Shown one piece after another: positions 1 to 45,758 of a DNA stretch of 45,758 bases (position 1 is its first letter; the number at the start of each line of letters is the position of its first letter). Position numbers and translations under genes: made by a program. The stretch covers positions 1 through 45,758 of the forward strand of contig JAYTSD010000025.1 in the NCBI GenBank assembly GCA_043745805.1, in the 5' to 3' direction. The stretch is from Fibrobacteria bacterium. Its GTDB lineage: Bacteria > Fibrobacterota > Fibrobacteria > UBA11236. The notes below the pieces were generated by a model that saw only the letters and a program-made list of their open reading frames with translations, was not told the DNA's origin and made no database searches.

Positions 1-29
1 TAACGCTTTTTTGTTACTTTTTCTTTCAT
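1..29 (-). CDS. 5' end of an unknown gene running off the window edge (MKEKVTKKAL...)
   Basis: ATG at 29 on the minus strand with GGAGGT SD just upstream (cggaggtgtctATG); frame open to the window edge. Confidence 0.6.
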
Positions 30-49
30 AGACACCTCCGGTCAATTGA

Positions 50-706
50 CCTAATTTACTTTTAGTAAAGTGTCCGTTAAACGGGGCGCAGATCAAACTA
101 CCGAATGAAAATATTTATGTCGAACCGGGATTTAGCTATGACCACAACGTTTCAAAGTGGGCTGCCTTTGCAGGTTGGCCAGTTTACTGGAAGTTTTTAT
201 TAACAGGTGAGCAATATAGGGATAGTGCAAATCTTATGACTAATAAGTTGCATACTATTTTAGCTGCTGGATTTTCAGGTTTTGCATATTCACAACGAGA
301 AGGGTTTACTACTAGTTTTTCAGTGGGCATTTTCGCTAAATATCTTTTTAGCGAAAATTTTTTTAATGAATTGACCTTAGATTGTGATATGTACAATACC
401 AAAAAACCAAATAAATATTTGCTTACTTTTAAAGAAAAAATGGGGTGGCAATTGAATCGGAAAAACTCAATATCCATTTCTTATAAATCGATTGATTACA
501 ATATTCCTAGAGATTGGAAATTTAATACTTACGGTATTGTTTATCTTGACGAAGATAAACAGTCTGAACTACTTATTTCTCACAAATTTTATTGGGGATT
601 GAAAAATATTTTAGGTCCAGAATTGGGTTATGGTTTTCAGAATTTTGAGATTGGAAGGCATTATTATTTAAAAGCAGGCTTTCATTATGTTTATGTGTTT
701 TATTAG
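50..706 (+). pseudogene. Probably 5'-truncated hypothetical outer-membrane beta-barrel-like protein
   Basis: ORF 236..706 stays open upstream to 50 (TGA at 47-49) with no in-frame ATG/GTG/TTG before 236; alternating aromatic/hydrophobic strands; ends YYLKAGFHYVYVFY; no signal peptide; AT-rich. Confidence 0.4.
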
Positions 707-786
707 GTCTTCGAAATAGAATTATTAAATGCATTAATGATAATCTTTTCAAAGTCACTGCCCGTCGCACATGTATTTCCGAATCT

Positions 787-1077
787 ATGGCTTTTGGCGA
801 TGCCTTAGGACGCACCATACAAACCCAAAGCAAAATATTCCCCTTAAACGGACAGTATTTGGTTTCGGGTTCAGGTTATGATAATTTTGCAAGACCTGAA
901 ACCACTTTCCTAGCGACTCCGGTAACTATGTCTTCGCCCACTTTACAGACTAGTTTACTTTCTAAAGCTAAAAGTTATTACAGATCTTCGGGACCTTTTA
1001 ACGCTCATAATATTCCTTTTTCTCAAGTAAAATATGCCGATGAACCTAGTCCTCGTGGTGCGCTTGCTGAATCATAA
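787..1077 (+). pseudogene. Rhs/YD-associated (DUF6443-like) protein fragment
   Basis: FGDALGRTIQTQ...YDNFARPETTFL...PFSQVKY..PSPR resembles the Y-DGLGR-IQ / YD-GR / FS-Y-SP pattern of Rhs N-terminal regions; only 96 aa. Confidence 0.5.
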
Positions 1078-1149
1078 GACTGTATAACGGAAAATTTCAC
1101 TCGTAATTTGCGATAAACTGGGATTAGAGTAATATCTCCAAATCATTCA

Positions 1150-2016
1150 CTAAAGTCGATGCCCTTGCAAAGAATAAATTTTTACCGTATTATCTAGGTT
1201 ACGTTCTATTTGAAATCTATTCCGATAAAACCCTACTTTGATTTTAGGAAAAGATGAAATAGCAATTAAAGGCATAATGGAAGCTCCTACCGCTTTATTT
1301 TGACCATAAATCCAATCCACTAAACCCGGTTCTTTCGCAGCATTTTCCCAAGAATTATGTCCTACCCCAGGATATTCTTTAAATAATGGATCTCCTCCAG
1401 CAGCTTTTAAAGCGGTAATCATCATGCGTGTCTGGATAATTGGCACGGTGTTATCCGCTTGCCCATGGAAAGCCCAAATGGGAACATGCTTAAATAATTT
1501 AGCCTTGGAACTATCACCGCCCCCGCACACGGGTACAGCGGCCGCAAAAAAATTAGGATAAGCCGCTAGTAAAGCCCATGTTCCATATCCTCCCATAGAT
1601 AAACCAGAAACATAAATGCGATTGGTGTCGATTGGAAAAGCTTTTAAGGTGGAATCGATTAGGCCTTTAAGTAGACCCGTTTTCCAACCCACCGGTGAAC
1701 CATTTAATACTGCACATTGCGGTGCAATTACAAAACCAGGATACTTCGATTGTATATTCGAATCGGCCCACATATTGGTCATGGCATACTTAAGTTGATT
1801 AGTATTATCACTACCGCTTTCTCCTGAGCCATGTAAAGCCAACATCAAAGGGTATTTTTTTCCGGATTCCATATTTTTAGGCGCATAGAAGCGATATAGT
1901 TGCGTTTGACCTTTGTCATTTTGAAAGTTTTTAGCGGTATAAATATCTACAGTTGCGGCGCTGGATAAAGAGATAAGGTTGTGTGCTAATAGTAATGCGA
2001 ATAATCCTTTAAGCAT
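1150..2016 (-). CDS. Secreted alpha/beta hydrolase (predicted peptidase/esterase/phospholipase family)
   Basis: Signal peptide; LHGSGE, GLSMGG nucleophile elbow, FHGQAD, GHNSW; GGAGG SD. Confidence 0.85.
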   Translation of the reverse strand: MLKGLFALLLAHNLISLSSAATVDIYTAKNFQNDKGQTQLYRFYAPKNMESGKKYPLMLALHGSGESGSDNTNQLKYAMTNMWADSNIQSKYPGFVIAPQCAVLNGSPVGWKTGLLKGLIDSTLKAFPIDTNRIYVSGLSMGGYGTWALLAAYPNFFAAAVPVCGGGDSSKAKLFKHVPIWAFHGQADNTVPIIQTRMMITALKAAGGDPLFKEYPGVGHNSWENAAKEPGLVDWIYGQNKAVGASIMPLIAISSFPKIKVGFYRNRFQIERNLDNTVKIYSLQGHRL

Positions 2017-2143
2017 TTATCCTCCTAAATTAAAAAAGTCTTACTTATTTTACTCTTAAAGTGAGTTTAACGCTTAAGTATTTCGGGGTTTTTTCAAAGT
2101 TTAATGCGGATAGAAAATCTTAATTACAATGAGCAAATAATTT

Positions 2144-3169
2144 TTACAACAACTCTTCCTGCATCGCCGAACCCTTCGGCGGCACTATTCCCAAATGCCG
2201 ATAAGCACCCGCCGTAGTTTGTCGTCCACGCGGCGTGCGTTTCAATAATCCACATTGAATTAAAAACGGTTCATAGACTTCTTCCAAAGTATCCATTTCT
2301 TCCCCAATGGATGCGCCTAAAGTAGAAAGCCCCACCGGCCCACCATCGAATTTATTGATAATCGTCCGCAGAATAGTGCGATCCATTTCATCGAGGCCTA
2401 AAGCATCAATGCCGAGCATGCTTAACGTTTTACCGACAATATCATCATCAATAATTTTCGTGCCTTTAACTTGTGCCACATCGCGGCAGCGGCGTAAGAC
2501 GCGATTGCCTATACGTGGCGTGCCTCGGCAGCGGGCGGCTAATAAATCTACGCCGCTGGCGGTTAATTCCATTTTTAAAATGCGCGCGGAGCGAAGTAAA
2601 ATCTTTTTCATCTCGGCTTCGGAATACGTTTCTAAACGGAAGGTTAAACCAAAACGGTCGCGTAACGGCGAGGTTAACATGCCGGTGCGGGTGGTGGCGC
2701 CGATTAATGTGAAACGTTTGAGGGGCAAATTAATACATTTGGCGGAGGGTCCGCTTTCCAGCATAATGTCGATTTTAAAATCTTCCATGGCCGGATATAA
2801 AAATTCTTCGATCACCCGATTCAAGCGATGAATTTCATCGATGAATAAAACATCATGCGAATCCAAATTGGTGAGCAGGCCAGCCAGCTCCGAAGGCTTA
2901 TCCAAGGCTGGTCCTGAGGTGATCTTTAAATTTGCTCCCATTTCGCGGGCGATAATATGCGCTAAGGTGGTTTTTCCTAAACCCGGGGGACCCGCAAACA
3001 AAATATGATCAATCGGTTCATTCCGTTCTTTGGCGGCTTGTAAAAAAACGCTTAAACTTTCTTTTAATTTTTCTTGGCCTACAAAATCAGCAAGCGTGGC
3101 GGGCCTTAAGGAATTGTCTTGATCTTGATCATCACCAAATTGTTCTGGGGCTATAATGCGATCGCTCAT
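2144..3169 (-). CDS. ruvB: Holliday junction branch migration helicase RuvB
   Basis: LRP..L.DFVGQ, GPPGLGKTT, FIDEIHR, GATTR, TPRGR. Confidence 0.99.
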   Translation of the reverse strand: MSDRIIAPEQFGDDQDQDNSLRPATLADFVGQEKLKESLSVFLQAAKERNEPIDHILFAGPPGLGKTTLAHIIAREMGANLKITSGPALDKPSELAGLLTNLDSHDVLFIDEIHRLNRVIEEFLYPAMEDFKIDIMLESGPSAKCINLPLKRFTLIGATTRTGMLTSPLRDRFGLTFRLETYSEAEMKKILLRSARILKMELTASGVDLLAARCRGTPRIGNRVLRRCRDVAQVKGTKIIDDDIVGKTLSMLGIDALGLDEMDRTILRTIINKFDGGPVGLSTLGASIGEEMDTLEEVYEPFLIQCGLLKRTPRGRQTTAGAYRHLGIVPPKGSAMQEELL

Positions 3170-3202
3170 GGCTTATCTTTCATACATCTCAGGCATAGTC
3201 AC

Positions 3203-3802
3203 TTAAACTTCCTGCAAAGCTTGGGTGATAATTTGATGCGTACCGGCTTTGTCACCTAATTTAGCCACGGCCTTTTCCACCGCGCTTTGGGCTTGGGCTT
3301 CTTTAACGCCTAAGCTCATCAAAGCTAATATTGCATCGCGCCAAGTTTCATTAGCCGGTAAAGCTGTTCCCGCTTGCCCAGGAGTTGAGGAAAAATCCAT
3401 TTTGCCCATAGCATTGCGTAAGGAAGCAATCATCACTTCGGCAGTTTTTTTGCCTATGCCTTTTAAAGCCATTAAGCCACTGACATTGCCTTTCAAAATA
3501 AGATCGGCGAGTTGTGAAGGAGTCGTAGCAGACAAGATACGTAACGCCAAACGCGGGCCAATGCCCGATACATCGAGTAGCTTCATAAAAATTTCACGTT
3601 CACCGGCATCACTAAAACCGTATAGCTCTAGCAAATCTTCTTTCACATGTAAATAAGTGAGCATTTCAATGGGTTCGCCCACGCGGGTATATTTTTCGGA
3701 GGTGCGTAGAGAAACATCAACGCCAAAGCCGACACCACCAACCGAAATAATCAGTCGGGCGGGAAGGCGTGCAGATAATGTACCGTGGAGAAATTCTATC
3801 AC
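3203..3802 (-). CDS. ruvA: Holliday junction DNA-binding protein RuvA
   Basis: GTG start; TYLHVKED..LYGF, VSGIGPRLAL, GIGKKTA HhH motifs; between ruvC and ruvB. Confidence 0.97.
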   Translation of the reverse strand: MIEFLHGTLSARLPARLIISVGGVGFGVDVSLRTSEKYTRVGEPIEMLTYLHVKEDLLELYGFSDAGEREIFMKLLDVSGIGPRLALRILSATTPSQLADLILKGNVSGLMALKGIGKKTAEVMIASLRNAMGKMDFSSTPGQAGTALPANETWRDAILALMSLGVKEAQAQSAVEKAVAKLGDKAGTHQIITQALQEV

Positions 3803-3811
3803 TGTTTAAAT

Positions 3812-4291
3812 CTAAATAGGTTTGGGCGACTGCACCAAATGGCAAAAAGCAATAGCTAAAGCATCAGCGGCATCGGCAGGTTGAGGGATTTGTTTGAGTT
3901 GTAAATGTTTTTGCATCATTTCGGCGACTTGCTCTTTAGAGGCTCCGCCACGGCCCACCACACTTTGTTTTACCAAGCGAGGCGCATATTCCGTCACCGG
4001 AATATTTAGGCTATGCGCAGCCACCATAATGGCACCACGTGCATGGCCTAGCACCATAGCTGCACGAGGGAATTTGGCGAAGAAAATACTTTCTAAAGCC
4101 ATCGCTTGTGGGGCATAAACATCCATTAATTGTTTGAGCTCACGAAATATTTTTTCCAAACGTTGGGGGAGAGGATCGCTTGACTTTAAGCGTATCACGC
4201 CATATTCCAAAACTTTAATTTTGTTTTGTTGTTGTTGTAAAAAGGCATAGCCGGTATTTTGTGATCCAGGATCTACACCTATTACTATCAT
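3812..4291 (-). CDS. ruvC: Crossover junction endodeoxyribonuclease RuvC
   Basis: IGVDPGS..TGY, LGHARG, SKEQV, DAADALAIA. Confidence 0.98.
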   Translation of the reverse strand: MIVIGVDPGSQNTGYAFLQQQQNKIKVLEYGVIRLKSSDPLPQRLEKIFRELKQLMDVYAPQAMALESIFFAKFPRAAMVLGHARGAIMVAAHSLNIPVTEYAPRLVKQSVVGRGGASKEQVAEMMQKHLQLKQIPQPADAADALAIAFCHLVQSPKPI

Positions 4292-4318
4292 GGTTTATTG
4301 CTCACCATTACATGGCAT

Positions 4319-5062
4319 CTATAGTGATTCTAATTCAGCTTGATCAAAATCGGCATTAGCAAAAACATTTTGCACATCATCATTATCATCTAAAGCATCT
4401 AAAATGCGAATTACTTTGGCCGCATCATCGCCGGTTACCTTCACCATATTTTCGGGAAGCTTTACAATTTCAGCGGTAGTGGTTTTAATTTTCTTGGCTT
4501 CGAGTGCGCTTAATAAACCTTGATAATGTTCGAATTCCACCTTGATTTCATATTCTTCACCCGAGCTATCTAAGTCCTCGGCACCCGCATCTGTCACCAA
4601 TTCAAATAAGGCATCTTCGCTAATAGCCGATTTCGCTACAGTAATGATACCACGGGTTTTAAACATCCATGCTACGGTTCCGGCTTCGCCCATAGTGCCA
4701 CCGTTTTTGCTGAAAATATTACGTATTTCGGCCACCGTGCGCACTTTATTATCCGTCATCGTATCGACCATAATCGCCGTGCCTGCAGGGCCATAGCCTT
4801 CATAACTGATTTCGGTATACTGCACGCCTTCGAGTTCGCCTGCCCCTTTGGCTACGGCGGTTTCAATATTTTTGGCAGGCATATTCGAGTCTTTGGCTTT
4901 TAAAATCGCATTGCGCAAACGTGAATTGGCTTCGGGATCGGAGCCACCCATGCGAGCCGCAACCGTGAGTTCACGCAAGATACGATTAAATACTTTAGCG
5001 CGCGCGCCATCAATTTTTGCTTTTTTACGTTTGGTGGTTGCCCATTTGGAATGTCCGGACAT
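4319..5062 (-). CDS. yebC: YebC/PmpR family protein
   Basis: MSGHSKW, YEGYGPAG, TDNKVRT, DDVQNVF; typical position upstream of ruvC. Confidence 0.97.
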   Translation of the reverse strand: MSGHSKWATTKRKKAKIDGARAKVFNRILRELTVAARMGGSDPEANSRLRNAILKAKDSNMPAKNIETAVAKGAGELEGVQYTEISYEGYGPAGTAIMVDTMTDNKVRTVAEIRNIFSKNGGTMGEAGTVAWMFKTRGIITVAKSAISEDALFELVTDAGAEDLDSSGEEYEIKVEFEHYQGLLSALEAKKIKTTTAEIVKLPENMVKVTGDDAAKVIRILDALDDNDDVQNVFANADFDQAELESL

Positions 5063-5120
5063 AAAATCCTCTGGCTAAATATGTGTTTTGAATTTAGAAA
5101 AAGGCAGCTAAAACCGAACT

Positions 5121-6659
5121 CTAGCCGCCTAAACTTTTGGCGTATTTTTGCACGGAACTCGTGAGTTTTTGCGCAATTTCTTTTTGGCCTTTGGCCGAAT
5201 TTAAATGACGACGATCTTCATCATTGGTTAAAAATCCCATTTCAAAAAGTATGGCAGGCATATAAGCACCTACTAGCACATAAAATCCTGCTTGGCTGGC
5301 TCCCGATAAATAACGGGGAATTGCAGCGCCCTCAAATTCATGCACAATATTTTCCACAAAGCGTTCGCTTTCTTTACTGTACAAATTCAATTGATGCTCT
5401 AATAAAATCCATTGCACGGGCGCAATTTCCGCCTTATTATTTTTGCCATTTTCTTCCGCGATGGCCGCATTTTCACGACGTGCTAAAGCTTTATCTTCTT
5501 CGCTTTCACCCGCACGCAAAATATAAGCGGTGAATCCAGAAATGGATTGTTTATGTTTGGAGGAACCGCCTATAGCATTACAATGTAAGCTGATAAATAA
5601 GTCGCCGCCTTTTTCTGAAGCGAATTTAGGTCTTCCGGGTAAGGTCACAAAAGTATTGTCATCCCTTGTCATTAAAGCATTGAAGCCTGCTTTTTGTAAT
5701 TGCTTTTGTAATTCTAAACCAATGGCTAAAGTTATATCGGCTTCATTCACGCCAGCTACTTGGGCACCAGGATCTTTTCCACCATGTCCCGGATCTATAA
5801 TTACGGTTTTAATATTTTTATTAGTGCCTTGCTCTTCCATCACCTTACTTTCGGCGGAAGGGCCTTTTTTACTTTGCTTACGCACGGTAATGACATAACC
5901 GGGTAATTCTTCTGAATATTCTGCTTCGACGGTGTCGATATTTTTGGGAATATTAAAAGTGAATTGCGTTACATCTTTTTCTTGTAAGGCGGTTACGCTT
6001 TTGACTAAGCCGTTTCCGGTTATTTTGCGATTTATATTTGCCGAGAGTTGGCCATTTTGAATTTTGAAAATAAAATGCGGAGCAATCCAAAAACTTTCTA
6101 TTTCCATTTTGGATCGGGTTTTAATAGCAATTAAATCGCCATTTTCGCGTGCATCAATGTTAATGGATATAATATTGTCGGAAACATTTTTAGAGCCATT
6201 AGATACGCTATCAGATGCCGGTAAAGCATGCTTGGGCGCGAGAGCAATTTTTTTAGTAGGAAGTGTGTCTAAGGTTATGGAAAGATGCAATTTTTGGGAC
6301 AGTAATTTAGCCAGAGGTCGTGTTGGGATATATAATTTCTCAATGCCGCGACGGACGGGGTAACTTAGATTATACGGTACTTCGCCAATGACTATATATG
6401 GATTGTCTAGGGTGAAATACCAAAAGCCGCCTTGTGTATCGGCGATTTTTAATTTTTGTCTTTCGGGAATCCATTCGGCTTCATGCTGAAAAATTTTTTC
6501 TAAAGCGGTGTGTGAAGTATATTCCACATTTTCAAATGTGGTGTCCACGTTTAAAGCAATAGTCTTATTTGCCGCCCAAAGTAAAGGCGGTATGGCCAAC
6601 GACAAGGCCAACAATAAGGCCGGCAATAAAACTATTGAGATTTTTCTCAAGGGATACAT
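5121..6659 (-). CDS. N-acetylmuramoyl-L-alanine amidase (Amidase_3) with long N-terminal region
   Basis: Signal/TM N-terminus; IIDPGHGGKDPGA, FISLHCNA, MPAILFEMGFLTN; start overlaps the smpB stop. Confidence 0.93.
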   Translation of the reverse strand: MYPLRKISIVLLPALLLALSLAIPPLLWAANKTIALNVDTTFENVEYTSHTALEKIFQHEAEWIPERQKLKIADTQGGFWYFTLDNPYIVIGEVPYNLSYPVRRGIEKLYIPTRPLAKLLSQKLHLSITLDTLPTKKIALAPKHALPASDSVSNGSKNVSDNIISINIDARENGDLIAIKTRSKMEIESFWIAPHFIFKIQNGQLSANINRKITGNGLVKSVTALQEKDVTQFTFNIPKNIDTVEAEYSEELPGYVITVRKQSKKGPSAESKVMEEQGTNKNIKTVIIDPGHGGKDPGAQVAGVNEADITLAIGLELQKQLQKAGFNALMTRDDNTFVTLPGRPKFASEKGGDLFISLHCNAIGGSSKHKQSISGFTAYILRAGESEEDKALARRENAAIAEENGKNNKAEIAPVQWILLEHQLNLYSKESERFVENIVHEFEGAAIPRYLSGASQAGFYVLVGAYMPAILFEMGFLTNDEDRRHLNSAKGQKEIAQKLTSSVQKYAKSLGG

Positions 6660-7129
6660 TAGAATCGAGCAGCCTTTAAAGCACGGGCTATATCGCGCTT
6701 GGCTTCTTGTTTCGATTTGTCTTCGCGTTTATCTTGTTTGTCTTTACCTTTGCCAAAACCCACATCAATTTTGAGTACACTGCCTTTAAAATAGGCTTTC
6801 AAGGGAATTAAGGCATACCCTTTGAATTGCGTAGCGGCATGCATTTTTTTGATTTCGGCACGATGGGCTAATAGCTTGCGTTCGCGTGTGGGCTTATGAT
6901 TAAAGCGATTGCCTTCGGTATATTCTTCGATATAAGCATTCACTAAAAAAAGTTCATCATTGCGAATAATCACATAAGCTTCGGTAAGGGTTAGTTTTCC
7001 CTGGCGCACCGACTTAACTTCGGTTCCGGTGAGGATAATGCCGCATTCATAATTGTCTTGAATAGCATAATTATGCCGCGCCGCGCGATTTTGTATGGTA
7101 GGTGAGGTATTCTTTTTTTCAGCCGTCAA
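6659..7129 (-). CDS. smpB: SsrA-binding protein SmpB
   Basis: NRAARHNY, GIILTGTEVKSVR, RKLLAH, GKGK..QDKR; TTG start. Confidence 0.98.
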   Translation of the reverse strand: MTAEKKNTSPTIQNRAARHNYAIQDNYECGIILTGTEVKSVRQGKLTLTEAYVIIRNDELFLVNAYIEEYTEGNRFNHKPTRERKLLAHRAEIKKMHAATQFKGYALIPLKAYFKGSVLKIDVGFGKGKDKQDKREDKSKQEAKRDIARALKAARF

Positions 7130-7199
7130 AATGCAAAAGCCCGATCAATCCGTGGGTGGTAAATTTACTAATCGAATAAGTTTAGTAAAGCTTTTAAGT

Positions 7200-7544
7200 T
7201 TATTCTGCTGAGTTTGCTTGGCCTGTTTGATCGGGAGGGTGGGTGTCATTTCCATCGAGCTCTTGATTTAAATAGGATTTAAGCTCTTTACTGGCTTCAA
7301 AAATCGGTTTTAGTCCGGCTTCGATTTGCACCATTTCACCCGTGCGTGGGTTACGTGCAGTACGCGCTTTTTTTTCTTTTACTTTGAAGCGACCAAAACC
7401 GCGGATTTCAATATTCTTACCATCGCTAAGCGATTTGGCAATTGAGTCGAGAAAACATTCTACAATGATTTTTGTATCCACCTGGGTAAGACCCGTGCGA
7501 GATGCAATATCATCGACTATATCTTTCTTGGTGACATTCCCCAT
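7200..7544 (-). CDS. HU/IHF family nucleoid-associated DNA-binding protein
   Basis: TKKDIV, IEIRGFGRF, ARNPRTGE, PIFEASKELK. Confidence 0.95.
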   Translation of the reverse strand: MGNVTKKDIVDDIASRTGLTQVDTKIIVECFLDSIAKSLSDGKNIEIRGFGRFKVKEKKARTARNPRTGEMVQIEAGLKPIFEASKELKSYLNQELDGNDTHPPDQTGQANSAE

Positions 7545-7654
7545 GTTATAAACATACTCCTTAAGTCGTTCAATTAATAGGGATTATAATACTTTAACTA
7601 GCCTCAAACAAGGTTAGTTTATCGGGATTTCCTGTCTCACACACCTGTCGGTTT

Positions 7655-8953
7655 TTATGACAATTGCCTTAATTTGAAAATCACGGCCTTATTCAACGGA
7701 TCTAATTCAAAAGCACGCGTTAAATAATTTTTAGCTTGCTCCATTTGTTTCAAATTTTCATAGGCTAAGGAAAGCTGTATTAAGGTCGGTACATGATGAT
7801 TATCTATATCCAAAGCCATTTCTAAATGATGAATGGCTTCTTTATATTGACTATTGCCATTTAAAATTACTCCAATGCGAAAATGCGCTTGAGCATGATA
7901 GGCATTATATTGCACGGTATTTAAAAAACATTTTAAGGCTTTTTCCCGATACGCCTTTATTTCTTGACCGGCTTCGGTTATATAGGATTGCTGCATATAG
8001 AGTTCGCCTAAATTGAACCAAGTATTATAATCACGCGTATTTAATTCCAAGGCTTTATTGAATTCGCCTTCCGCTTCATTCATTTTATTGAGATGGTATA
8101 AAGCAATGCCTAATTGTCCATGCGCCTTGGCATGGCTATTTTCCAAAGGTATTAGGGTTTTGAAGAGTTTTTCTGCATCGGCATAATTGCCCTCCATTTG
8201 ATATTGACGTCCCAGTTGATACAGGGCCGGAACATATTGCGAATTAATTTTTAAAGCTTGTTGTAAATGACTTTCCGAACCTTCATGTTTCCCCATTTCC
8301 ACATCGATGGTTCCTAAAGCCGTTAATATTTCCAAACTTCGCGGGAATTTTTTCAAGCTTTCTTCGCCTTGCTTATAGGCTTCTTCTTGTTTATCTAGGC
8401 GATATAAACATTGTACTTCCATCGCGGCTAGTGCCGCATTTTCCACCTTCATGGTTTTTAAATTGTCTACGGTTTCTAAGGCCTTAGCAAAGCGACCCGC
8501 TCCAAAATAAAGTTCGGCACTCAAATTAAGAAAGGTTTTATCCTTGCTATAAAACTCTTTGATTCTTTCTACATGCGGAAGGCTATTTTCAAATTCTTTA
8601 TTGTGATAATATTCCTCAATTAATTTATGATGTGCTTCAATATCCATTTGGCTTAATTTGGAAAAGCCTTCGCGTAGGGTCGCTTCCGGTTTTGCAGGAT
8701 GATTTTTTTTCTCCTCACCAGCGCCTTCATGAGCGGCCTCTGTATTTTCGGATTTGTTTTCTGAGGAGTGGGCTTCTGATTCGCCTTCGCCTTGCACAGC
8801 TTTTGCTTCTAAGGCTTCTTTTTTATGCGAAGTGACTAAGGAATAAATAATTCCTATCGCGGCCAAACCCCAAAGGGACAGAGAAATAAAGGCGAGACGC
8901 TTAAAAACTTTTTGTAAATCCCATGTTCGAATGATATTCCAAATTTTCTGCAT
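7655..8953 (-). CDS. Membrane-anchored tetratricopeptide repeat protein
   Basis: N-terminal TM helix, charged linker, many TPR motifs (e.g. AHGQLGIALY...A...FNKALELN). Confidence 0.85.
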   Translation of the reverse strand: MQKIWNIIRTWDLQKVFKRLAFISLSLWGLAAIGIIYSLVTSHKKEALEAKAVQGEGESEAHSSENKSENTEAAHEGAGEEKKNHPAKPEATLREGFSKLSQMDIEAHHKLIEEYYHNKEFENSLPHVERIKEFYSKDKTFLNLSAELYFGAGRFAKALETVDNLKTMKVENAALAAMEVQCLYRLDKQEEAYKQGEESLKKFPRSLEILTALGTIDVEMGKHEGSESHLQQALKINSQYVPALYQLGRQYQMEGNYADAEKLFKTLIPLENSHAKAHGQLGIALYHLNKMNEAEGEFNKALELNTRDYNTWFNLGELYMQQSYITEAGQEIKAYREKALKCFLNTVQYNAYHAQAHFRIGVILNGNSQYKEAIHHLEMALDIDNHHVPTLIQLSLAYENLKQMEQAKNYLTRAFELDPLNKAVIFKLRQLS

Positions 8954-9141
8954 ACTTCACCGTAACCTTAAAGTTACTAGAGTCTGTGGAAGGAAGGGGT
9001 TTAAACTCTGCCTAAACTTCATCTAGTTCTTAAAGTAATTGTAGCGGGTGGAGGATGAATCGCAAAGGAATAAGCGATAGGGGCTGAAGCTAAGTTCAGC
9101 TAAAAAAACTTAGCTGAACTTAAGGGGAAATTAAGGAAGTT

Positions 9142-9936
9142 TTATGTTTTTGGGATTTCTTCGGCTTGAATTCGCGAAAATCCATTTTGACGGGCTGTTT
9201 CATAGAGCAATAAGGATAAAGCGACGCTGGCATTATACGACTGCAAATCAGGTGAACAGGGGATGCGCACAGAATGAGTGCAAGCACGGCGCACATGCGG
9301 AGGAATACCGCGATCTTCACCACCAATTACTAATACTAATGGACCAGCAAAAGGAAATTGTTCTAAGCTTTTTTCGCCATCGACATCGAGGCCAATAATT
9401 TTAAAGCCGGCTTCTTGTAAACTTTTTAATTCGCCTTCGAGATCACCCACTTGGCAAATCGGTAATTTTTCAGCGGCTCCTGCGGCGGCTTTAGCGGCCG
9501 TTGGAGTTAAACCGCAATTGCCTTTATTTTGAAATAAAATCGCATTGGCTCCAAATCCCACAGACGAACGAATGCAGGCTCCAAAGTTACGTGGATCTTC
9601 CATAGCAACAGGAACCACAATTAATGGTGGCTTTGTGTCGTTTACGCTTTGAATTAATTTTTCTTTCACTGCTGGCCAAGCATCGAGTCCACGGCTATGG
9701 CAAAAAGCCAAAACGCCTTGATGCGGACCTTGATACCAATAGTCCAATTTGCTTTTAGGCAATTGATGGACACGAATAGAATGTTCCCGAGCAATTTTTT
9801 GTAAGGCATGTAATTTTGGATTGTTACGGCCTTGTAATAGTACCAAATGATTGATTTTTTCAGGGCTATTTAATAACAGGGATTCGACGGCATGATGACC
9901 GGCAACAATAGAACTTTCATCGACTTTAGCGGGCAA
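9142..9936 (-). CDS. rlmB: 23S rRNA (Gm2251) methyltransferase RlmB / TrmH family
   Basis: GHHAVESLL, HQGV, EDPRNFGACIRS, GGEDRG, SYNASVA; likely start is TTG at 9936 with AGGAG 7 nt upstream (the ORF track over-extends to 10110). Confidence 0.9.
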   Translation of the reverse strand: MPAKVDESSIVAGHHAVESLLLNSPEKINHLVLLQGRNNPKLHALQKIAREHSIRVHQLPKSKLDYWYQGPHQGVLAFCHSRGLDAWPAVKEKLIQSVNDTKPPLIVVPVAMEDPRNFGACIRSSVGFGANAILFQNKGNCGLTPTAAKAAAGAAEKLPICQVGDLEGELKSLQEAGFKIIGLDVDGEKSLEQFPFAGPLVLVIGGEDRGIPPHVRRACTHSVRIPCSPDLQSYNASVALSLLLYETARQNGFSRIQAEEIPKT

Positions 9937-11107
9937 GGGCTTGCTCCTGGGGATTTTGGGTGTGAGCGACTGATTTAAATTGTCCGAGTGCGGCGATAAA
10001 TTCCTCAAACAAATAATGCGAGTCGCGAGGGCCAGGAGAGGCTTCTGGATGATATTGCACAGAGAAAATCGGTAAATGTTTATGCCGTAAACCGGAAACG
10101 GTTTGGTCATTTAAATTGATATGGGTAACTTCAATGTTATCTTTGTCTAAAGATTCGGGAGCGATGGCAAAGCCGTGATTTTGCGAGGTGATTTCCACTT
10201 TTCCGCTGCGTAAGTCCATGACCGGATGATTCGCTCCGCGATGTCCAAATTTTAATTTATAAGTTGTGCCGCCCAAGGCGCGGCCTACTAATTGATGGCC
10301 AAGGCAAATGCCAAAAATAGGACGATAACCGATAAGTTCTTTTATCGTTTGCACAGCTTGATCTAAACGTGCAGGGTCGCCAGGGCCGTTGGAAAGGAAA
10401 ATCCCATCGGGATTTATCGCTTTGATTTCGTCGGAACTTACCGTAGCGGGGAAGCGCACAATTTTGGCTCCCAAGGAAGTGAGTATGCGTAAAATATTAC
10501 TTTTAATCCCATAATCAATAGCGGCTACCGTGAACATTGGCGGCGCATCGGGAGTGGCCAAATAGCGTAAAGGGTTTTCGCCTTGTGTCCAACCTTCTTT
10601 TTCTTTAATTGTGACTTTGCTAACAAAATCAATATTCGAAAAATTGGGAACTTGCTTTACCTTTTGTAATACGTCTTCGATTTTATAATCACCTACCACA
10701 ATGACGCCATTCATTACGCCACCTTCACGGAGAATACGCACCAAGCGACGCGTATCAATACCTTGAATACCTGGTATACCATTGTCTTTTAAGTATTTTG
10801 AAAGTGTAAGTGGAATACCGTTTGTGGTGCTGCAACGCCAATTGGAAGGGTATTCACAACAGTTTTTAACCACTAAGGCTGAAATCTGTACTTTGCGACT
10901 TTCAACATCTTCGAGATTGATCCCATAATTGCCAATTTCGGGATAAGTTAAGGTTACGATTTGACCCGCATAAGAGGGATCGGTAAGGATTTCTTGATAA
11001 CCAGTAAGCGAAGTGTTAAAACAAACTTCACCTTCGGTATCCTTTTCAGCTCCAAAAGATTCGCCTTCAAAGTAATTTCCATCTTCTAAAGCCAAAACCG
11101 CGCGCAT
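9926..11107 (-). CDS. carA: Carbamoyl-phosphate synthase small subunit
   Basis: FNTSLTGYQEILTDPSY, LSNGPGDP, GICLGHQ, SQNHGF, QYHPE. Confidence 0.99.
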   Translation of the reverse strand: MRAVLALEDGNYFEGESFGAEKDTEGEVCFNTSLTGYQEILTDPSYAGQIVTLTYPEIGNYGINLEDVESRKVQISALVVKNCCEYPSNWRCSTTNGIPLTLSKYLKDNGIPGIQGIDTRRLVRILREGGVMNGVIVVGDYKIEDVLQKVKQVPNFSNIDFVSKVTIKEKEGWTQGENPLRYLATPDAPPMFTVAAIDYGIKSNILRILTSLGAKIVRFPATVSSDEIKAINPDGIFLSNGPGDPARLDQAVQTIKELIGYRPIFGICLGHQLVGRALGGTTYKLKFGHRGANHPVMDLRSGKVEITSQNHGFAIAPESLDKDNIEVTHINLNDQTVSGLRHKHLPIFSVQYHPEASPGPRDSHYLFEEFIAALGQFKSVAHTQNPQEQALAR

Positions 11108-11172
11108 TAAACCACCTCTATTTTTTTACTTCTGCTATGATATTTCTAAAGCCAGTTTTTATTTTCAGCTTT

Positions 11173-11979
11173 TTACTGAAAGGAGCTTTGTCGGGAGAAG
11201 ATCAGCGAACGTTTTTCGCTCAAGATCATGTCCATCCCTTGATCATGTGGCTCTAAAGGTAACTTTTTATCTACGATTTGAACATCAAAACATAGGCCAA
11301 TTTTAAAGCCGGCTCTCTGGCTCAAATAACGATCATAAAAACCCTTGCCTTTCCCTAAACGGCCTCCTTGCAAATCAAAACAGCTTCCGGGAATCAATAT
11401 TAAATCCGGACTTTCGCTAGATTCATGCGCAGCAGGCCAAAGAGAAGGGGCCGGTTCTTGAATGCTGAAATGGCCTTCAATTAAATCTTTATTTAAATCG
11501 GTAATTATGGCCATATCCATACTTGTTTCTTCACCCTGCACGCGAATAAAGGGTAGCATTAATTTTTTCTGATCTTGTAAAATCATTTGCAAAATATGTT
11601 CGGTGTCGATTTCTTCAAGTGAGCCCACAAATGCGGCTATGACTTTGGCATTTTGATAGTCTGGTAAAGCCTTTAATTTGTCGAGCACTTGAGCCGCAGC
11701 CTCATGCTTTTCAAAAGCTGTGATCGTTCGGATTTTGGCTATGGCTTCGGTACGCGTTTCAGCTTTGGATTGCTTTACAGTAATGACTTTTTCTTTTTGT
11801 TCTTCTGCTACTACTAAAGTATTAATGTGTTGTTTTACATCCCCTTGAAAGCGCGTTACCTTTTTTTTGAAGTCATTAATTTTTTTTAAATAATGACCTA
11901 CTTTTTTAGGCTCGACAAGCAAAATCATCAGTGCAAATATGACTCCAATTTCACCAATGCCTAAGGAATCAAAAATCAT
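11173..11979 (-). CDS. TatB/TatA-like N-terminal module fused to 5-formyltetrahydrofolate cyclo-ligase (268 aa)
   Basis: ATG at 11979 overlaps the tatC stop (ATGA); MIFDSLGIGEIGVIFALMILLVEPKK plus amphipathic helix; then EIDT, PDLILIPG..FD..GGRLGKGKGFYDRYL, EPHDQ.MD 5-FCL motifs. Confidence 0.85.
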   Translation of the reverse strand: MIFDSLGIGEIGVIFALMILLVEPKKVGHYLKKINDFKKKVTRFQGDVKQHINTLVVAEEQKEKVITVKQSKAETRTEAIAKIRTITAFEKHEAAAQVLDKLKALPDYQNAKVIAAFVGSLEEIDTEHILQMILQDQKKLMLPFIRVQGEETSMDMAIITDLNKDLIEGHFSIQEPAPSLWPAAHESSESPDLILIPGSCFDLQGGRLGKGKGFYDRYLSQRAGFKIGLCFDVQIVDKKLPLEPHDQGMDMILSEKRSLIFSRQSSFQ

Positions 11980-12704
11980 GCAACAACCTTGGTCCGTTTT
12001 ACGGTTAAGGCGCAAACCCCAATAGAAATGATATAGAGTAAACAAAGTGGGATAGCCATTAATAACTGAGAAACAGGGTCGGGTCCTGGGGTTAATAAGG
12101 CGGCAACAATAAAAATAATCACTACGGCATAACGAGAAAAAGACCACATGCCACGTGGGCTTACCAAACCGAGTGTGCTTAATACATAGGTTGCTACGGG
12201 CAATTCAAAAATAATTCCAAAGGCCAAAAGAAATTGGGAAATGAAGGAGGCAAAATCCCCTTGTTTCCAATTTTGGGTAATGGATCCTTGCATATAATTG
12301 GCGAGAAAATAAATCCCTGCGGGTAAAACTGTATAGTATGCAAATGCGGCACCCAGCACAAACATAATTAGCGATCCAAAAAAAGCTTTTACGAATATGT
12401 TTTTTTCTTTAGGAAAAAATGCAGGTTGTAAAAAAGACCACATTTGCCACATTACCCAAGGAGAAGCTATAACGATGCCGGCAACAAAAGACATTTTTAT
12501 ACTGGTCATAAAGGTTTCCATCGGCGAAGTGGCGATGAGTACAACCTTCAAATGTTGTTTAGTTAAGGGATAAGCAATGGCATTCCAAATTCTTTCCCAA
12601 AAGGAATAGCATAAAGCGGCTCCTATAAAAATCCCTAAAATGGATTTAAGTAGTCGCGAGCGTAATTCGGAAATATGATCCCAAAAAGTTTGGTCTGGGC
12701 TCAT
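11976..12704 (-). CDS. tatC: Twin-arginine translocase subunit TatC
   Basis: FWDHISELRSRL, WQMWSFLQP, FELP, AALLTP.PDPVSQ; multiple TM segments. Confidence 0.97.
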   Translation of the reverse strand: MSPDQTFWDHISELRSRLLKSILGIFIGAALCYSFWERIWNAIAYPLTKQHLKVVLIATSPMETFMTSIKMSFVAGIVIASPWVMWQMWSFLQPAFFPKEKNIFVKAFFGSLIMFVLGAAFAYYTVLPAGIYFLANYMQGSITQNWKQGDFASFISQFLLAFGIIFELPVATYVLSTLGLVSPRGMWSFSRYAVVIIFIVAALLTPGPDPVSQLLMAIPLCLLYIISIGVCALTVKRTKVVA

Positions 12705-12722
12705 TAAAAATAAAGACTAGCG

Positions 12723-12959
12723 TTAGCTATTTTTAGGTGGAATTTCTTTGGACTGGTCTTTGGTAACCTTGTCCTCAGGTTTGGCAATTTGATTTTTTGC
12801 TGCTTCGGATTCGGCATCAGTACCATTCATCGATGTTTTAAAATCGCGAATACCTTTTCCCAAACCTTTGGCTATTTCCGGAATTTTTTTGCCACCAAAA
12901 AGCAAAATCACAATGAGAAGAATAATAATGAGTTCTGTGGGCCCTAAATTACCGAACAT
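12723..12959 (-). CDS. tatA: Twin-arginine translocase subunit TatA/E
   Basis: [37 protein letters not shown]. Confidence 0.97.
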
Positions 12960-12986
12960 AAAACCTCGCTTTCAAACTTGGGGGAA

Positions 12987-12996
12987 ATATAGCAAT
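12987..12996 (-). promoter_or_regulatory. Candidate extended -10 promoter of the tatA operon
   Basis: TTGCTATATT on the minus strand about 27 nt upstream of the tatA ATG, followed by a GAGG SD. Confidence 0.45.
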
Positions 12997-13010
12997 AATA
13001 ACCCACTTTA

Positions 13011-14165
13011 CTATTCTAAACTCTCGCTTGGCAGAACAACTTTAAGCCAATCCTCGACTAAAAGGTTTTCTTGCCATTTCATCCAATGGGCTGCGGCACT
13101 TATTTTTTCGCGCGAGACGCAACTCGTTAAAGCTACGGCGGTTAAGTTACTGCGATTAATTAAAAGGGAAGGATCTATTCCCAAGTCTTGTGCGATTTGA
13201 TCGCGGATAGTTTTTAATTGAGCCAATAATTGTGCATTGGGACTTTTGGGCGTCTTTTTGACAATCTTAATGGGCTGAGGCCAATTCTCTTTGCTTTCCT
13301 TCAAGGCTTTGCGGAAATCATCTTGAAAGCGTTGACGGATATTTTCGGATAAGCGAGACGGTAATGTAGGCACGCGTTCGGGTTCACCTGTTTCGGGAGT
13401 ATTCAGCGCAAAGCGCAATAAAATCTCCGAAGGCAATATTCTATAGCTGGGTAAGTCACGGCTTTGGGCCATACTTTCACGACAAAGCCATAAATATTTT
13501 AATACGCATAATTGCCGAGGACTGAATTTGGATGCGCCTTCAATACGCCAAGAGTTTTCTAAATCCACTGTTTTTGAAAGAGCGGTAACCTTAATGAGTT
13601 CATCGCAGCATTCACTATGCCAGCTTAAGCGGCCTTTAGCTTCTAATTCTTCGCTTAACTTCTCAAATAATCCGGGCAAATAAAAAGTGTCTTGTGCCCC
13701 ATATTGTAGCATTTCCGGCGATAGGGGCCGAATGGACCAATCGGCTTTTTGATGCTCTTTCACTAAGGTAACACCAAAGTAACTCTGCACTAAGGCGGCT
13801 AAGCCGATAGAAGTTTTTCCTAAAAGTTGCGCGGCAATGACCGTGTCAAAAAGTTTGGCCGGTCGAAATTGATAATGTTGAAAAAGCATGCGTAAATCAT
13901 AATCAGAGCCATGCGCAATTATCCATTTGCTGGAAAGCTCTTTTAAAAAATCACTTAGGTCGAGTCCGGCCAGGGGGTCGATTAAATAAGCATGTTCTTC
14001 AGTTAGTACCTGTAGCAAACATATTTTGGCATAGTAATGATGCATGCTGTCGGCTTCTAAATCGAGGCAAACTCGATCGGTTTTTTTCAGAGCCGATACA
14101 ACCTTTTGCAGGCCCTCTTGAGTATCTATGGATTCGAAGGAATAGTCAGTAGGGGATAAGGGCAT
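13011..14165 (-). CDS. rnd: Ribonuclease D (3'-5' exonuclease plus HRDC)
   Basis: LDLEADS, HGSDYD, FDT..AAQLLG, ADWS.RPL...ML.Y...D; HRDC-like RESMAQSRDLP. Confidence 0.92.
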   Translation of the reverse strand: MPLSPTDYSFESIDTQEGLQKVVSALKKTDRVCLDLEADSMHHYYAKICLLQVLTEEHAYLIDPLAGLDLSDFLKELSSKWIIAHGSDYDLRMLFQHYQFRPAKLFDTVIAAQLLGKTSIGLAALVQSYFGVTLVKEHQKADWSIRPLSPEMLQYGAQDTFYLPGLFEKLSEELEAKGRLSWHSECCDELIKVTALSKTVDLENSWRIEGASKFSPRQLCVLKYLWLCRESMAQSRDLPSYRILPSEILLRFALNTPETGEPERVPTLPSRLSENIRQRFQDDFRKALKESKENWPQPIKIVKKTPKSPNAQLLAQLKTIRDQIAQDLGIDPSLLINRSNLTAVALTSCVSREKISAAAHWMKWQENLLVEDWLKVVLPSESLE

Positions 14166-14293
14166 GCTAGTTGGGGAACGAAATAAGTTTTTAAAATATC
14201 GAAAAAGAATTTTTCATGCCTTCAGTCAAATTTTAGCTAAAAATTGATTCTACACTCTGATTTGCAGAATAGCCACATCGGCCATTAAGGTTT

Positions 14294-14325
14294 AATATAG
14301 CAACCAAGAATATAGCAACCAAGAA
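14294..14325. repeat. Perfect 15-bp tandem duplication (AATATAGCAACCAAG x2)
   Basis: Directly visible in the rnd/trpS divergent intergenic region. Confidence 0.95.
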
Positions 14326-14406
14326 ACATTTCGGAACTATGGGGATTAACTAATTTTATCTTCAATTTTTAAAGATTTGTCCAAAGATTTGGAATAAGGA
14401 GTTGCG

Positions 14407-15402
14407 ATGCGATTGAGGGCCTTGACGGGAATTAAACCCACTGGCGAACCCCATGTTGGAAATTGGTTAGGCGCGATTAAACCGGCATTAGGCCTATGTG
14501 AGCAATATGACACCTTTTATTTTATTGCCGATTATCATGCAATGACTACAGTGCATCAAGCAGAGTTTATGCAGCAACAGACTTTATCAATTGCGGCCAC
14601 TTATTTGGCTTTTGGACTGGATCCGGATCGTTCCGTTTTTTATAAACAAAGTGATGTGCCAGAAATTTTTGAATTGGCTTGGATACTCGCTTGTTTTACT
14701 CCCAAGGGTTTTATGAATCGCGCACATGCTTATAAGGATGCGGTGCAAAAAAATCTTGAACAAGCTAAAGATGCCGATCAGAATATTAATATGGGCCTAT
14801 ATTTCTATCCGGTTTTAATGGCTGCGGATATATTAATGTTCAATGCCAATGTAGTTCCTGTTGGACAAGATCAAAAACAACATGTGGAATTTGCGCGCGA
14901 TATGGCAGGAAGCTTTAATCATAATTATGGAGGAGACTTTTTTGCCATACCTGAACCGCGTATAGATGAGCATGTACGTGTAATTGTTGGTCTAGATGGT
15001 CGTAAGATGAGTAAAAGTTATGACAATACTATTCCTTTATTTTTAGAGGAAAAAAAGTTACAGAAACGTATCAATCAAATTGTGACCAATTCTCAAGCAC
15101 CAGAAGAACCAAAAGTAGCCGAGGGTAGTTCCGTATTTGCTTTACATCGTTTACTATTAAATGAGGAACAAGAAAAAGCACTAAACGCGAAGTATGCCGC
15201 CGGTGGTTTAGGTTGGGGGCAAGCAAAAAAAGATTATTTCGAATGCTTAAATGCCGCTATAGCTGGCCCACGCGATATTTACAACCGCCTAATGGCCGAG
15301 CCGGAAGCTATTCAAGAGATTTTAAATAAAGGACGCGATAAAGCTCGTGCCTTGGCTATTCCGTTTATGGATAAAATTCGCAAAGCGGTGGGAACAAGAT
15401 AA
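14407..15402 (+). CDS. trpS: Tryptophan--tRNA ligase
   Basis: TGIKPTG..HVGN, YPVLMAADIL, VPVGQDQKQH, KMSKS. Confidence 0.98.
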   Translation: MRLRALTGIKPTGEPHVGNWLGAIKPALGLCEQYDTFYFIADYHAMTTVHQAEFMQQQTLSIAATYLAFGLDPDRSVFYKQSDVPEIFELAWILACFTPKGFMNRAHAYKDAVQKNLEQAKDADQNINMGLYFYPVLMAADILMFNANVVPVGQDQKQHVEFARDMAGSFNHNYGGDFFAIPEPRIDEHVRVIVGLDGRKMSKSYDNTIPLFLEEKKLQKRINQIVTNSQAPEEPKVAEGSSVFALHRLLLNEEQEKALNAKYAAGGLGWGQAKKDYFECLNAAIAGPRDIYNRLMAEPEAIQEILNKGRDKARALAIPFMDKIRKAVGTR

Positions 15403-15478
15403 AATCGGTTAAGAATGCAGTAGGGGAGTCGTGCACAGCTAAGCGTTCACGACCAATAAGGTATTATAATAGGTAACC

Positions 15479-17338
15479 TTAGAGTTTCGGGTTAATCAAA
15501 AGATTTAATTCCGAACTTTTAATTTGCAGCCATTGATTCGAGTGACCTTTGGCATTGATATTCAATAAATGCGCACCCGCTTCCATCCAACCTGCAAAAA
15601 TTTTTTCACCATGCGCGCCATTAATGCTAATCCATTCAGCAGAAACGAATTGCTTTTGAGAGAGGGTGTAAGTGAGTTGATTGGATTTGAAAGAGTAGGA
15701 TTTTTGTTTGTTTGAAATCTCGGTATGTATGTTAACGGGCAGGGCAGGCAATTCCATTTCATAAACGGGACCATCCGTTAAAGACATAAACAATGTATTG
15801 TTGTATAGAGCTAAAGCGCTTCCGTGTAAGTCAAGAAAGTTAGGCGTAAGATTTTTCCAAATGGAATCACCAATAGTAAGGCGATAAACCGCCGAATCAG
15901 TCATAGCGATTAAGCTAATGCTATCGCTTAAGAAGCTAATAATAGAGCTAATACGTTTGAACCGACAGATACCATTGAATTAATGATTGTAGCACCTGTT
16001 TTAAATAGATTGTATGGGATTCCATTTGAATATTGAATCCCATTTTTAAAAACGCCATAATTATTATTACGCGACTCTGCAAAAGCTATGTAAGAATCGT
16101 TTCCGTTCTTTACATATCGACTCTCCGCCCGAGCAAAGGCAATATCTTTATAGTTTAAAAAATTGGAATAGGTCATCCACTTAAAATGCGATAATGACCA
16201 TGGAGCCCAGCTTTCAGTATTGGGATTAAAGATCCAATTATTCGAGGATACTAGAAAAGTATCAATTTTAGCCAATTGCAGATTATTAGGGATGAGTCCT
16301 CGATTATGTGATTGCCAAGTTAAGCCGCTATCATTTGAAATATAAATCCCACTATCTGTTGTGCATGCATACCAATTTTTCCCTGTAGATTGAATAGAGG
16401 TTAAATTAAAATTTCGTAGATTCGTCAAAACTTTTTGCATATTAACTTGGCTTGGAAAAAAAGGTATTGGAGTAGAATAAATTTGAGCTTGAATCGAAAT
16501 TGTATTTTCTAACTAATGTATCTGTTATAATATTCCCAATATAAAAAAGTCCGTCATTGGAACCTATAAAGACACGGTTGTAACGACTGATAACACTGGT
16601 AATAGAACTGGAGTTTAAATCGGTAGGAAGACTTATTTTTTTCCAGGTTTTAGACGAATCAAAAGAAACGTTTATTCCTTTGCGGTCGAGTAAATACATT
16701 CTGACTGGTCCTGTCCAATTTGCTAAAACGGAGTCGCTAGTATTCGATATTGATCCGTCTTGGATGGTTGAGTTGGTTAAAAGTTGGCTCAAATCAAAAT
16801 GCTGGCTAGAATCGCTAATCCAGTTTTCGCCAAAATTCTTAGAACGTAAAATTGAACCACCATTTTTCGCGGCAAAAATTTGTTTACCAACTATTGTTAA
16901 ACCCGTAATATTTCCAGTAATTTTTTTTTGCCAAGTTTTGCCAAAATTGGTGGATCGAAATATTCCAAATTCATTAAAAGTAGGATCGGAACACATCGGA
17001 CTAAAACAATCAAAAAGACTAGCATCAAATCTTACCCCAACCAAAACAAAAATTACCGAATCTATGGTTGCAAATTGGGTAATTTTTTTACTGTATATCC
17101 ATTTACTAGTTTTGGGGATTGAAAATCCATATTCCCACTTTCCACTTTGAATAGGCGAACGATAAACAGAACCATCATCAGTCCCAGCAAAAGCATATTG
17201 TTCAGTTAAAAACATAGAGCTAATGCCCAAATTTGAATTTGGTCCTTCAGTTGATTTCCAAACACCTGTTTCCGCTAATGGAGAAGTAAGATTCAAACTA
17301 AATGCTGTCAGTACGGTCCATAAAAGACGTGACATCAT
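15479..17338 (-). pseudogene. Secreted BNR/Asp-box beta-propeller protein split into three ORFs (16442..17338, 15928..16440, 15479..15904)
   Basis: Single signal peptide; Asp-boxes RSTNFGKTW, RSKNFGENW, VSFDSSKTW, ISNDSGLTW; removing one T from the T7 run near 16456-16462 joins ORF1 to ORF2; overlapping open frames at the second junction. Confidence 0.7.
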
Positions 17339-17636
17339 GATAATCTCCTTTTAAAACAGATGCGGAATTTTGGTAAATTAAGAAACACTTGTGTTACCTA
17401 ATTTATAAGCTCCCCTCTTTTAAAAACCAGAAAAGCAAATCGCGTTCCACAATTAAATATTGGTTTAATGAGGAAAAAGAAAGGATATTAAGGTTCTTTA
17501 CCATTTCACATTGCTTGAATCGCTAGGTTTTTGACCGGTAGATCAACTTTTGACCCGCAAAATAAGCTAAACAAAACCTTACTACCCATTTCCGTCTAAG
17601 ATTTCCTATTTTTATCCAAAAATAGTGGAGTACTTC

Positions 17637-18251
17637 ATGTCTTTTATTTTGCCTATTGGCGCTAAAGTATCGGATTTTAAACTGTCAGCTAATGACGGAA
17701 ACATTTATGCCTATTCCGAGTTAAAAGGCAGTAATGGCACTTTAATATTTTTCACGTGCAATCATTGCCCGCATGTGATTGGTAGCGAAGCCCGTGTGCA
17801 AGATTTGTTTAAAAAATGCGAAGGCTTGGGAATATCTATGGTCGCCATCCATTCCAATGAAAGCGCCGATCATCCCGAAGACCATTTTGATGCTGTAATA
17901 AAGCGTATGGAAGAAAAAGGTTTTGGCTGGATTTCTTTAGATGATGCCGCACAAAAGGTAGCCCGAGAATTCGGTGCCGAACGTACGCCACATTATTTTC
18001 TTTTGGACAATAAAGATCAATTAGTTTATCGCGGTCGCATGGATAATAGTCCGCGTGACATTAACAAAGCCGTTACCCATGAATTAGTGGATGCGATTCA
18101 AGAATTAGTTGCTGGTAAAATTATTGCCAACCCGACCACGGATCCAGTGGGATGTAATATTAAATGGTGGGGCAAAGAAAAACATTGGATGCCAGCGGAA
18201 GCTTGTGATTTGGATTATCTCGATACGTATTCTATGGTGAAGAAAAAATAA
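17637..18251 (+). CDS. Thioredoxin-like AhpC/TSA family redoxin
   Basis: FTCNHCPHV, GAERTPH, YRGRMD, PVGCNIKW; ATG at 17637 follows a GGAG SD. Confidence 0.9.
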   Translation: MSFILPIGAKVSDFKLSANDGNIYAYSELKGSNGTLIFFTCNHCPHVIGSEARVQDLFKKCEGLGISMVAIHSNESADHPEDHFDAVIKRMEEKGFGWISLDDAAQKVAREFGAERTPHYFLLDNKDQLVYRGRMDNSPRDINKAVTHELVDAIQELVAGKIIANPTTDPVGCNIKWWGKEKHWMPAEACDLDYLDTYSMVKKK

Positions 18252-18293
18252 ATCTATGTGAGTTGGGGATTTTAACGAAAGGGTTTTGACATC

Positions 18294-19418
18294 GTGCAAA
18301 AATACTCTTCGCGCTCACAAAATAATCCCGATAATCGCTTTACTGCTCTCACGATGGATTGGGAAGCAGGCGAAGAATTGCCGCAACAAGTTAAAGTACG
18401 TTCGGAACAAGCGCGAAGTATTATTTCGGAAAATGACAGTCCTGACATTCCTTTTCGTTATAGCTTAAATCCTTATCGAGGTTGTACACATGCATGCGCC
18501 TATTGTTATGCGCGTCCCACGCATGAATATCTGGGCCTAGGAGCGGGGACCGATTTTGACACACAAATTTATGCAAAAATAAATGCTCCCGAATTATTGC
18601 GTAAAAAACTTTTTTCGCCCAAATGGGAAAGAGATTGGATTGCCTTTTCAGGAATTACGGATTGTTATCAACCCGCCGAGCGGCAACTTCGTCTAACGCG
18701 ACAATGTTTACAGATTTGCGCCGAAGCGGAAAATCCTGTTTCCATTATTACCAAATCTCCCTTAATTTTACGTGACATCGATGTATTGCAAACTTTAAAT
18801 ACGCGCACGGAATTGCGAGCCATTATTTCCATTCCTTTTTTAAATCCGGAACATTCTAGGCACTTGGAGCCCTTTGCACCGTCTACGGAATTACGTTGGA
18901 AAACCTTATCGCAATTGAGTGCAGCGGGATTGCATACGGGAATTTCTTTAGGTCCAATTATTCCGGGTCTAAATGATAGTGATATTCCGGCTTTATTGAA
19001 ACGTGCTAAAGAAAGTGGAGCGCATTTTGCCTTTTATGTAATGTTACGTTTACCTGGGCATGTGCAGGATGTGTTTATGGAACGGATGGCCAAAGTATTA
19101 CCGCAATATGTACAAAAAGTGGAGCATCATATTCGTGCTGTACGCAATGGTAACTTATATGCTACGGATTTTAAATCCCGTATGCAAGGGAGCGGTAAAA
19201 GTGCCGAAATAATCGATCAACTGTTTAAGCTTTATGCCCGCAAATATGGTTTGCTAGATGGAGAACGCTTAACTCCCATATCCCCGACGAAAACGCCTAT
19301 GAAAAAATCAGAAGCGAAGAACACAAATACAAAGTCCACCTTAGTGAACGCGCCTTTTTCAACGACAAAACCAAATAAACCTGTAAACTCATTTCCCGAA
19401 CAAATTAGCCTTATTTAA
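18294..19418 (+). CDS. PA0069/Rv2578c-family radical SAM protein (SPL-like)
   Basis: NDSPDIPFRYSLNPYRGCTHACAYCYARPTHEYL (CxxxCxxC), TDCYQP.E, PIIPGLND. Confidence 0.93.
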   Translation: MQKYSSRSQNNPDNRFTALTMDWEAGEELPQQVKVRSEQARSIISENDSPDIPFRYSLNPYRGCTHACAYCYARPTHEYLGLGAGTDFDTQIYAKINAPELLRKKLFSPKWERDWIAFSGITDCYQPAERQLRLTRQCLQICAEAENPVSIITKSPLILRDIDVLQTLNTRTELRAIISIPFLNPEHSRHLEPFAPSTELRWKTLSQLSAAGLHTGISLGPIIPGLNDSDIPALLKRAKESGAHFAFYVMLRLPGHVQDVFMERMAKVLPQYVQKVEHHIRAVRNGNLYATDFKSRMQGSGKSAEIIDQLFKLYARKYGLLDGERLTPISPTKTPMKKSEAKNTNTKSTLVNAPFSTTKPNKPVNSFPEQISLI

Positions 19419-19458
19419 ACTTCTCTTAAATTGGGTTTAGCTTTGCTATTTTAGGTCC

Positions 19459-20205
19459 ATGATTAATGCTCAAGATTTTTCGCGCTTTAAAAAACAGCCC
19501 TTAGTTATGGCAACAGCTTATGATTTTTGTTTTGCCCAAATTATGGAAAGTGCTGGAGTAGATGTGATTTTGGTAGGGGATTCTCTAGCGAATGTAGTAT
19601 TAGGTTTGCCTTCAACGCGTGATATCAATATGGACATTATGTTGCTTTTTGTAGGCGCCGTAGCGCGTGGAGCGCGTAACACGCATATTACTGCCGATAT
19701 GCCTTTTGCTTCCGAAGTGGATGTGGATAATGCGGTTCGTAATGCTAAGCGTTTTATGGTTGTAGGCGCGCATTCGGTGAAAATTGAAGGGGCCAAGTAT
19801 GCTGAGATTAAAGCTTTAACCCAGCAAGGTATTCCCGTAATAGGGCATTTGGGATTATTGCCACAAACTGCCAAGCATTTTAAACAAGTAGGTCATGCTG
19901 AAGGGGATAAGGAAAGATTAATTCACGAAGCCAAAGGCATTACCGAGGCCGGAGCTATTGCTATGGTTTTGGAGCATCTTGATTTTAATCTAGCGACTGA
20001 GGTAACACAAGCGGTATCTATTCCCACTATTGGAATCGGTGCAGGTAAGCATGTTGATGGACAGGTTTTGGTGCAACATGATTTATTAGGTTTGCACAAT
20101 CATTCTCTTCCACCTTTTGCCAAAAAATTTGGACATCTGCAGGAAGCCGCTTTGGCTGCGGCGTCGGAGTATTGCCGTGCGGTAAGAGAAAAAAGCTTTC
20201 CTTAA
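19459..20205 (+). CDS. panB: 3-methyl-2-oxobutanoate hydroxymethyltransferase
   Basis: TAYD, ILVGDS, ADMPF, VKIEG, GHLGLLPQ, IGIGAG..DGQVLV. Confidence 0.98.
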   Translation: MINAQDFSRFKKQPLVMATAYDFCFAQIMESAGVDVILVGDSLANVVLGLPSTRDINMDIMLLFVGAVARGARNTHITADMPFASEVDVDNAVRNAKRFMVVGAHSVKIEGAKYAEIKALTQQGIPVIGHLGLLPQTAKHFKQVGHAEGDKERLIHEAKGITEAGAIAMVLEHLDFNLATEVTQAVSIPTIGIGAGKHVDGQVLVQHDLLGLHNHSLPPFAKKFGHLQEAALAAASEYCRAVREKSFP

Positions 20206-20223
20206 AAGATTAAAATCAGCAAT

Positions 20224-20256
20224 AAAAAAAGCCGCCTCAAAGAGGCGGCTTTTTTT
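20224..20256. terminator. Bidirectional intrinsic terminator
   Basis: AAAAAAAGCCGCCTC-AAA-GAGGCGGCTTTTTTT between convergent genes. Confidence 0.93.
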
Positions 20257-20285
20257 GATCTAATAATAGACCCAATTATGTAAGC

Positions 20286-21041
20286 TTAAAAAGCTAAGCC
20301 GCCACCTAATTCATAGGTTAAGCTGTTTGCATCAGCCGATGAAGGTGTAGCCGCACCCAGGAAATGGTATTTTATATTGGCGAAAATAGCGAGTGGAATG
20401 ACAGGTGGTTTTACACGTACACCGGCCATTAAATGAAATCCAATGCCTTGTTTTAAACCTTCTTTGGTAATTGCTTTGGTTAGGGCACTAGAAAGTTGAT
20501 CTTGGCTCGAGTTCGAATTTAAATTAGCATCCTTTAAAGCCTTACGAGCAAAGCTACTATCCAGAACTTGCGTAGAAAGTCCATAGGTCAAACCTCCGCC
20601 CACATACAATCTAGCTATGGAAATAACCGGTGGAAATTTCAAAAAAGGGTAGACAATGGAAACGTCATTGACTATTCGTGCAAATATCGGCTTGCTTGGG
20701 GCTAAAGGTATGTTCATATCATACTTAAGTGGAATACTGGAATTATCCGGCAATATGAGATTTACATCGTATTGTCCGAACTGTACATTGGAAGAGGCTT
20801 CAATATCCACGAAAGGAAGTGCGTCAATCCAAAATTTTAAGCCAAACCCTTGTAAGCCACTTACTTTATCAACAACAATGCTAGCGGATTTACCAGCCAC
20901 ACTGTCAGTAATACTTCCTTTGGAAGATTTAACTTCTAATCCTGGGCTTGGTGCCCACTGTACACCAAAGCCTGCGATAGCATTTGCGTAAACGGCAAAG
21001 CCACTGACAATAGTGAGGGTTTTAATCAAAACTGATTTCAT
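20286..21041 (-). CDS. Hypothetical outer-membrane beta-barrel protein
   Basis: Signal peptide (AYANA-like end), amphipathic strands (LYVGGGLTY, GFHLMAGVRV), C-terminal YELGGGLAF; GGAGG SD. Confidence 0.7.
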   Translation of the reverse strand: MKSVLIKTLTIVSGFAVYANAIAGFGVQWAPSPGLEVKSSKGSITDSVAGKSASIVVDKVSGLQGFGLKFWIDALPFVDIEASSNVQFGQYDVNLILPDNSSIPLKYDMNIPLAPSKPIFARIVNDVSIVYPFLKFPPVISIARLYVGGGLTYGLSTQVLDSSFARKALKDANLNSNSSQDQLSSALTKAITKEGLKQGIGFHLMAGVRVKPPVIPLAIFANIKYHFLGAATPSSADANSLTYELGGGLAF

Positions 21042-21088
21042 ATTTCCTCCAAAAAATGGTTCGTCATAGAGTAATATTAAGTTTTTAC

Positions 21089-21835
21089 TTAGGCAAGTGA
21101 AATGATGGCGGCCATTCTTCCCGAACGAGCGCCTTCACCACGATAAGAAAAATATTTATCCATTTCCGTTAAAGTACAGCCGGACTGTTTAATAATATTT
21201 TCGGGTAAAATCCCCATTGCAAGCGCCTGTGCTACGTTACAGGCGGACATGTCAAAAATTAAATGTCCATTTTCAAGTTGCACAAAGTTTTGATCTAAGG
21301 TGGCTGCAATTTCAGAGTTTATTTTTAGACTTTCTTTTTGCAAACAGGGGCTGAAAGCTAAATAAGTGGTTTGTGGAACAATTTTCCCCCAACTAATTAA
21401 TTGTTGTAAAGATTTCCCTAATATGTTTAAACATGTGCCTTTCCATCCTGCATGAATAGCTGCTACAGTTTTGTGCGTTGAATCATACAGTAATACGGCT
21501 AAGCAATCGGCCATAGTGACGGCAATCACTTTAGTCGGGTCTTGTGTGTAAATGGCGTCTGCTTCCTCTGCAAAAAGTTGCGTTCCTGCGGTCACAAGCT
21601 TTTCACCATGAGTGAGTTTTGGCATGATCAAAGTTTTATGCCCAAGATTTAATTGCTGTAAAACTGTTTGCCAGTTTTGTTCAACAGATTTTTTTTCGTC
21701 TCCAGTAAAATAGCCTAAATTCAAGGATGAAAAAGGCGAGCTACTATGTCCGCCACATCTTTGGGTAAAAACGGCCGTAACATCTCTGTCACCTAGAAAA
21801 GCGGGTTTTAAAATGGGTTTAATATTTTCGCTCAT
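21089..21835 (-). CDS. pgeF: PgeF/YfiH family (peptidoglycan editing factor / purine nucleoside phosphorylase, laccase-like domain)
   Basis: FTQRCGG.S..PFSSLNLG, THG, ADC, AIHAGWKG, YFSYR...SGRM. Confidence 0.92.
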   Translation of the reverse strand: MSENIKPILKPAFLGDRDVTAVFTQRCGGHSSSPFSSLNLGYFTGDEKKSVEQNWQTVLQQLNLGHKTLIMPKLTHGEKLVTAGTQLFAEEADAIYTQDPTKVIAVTMADCLAVLLYDSTHKTVAAIHAGWKGTCLNILGKSLQQLISWGKIVPQTTYLAFSPCLQKESLKINSEIAATLDQNFVQLENGHLIFDMSACNVAQALAMGILPENIIKQSGCTLTEMDKYFSYRGEGARSGRMAAIISLA

Positions 21836-23226
21836 AGATCAAGAATAACAAGGGTAATGTCATCCGACAAATCGGATAATTTATCTCCTCCTATTCTTGG
21901 GGTCTCCTCTAAGGAAGATCCAGTGGGCGATTGAAATATTTTTAAAGCTTGTATAATATCATTAAGCGCTTGCTCGGGTTTTGCTGCGCGTGATTGCTTT
22001 AATAAAGTTTTGATGGCCTCCATACCAAACATTTGATCTTCACCATTATGCGCTTCGGTTACGCCATCGGTGAGTAGGAGTAAGCGTACGCCTTCAGGAA
22101 GCACGATGGAACAATCTTTGAGCATAGGATCGGGAAACATTCCTATAAAAAGGCTTTGCGAAGCAAGTTCTTTTAAATCACCACTTTCCATTTGCAACCA
22201 TTGCTGTATATGTCCTGCATTACAATATTGCAATTCGCGGGAATGGCTTTCATAAATGGCAAAAAAAGTGGTCACAAAATTAGCGCCACTAATTTCTTGC
22301 AGAAAGGCACTATTAATACGCGCTAAAATTTTTGCAGGGCTTTCCCCTGAAGTGGAGAAATTTTTTAATAAAATTTTAAACATAGACATGATCATCGCCG
22401 CCGCCATTCCATGCCCAGATACATCAGCTATAACTACGGCTAAGCGTCCTGGTTCAATTTCAAAACAATCATAATAATCACCCCCAACTTTACCGGCAGG
22501 TACATAATGCGTCGCAATACGGTTTTTTACAAATAAGGGTAAATGCTTAGGCAATAGACTGTCTTGCACGGCGCGGGCTTGTTCTAGTTCTAGATTGATT
22601 TTTTGATGGGCGCGATTTAAAGCGGTATTCACTTTGTTTAATTCCACATTATTACTTTGCAATTGCGTATTGGCATTTTTTAATTGTTCATGAATATGGA
22701 AATTTTCTAGCACCATACTTATTTGCTGGGCTAAACTCGAAATATGCGAAATGACTTGTCCTGTTACCCTAGGACATGGAGATGAAATATTTAACCATAA
22801 TAAACCGATGGGTTTTAACTGGGCTGATTCGGTTATTAAATCGCGTATTAGTAAAGGTATTAGTATGTATTGTTCGGCATCCATAAAAATAAAGGGATCA
22901 TTTTCCGAACTTTTTTCAACTATATAATGACTTTGACTATGCCAAATTTTTTCTAAAAAATTAGCATGCCGAGTTACTTTTTCTTTTCGGGCATTTTTCT
23001 TTGCTGATCCAATGGCATATATGCATTTTAAATAAGGATTGTTTGGTTCTATTTCAAACAATGCCATTTCTTGAATTCCTGCCATTTCCTGAACGCCTAG
23101 CATAAAAACTTGCATAGCCTTATCTAGAGTAGGTGACGACAATATAACTCGATTAACCTCCTCGGTTAAGGAACTGAGCATTAGCTCATCTGTCAATTGT
23201 GTTTCTTGATTGGCCGATAGGTCCAT
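21832..23226 (-). CDS. PP2C-type (SpoIIE/RsbU) phosphatase with GAF-like sensor and coiled coil
   Basis: ARAVQDSLLP, GGDYYD, IADVSGHG, YCNAGH, TDGVTEA, DDIT. Confidence 0.92.
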   Translation of the reverse strand: MDLSANQETQLTDELMLSSLTEEVNRVILSSPTLDKAMQVFMLGVQEMAGIQEMALFEIEPNNPYLKCIYAIGSAKKNARKEKVTRHANFLEKIWHSQSHYIVEKSSENDPFIFMDAEQYILIPLLIRDLITESAQLKPIGLLWLNISSPCPRVTGQVISHISSLAQQISMVLENFHIHEQLKNANTQLQSNNVELNKVNTALNRAHQKINLELEQARAVQDSLLPKHLPLFVKNRIATHYVPAGKVGGDYYDCFEIEPGRLAVVIADVSGHGMAAAMIMSMFKILLKNFSTSGESPAKILARINSAFLQEISGANFVTTFFAIYESHSRELQYCNAGHIQQWLQMESGDLKELASQSLFIGMFPDPMLKDCSIVLPEGVRLLLLTDGVTEAHNGEDQMFGMEAIKTLLKQSRAAKPEQALNDIIQALKIFQSPTGSSLEETPRIGGDKLSDLSDDITLVILDL

Positions 23227-23367
23227 TTTACTCCCTAATTAACCAGATTATAACAGTAGGCAGAGAATTACACCCAAAAGCAAGTCTTTCTTGACCAGAA
23301 GCATGCTCTTATTTAGCTTTTCACCCACATTTGAATCAAAATTAAAGAGATTTTCTCCGGGAGCGGA

Positions 23368-24084
23368 ATGGAACAGAATATTAGTACCGAAGTCAAACCT
23401 ATGGCACCACTCGTTAAATCGAGTTTAAGCGACTGGATTATGGATGATTTTTTACCTCAACATGGTTCTAAGGCCCTTTATGTGGCCATTGGAATTTTTG
23501 TGGCGGGTATAGCGTGGATGATTTTTAGCAATCAAAATGAAAAGTCTAAAGCCTTGGATAATAAAGCTTTAGGTAAAGCTTATGTCTTTTTAAGTGAAGA
23601 CAAAATGGATTCAGCTGAAATAGCACTTTCGGCCTATGTGCAAGGTCATCATTCGGGTGTGGCACTTTCTAAAGCTTATTTAATGTTGGGTAAAGTAAAA
23701 TTCCAAAAGCAACAATATGATGAAGCGATTTCGGCATACAGTAAGGTGGATGCAAGTGGAGATCAAAGCTTATTAAGCTCAGGTGCTTTGCATGGCATTG
23801 CAGCCAGTTATATGCAAAAAAAGGATTATCCTAAAGCGATAGAATCCTTAGAAAAATTTGTTTCGCATTATATGCGTAAAAATGGAAATTTAGAAGAACG
23901 CGCCATGGGTAAAGAACCTAGAGATTTAAGTCCTGTAGTTCCCAATGCCCTTTGGAAATTAGCTTTGTGCTATGCCGAGCAAAAAGATGCTGATAAGGAA
24001 AAAGCCACAGCTGAAAAATTGATTAAGGTGTATGCCGAATCAAAAGAAGCCTTAGATGCGAAAAAATTACTCGCCCAAATTTAA
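23368..24084 (+). CDS. Membrane-anchored TPR protein (YfgM-like)
   Basis: Single TM near the N-terminus then TPR helices (AYLMLGKVKFQKQQYDEAI). Confidence 0.75.
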   Translation: MEQNISTEVKPMAPLVKSSLSDWIMDDFLPQHGSKALYVAIGIFVAGIAWMIFSNQNEKSKALDNKALGKAYVFLSEDKMDSAEIALSAYVQGHHSGVALSKAYLMLGKVKFQKQQYDEAISAYSKVDASGDQSLLSSGALHGIAASYMQKKDYPKAIESLEKFVSHYMRKNGNLEERAMGKEPRDLSPVVPNALWKLALCYAEQKDADKEKATAEKLIKVYAESKEALDAKKLLAQI

Positions 24085-24164
24085 TAATTTAGACTTTTAA
24101 AAAAGTCTTTTGCTTTTACTGTAAGTGGATTAGACGCTTTGCTTACAGTATCTATATTTCATGG

Positions 24165-26147
24165 ATGTCTCTATTTAAAGTAGCCTCTCCTTTTGCCCCA
24201 GCGGGCGACCAACCTGCAGCCATTCAACAAATTATTTCTGAGTTCCGCAGCGGAACAAAATTCCAAACCCTAATGGGTGTAACGGGATCGGGAAAAACTT
24301 TTACGGTAGCAAATGTTATCGAAAACCTAGAAAAGCCCACGCTCATAATTTCGCATAATAAAACCCTTGCCGCCCAGCTCTATCAGGAGTTTAAAGCTTT
24401 TTTCCCTACGCATGCCGTAGAATATTTTGTCAGCTATTATGATTATTATCAGCCGGAAGCGTATATGCCTACGACGGATACTTATATCGAAAAAGATTCG
24501 AATATCAATGAAGAAATTGACAAGCTGCGTTTGCGAGCTACCTCGTCCTTAGTATCACGTAAAGATGTGATTGTAGTGGCTTCCGTATCCTGTATTTATG
24601 GTTTAGGCGCGCCTACTGAGTATTATAAAATGATGGTGCAAGTTAATCGTGGTCAAACTTTAGAGCGTCATGAATTGTTACGTAAGCTGGTGGATGGTTT
24701 TTACAGCCGGAATGATATCGATTTTAAACGCGGCACTTTTCGCGTGCGTGGTGACGTGGTAGAAGTGCATCCAGCTTATGATGATTTCGCTTATCGCATA
24801 GAGTTTTTTGGCGATGAAGTGGAAAAAATTCGTCGTGTGAATTTACTCACCGGGGAGGAAGAAGCGCAATTAGAAACGGCTTTAATTTATCCCGCACGGC
24901 ATTATGTGACTTCAGAAAACAATATGGAACGCGTGATAAATGACATTCGTGAAGAAATGAATGCACAATGCAAAAAATTTACTTTGGAAAATAAATTACT
25001 CGAATCACAACGGCTTATGCAACGCACGCAATTCGATATGGAAATGCTGAAAGAAATTGGCTATTGCTCCGGTGTAGAAAACTATTCACGATTGATCGAA
25101 AATCGTCCTGTAGGTTCACCGCCGTCTACCTTAATGGATTTTTTTGGGGATGATTATTTACTAGTGATCGATGAAAGTCACGTTTCTATTCCGCAAATCT
25201 CCGCGATGTATAATGGCGATAGAGCGCGGAAAGAATCCTTAGTGGGTTATGGTTTTCGCTTGCCGAGCGCCTTAGATAATCGCCCTTTAAAATTTCCTGA
25301 ATTTGAAGCGAAGCTTCCACAAACACTTTTTGTTTCGGCTACGCCAGCGGATTATGAATTGCAAAAATCACAAGGAATAGTGGTGGAACAAATTATTCGC
25401 CCTACTGGATTACTCGATCCGGAAATTGAAGTGCGACCCACCAAAGGACAAATTGATAATCTTTTACATGAAATTCATTTACGCTTGGAATTGAATGAAA
25501 GAGTTTTAATCACCACTTTAACCAAACGCAGTGCTGAGGATTTAACAGATTATTTACAAAATGCAGGGATTAAAGTTTCCTATATGCATTCGGATACGGA
25601 TACGATGGCGCGTACGGAAATTGTGAAACAATTACGTAGTGGGGAAATTGATGTATTAGTGGGTATTAATTTATTGCGCGAAGGATTAGATTTACCGGAA
25701 GTTTCTCTCGTAATTATTTTGGATGCCGATAAAGAAGGTTTTTTACGCAGTAATAGATCGCTGATTCAAACCATTGGTCGCGCGGCGCGTAATGAGCATG
25801 GCCGCGTGATTTTATATGCGGACAATATCACCAAAAGTATGCGCTATGCCATGGACGAAACGGAAAAGCGTCGCCAAAGGCAAGCCGAATTCAATCAGTT
25901 ACATGGCATTACTCCCACAGGAATTAAGCGAGAAATACATCAGCAATTAGCTATGCATTCCGAGACAAATTATGACTTGGAAATAAAACGCTCACAAGTC
26001 GCCGAAAAAGAAAAGTCGTATCAGGCGGAAAGTATTGATGGCTTACGCGCGCAAATGCAGTTGGCGGCAGAAAGTTTGCAATTTGAATTAGCAGCAGAAA
26101 TACGCGATCGTATTAAAAAAATAGAGGGTAAAAAACCGGCAAGATAA
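24165..26147 (+). CDS. uvrB: Excinuclease ABC subunit B
   Basis: [48 protein letters not shown]-terminal UVR domain. Confidence 0.99.
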
Positions 26148-26283
26148 TTTTCAAGTCAGTTTGAATGGATTATTTCACATTTACCCGTATTTTATAATTT
26201 TTTTCTAGGAATTTTTGGATTTTTAATGTTTATTTTAGGATAATAACCTCGTTGAATTTTTCAACGGAAACGCAGGAGAGATA

Positions 26284-26901
26284 ATGAGATTTTTGGACAA
26301 AAAGAAATTGGCATTCGCAGGCTTAGTTGTAGCAGCATTGAGCTTTAACTTGACTACCACTGGTTGCTTAACCGATTCGAAGAAAGATGATACCACAAAA
26401 ACACCAGTTGTTGCAGACAGTATAATGACCAAGACCATCGTACTTGGTGCGCAAAGTAACGCTGCAGCGTCCTCCTTGGATCTTGATACTTGGACAGCTT
26501 ATACAGCTACTGCAGGTGCAGCACATTCTTCAGACATAGATGTTATTTTTGCTTATTCTACCAGTGCAAATATTGCAGCACTTTATTCACCAAATATTGC
26601 AAAAAATGGTATTGCTGGTGCAAGTGGCGGCTTTGATTTTATGTCTACATGGACCAATGCCAATACCACTTTGATGCGTTCTATTGCTACTGCTGATACC
26701 ACAAAACTTAAAGGTCAGAGCGACATTAAGGCACTTTATGATGCAGGATCTGATCCAACCCCTGTTGGCCGCATCCAAGCATCTGCAGGTAGCTTTGTAG
26801 TTGCAAAGTCAAACCTTGGTTTATACACCTTACTTAAGGTTACTGCCGTAGTAGCTGCTGCTGATGGCACAGTTAACTTAATTGGTTGGGCTAAATGGTA
26901 A
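26284..26901 (+). CDS. Hypothetical lipoprotein
   Basis: Signal peptide with lipobox-like TTGC; AGGAG SD; own terminator. Confidence 0.75.
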   Translation: MRFLDKKKLAFAGLVVAALSFNLTTTGCLTDSKKDDTTKTPVVADSIMTKTIVLGAQSNAAASSLDLDTWTAYTATAGAAHSSDIDVIFAYSTSANIAALYSPNIAKNGIAGASGGFDFMSTWTNANTTLMRSIATADTTKLKGQSDIKALYDAGSDPTPVGRIQASAGSFVVAKSNLGLYTLLKVTAVVAAADGTVNLIGWAKW

Positions 26902-26935
26902 ACTAACATCGGCGCAAGCCTTTGTATTAGTACTT

Positions 26936-26970
26936 AAAAACGTCGCCTAAATGGGTGGCGTTTTTTTTTT
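26936..26970 (+). terminator. Intrinsic terminator
   Basis: AAAAACGTCGCCTA-AA-TGGGTGGCG followed by T10. Confidence 0.85.
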
Positions 26971-27042
26971 GCGTTGAAACGTCGGAACGCAATCGCAATC
27001 CATTTTAAAAACTAAATTTCATCCTCTTCATCGGAGAAAAGC

Positions 27043-29730
27043 ATGAAATTATTTAAACGTTTAGTCTTGGCCTTTATTCTGCTCACTGTTGTTTTGGGAG
27101 CGACAGCCTATTTTACCATTAAAGCGGTTTTCCCTCCCGAAAAGATTAAAAGCATTATTCATGATCAAGCCACCAAGGCTTTGAATCGTGATATTAATAT
27201 TGCAGATGTTTCTGTACATTTATTTCCCCATTTGAAATTAGCCGTGATGGATATTCGCATTGCGAATGCTAAAGGCTTTTCTGCGGAACCCTTATTTAAA
27301 GTTTCGGAAATTTCGCTTTCCATTGACTTCTTGTCCTTATTGAGATTTTCACCTACCATCAATGAAATCAAAATTTTTGAACCGGAAATTCTTTATGAAG
27401 TAAATGCCGAAGGGCATAATAACTTGGAAGGAATTGGATCCCAAGACACCACAAAAAATCTGGAATCGAAATCGAACAAGCCTTTGGAACTACCTACTGG
27501 TTTGGCTTTGAAGGCTTTCACTATTGCTAATGGTAAAGTGCATTATCGCGATGTAAAAAGTGGTCAGGATTTAGTACTGGGGGATATTGATCAAAATATT
27601 TCCTTACAACTCGATCCCAAATTGGAAAACATTTTAAGTAAGGGAAAATTAATTATTAATGAAGTTTCTATTTCCGACAAAAAAAGTAGTTTGCAAAAAG
27701 GCGCCATTCGTTTGGAATTCGATCATGATATTCAATTGAATTTACCCGCAGAGAAATTGACTTTAAATGGATTAGAATTTGGATTTCAAGATATTTCTAT
27801 TAAGCTCAAAGGTGGCATTGAGAAATTTATCACCAAGCCTATGGCTTTGGATCTGCATTTGCAATCTTCCGAAATTTCTTTGGCGTCGGTATTGAAAGAG
27901 GTGCCTTCTACTTTAAGTCCGGATATTGCCAAACTATCCGCACAAGGTAAGATGCTTTTAGATGTATTGATAAAAGGAAATTTGGATAGCAATGTTTTAC
28001 CCGAAGTTTTGGCAAAACTCAATGTAAAAGAAGGAGCATTTCATCATAAGGATTTGCCAGCGGGCATTGAGCATTTAAACCTTGATTTTCAAGCAACCAC
28101 CGATAGAGTCGATTTGAAGTCCTTGGAATTTAATGTGGATCAACATTCTGTGACTATGAATGCCGCCATTAGTGAAATCCGCAAAGTACCGCATTTAGAA
28201 GCCTTTCAGTTAAACTCACAAGTAGATTTTGGAAAGCTGGGACCGATTTTAAACAAGTTAGGATTATTAAAAGATTTCTCTAAGCTTACGGGAGAATTAC
28301 AAAGCGATTTACAAGCGAGTGGTTGGCTCGATCCGCAGGACCCGACGAAATTACAAGCGCAAGGCTTGATCACTTTGAAAAAAATTCATGTGGAATCTCC
28401 ATTACTCCCTGCTCCGCTTAATTTGGATGGGGATGTGCATTTAAGCAATAGTAAAATTGAGGAAGCCTTAAATGTGCAATTGGGGCAAAGTGATTTTAAG
28501 CTAACCTCCACGGTGGAAAACTTTTTGGCTTTAATCATGCCTAATTTGGCAGCAGGTAAAACCGCTTCGGTGAAAGCCTTAATTCAATCTTCATTTATAA
28601 ATTTGGACGAACTTTTGCCCAAGACTACAAAAAAAGAAGAAGAGGAAAAAACTAAGCCGCTCACAGCATTTCCAGTTCTGCCAAAAATAAATGCGGTGGT
28701 GGATATCAAATTGGCTAAAACTCAATTTATGGATTTAGCGGTTACGGAATTTATTTCCAATACAACCGTTGTTGCAGGAGTGGTAAATAATTCGCTGAAA
28801 GGAAACTTGTATTCGGGTAACTTCAATACTAAAACACGTATTGATTTAAATGATAGTACTAATGCAAAAGTGGATTTAAAAATGTTGGTGAATCATGTGG
28901 AAGCCAATGATTTTTTATCGCGCTTAAACAAAAAAATTCCGGCTACTAATGCTTTGACTAAATCTTTGGCAACAAGTGATAGCACCTTTTATGGAAAATT
29001 AAATTTAGATATGGATGTAAAAACCCATGGATTGCCTCAAACCTTTGCAAATAATTTAACGGGTACCATTAATGTATTACTTAATGATGGTAAAATTCGT
29101 GAAACCGCAATGATTAAAGGGCTATCCAGTGCTTTAGGTAAAGTCAATAAAAGTTTGGCTTTTAACGATTTAACTTTTTCTAAATTTACTTTGAATTTAA
29201 TCGCAGAAAATGGAAAACTCCTAGTCAAGGATTGTCAAATTAGTGAATCTATTATTGGGGCATTGAATGGTCAGGGCTTTGTAGGGTTCGACAATACACT
29301 TAATTTAAATTTAGAAAATCATTTGCCTCCAGCTTTAAGTGCCCGGGTTTTAGGAGCGAGTGGCGCAGTAACATCCGCTGCAGCGAAATTAACCCATATC
29401 GATGCTTTAGAAAATGTCAGTTTAATTCCTAAAGATAAAAGTGGACGTGCCCTGCTTTATTTTGTAATTGGCGGATTAGTATCTAAGCCGACTTTCGCTT
29501 TGGATAGTAAGCGCATGGCCGGTGAAGCAAATTCCGGTGTTAAGCAACAGTTAGCCGATGAGTTGAAAAAGAAAACTGATGAACTCAAAGCGCAATCTAC
29601 CGCTAAGGCAAAGGCGGTAGTCGATGCGGAAAAAGAAAAGTTAAAAGCAGAAGGCGAACTACAAAAACAAAAAGCGACCGAAGCTGCTAAATCAAAAGGT
29701 AAAAAGGCACTTAAAAGTTTAGGCTTTTAA
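27043..29730 (+). CDS. AsmA family (bridge-like lipid transfer) protein
   Basis: N-terminal anchor, A.KALNRDINI...LFP....DIRIAN, repeated beta-rich segments, AsmA-like C-terminal region (GFVGFDNTLN). Confidence 0.85.
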   Translation: MKLFKRLVLAFILLTVVLGATAYFTIKAVFPPEKIKSIIHDQATKALNRDINIADVSVHLFPHLKLAVMDIRIANAKGFSAEPLFKVSEISLSIDFLSLLRFSPTINEIKIFEPEILYEVNAEGHNNLEGIGSQDTTKNLESKSNKPLELPTGLALKAFTIANGKVHYRDVKSGQDLVLGDIDQNISLQLDPKLENILSKGKLIINEVSISDKKSSLQKGAIRLEFDHDIQLNLPAEKLTLNGLEFGFQDISIKLKGGIEKFITKPMALDLHLQSSEISLASVLKEVPSTLSPDIAKLSAQGKMLLDVLIKGNLDSNVLPEVLAKLNVKEGAFHHKDLPAGIEHLNLDFQATTDRVDLKSLEFNVDQHSVTMNAAISEIRKVPHLEAFQLNSQVDFGKLGPILNKLGLLKDFSKLTGELQSDLQASGWLDPQDPTKLQAQGLITLKKIHVESPLLPAPLNLDGDVHLSNSKIEEALNVQLGQSDFKLTSTVENFLALIMPNLAAGKTASVKALIQSSFINLDELLPKTTKKEEEEKTKPLTAFPVLPKINAVVDIKLAKTQFMDLAVTEFISNTTVVAGVVNNSLKGNLYSGNFNTKTRIDLNDSTNAKVDLKMLVNHVEANDFLSRLNKKIPATNALTKSLATSDSTFYGKLNLDMDVKTHGLPQTFANNLTGTINVLLNDGKIRETAMIKGLSSALGKVNKSLAFNDLTFSKFTLNLIAENGKLLVKDCQISESIIGALNGQGFVGFDNTLNLNLENHLPPALSARVLGASGAVTSAAAKLTHIDALENVSLIPKDKSGRALLYFVIGGLVSKPTFALDSKRMAGEANSGVKQQLADELKKKTDELKAQSTAKAKAVVDAEKEKLKAEGELQKQKATEAAKSKGKKALKSLGF

Positions 29731-31955
29731 GCAATTTCTTTTGGTTTTCCTTGCGGACTGAATTGAAAAAAACAGGCCGCTAGAGGAGGGGCTGAGACCT
29801 CGACTGAATAAGCCATTTGATGCATAGGAATAGCATCGGTATCTTTACCACCTAGGTTACCCACATTACTGCCGCCATAAATCACCGAATCGGTATTTAG
29901 TATTTCGCGATAATAACCTTCACGTGGCACACCTAAACGATAATGCTGTTGTGGTACCGGACTAAAATTAAAAATGCATAATACTAATTCGTCGGGACTA
30001 TAACCCTTACGCAAAAAGGAAATCATATTTTTATCGGCATCATGAAAGTCCACCCATTGAAAACCATGATAGGTATTGTCTTGTTCATGCATCGCAGGCT
30101 TTTCACGATAAAGTGTATTCAAATCTTTTACCAATAAGCGTAAAGCTCGGTGCCTATCGAATTCTAATAGATGCCAATCTAATTCTATAGCTTCATTCCA
30201 CTCTGTCCATTGGCCAAATTCCATTCCCATAAAATGCAATTTTTTTCCAGGATGAGAATAAAGATAAGCAAAAGCTAAACGATTATTCGCAAACTTTTGC
30301 CAATCGTCACCGGGCATTTTACTGAGCAAGGATTTTTTTCCATGTACCACTTCATCATGGGAAAGCACTAAACAAAACTTTTCAGAAAAACTATAAGAAA
30401 GGGCAAATGTTAAAAGATTTTGATGGAAGCGTCTAAATATAGGGTCTTTGGACACATAACCCAGAACATCATTCATCCATCCCAAATTCCATTTATAATT
30501 AAAGCCTAAACCACTTAAACTTAATTCGTGGGTAACTTGCGGAAATGCTGAGCTTTCTTCTGCAATCATTAAGCGATCGGGAAAGTATTGCGCCACAATA
30601 GAATTCATATGTTTTAAAAACTCTACGGCTTCATGATTAATATTACTGCCATCGGGATTGGGCAGCCAAGCATCATTATCACGTGCATAATCGAGATATA
30701 ACATAGAGGCTACGGCATCTACGCGTAACCCATCAAAATGAAATTCCTCTAGCCAATACAGTGCATTACCAATCAAAAAATTACTGACTTCTTTGCGACT
30801 ATAGTTGAATATTCGCGTGCCCCATTGTGGATGTTGACCTTTGCGCGGATCTTCATGGGCATATAGTTGTGTGCCATCGAATACATCTAACCCATGTGCA
30901 TCCGACGGAAAATGCGCAGGCACCCAGTCGAGAATTACTCCAATACTTTCTTGATGACAGGCATCAATAAAATAACGTAAATCATCCGGTGAACCATAGC
31001 GTTTGGTTGGTGCATAATAACCTAGTACTTGATAGCCCCAGCTTTCATCCAAGGGATGTTCTTCAATCGGCATCAGTTCTAAATGTGTATAGCCCATTTC
31101 TTTTACATAGGGAATTAGCAAAGCCGCTAATTCACGATAATTATAAAATCCAGTTTCCCCAACAATTTTTCGACGCCATGAGCCTAAATGCACTTCATAA
31201 ATACTTAAGGGTGAGCTATCACTTTGCAAACTTGGCCTTTTTTTATTCCAAGCTTTATCTCCCCAAACATGGGTAGAGTGGTTGGCTATCACTGCAGCGG
31301 ATCGTGGACGAAGCTCTGCTTCTTTAGCATAGGGATCCAATTTGTCGATATGCGTTCCCGAGGAAGTATGAATGGAGAATTTATAACAGGAGCCCGGTTG
31401 TATTTCGGGAATAAATATTTCCCATATACCAGAAACATGTAAGCGACGCATTAAATGCGCATGTTTATTCCAGTTATTAAAATCGCCAACTACGGAAACA
31501 CCTTTTGCATTTGGGGCCCAAACCGCAAAATGAATTCCAGGTAGATCTGCATGAATTAAGGGATTCGCCCCTAACTTTTTCCAAATTTGATAATGTGTAC
31601 CTTGGCCAAATAGAAATAGATCATAATCATTTAGGACAGGTAAAATGGCATAGGGATCATTATATTCTAGGACTTGACCATTGTGAAAAATACCCTGAAC
31701 GCGATAAGGAAAGAATTCCAATTGATTGGGGAATAAAGCTTCGAAGCAACCAGCTCCAGAACTGAATTCACAAGGAAAATTACCTTCATCGGAAAGAATC
31801 TTTACTTCTTTAAATAGGGGATTAAAAACTCGTATAAGTCCGCAGGATTGTTTATTCCAAACCGCGTGGTGAAACCCCAATTTTTGAAAAGGATCAATAG
31901 TTTGGCCATTCTCAAGGTCAAACATTTCTTCGGGAGATAAAAAACCTTTTTTCAT
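29727..31955 (-). CDS. glgB: 1,4-alpha-glucan branching enzyme
   Basis: FAVWAPNA, IYEVHLGSW, SWGYQ, DWVPAHFP, RVDAVASM, IAEES, SHDEVVHGK. Confidence 0.99.
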   Translation of the reverse strand: MKKGFLSPEEMFDLENGQTIDPFQKLGFHHAVWNKQSCGLIRVFNPLFKEVKILSDEGNFPCEFSSGAGCFEALFPNQLEFFPYRVQGIFHNGQVLEYNDPYAILPVLNDYDLFLFGQGTHYQIWKKLGANPLIHADLPGIHFAVWAPNAKGVSVVGDFNNWNKHAHLMRRLHVSGIWEIFIPEIQPGSCYKFSIHTSSGTHIDKLDPYAKEAELRPRSAAVIANHSTHVWGDKAWNKKRPSLQSDSSPLSIYEVHLGSWRRKIVGETGFYNYRELAALLIPYVKEMGYTHLELMPIEEHPLDESWGYQVLGYYAPTKRYGSPDDLRYFIDACHQESIGVILDWVPAHFPSDAHGLDVFDGTQLYAHEDPRKGQHPQWGTRIFNYSRKEVSNFLIGNALYWLEEFHFDGLRVDAVASMLYLDYARDNDAWLPNPDGSNINHEAVEFLKHMNSIVAQYFPDRLMIAEESSAFPQVTHELSLSGLGFNYKWNLGWMNDVLGYVSKDPIFRRFHQNLLTFALSYSFSEKFCLVLSHDEVVHGKKSLLSKMPGDDWQKFANNRLAFAYLYSHPGKKLHFMGMEFGQWTEWNEAIELDWHLLEFDRHRALRLLVKDLNTLYREKPAMHEQDNTYHGFQWVDFHDADKNMISFLRKGYSPDELVLCIFNFSPVPQQHYRLGVPREGYYREILNTDSVIYGGSNVGNLGGKDTDAIPMHQMAYSVEVSAPPLAACFFQFSPQGKPKEIA

Positions 31956-32030
31956 GACTACAATCGATTCTAAAATTTTCTTAAATAGATTTTAATATAG
32001 ATCTAGATAATCCAAAACAAAATCCAAAAC

Positions 32031-32058
32031 AAAAAAGTCCGCCTAAGCGGACTTTTTT
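32031..32058 (-). terminator. Intrinsic terminator after the tRNA pair
   Basis: AAAAAAGTCCGC-CTAA-GCGGACTTTTTT. Confidence 0.9.
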
Positions 32059-32059
32059 A

Positions 32060-32136
32060 TGGCGGAATGGACGAGACTTGAACTCGCAACCCCTAGCGTG
32101 ACAGGCTAGTACTCTAACCAATTGAGCTACCACTCC
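32060..32136 (-). tRNA. tRNA-Asp (GTC)
   Basis: GGAGTGG acceptor, anticodon arm CTAGC-CTGTCAC-GCTAG, GTTCAAG T-loop, encoded CCA. Confidence 0.97.
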
Positions 32137-32144
32137 GTATTTTA

Positions 32145-32222
32145 TGGTGGGCGTTGAGGGATTTGAACCCCCGACCCTCTGCGTGTAAAGCAGATGCTCT
32201 AAACCAACTGAGCTAAACGCCC
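32145..32222 (-). tRNA. tRNA-Val (TAC)
   Basis: GGGCGTT acceptor, anticodon arm TCTGC-TTTACAC-GCAGA, GTTCAAA T-loop, encoded CCA. Confidence 0.97.
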
Positions 32223-32245
32223 CACACCACAGTGTCGCTATGCGA

Positions 32246-32449
32246 CTATTTTTCTTTCCCTTTGCTACTTCCTAGCATAATACTTACTGGGATAACCACA
32301 GCGAAAGCAAATACTAGGATTATAGGGGCAAAATTTAAGGCCACCTTATTTTGAGCAGGGGACATAGAAAGACAATAAAATCCAATTCCCAACATAACTA
32401 TACCAAGCAAGAAGCCGAGATAGTTTTTTTTAGAAAAAAAAGATTCCAT
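32246..32449 (-). CDS. Small two-TM membrane protein (DUF3098-like)
   Basis: FSKKNY...GI..L.IGF..LS...APIILV pattern. Confidence 0.7.
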   Translation of the reverse strand: MESFFSKKNYLGFLLGIVMLGIGFYCLSMSPAQNKVALNFAPIILVFAFAVVIPVSIMLGSSKGKEK

Positions 32450-32574
32450 ACAAGCCTTCTAAGACACTTTCTTTACTGAAAACAATTAAGCTTAGCTAAT
32501 TGTTTCAAAGCGGGAAAAAAGATAATTAACAATGCTCTTTTATCAAGGTTTTAGGAGCAAATAACTTAAAATAA

Positions 32575-33528
32575 TCAACCGCTAGTGAACCCTGATTTTT
32601 CATAAGCGGCAATGATTTCTCGCACTAATTTATGGCGAACCACATCGGATATTTGCAATTCTATTTGGCCTATGCCTTCAATGCCAGCGAGAATTTTACG
32701 TGCATGAGCAAATCCAGATTTTTCATTTTTACCTAAATCAACTTGAGTGGTATCCCCAGTAAGCACCACTTTACTATTTAAACCTATACGGGTTAAAAAC
32801 ATTTTCATTTGTAGTATGGTGGCATTTTGAGCTTCATCTAAAATAATGAAACTTTTACTTAAGGTACGTCCACGCATATAAGCTAGGGGCGCAATTTCAA
32901 TAGTGTTATTATCCCAGTACTCTTTGAGCTTTTCGGGGGGTAACATTATGCTTAATGAATCATAAAGGGGTCGCATAAAAGGGGCAATTTTCTCACTCAT
33001 GACTCCGGGTAAAAATCCTAGATTTTCTCCCGATTCAACAGCAGGTCGAACAAGTATAATACGTTCTACTATTTTTTTTTCTAAGGCGGCGACGGCTAAG
33101 GCGACGGCTAAAAAGGTTTTACCTGTACCTGCCGGGCCAGCAGCTAAGACAATATCATTCTGCTTAATAACCTGAATCAGTTTGCTTTGACCTAAAGTTT
33201 TAGGCTGTATGGCATGACCGTAACGGTCATTTAATATGGGTTTTTCTAAATGCGCCGCAAATTCACCAGGCTGGCTGGAATCTTTGACAATTTCATCCAC
33301 GTAAAACTCCGTTAGTTGATATCCAGTTTTTAAAGTTTGAAACATTTTTTCAAGGGCAAGCTTCGCTGGCCGAACCAATTCTTCGCGCTCTGCTTGAACG
33401 CTGATATTGGGATTGCGAGTGAGTAATTTTACGGAAAATTTTTCTTCTAAAAAAACAAAGTTCTTTTCTCCTTCTCCTGCTAAAAGGGTTTTGTCTGCAT
33501 CGTTTATATGAAATATTTCAGAAAACAA
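32575..33528 (-). CDS. PhoH family ATPase
   Basis: PKTLGQ, GPAGTGKT, RPAVESGENLGFLPG, APLAYMRGRT, ILDEAQN. Confidence 0.96.
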   Translation of the reverse strand: MFSEIFHINDADKTLLAGEGEKNFVFLEEKFSVKLLTRNPNISVQAEREELVRPAKLALEKMFQTLKTGYQLTEFYVDEIVKDSSQPGEFAAHLEKPILNDRYGHAIQPKTLGQSKLIQVIKQNDIVLAAGPAGTGKTFLAVALAVAALEKKIVERIILVRPAVESGENLGFLPGVMSEKIAPFMRPLYDSLSIMLPPEKLKEYWDNNTIEIAPLAYMRGRTLSKSFIILDEAQNATILQMKMFLTRIGLNSKVVLTGDTTQVDLGKNEKSGFAHARKILAGIEGIGQIELQISDVVRHKLVREIIAAYEKSGFTSG

Positions 33529-33786
33529 GCGCTTCTCCTCTTGCTAATGTCCTCTAAACTTATTGCTTTGAGAAACCGAAGTCAATGAAAACATGGATTT
33601 CAAACTTTATTTTAAAGAAATGCCAACTTCCCCTTGGCATTTATCCATTTTCTTTAATACCTTTCTAGTTAATAAACTTCATGTCAAAACAAAATTGTGT
33701 ACCGTGTTTTTTCAAATAGAAATGTCGCAATCAAAAGACATTGTGAACTTCATTCTCACAAAATATTATTAAAGGGCTGAATTTTT

Positions 33787-34149
33787 ATGCAGGCGGATTT
33801 ATCTACCATCATTGAAACCATAAAAGGAACTCTGGTTAATACCGAGCTTAATCATGATGCGGTAGATATCGCTTATATCGGTTCCGATTTGAATGAACTT
33901 ACCGATGAGTGGACGAATATTATGTTGATCACCAATTTGGTCCATATTCGTTTAATGGAGATTTCGGAAGAATATGATATAACTGTGATTTGTTTTACCA
34001 ATGGTCATATGCCAAAGCCTAAAGAAATTAAACGCGCTGCCGAATTAGAGATTGATTTAATCACTACGCCTTTGACCTTAGAAGAGGTTAGCCGTTTATT
34101 GCGTGCCGAGTTTGGTACTACACTCGAAATAAAAAATAAAATTTCATAA
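33787..34149 (+). CDS. Stand-alone DRTGG-like domain protein
   Basis: AYIGSDL...MLITNL....EI....DI..ICFTNG..P......A.ELEI.LITT pattern. Confidence 0.65.
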   Translation: MQADLSTIIETIKGTLVNTELNHDAVDIAYIGSDLNELTDEWTNIMLITNLVHIRLMEISEEYDITVICFTNGHMPKPKEIKRAAELEIDLITTPLTLEEVSRLLRAEFGTTLEIKNKIS

Positions 34150-34160
34150 GTCCGTTGAAT

Positions 34161-34186
34161 TAAAAGCAGCTACTTATTGAGCTGCC
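34161..34186 (-). terminator. Possible terminator between convergent genes
   Basis: Minus strand GCAGCT-N8-AGCTGC-TTTTA. Confidence 0.5.
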
Positions 34187-34209
34187 TCCGTAACTCATGG
34201 TAAAAAATG

Positions 34210-35094
34210 CTATTCTATATTTGCTAATTGCTCTCGTATAATTTCAAGTTCTTCTTTCCAGTCTACACATAAGTGTTGAATATCAGCAGATTGACTTTTA
34301 TTTCCCAGCGTATTTATTTCTCGTAAAAATTCTTGAATCAAAAAACCTAATTTTTTTCCCGGACTTTTTTCTTTTTCTAAAGTATCGAGAAAATGTTGGC
34401 TATGAGCTTTTAGGCGTACAATTTCTTCTGTAACATCTAAGCGCTCAGCCATTAAACCCAGCTCTGTATAGATTCGGTCCTCTACCAATTGGACATTGGA
34501 TCCCAGTAATTCCTGAATTCGTGTGCGCATTTTCAGCACAAACTCGGTTTGGCGTTGAGGTAAAAGTTTTTCGATTTGGTTTATTCTAGTGGTCCAAGAG
34601 CGAATGCGTTGTGCAATATCCTTACCCAAAACCTCCCCTTCATGCTTGCGCGCTTTGACGAGTTCTAAGCAAGCCTCTTCGAAGAGGGGTAGTACATTAG
34701 CGGCAATAGATTCTTCATCCTCACCCGCATTGTTGTTTAGTAAAATGTCGGGCCAACGTAACACATCCAACATATTCACAGTTTTTTCACCAGGTAAACG
34801 GGCATGTGCTTTTTCTAAGAGTTTATTAAAGGCTGTGAACACGGGTTCATTGAGTTCAAAGCTTTCTTTTTCTTTCTTCGCATCTTGATATTGAAGTTGG
34901 CAGACAACGCTGCCGCGGGCAATATGCTGTCCCAACGCTTGCTTGAGTTTGGCTTCGAGAAAAATTAAGTTGCGCGGCATTTTCATTTGTATATCGAGAT
35001 AGCGATTGTTCACCGATTTAATTTCTATTCCTAAAGAAAAATTTTCCGCGAGAAAATCTTTCTTACCGAATCCTGTCATACTTTGAATATTCAT
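34210..35094 (-). CDS. yicC: YicC/YloC family endoribonuclease
   Basis: SMTGFG, EIKSVNNRYLDI, DVTEEIVRL, GKKLGFLIQE..REINT.G.K, IREQ..NIE. Confidence 0.95.
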   Translation of the reverse strand: MNIQSMTGFGKKDFLAENFSLGIEIKSVNNRYLDIQMKMPRNLIFLEAKLKQALGQHIARGSVVCQLQYQDAKKEKESFELNEPVFTAFNKLLEKAHARLPGEKTVNMLDVLRWPDILLNNNAGEDEESIAANVLPLFEEACLELVKARKHEGEVLGKDIAQRIRSWTTRINQIEKLLPQRQTEFVLKMRTRIQELLGSNVQLVEDRIYTELGLMAERLDVTEEIVRLKAHSQHFLDTLEKEKSPGKKLGFLIQEFLREINTLGNKSQSADIQHLCVDWKEELEIIREQLANIE

Positions 35095-35300
35095 AGGCCC
35101 TCTAATTTTTCAAGTCAAGTTTTTTGTGAGCAAGAATTTAATAAAATGCACTTAGCAAATTTGAGAAGTTTAATCTTAAGAAGCGATTTCCTAATAAAAC
35201 TCGAAAATAAAAAGAAATATAGGCAATAAAATTTCTGGAATACCATTAAGCCATCCGCTAAACTCGAAGGGCGACTTAAAAAACAAAAGGGAGAAGTTAT

Positions 35301-38300
35301 ATGTCTGAATCAAGGAAACCCATTCAATCACCCATGGAGAAGCGAAGCTTTTCTAAAGGGCTAGCTGTAATGGCTTGTGCCATGTCTATTTTTTATACGG
35401 CTTGTTCAAAAAGTAAATCTGCTGAAAAAGTGGTGGCTCCGTCAGTTAAGACTCCCGATGTCTCTAAAGTATTAACATCGGCCGATTCTGTACTCAAAGC
35501 CAATAAAGGTAAAGGTGTGATTACCGGTTTCTTAACAGGCGAAGGCGCCTCTGCTTCAAAGAGCTTATTAAAGCAAGCGAGCAATGCAGCTGGGGAAAGA
35601 CGTTTTTTAAAGTTTGAAGAAATTCCTTTATCGGGTGCAAATATCCTTTTGTATAATGCTTTAAAACCTACCACTATTGCCGCAGCAACCACCACGACCG
35701 ATGTACATGGTAATTATACCGTGGCTTTACCCGAAGGTAAATATTTTGCTTATGCTGTTTATTTTGATCTCAGCACTTTTAAATTGGTCACGGCGCAAAT
35801 CCCTAATATCAATTCCATTGTGGATTCAATTATTAAGGTGGATTCAAGTATTGCAGTGGAAGATGTGACGCAGCCCACAATTCGTAGTGTTTACGATGCC
35901 ACTTCTCCCGATGACAAAGGCGTATTTTTAGTTGGATCGATTGCTTCGACAAGCGCTAAAATTAATGTGGTTTTTTCAGAACCAATTAATCGTGAATCGG
36001 TGAAAGGAATGATTTTAGGTAAAGTGGATACCACGAATACATCTACTACTTTAGTTTTAGCGGATACCGTAAAAAATATTGGTATAACTTGGAGTGGTGA
36101 TAATAAAGAATTGACTTTGAATATTGCAACGCTGGCTGAAGGGGTGCAATATGGAATGATTATTCCTGTGAGCATTAAAGATTTAGCCAAAAATAGTTTA
36201 GAAAGAGAATACAAGGCAACATTCATAACGGTTTCGGCAAAAGAAATTTCCGATGTAAAATTTGCCATTGCAGCCACCAGCCCTGCGGATAAAGAGTTGA
36301 TTAAGCCTATTCAAAATCCAGCCATCACTTTTAATAAACCAGTAGAAATTTTCTCCATTCTTAAATCAGTTTCCATATCTCCTGCCATTAATGGTTTTTG
36401 GGAAGTGAGCGGACCGCGTGCTATTTTCACTCATCCTAAACAAGCATTTGAAATAGGAAAAACTTATACCGTAACAATTCCTGATTCGGTGAAAGACATT
36501 TCCGGTACTACTTTAGGTAAAACAGTTTCTTATACTTTTATGGTTAAAGATTTCGATGGCGCCGCGAAAACTAGCACGGGTAAAGACAAGGAAGTCGCAC
36601 TCGTAGTGGAAAATTTATTTGACGCTTATTTGCAAGGAGATATTGGTAAATTTGCAACATACTTCCATGAAAATTTCCGTAGCATTAGCAATGATGGAAT
36701 TAAATCTAAACAAGATTTCTTAACAAATATTCGCAAAGATGTAGGCCAGCGCCAGGCTTCGGCTGCAGGCTTTTTAGCCCCAATTTTTAATACCTCCACT
36801 AAAGTTTGCTCCGATAAGCAATCCATTTGGAAGGTAGCTGCTAAAGGGGGTACAGCTGATGAGTTCGTTTGGGTAGACGCTTATGTATCACAAGGAAGTT
36901 CCCCACGCGTTTATGAAAAAGAATTATTGGCTGAGGTAAAACCAGATTCTTGGGATAAAACGGGACCACGATTTACCTATAAAGGTAAAGTGTATGGCTT
37001 TGCACCGGATTTCTCTAACTTCCACGGACCTGTTACTGCTGATGGTGCGAAAGATGATCAACGCTTTTTTGGTGACCGCTTAGCCCAAACTTCAACCGTG
37101 GTTTTGGATACTGCAAAAATTGAAATGAAAGAAAACTTTACGGTAGATGGCGGTATCTCGGTTGTTAATGATACGGCAAAAGTCGCCGTGAAATTTACGA
37201 GCTTCGAAAAATATAATCGTCGTAATTGGGGCGATATGCGAAGAGCCTGTGAAACCAGCCTAATGGATACTTCTTATCAAATCTTAAAATTCGTTTTAAT
37301 CTTAGATGGATCAAAATGGGTTGTCTTAAATGTGGTTTCAACGGAAAATGTTAACAAAGAAAATTTTAATGACAAAATTGGTACCGCTGATTTCCAAATC
37401 AAAAAAACCGAACCCATTACCCTTATTGGTCCACTCGCGGATAAGGCAGCGAATGTTGATGGTAAAGTCAAATTTGAATTTAAAGGTTTGAATATTGATA
37501 GTGTAGGTGGCTATATCATTGGATTAGCAGAAGACAATAAATTTACTGGAGGTCGTCCACCATATGGCGCAGTATTTTTTGTTAAGTCTCAAGGAAAAGG
37601 GGTAACACAAGCGTTTACTTTAAATAGCGCTGCCGGTTTAGAATCGGGCGTGGATGGAACCCCTATATTACGTCGTGTCCAAGATTTAAAATTACCGGGT
37701 TGGGATAGAACAATGTATGAATATGTTTTAACCAAACTCATCAAATCGGATAGTGGTTTAGCGGGTGTCTATAATTGGAAGGTAATTGCCGTGAAAGATA
37801 CTTCTGCTGCGCAATTCTTGGCTAATGGCTTTAGTCCTCAACGCTATTTGGGCGAATCGGATTTTGGACCTGCACGTGGACATTTTGCCGTAAAAGATTT
37901 TCCTCAAGGCGCGGCATTTGCTCAATTTGAAAGTCAAACCAATTTTGCCCCAGTTGGAGCAGGAGCTCCAATGGGTTTTGGGGATATGGATAATGATGGT
38001 TACCCTGATTTTATTGAAATGAAATATGCTACCGATCCCAAAGATCGCAATTCATATCCTGATTTTAAAGTGGATACGGATGGTGATCATTTACCTGACT
38101 TTATCGAAAAAATTTTGGATAAAGATGGTAAAAAAGGCTTAGTGGATAGCGCTGGCAATCTTACTCAAGTAGCAAATGAAATAGCTGCATTGAAAACTGC
38201 GGGTGTAATCTGGGAAGATGCGGATGGCGATGGTTTCCCAAATGATATTGAACAAATGTTTGGTTTCAATCAATTTGATAAAATGAGCAATCCTGGTACT

Positions 38301-40220
38301 CGTCCTAAGGCAGTTGTTCCAAATGGTGTATTCACAGGAAAATTGAAAATGGGATCATTAAGTGCAAGCTTAAATATGAAGGTGTATTTCGACACTACTA
38401 AAGTTTTACGAGTAGCCTATTCTTCCACAATGGATAAGGATACCTTGGTGGATACCGTAATAGCGGTGTTTAGCGAATTGTCAGGTGAATTAGTATTCCG
38501 AATTAATATGGCCACTACTGGTGCAAATAATGGTAGAGCTTTATTAATGCGCGGTCATTATGACCAAATCCAATCCATTCTCCAAGGACCAATCGATATG
38601 ATTGAATCCGGTGATCGCAATAGCAGCAAATATGGTGGTGGTCCAAATGTGGGTCAATTCGCGGGTAGTGGTCGTGGGGAAGATGTCAGTCGTTTCCTTG
38701 GTGATGGAGGTAACAATGGTTGCCAACCAGGTCAACCATGCGGCGGTGCAACAAATAATGGTCCCGTAGCTTCGGGTTATCGTTTGCCTCCTTCTGGTGT
38801 CAATACTGGAGCGATCATTGTATTAGGTAAGTCGAGCGCAATATTAATGGATGAATTTAAAGATACCATACAAGTTTTCTCCAATGTGAATTATCGCACT
38901 CAGCCTGACGGATCCTTCGATGTATTTGCTGAGTATAATTTCGACGACATGAAGGGATATCATAAAAAGGCCGATATGGGTGGACATTTAGCCTTGATGG
39001 ATTCTGTATGGGTATTTGATGGACACTTTTTCCAAAATATTGATTCTGGAATGGTACATAAATCTATTCCGGGTCAAATGTCGGTGAAGATTTCTAAAAC
39101 CGATAAAGACCTTACGGTTGCGCCAATCATTGGTGTATACGGTCCATTTGCCGGTTGGATACAACAAGATAAATTTGGAACAGGTTTACAAGGAGGAACT
39201 TCAACTAATCCTATGAATACTATGCCTTGCGTTCAAGGTCAACCTTGCCCAAATAATCCTCCACCTTGTGATCCCGCAAAACCATGTACGACTAATCCTC
39301 CTCCATGCCCAGCTGGACAAATCTGTAACACTAATCCACCTGTAAACAATCCACCTATTGGAGGAAGTTTCTCCCGTCCTTATGTCAACGGTCTTAAAAA
39401 CTTTAAGGACGTGTTAACTAAAGATAGTATTGCCGCAGGAGGTACTTTCTATGTAACGGTAGGTAATCGTGTATTGGTTGTGATTAATGATAGTCTCCAT
39501 ATTAAAGAAGCCACTTCGCCAAATTGCGGTCAAATAATAGTGACAGCTTCCATGATTCCACTATTGTCGGATGCGCCTGCAACGGAACAAATTTCTTTTA
39601 AAAATGATTCAACAAAATTTAGTTCGAGTGATGTCGTATTAATTATAGTAGAGGATCAATTTTTATTCGGTCAACCTGCGCGTATGGAAAAAATCCGTGA
39701 TGCACAAGGTGAGATACGTACACACGTATTTGTCGTCGATACACGTCCAGGATTCAATTACAATACGGCAGGGGCTATGGCTTGCACAGCGGGTGCGCCT
39801 CCAAATAATAATCCTCCACCATGTGATCCTTCGAAACCTTGTACACCTCCTCCTTGCGATTCGTTACACCCTTGTACACCACCACCATGTGATCCTTCGA
39901 AACCTTGTACACCTCCACCATGTGATTCATTACATCCTTGTCAACAAGGTGGACCGGTATTGTTCAAAGGGACTTTGGATAAAGTGACTACCGCTTTGAG
40001 TTTGTCCAATAATCATGTCATAATTCCTGCTCCGCAACCAAATCCTCCTATGGATTTGATTGTCAATCCTGCTTCCTTAATGCAGGACTCACAAACAGGA
40101 TTTGTAAGGGTAGCCATGGCAGCGGATCCAGCTAAATTTGTAGTTTTTAATGGGGATGTAGGAGACCCAACTAAATTAATGTTATCACCTGATAATAAAC
40201 CGCTTGTAACTCCTAAATAA
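35301..40220 (+). CDS. Large multidomain surface lipoprotein (1639 aa): carboxypeptidase-regulatory-like, two Ig-like (Big_5-like), NTF2-like, DxDxDG repeats, Pro/Cys repeats
   Basis: Lipobox-like YTAC; TTTDVHGNY; VVFSEPI and ITFNKPV; DMDNDG/DTDGDH/DADGDG; PPPCDPSKPCT repeats; AAGGGAG SD and own terminator. Confidence 0.8.
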   Translation: MSESRKPIQSPMEKRSFSKGLAVMACAMSIFYTACSKSKSAEKVVAPSVKTPDVSKVLTSADSVLKANKGKGVITGFLTGEGASASKSLLKQASNAAGERRFLKFEEIPLSGANILLYNALKPTTIAAATTTTDVHGNYTVALPEGKYFAYAVYFDLSTFKLVTAQIPNINSIVDSIIKVDSSIAVEDVTQPTIRSVYDATSPDDKGVFLVGSIASTSAKINVVFSEPINRESVKGMILGKVDTTNTSTTLVLADTVKNIGITWSGDNKELTLNIATLAEGVQYGMIIPVSIKDLAKNSLEREYKATFITVSAKEISDVKFAIAATSPADKELIKPIQNPAITFNKPVEIFSILKSVSISPAINGFWEVSGPRAIFTHPKQAFEIGKTYTVTIPDSVKDISGTTLGKTVSYTFMVKDFDGAAKTSTGKDKEVALVVENLFDAYLQGDIGKFATYFHENFRSISNDGIKSKQDFLTNIRKDVGQRQASAAGFLAPIFNTSTKVCSDKQSIWKVAAKGGTADEFVWVDAYVSQGSSPRVYEKELLAEVKPDSWDKTGPRFTYKGKVYGFAPDFSNFHGPVTADGAKDDQRFFGDRLAQTSTVVLDTAKIEMKENFTVDGGISVVNDTAKVAVKFTSFEKYNRRNWGDMRRACETSLMDTSYQILKFVLILDGSKWVVLNVVSTENVNKENFNDKIGTADFQIKKTEPITLIGPLADKAANVDGKVKFEFKGLNIDSVGGYIIGLAEDNKFTGGRPPYGAVFFVKSQGKGVTQAFTLNSAAGLESGVDGTPILRRVQDLKLPGWDRTMYEYVLTKLIKSDSGLAGVYNWKVIAVKDTSAAQFLANGFSPQRYLGESDFGPARGHFAVKDFPQGAAFAQFESQTNFAPVGAGAPMGFGDMDNDGYPDFIEMKYATDPKDRNSYPDFKVDTDGDHLPDFIEKILDKDGKKGLVDSAGNLTQVANEIAALKTAGVIWEDADGDGFPNDIEQMFGFNQFDKMSNPGTRPKAVVPNGVFTGKLKMGSLSASLNMKVYFDTTKVLRVAYSSTMDKDTLVDTVIAVFSELSGELVFRINMATTGANNGRALLMRGHYDQIQSILQGPIDMIESGDRNSSKYGGGPNVGQFAGSGRGEDVSRFLGDGGNNGCQPGQPCGGATNNGPVASGYRLPPSGVNTGAIIVLGKSSAILMDEFKDTIQVFSNVNYRTQPDGSFDVFAEYNFDDMKGYHKKADMGGHLALMDSVWVFDGHFFQNIDSGMVHKSIPGQMSVKISKTDKDLTVAPIIGVYGPFAGWIQQDKFGTGLQGGTSTNPMNTMPCVQGQPCPNNPPPCDPAKPCTTNPPPCPAGQICNTNPPVNNPPIGGSFSRPYVNGLKNFKDVLTKDSIAAGGTFYVTVGNRVLVVINDSLHIKEATSPNCGQIIVTASMIPLLSDAPATEQISFKNDSTKFSSSDVVLIIVEDQFLFGQPARMEKIRDAQGEIRTHVFVVDTRPGFNYNTAGAMACTAGAPPNNNPPPCDPSKPCTPPPCDSLHPCTPPPCDPSKPCTPPPCDSLHPCQQGGPVLFKGTLDKVTTALSLSNNHVIIPAPQPNPPMDLIVNPASLMQDSQTGFVRVAMAADPAKFVVFNGDVGDPTKLMLSPDNKPLVTPK
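39813..39944 (+). repeat. Coding tandem repeat: 4 x 33 bp (2 x 66 bp), PPPCDPSKPCT/PPPCDSLHPC
   Basis: Directly visible and in frame. Confidence 0.95.
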
Positions 40221-40246
40221 TTAGTTTAAAACGTTATTTTTATCAC

Positions 40247-40272
40247 AACGCTCCGATTTCGGGGCGTTTTTT
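40247..40272 (+). terminator. Intrinsic terminator
   Basis: AACGCTCCGA-TT-TCGGGGCGTTTTTT. Confidence 0.85.
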
Positions 40273-40309
40273 ATTGCATTTTGGGTATTATGCATGTTAG
40301 TCTCAAGCT

Positions 40310-40732
40310 ATGCCGAAAACAAATTTTGCCTCGTATTTACTTGCCAAACCTTGGGATGAAGCCAGTTTTGATCAAAAGCAATTATTGGAAAAAACTTTAC
40401 CTTGGCTACAGTCTTTGTTCCAATTACCTAATCATAAAATTGCGGATGATGAAGTTGGGCGGGATTTTTTATTTCCGATGATTAAATTGGGTTTAGCGTT
40501 TGAACAAATTCAAGATTTATGTTTGAAAATCCCCTCTGCTTGGCCACTTGACCATCGAGAAATCTATTATGATTTTCGTTTGGAGCGATGGATGAAGCAT
40601 ATAGAGCCCTTAACTTTGCCAGAGTGTATTCGTGAATATATTCGCAATTCGATTAATCCTGAACAGGCAGAAAATTATTTGCGTTCTGAGTTTGCGAAAG
40701 CTTTAACTGAAATTAAAAACGAAAATATTTAA
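40310..40732 (+). CDS. Hypothetical protein (140 aa)
   Basis: ORF fills the intergenic gap; promoter-like TTGCAT-N18-TAGTCT upstream. Confidence 0.7.
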   Translation: MPKTNFASYLLAKPWDEASFDQKQLLEKTLPWLQSLFQLPNHKIADDEVGRDFLFPMIKLGLAFEQIQDLCLKIPSAWPLDHREIYYDFRLERWMKHIEPLTLPECIREYIRNSINPEQAENYLRSEFAKALTEIKNENI

Positions 40733-40743
40733 ACTTGCTGGAA

Positions 40744-41694
40744 TTAAAACTGATAACTCAAAACCAAAGACATAGGCTCCGGGCCAGGAGTGAGTGCAAA
40801 CTTTTCGGGGCTATCAAAATCGGACAACGCTGCATCTACCATTCCGTCCATTATGGAATAAACATATAACAATACCATTCCCCAAAAATACTGATTTCTT
40901 CTTTTGCGAAACACCGTTCTCTCTTTAGTTAATTTGGTGAGAGCTTCGGAAGAGATATAACCTTGAGCAGCCTCACTGCGTGCGATTCCAATGCGTTCGT
41001 TATAATAATCCACCACATTTTGACGAGATATAGCGGCGATCACGCTTCCTCCAAATCCCATATACAATAAGCCGAATTTACCGTAACGATGATTATAAAG
41101 TTGCGCGGAGCCGGGCAAAAATAAACCTAAATATAGGGCAGTACTTACGGATTTTTTTTCTTGATTTGGATGCTGACTTTTATACACAATTTCCATCGCA
41201 TCTAATATGCCATAGAAATGCAAACCCATGGCCCATGCCACTTCAGAATTAGCCAAGTCTTCTTGCTTCACACGTAAATCATTGGTTTCTCTCGCGGTCT
41301 GAATTAAATCTATACGTTTACTTTCATTCCCAAGTTGAGGGGGATAGAAAAGGGAATCGGCTCTATCATATAAGCGTAAGATTTGGCGCTTTTGTTTACG
41401 ATTTTGCATTTCATGGCTAATTAAACCATCGTAGATTAGGCCGCCTTCTAAAGCGATTAAAAAACCTGCGCGAACAGGATGATGACCATAAATTTGTCCT
41501 CCACCAGGAAAAAGTAAGGAATAGCCTAGGGCTTTCGGATACGAAAGGGGAGGGGTGGGGACTTGCCAATCATTTAAGGGTAAGCTGTCAATAGCTGGGA
41601 TGCCGCTTTTATGTTGTGCCGAAACTGTGGATATGGCAGTGAGCAGGGCAAATAGCACAAACAAATTTAAAAGGCTAAATATTTTTTTCCACAC
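40744..41694 (-). CDS. Exported protein with two DUF5683-like repeats
   Basis: KAL.YSLLFPGGGQIY and AL..GLFLPGSAQLYN..Y.K; Y..I.DA/DG.VDA.L..FD; ends in a beta strand with F. Confidence 0.75.
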   Translation of the reverse strand: MWKKIFSLLNLFVLFALLTAISTVSAQHKSGIPAIDSLPLNDWQVPTPPLSYPKALGYSLLFPGGGQIYGHHPVRAGFLIALEGGLIYDGLISHEMQNRKQKRQILRLYDRADSLFYPPQLGNESKRIDLIQTARETNDLRVKQEDLANSEVAWAMGLHFYGILDAMEIVYKSQHPNQEKKSVSTALYLGLFLPGSAQLYNHRYGKFGLLYMGFGGSVIAAISRQNVVDYYNERIGIARSEAAQGYISSEALTKLTKERTVFRKRRNQYFWGMVLLYVYSIMDGMVDAALSDFDSPEKFALTPGPEPMSLVLSYQF

Positions 41695-41785
41695 GAGGGA
41701 AAAATACTAATACCAAGGCTTTTCTTGGGCAATTTACCATGAAATGGTTACTAACTATTTTACGCGGAAGATGTATTTTTTGAAG

Positions 41786-43057
41786 ATGAAAATTGGAATA
41801 CTCAATATTGGCGATGAACTTTTAGCGGGAAAAATCCTCAATACCAATAGCTATTCGATTTCCCAGCGACTTTATCCTTTGGGCCATGAAGTCATTTTTA
41901 CTTCGGTCATTCCCGATGGGGAAGAAGCGCTTGCAAAGGGATTACAAAATATTTTCCAAAATTATGAACCGGATTTTTTGATTATCACAGGTGGCTTAGG
42001 CCCCACGCAGGACGATTTAACCCGTCAAGGCATTGCACGTTTTTTGAAAAAGCCCTTAGAGGAGTCTGCCGAAGCTAAAATTTGGTTAACGGAATTTCTG
42101 CTAAAATATTATTCAAAGGAATTGTCGGTTGGACAATTAATGCAGATTTTAATTCCCGTAGGCAGTAAGCCCTTACGTAACCCTAAAGGTACGGCTTGTG
42201 GTTTCGCTTTTACGTTTGAGGCAACCTCGTGTTTTGCTTTTCCTGGTGTGCCTATGGAATTAGATGCCATGTTAGCTTTGCACGTATTACCTTTATTACA
42301 GGCCAATCAAATTCTTTTAACTCGGCAGGTTTGGACTTGGGGCTGGAGTGAATCGGATCAACGCTTAGCTTTGGCCGATATTAACTTTCAGGAGATTAAT
42401 GGGGATTTTCGATTTTCCAGTTTGCCGCGTGAAGAAGGCGTACTTATTAGCCTAAGTATTTTAGCGGTACCACAGGATCAAAATGATAGGGACAAACAAT
42501 TACAAAGTATTTGGGACAAAATTTTAAAAGTCATTCCTTCCGAAAAATTAATTAGTGCGGTAGGTGATAACATAAATGTTACCGTACAAAATTTGTTACT
42601 CCGTCTCGAAGCGAAAGTTGCTGTGGCAGAATCTTGCACTGGTGGAGGCTTGGGTTTTCTTTTAACCGAAACTCCCGGCAGCTCCGCAATATTTGAAAAA
42701 GGTTTTTTGACCTATTCTAATCAAGCAAAACAAGAATTGTTAGGCGTATCGTCACAAATCCTCGATCAATTCGGCGCTGTGTCACAAGAAGTCGTAACCG
42801 AAATGTTACGTGGTTGTTTGCAAAAAAGTGGATCGGACTTCGCCTGCGCCATCTCAGGCATTGCTGGACCCGATGGCGGCACCACGGATAAACCGGTGGG
42901 AACAGTTTGGATCGCGGTGGGCGATAAGGACGGGATTCATTCCCGAAAACTGCAATTAAAAGGCGACCGTATGGCCATTCGTTGGCGGTCGGCATATACC
43001 ACTTTAAATGAGCTTCGCCTGTTTTTACAGGAAAAATGCCTAAATTTTAAAAATTAG
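41786..43057 (+). CDS. cinA: CinA family competence/damage-inducible protein (MocF domain plus NMN deamidase)
   Basis: MKIGILNIGDELLAG, TGGLGPTQDDLTR, PGVP.E, AESCTGG, SGIAGPDGG...KPVG; upstream of recA. Confidence 0.95.
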   Translation: MKIGILNIGDELLAGKILNTNSYSISQRLYPLGHEVIFTSVIPDGEEALAKGLQNIFQNYEPDFLIITGGLGPTQDDLTRQGIARFLKKPLEESAEAKIWLTEFLLKYYSKELSVGQLMQILIPVGSKPLRNPKGTACGFAFTFEATSCFAFPGVPMELDAMLALHVLPLLQANQILLTRQVWTWGWSESDQRLALADINFQEINGDFRFSSLPREEGVLISLSILAVPQDQNDRDKQLQSIWDKILKVIPSEKLISAVGDNINVTVQNLLLRLEAKVAVAESCTGGGLGFLLTETPGSSAIFEKGFLTYSNQAKQELLGVSSQILDQFGAVSQEVVTEMLRGCLQKSGSDFACAISGIAGPDGGTTDKPVGTVWIAVGDKDGIHSRKLQLKGDRMAIRWRSAYTTLNELRLFLQEKCLNFKN

Positions 43058-43085
43058 GCCAAATAATTTTGCTCAAAAAAACACT

Positions 43086-43099
43086 TGCACAAATGAGCA
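43086..43099. promoter_or_regulatory. Candidate LexA (SOS) box, Fibrobacter-type
   Basis: TGCACAAATGAGCA, i.e. TGCTC-ATTT-GTGCA on the minus strand, overlapping a TTGCAC-N18-TACATT promoter-like element before recA. Confidence 0.7.
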
Positions 43100-43138
43100 G
43101 TGTTATTGTACATTATGAAAATCAACCAGGGAGAGGCC

Positions 43139-44242
43139 ATGAGCACTAGCAGTACAAAGAAACAAGTCGTTAACGAAGAAGCTTCGAATCGAAAAAAGGC
43201 CGTTGAGGCCGCAGTTGCGCAAATTGAGAAGAATCATGGTAAAGGGTCGATTATGACCTTAGGGTCGCAAGAGGCGATTGACATGCCTGTGATTAGCACA
43301 GGTTGTATTCAGCTAGATGTAGCTCTGGGTATTGGCGGTTTACCGCGTGGACGTATCATTGAAATTTATGGACCTGAATCTTCAGGTAAAACCACTTTGA
43401 CTTTGCATGCCATTGCCGAAGCACAAAAAGTGGGTGGTGTAGCGGCTTTTATTGATGCCGAGCACGCCTTTGATGCCTTATATGCTCGTCGACTCGGAGT
43501 AGATATTGATAATCTTTTGGTTTCTCAGCCCGATACGGGTGAACAAGCTCTAGATATTGTCGAAACCTTAGTACGCAGTGGTGCGATTGATATTATAGTT
43601 GTCGACTCCGTAGCGGCTCTGGTACCCCAAGCGGAAATCAATGGGGAAATGGGTGATTCTCATATGGGTTTGCAAGCTCGTTTAATGTCGCAAGCATTGC
43701 GTAAGCTCACTGGTATTGTGAGCCGCTCCAATTGCTGTTTAGTATTCATCAATCAATTGCGCATGAAAATTGGCGTGATGTTTGGTAATCCTGAAACCAC
43801 TACCGGTGGAACAGCTTTAAAATTTTATGCTTCAGTACGTTTGGATATTCGTAAAATTGCTTCGCTTAAAGAAGGTGATGAAAATATCGGTAATCGCACT
43901 AAAGTAAAAGTGGTAAAAAATAAAGTTGCTGCTCCTTTTAAACAATGTGAATTCGATATTCTTTACGGAACGGGTATTTCTAAAGAAGGCAGTTTGCTGG
44001 ATTTAGCCGCAGAATTAGAAATTGTGCAGAAAAGTGGTACTTGGTTTTCTTATGGTAAAGAACGCTTGGGTCAAGGCCGTGAAAAAGCCCGTGACTTTTT
44101 ACGCGAGCATTCGGATATGGCTAAAGAAATTGAATCCCGTATTCGCTCCACATTGGCTGCCGATAGAGATTCTGCTAAAACCGGTAAAGTTGCTACTCCA
44201 GGTGGCGATGAAAGCTGGGATAATATTCAAATCACGGAATAA
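43139..44242 (+). CDS. recA: Recombinase RecA
   Basis: [49 protein letters not shown] at 43139 after GGGAGAGG. Confidence 0.99.
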
Positions 44243-44276
44243 ATTTTTTCTTAAAAATTATTTTCCCGCGCAACGG

Positions 44277-44308
44277 AAGACAGAGGTAAAACTCTGTCTT
44301 TTTTTTTT
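44277..44308 (+). terminator. recA intrinsic terminator
   Basis: AAGACAGAG-GTAAAA-CTCTGTCTT followed by a T run. Confidence 0.9.
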
Positions 44309-44431
44309 GGGCAACATTAAATTGGTATTTGGCAGTATAGCGCTGAGGTCTATGCTTTGGGTTTTTGTACAATAACTCCATACCAACCCAGGCCATTGTA
44401 TTCCTGATAACCAAAGTCATTAATAAATATT

Positions 44432-45085
44432 TTATTTCTTTACCTCATACCCCACAATAACCTTCTCCGCAATTTTCCGAATCAAATCTTTATCTTCACC
44501 CTTCCCAAACTTAAAATCCAAATCGAGAAAAACCTCATACACTTCAATAGCCATTACCGCTTGCTGGGTAACATTGACTGGCACAAAGCCTGCAGGAAAA
44601 TATTCCAGAAATTTATTCAAGAATTTTGCCGCCAATTTCACCGCTGTAATTTGTTTGCCATCTTCAATTGTTGTTAAAGCAAATTCCCAACGATTCGCTT
44701 GTTCCGAAATCAAAGGTTTATCCTCACCTAAAGTTAAACCAGTAGCTGGGAAAATACGGCAATCATAAGTACGACAAGTTTGTGGGCGATGCTCATAAAT
44801 GGAACAGGCATTGTTTTTGAACATGGGACAATGCCCTTTTTCATTATAGCCCATTAATACATTCCCTTTAGATAAGCCAGGGGCAGGGAAGAGCAGCTTC
44901 TTGGGAATATTTGCTAAGGTGGTTTTTTCTGCGGGTTTAATATGAATAAAATAAGCCGAAGTGCAACATCCTCGGCAATCGCCGCAAGGGACATTTGCGC
45001 CACGATCACTTTTTAACGCTTGCCGAGTTTGTTTAAGCCAACTAGAAAAATCCTCGGATTTTATTTTTTCTTTGGAGGAGGGAAT
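44432..45085 (-). CDS. YkgJ-family Cys-cluster (Zn/Fe-chelating) protein; start non-canonical or lost
   Basis: Frame extends 77 codons upstream of ATG 44854 and contains CGDCRGCC; downstream CPMF...CSIYEHRPQTCRTYDC. Confidence 0.75.
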   Translation of the reverse strand: MPSSKEKIKSEDFSSWLKQTRQALKSDRGANVPCGDCRGCCTSAYFIHIKPAEKTTLANIPKKLLFPAPGLSKGNVLMGYNEKGHCPMFKNNACSIYEHRPQTCRTYDCRIFPATGLTLGEDKPLISEQANRWEFALTTIEDGKQITAVKLAAKFLNKFLEYFPAGFVPVNVTQQAVMAIEVYEVFLDLDFKFGKGEDKDLIRKIAEKVIVGYEVKK

Positions 45086-45583
45086 TTATTCCCCCTTTTT
45101 TTTCATATAGTCCACTAATTGATCAAGTGCTTTGCCCCAACCGTCATGAAAGCCCATAGCTTCATGCTTGATACGACTTGCTTCATCCATATGCATAGCC
45201 ATAGCTGTATATTTCGTTCCGCCTTCATAGGACTCCAAAGAAATAATAGCTGTCATGGCAAAGCCTTCGGCTTCGGATATTTCAGCAGGACGAAAACCGG
45301 GTTTTAAAGAATTTGTCCAAATTAATCTTTTGTTTTCGACAACTTCAAGGTAACATCCAACAACTGGGAAACTTTCACCTTCAGGCGATTGCATAATAGT
45401 GCTAAAAAGGCCTCCGGCTTGTAAATCAATTTCACATTTAATGGTTTTCCAAGGAGCGGGTGTAAACCAATGCACAATATGTTCGGGCTTTGTCCATGCC
45501 GCCCAAACTATTTCAGGAGAAACGTCTACGAAGCGTTCAAGAAATAAATCCAGCTTGGGATTGGGTTTAATATTTACACTCAT
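45086..45583 (-). CDS. SRPBCC/AHSA1 family protein
   Basis: LER.VD.SPE.VW.AWT.PE....WF.P, IDL..GG.F, YLEVV...RL.WT, HEAMGF..GW...LDQL. Confidence 0.93.
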
Positions 45584-45657
45584 AGTTTTTCCTTTAGAAG
45601 GATAAGCAATGGCCTTATACGCAATACTTAGGTAAATGCATAATTATTTAAGTTAAC

Positions 45658-45689
45658 AAAAAAAGAGGGTGGATAAAAATCCACCCTCT
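45658..45689 (-). terminator. Intrinsic terminator of the upstream minus-strand gene
   Basis: Minus strand AGAGGGTGGAT-TTTT-ATCCACCCTC-TTTTTTT. Confidence 0.9.
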
Positions 45690-45711
45690 GAAATTCATAT
45701 TTGCGATTTGT

Positions 45712-45758
45712 TTATAGCGACTTTAAAAATTTAATCATGGCATCTTGGTCCGCTGCTG
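45712..45758 (-). CDS. 3' end of a gene entering from the window edge (...AADQDAMIKFLKSL*), reminiscent of cytochrome c/di-heme oxidoreductase C-termini
   Basis: Open frame to TAA followed by a terminator; only 14 residues visible. Confidence 0.45.
   Translation of the reverse strand, partial: AADQDAMIKFLKSL

Follow-up and report, generated by a model that had tools for sequence, protein, structure and literature searches.

A TatB-type module and a 5-formyltetrahydrofolate cyclo-ligase in one reading frame of the Fibrobacterota tat operon

Of the core subunits of the Tat pathway, TatB is understood least. The window analysed here, a stretch of 45,758 nucleotides from a Fibrobacteria bacterium of sediment, raises the question of whether this subunit and a folate-salvage enzyme, 5-formyltetrahydrofolate cyclo-ligase (5-FCL), are encoded there as a single protein, and whether the two halves of such a protein would act together or separately. 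A sequence-only reading of the locus had proposed that a gene of the tat operon joins a TatB-like module to 5-FCL, and had guessed at Fibrobacterota as the source; all the structural points of that proposal held when they were followed up as described below.

The tat operon and its third gene

The features of the locus are the following.

12723-12959, minus strand: tatA, 78 aa (PF02416, E 2.2e-18; TIGR01411 tatAE, 67.7 bits, cut-off 53.9)
11976-12704, minus strand: tatC, 242 aa plus stop (PF00902, E 9.2e-66; TIGR00945, 203 bits, cut-off 132.7)
11173-11979, minus strand: tatB::5-FCL fusion gene, 268 aa plus stop (104 of 120 listed homologues extend over at least 96% of it)
11914-11958, minus strand: predicted transmembrane helix, residues 8-22 (AF2 helix; invariant Glu10 at its periplasmic end)
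11812-11910, minus strand: hinge Pro24 and predicted TatB-type amphipathic helix, residues 24-56 (profile alignment to 2mi2; AF2)
11767-11811, minus strand: predicted connecting helix, residues 57-71 (AF2; conserved Glu10-Arg76 spacing)
11215-11766, minus strand: 5-FCL domain, residues 72-255 (PF01812, TIGR02727, Foldseek 2jcb_A)

The order tatA-tatC-fusion and the overlap between the start of the fusion and the end of tatC were as first described, with the ATG of the former and the TGA of the latter sharing the letters ATGA. The tatC product aligns over its full length with solved TatC chains (4hts, E 5.9e-47; 9dzz_A, E 1.2e-36) and still has the partner motif's Thr and Gln. When the frame of the fusion was scanned across residues 41-80, neither a stop nor an ATG, GTG or TTG codon was found between the two halves; a separate soluble enzyme would therefore have no ordinary internal start. 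In scans of positions 10900-13400, five promoter-like sites were detected against 5.4 expected, and six terminator-like sites against 2.6 expected (sd 1.7), none of them positioned to define an operon. Only two Tat signal peptides were detected across the genome, so that either the use of the Tat pathway is modest or its substrates are poorly detected.

The junction between the halves was bridged, without a stop or an indel, by contigs from four DNA runs of one study. Runs X1 and X2 are identical over the stretch and may be the genome's own source. Runs X3 and X4 show two substitutions across 11516-11932 and bridge the junction without an indel; their uncovered bins, 11420-11483 and 12764-12827, are gaps in contig cover. 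RNA runs were absent from those listed as containing the stretch.

Identity of the two halves

The C-terminal half was recognised directly by family models. PF01812 matched residues 72-255 with an E-value of 4.9e-43 and 147.6 bits, against a cut-off of 27, over positions 1-186 of the 186 in the profile, and TIGR02727 gave 126.6 bits against a cut-off of 84.9. K72 and R76 align with K10 and R14 of human MTHFS, and a Gly-rich ...G.R.G.G.G.YD... motif at residues 205-216 aligns with the corresponding human motif, the stretch at residues 207-219 reading RLGKGKGFYDRYL. Both the K..R and the Gly-rich motifs are invariant among the orthologues (R207, G209, G211 and D216 in 31 diverse ones), and we take K72, R76 and the residues of the Gly-rich motif to have catalytic roles. 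In a Foldseek search with the predicted fold, the best 12 matches were all structures of the 5-FCL/MTHFS family (E 5.7e-17 to 4.2e-10), with 2jcb and 3hy6 at target-normalised TM 0.86-0.87; for 2jcb_A the TM was 0.87 and the rmsd 2.3 Å. A search of the genome, which is 99% complete, for PF01812 returned the fusion as its sole match. Judged by motifs and predicted fold, residues 72-255 are thus a canonical 5-FCL with its catalytic motif intact, and the only copy in the genome. Compared with stand-alone 5-FCL/MTHFS enzymes (E. coli YgfA, human 3HXT-3HY6, B. anthracis 2JCB, Aquifex 1SOU), the domain is alike in its full length, fold, motifs and scores above the cut-offs, and differs in the 71 residues that precede it, which should tether the enzyme to the membrane at the Tat receptor.

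The N-terminal half is more diverged. With the 268-aa protein itself, PF02416 gave no match at E<=1, and so no score at its gathering threshold, the NCBIfam model TIGR01410 tatB gave 18.3 bits (E 0.0025), below its cut-off of 56.5, and the NCBIfam TatA/E model gave an E-value of about 1e-3, also under its cut-off. The TatB identity of the window protein is therefore transitive, through its orthologues. At E<=0.01, PF02416 matched 11 of 48 close and 12 of 31 diverse orthologues (best 3e-7), and a precomputed PF02416 match is carried by 18 of the 120 listed homologues. At the same threshold TIGR01410 tatB matched 29 of the 31 diverse orthologues (best 1.6e-14), TatB_Rickett 27 and tatAE 11.

An N-terminal profile built from 31 phylum-wide orthologues matched solved TatB chains with E-values from 2.2e-10 to 2.5e-7, among them 9e02_F (2.2e-10), the E. 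coli chain 2mi2 (6.8e-9) and 9dzz_B (2.5e-8), and TatA chains with E-values from 4.3e-9 to 0.055, those of E. coli TatA being 3.6e-4 to 0.055. The chloroplast TatA (7b7o), at 4.3e-9, scored as well as TatB, so the TatB and TatA types are not fully separable by sequence alone. When 1.84 billion representative sequences were searched with the profile (HMMER), 31,995 proteins were found at E<=1e-3. The top 150 matches included 118 unfused proteins, 117 of which matched tatB at E<=1e-10 and 12 tatAE. A word-based search with residues 1-70, a method insensitive for this module, returned five other fused proteins and zero unfused relatives.

In the profile alignment, positions 4-56 correspond to residues 3-55 of E. 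coli TatB (2mi2), and Pro24 to Pro22. Glu10, which is invariant in 48 of 48 close and 31 of 31 diverse orthologues, aligns with E. coli TatB Glu8, a residue described in the relevant part of PMC5201420 as required for the binding of TatB to TatC. The hinge is Glu23-Pro24, as had been noticed at the outset: Glu takes the place of the canonical Gly, which is not conserved. Within the genome, tatA is the sole PF02416 match above the cut-off, and a whole-genome search found no TatA/B-family gene besides tatA and the fusion, so that the check for a second tatB or ygfA that had been proposed returned neither. Two weak matches to the TatA/B profile were rejected as TatB, one (C46:81316-81639) reading like a YbaB/EbfC-type protein and the other (C27:1567-1926) like an HTH-type protein.

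Most likely, then, residues 1-56 are a diverged TatB, an identity that passes to them through the orthologue profiles. The TatB-like N-terminus of the sequence-only reading was upheld by these profiles, up to 2.2e-10 with solved TatB, and found no direct PF02416 match. Compared with proteobacterial TatB (E. coli 2MI2; 9DZZ, 9E02 and 9E03; TIGR01410), the module is alike in its short N-terminal transmembrane helix, the Glu at the Glu8 site, the Pro at the Pro22 site, the basic amphipathic helix and its place in the tat operon as the only TatA/B-family gene besides tatA. It differs in the gene order, tatA-tatC-tatB here and tatA-tatB-tatC in E. coli, in the change of the hinge Gly to Glu, in a score under the TIGR01410 cut-off and in that a folded 22-kDa enzyme on a predicted continuous helix stands in for the loosely structured C-terminal region of TatB.

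The AF2 model of the whole chain (mean pLDDT 90.2) predicts a helix at residues 8-22, a break at 23 and then one unbroken helix at 24-83, with pLDDT >90 across residues 31-100. Glu10 and Arg76 are 66 residues apart in 46 of the 48 close orthologues; among the 31 diverse ones, 28 have a spacing of 61-70. Modelling of a complex between TatC and residues 1-75 of the fusion scored 0.00 in both runs, the controls not being folded, and counts neither way.

Distribution, origin and later splitting of the fusion

At least 102 of 251 genomes, and 18 of the 21 families, of Fibrobacterota carry the fusion, the phylum label being taken from the source names of close homologues, and the fused orthologues diverge down to 22-30% identity. 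In this survey of the architecture, which the sequence-only reading had suggested, tatC lies directly upstream in 46 of the 47 fused loci examined, and the full order tatA-tatC-fusion is kept in 40 of them. Each of the 102 genomes whose match covers the N-terminus also has TatC. In the eight TatC-negative genomes with a listed match, the 5-FCL match begins at residue 63 or later; the module therefore appears to have been lost when Tat was lost. In 80 sampled 5-FCL loci from other phyla, drawn from at least 600 candidates with none from Fibrobacterota, no TatB module on 5-FCL and no TatA/B gene within 1.2 kb were found, a count that does not show absence elsewhere.

Split forms also occur in the phylum. 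Five genomes of three families carry tatA-tatC followed by a 53-54-aa mini-TatB, and in the one of them that was checked (G025) a stand-alone 5-FCL is encoded elsewhere in the genome. The mini-TatB is the same module in the same place after tatC; unlike the fusion, it stops after the amphipathic helix. In a tree of the 5-FCL sequences, the stand-alone enzymes of the phylum nest within the fused clades, and the stand-alone state requires six changes, at least four of them on well-supported branches. Two origins of the fusion were considered, as a FastTree 5-FCL tree split the fused sequences into two clades with outgroups between them, and rejected: the constrained tree, with all 41 sequences of the phylum in a single clade, had the higher likelihood, and this clade was not rejected (AU p 0.747). 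On this phylogeny the split forms descend from the fused form by fission. The sequence-only reading had allowed for the case that its relatives would all have two separate genes, which does not apply, as most of them are fused. The repeated splits that leave a mini-TatB imply that each half is able to work alone. One large genus (g14) has retained TatA-TatC without any TatB, and this genus and the mini-TatB fissions together imply that Tat works without the 5-FCL domain.

Both the Gly-rich motif and its Asp have disappeared from the fused domain of family f6. Even so, the domain is conserved across three sequences down to 64% identity, with a dN/dS of 0.14 (27.2 synonymous and 14.8 non-synonymous differences), figures that come from one genome pair and one further sequence. 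The family also encodes a canonical 190-aa 5-FCL elsewhere. An apparently dead domain under purifying selection beside a separate, presumably active 5-FCL hints at a non-catalytic role.

At present these proteins are annotated only as 5-formyltetrahydrofolate cyclo-ligase or as hypothetical protein. A literature search, with subscription journals and supplements outside its scope, found no paper linking TatB or Tat with 5-FCL or Fibrobacterota, and in a 2026 review (PMC13673990) a term search for Fibrobacter, cyclo-ligase and folate came back empty. We have thus found no published description of this old and conserved TatB::5-FCL fusion. Two-TatC fusion proteins in haloarchaea are described in the part of the same review that concerns them, and TatA-TatB tandem proteins were among the matches of our profile search. 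Neither joins TatB to a metabolic enzyme, and their partners and likely rationale differ from those of the present fusion.

Possible roles of the fused chain

The explanation that we favour, and hold to be reasonably probable, is that the 268-aa protein is both the TatB of a TatABC translocase and the organism's only 5-FCL, joined by a single early fusion and inherited since, with halves that are probably independent. By analogy with TatB topology, the N-terminal helix would lie next to TatC in the membrane, placing Glu10 at the polar-cluster site, and the continuous helix would reach into the cytoplasm with the 5-FCL domain, which would there use ATP to convert 5-formyl-THF into 5,10-methenyl-THF. 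The fusion would have arisen once, early in Fibrobacterota, and have been inherited thereafter, and the TatB and 5-FCL activities would probably run independently of each other. As to whether the fusion is a functional link or is simply tolerated, the evidence points both ways: the repeated fissions argue for separable halves and the dead domain of f6 argues for an added role; against independent halves there are, besides that domain, the retention of the fusion in 18 of 21 families, the conserved spacer and the predicted rigid helix.

These same points carry the main alternative, in which the 5-FCL domain does work within the Tat receptor instead of riding along as a passenger. Located where the TatB amphipathic helices of a (TatBC)3 cage end, it could serve in docking, in proofreading or in ATP/folate coupling, with or without catalysis. 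The fusion has been kept in spite of divergence to 22-30% identity, the Glu10-Arg76 spacing is constant in most close orthologues, the helix at 24-83 is predicted with high confidence, and in f6 a dead domain is conserved with the canonical enzyme encoded elsewhere. In 2026 structures, according to the part of PMC13323110 that deals with them, the TatB amphipathic helices of E. coli form a signal-peptide-binding cage at the cytoplasmic face of TatC, and a section of PMC13673990 reports chaperone-like activity for C-terminal regions of TatB. Two or three 5-FCL copies on rigid helices at the corners of such a cage might then form a cytoplasmic cap for docking or proofreading, or an ATP/folate gate, a tentative picture to which we attach the same limited likelihood as to the receptor role in general. 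If it were true, the dead copy of f6 beside an active enzyme would be its structural role laid bare. However, at least four independent fissions leave a 53-54-aa mini-TatB without an extra domain, and the genus g14 runs TatA-TatC without TatB. Moreover, the motif of the window protein is intact and the protein is the only 5-FCL, so that enzyme function alone explains the selection on the domain, and the evidence from f6 comes down to one genome pair and one further sequence. A part in the receptor is for these reasons possible but doubtful.

An improbable alternative is that the module is a mere membrane anchor recycled from a TatB gene, with the enzyme tethered for reasons of its own and the translocase being a TatAC system with a bifunctional TatA. 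Such systems are found in many Gram-positive bacteria. The divergence of the module, its failure against the Pfam model, the loss of the hinge Gly and the occurrence of TatAC-only systems within the phylum, in g14, all fit with an anchor. Against it, Glu10 is invariant in every one of the 48 and 31 orthologues, the conservation of the helix pattern far exceeds the needs of an anchor, the gene adjoins tatC in all but one of the 47 loci, the module stays after fission as its own gene right after tatC and it is the enzyme that moves away, and the eight TatC-negative genomes start their 5-FCL match at residue 63 or beyond.

Finally, that two neighbouring genes were merged by an assembly or sequencing error, or that the contig of this MAG is chimeric, is suggested by the genome being a metagenome assembly and by two of the four runs that contain the stretch perhaps being its own source, but contigs of two further runs cross the junction without an indel, at least 96% of the protein is spanned by 104 of the 120 homologues listed, which come from many sources, and at least 102 genomes of the phylum have the fusion. 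With over 100 independent homologues of full length, an assembly artefact is excluded; this conservation refutes the idea for practical purposes and leaves it hardly any probability.

With the protein read as TatB, the present annotation hides the TatB of most Fibrobacterota, whose Tat systems would then be taken wrongly for TatAC. A phylum-wide TatB with a folded 22-kDa domain at the end of its helix would show how much bulk the receptor tolerates there, and the domain would offer a built-in handle for localisation and structural work. With three natural states, the fused protein, the 53-54-aa mini-TatB and the TatB with a dead domain, the function of the cytoplasmic part of TatB becomes testable.

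The tat locus and the junction of the fused gene

The order tatA-tatC-fusion, with the ATG of the fused gene overlapping the stop of tatC, was confirmed by the coordinates of the three genes.

Genes of the tat locus
12723-12959, minus strand: tatA, 78 aa (PF02416 E 2.2e-18, above the NCBIfam cut-off)
11976-12704, minus strand: tatC, 242 aa (PF00902 E 9.2e-66, above the NCBIfam cut-off)
11173-11979, minus strand: tatB::5-FCL fusion, 268 aa; its ATG overlaps the tatC TGA as ATGA

Judged by their sequences, tatA and tatC are canonical. The tat genes are flanked by housekeeping genes that share their strand: upstream lies the gene of an RNase D-like exonuclease, downstream are carA and a SpoU methylase gene. 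Residues 41-80 of the fusion frame hold no stop and no ATG, GTG or TTG codon; therefore, the enzyme half is without an ordinary start of its own. Four DNA runs of a single sediment-metagenome study gave contigs that span the junction with neither an indel nor a stop; two of these runs (X1 and X2) are a possible source of the assembly. In the other two (X3 and X4), the contigs carry one extra T at window position 11155, in the intergenic region from the fusion stop to carA, and differ within the fusion by two substitutions (11554 T>C and 11692 A>G); these differences are strain-level variation within the one study.

Six-frame HMM searches of the whole genome with N-terminal profiles of the family, a TatA profile and a 5-FCL profile returned only tatA and the fused gene, the weak extra matches being unrelated proteins. 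PF02416 was matched above its cut-off by tatA alone, and the sole PF01812 match in this 99%-complete genome was the fused gene, so that no second tatB or ygfA was found. Two Tat-type signal peptides scored above the TIGR01409 cut-off.

The two halves of the protein

The sequence-only reading had described the 5-FCL domain (5-formyltetrahydrofolate cyclo-ligase) as apparently intact, and the profiles agreed: PF01812 matched over its full model at residues 72-255 (E 4.9e-43), and the equivalog TIGR02727 scored 126.6 bits over the same residues against a cut-off of 84.9. An AlphaFold2 model of the fusion, built on 48 orthologues, had a mean pLDDT of 90.2, and its 12 best PDB matches were all structures of the 5-FCL/MTHFS family, headed by 2jcb_A (TM 0.87 on the target, rmsd 2.3 Å). 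K72 and R76 have K10 and R14 as their aligned counterparts in human MTHFS, and residues 205-216 keep the Gly-rich motif in full; we take these residues to be catalytic.

The TatA/B similarity proposed for the N-terminus failed with the window protein itself and held with profiles of its orthologues. PF02416 gave no match on the 268-aa protein at E<=1, and the NCBIfam tatB and TatA/E models reached only about 1e-3, under their cut-offs. The N-terminus is the most conserved part of the fusion family: an alignment of 48 full-length homologues shows no variation at G7 or E10 and conservation of at least 90% at F3, D4, S5, L6, G9, G12, P24 and K40, and in the phylum's more distant families the module resembles a textbook TatB start (..G.GFSE.. 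then ..FFGSKELP..). Among 31 diverse orthologues, the tatB model TIGR01410 was matched by 29 (best 1.6e-14), a rickettsial TatB model by 27, PF02416 by 12 and tatAE by 11. A profile (A4) made from residues 1-66 of these orthologues was searched against solved chains.

Matches of the A4 profile to solved chains
TatB 9e02_F: E 2.2e-10
TatB of E. coli, 2mi2: E 6.8e-9
TatB 9dzz_B: E 2.5e-8
TatB 9e03_B: E 2.5e-7
Chloroplast TatA 7b7o: E 4.3e-9
B. subtilis TatAd: E 5.1e-6
E. coli TatA: E 3.6e-4 to 0.055

In the A4 alignment, the invariant Glu lies opposite TatB Glu8 and the Pro opposite TatB Pro22. Over 1.84 billion representative proteins, the profile had 31,995 matches at E<=1e-3, of which 960 also reached E<=1e-10. 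A 5-FCL domain was present in 20 of the best 150, and 12 more were set aside by eye (11 fragments of fused proteins and one TatC-led protein); among the remaining 118, a tatB match at E<=1e-10 was found in 117 and a tatAE match in 12. Some of the best matches (P0149, P0156, P0166, P0176, P0250 and P0134) include a TatA-like start followed by a TatB-like module at about 85-150, as a tandem TatA-TatB, and one of this group, of 295 aa, has a TatC-like start and the module at 195-258; such proteins could represent additional Tat fusions of natural origin, or gene calls that were left unsplit.

The AlphaFold2 model has a helix at 8-22, a break at 23 and a single unbroken helix at 24-83 that enters the first enzyme helix. 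According to PMC5201420, Glu8 of E. coli TatB bonds with Thr208 and Gln215 of TatC and is needed for TatB-TatC binding. In the window TatC, the matching motif LTP..D..SQ has retained a Thr and a Gln, whose equivalence to Thr208 and Gln215 is read from the motif.

Distribution and fission in the phylum

In a large protein search, 104 of the 120 listed homologues covered at least 96% of the fusion at 37-49% identity, so relatives do not all have two separate genes. Their source names were Fibrobacteria, Fibrobacterota or Fibrobacteres, and the product was always plain 5-formyltetrahydrofolate cyclo-ligase; the architecture is implicit in their precomputed Pfam matches, which include PF02416 in 18 of the 120. 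The fusion protein was matched in 244 of 251 sampled genomes of the phylum (the genomes counted include G194, unpublished and supporting no claim). In the 150 of 255 match rows considered, at least 102 genomes had a match that covers the N-terminus: in 97 a single match starts no later than residue 9 and ends no earlier than residue 250, and in five it is in two pieces. HMM inspection of fetched loci added the fused genes of genera g13 and g18 (family f4) and of families f6, f7 and f14, seen in the first search only from about residue 90. By our count, 18 of the 21 families have the fused form.

TatC was found in 205 of the 251 genomes, and the 102 whose match covers the N-terminus all have it. 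Eight of 20 named TatC-negative genomes had a listed match, starting at residue 63 or later in all eight; as these genomes are related, this should be read as a pattern rather than as a statistical test. The fused gene directly followed tatC in 46 of the 47 fused loci read (tatA-tatC-fusion in 40, tatC-fusion in six). The sole exception, G085 (L046:2552-3626 and L047:2125-2862), has tatA directly before the fusion and tatC on another contig. Of the 5-FCL loci outside the phylum, 80 were sampled; none had a TatA/B gene within 1.2 kb or an N-terminus resembling TatB. The fusion contains in-frame TAG codons in G166 (L016:1483-2382) and G206, as does tatC in G102; pseudogenes, sequencing errors or recoding could explain them. 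The best-placed tatC start is mostly TTG in the f1 relatives (L005-L027) and ATG in the window.

Some lineages of the phylum have a stand-alone 5-FCL. Five genomes of three families (G025 and G021 of f15, G138 of f4 genus g22, G009 and G101 of f12) have tatA-tatC and then a 53-54-aa gene, which is the TatB module alone, a transmembrane helix and the amphipathic helix after which it ends.

Mini-TatB genes, each directly after tatC
L137:3171-3593
L139:3431-3817
L140:3414-3812
L143:3195-3509
L144:2028-2408

Of these five genomes, G025 was checked for a stand-alone 5-FCL and has one on another contig. The mini-TatBs are closer to one another than to the fused modules of their own families, so the tat operon may have been transferred within the phylum. 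The largest genus, g14, has tatA-tatC without TatB and a 195-aa 5-FCL elsewhere; 22 of its 76 sampled genomes showed no TatC.

The phylum's stand-alone enzymes were nested in fused clades in a tree built from 139 5-FCL domains (local supports 1.0, 0.997, 0.99 and 0.92). A smaller IQ-TREE set of 81 rows (33 fused, eight stand-alone, 40 outgroups) omitted half the outgroups, the near-duplicate rows of f1 and the f6 fusion with its long branch; there, a single clade for all 41 phylum sequences was not rejected (AU p 0.747), the constrained tree lying 27.9 log-likelihood units above a quick free search, and the stand-alone state took six changes, at least four of them forced by well-supported branches. 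The simplest reading is one ancient fusion followed by several splits.

Degenerate fusions and the proposed working

Family f6 (G128 and G189) has kept a fused gene after tatC, with an enzyme domain in which both the conserved Asp and the Gly-rich motif are lost; the site of ..FD..GGRLG.G.GYYDR.L.. reads ..FSEAYMRMSHRKDFYANLL...

Genes of family f6
L134:1859-2644, minus strand: fusion (G128/G189 pair, with L154)
L135:2047-2616, plus strand: stand-alone canonical 5-FCL, 190 aa, on another contig

The two fused genes differ by 9% in DNA, with dN/dS 0.10 overall and 0.14 in the degenerate domain, and the TatB module has no non-synonymous against 14 synonymous differences. On these substitution ratios, the degenerate domain is under purifying selection. 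The sole other homologue found, P0272 (64% identity), has the same degenerate motif. This small sample suggests that TatB can retain the domain in the absence of catalysis. A Tat-related role of the enzyme domain is possible, if rather unlikely. Glu10 and Arg76 are 66 residues apart in 46 of the 48 proteins from the window's order and 61-70 apart in 28 of the 31 diverse orthologues.

The g13 fusions of family f4 (L049:2778-3479, L050:2623-3348, L051:2474-3199) miss about 26 residues, including the first 5-FCL helix with the conserved Lys and Arg, so their enzyme activity is uncertain. In G134 of f7 (L145:3-584, minus strand, and L159), a much longer linker, of about 130 residues, joins the TatB module to the enzyme, in a gene broken across two contig ends.

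In bacterial TatBC structures from E. coli and others (PMC13323110), three TatB helices lie between TatC protomers, and the amphipathic helices form a triangle over the opening of the TatC cup on its cytoplasmic side; each signal peptide is bound by two of these amphipathic helices. The physiological core is probably TatA1B2C3 (PMC13323110). By analogy, the fused protein should insert between TatC protomers as TatB does. Two or three enzyme domains, each on a stalk, would then stand at the receptor's cytoplasmic corners, where they could reach ATP and folates. We infer this placement, the binding to TatC and the enzyme activity. That the TatB module is an anchor only is improbable, set beside its conserved Glu and the position after tatC. 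An artefact of assembly or gene calling is scarcely credible given the spanned junction and the full-length homologues. A bifunctional TatB and 5-FCL with independent halves is the probable reading.

A full-text literature search returned no paper linking TatB or Tat with 5-FCL or Fibrobacterota, and a term search of a 2026 review of Tat evolution (PMC13673990) found no instance of Fibrobacter, cyclo-ligase or folate; domain-architecture databases may list the architecture. The fused protein is a real, ancient and phylum-wide TatB, in which the enzyme replaces the tail.
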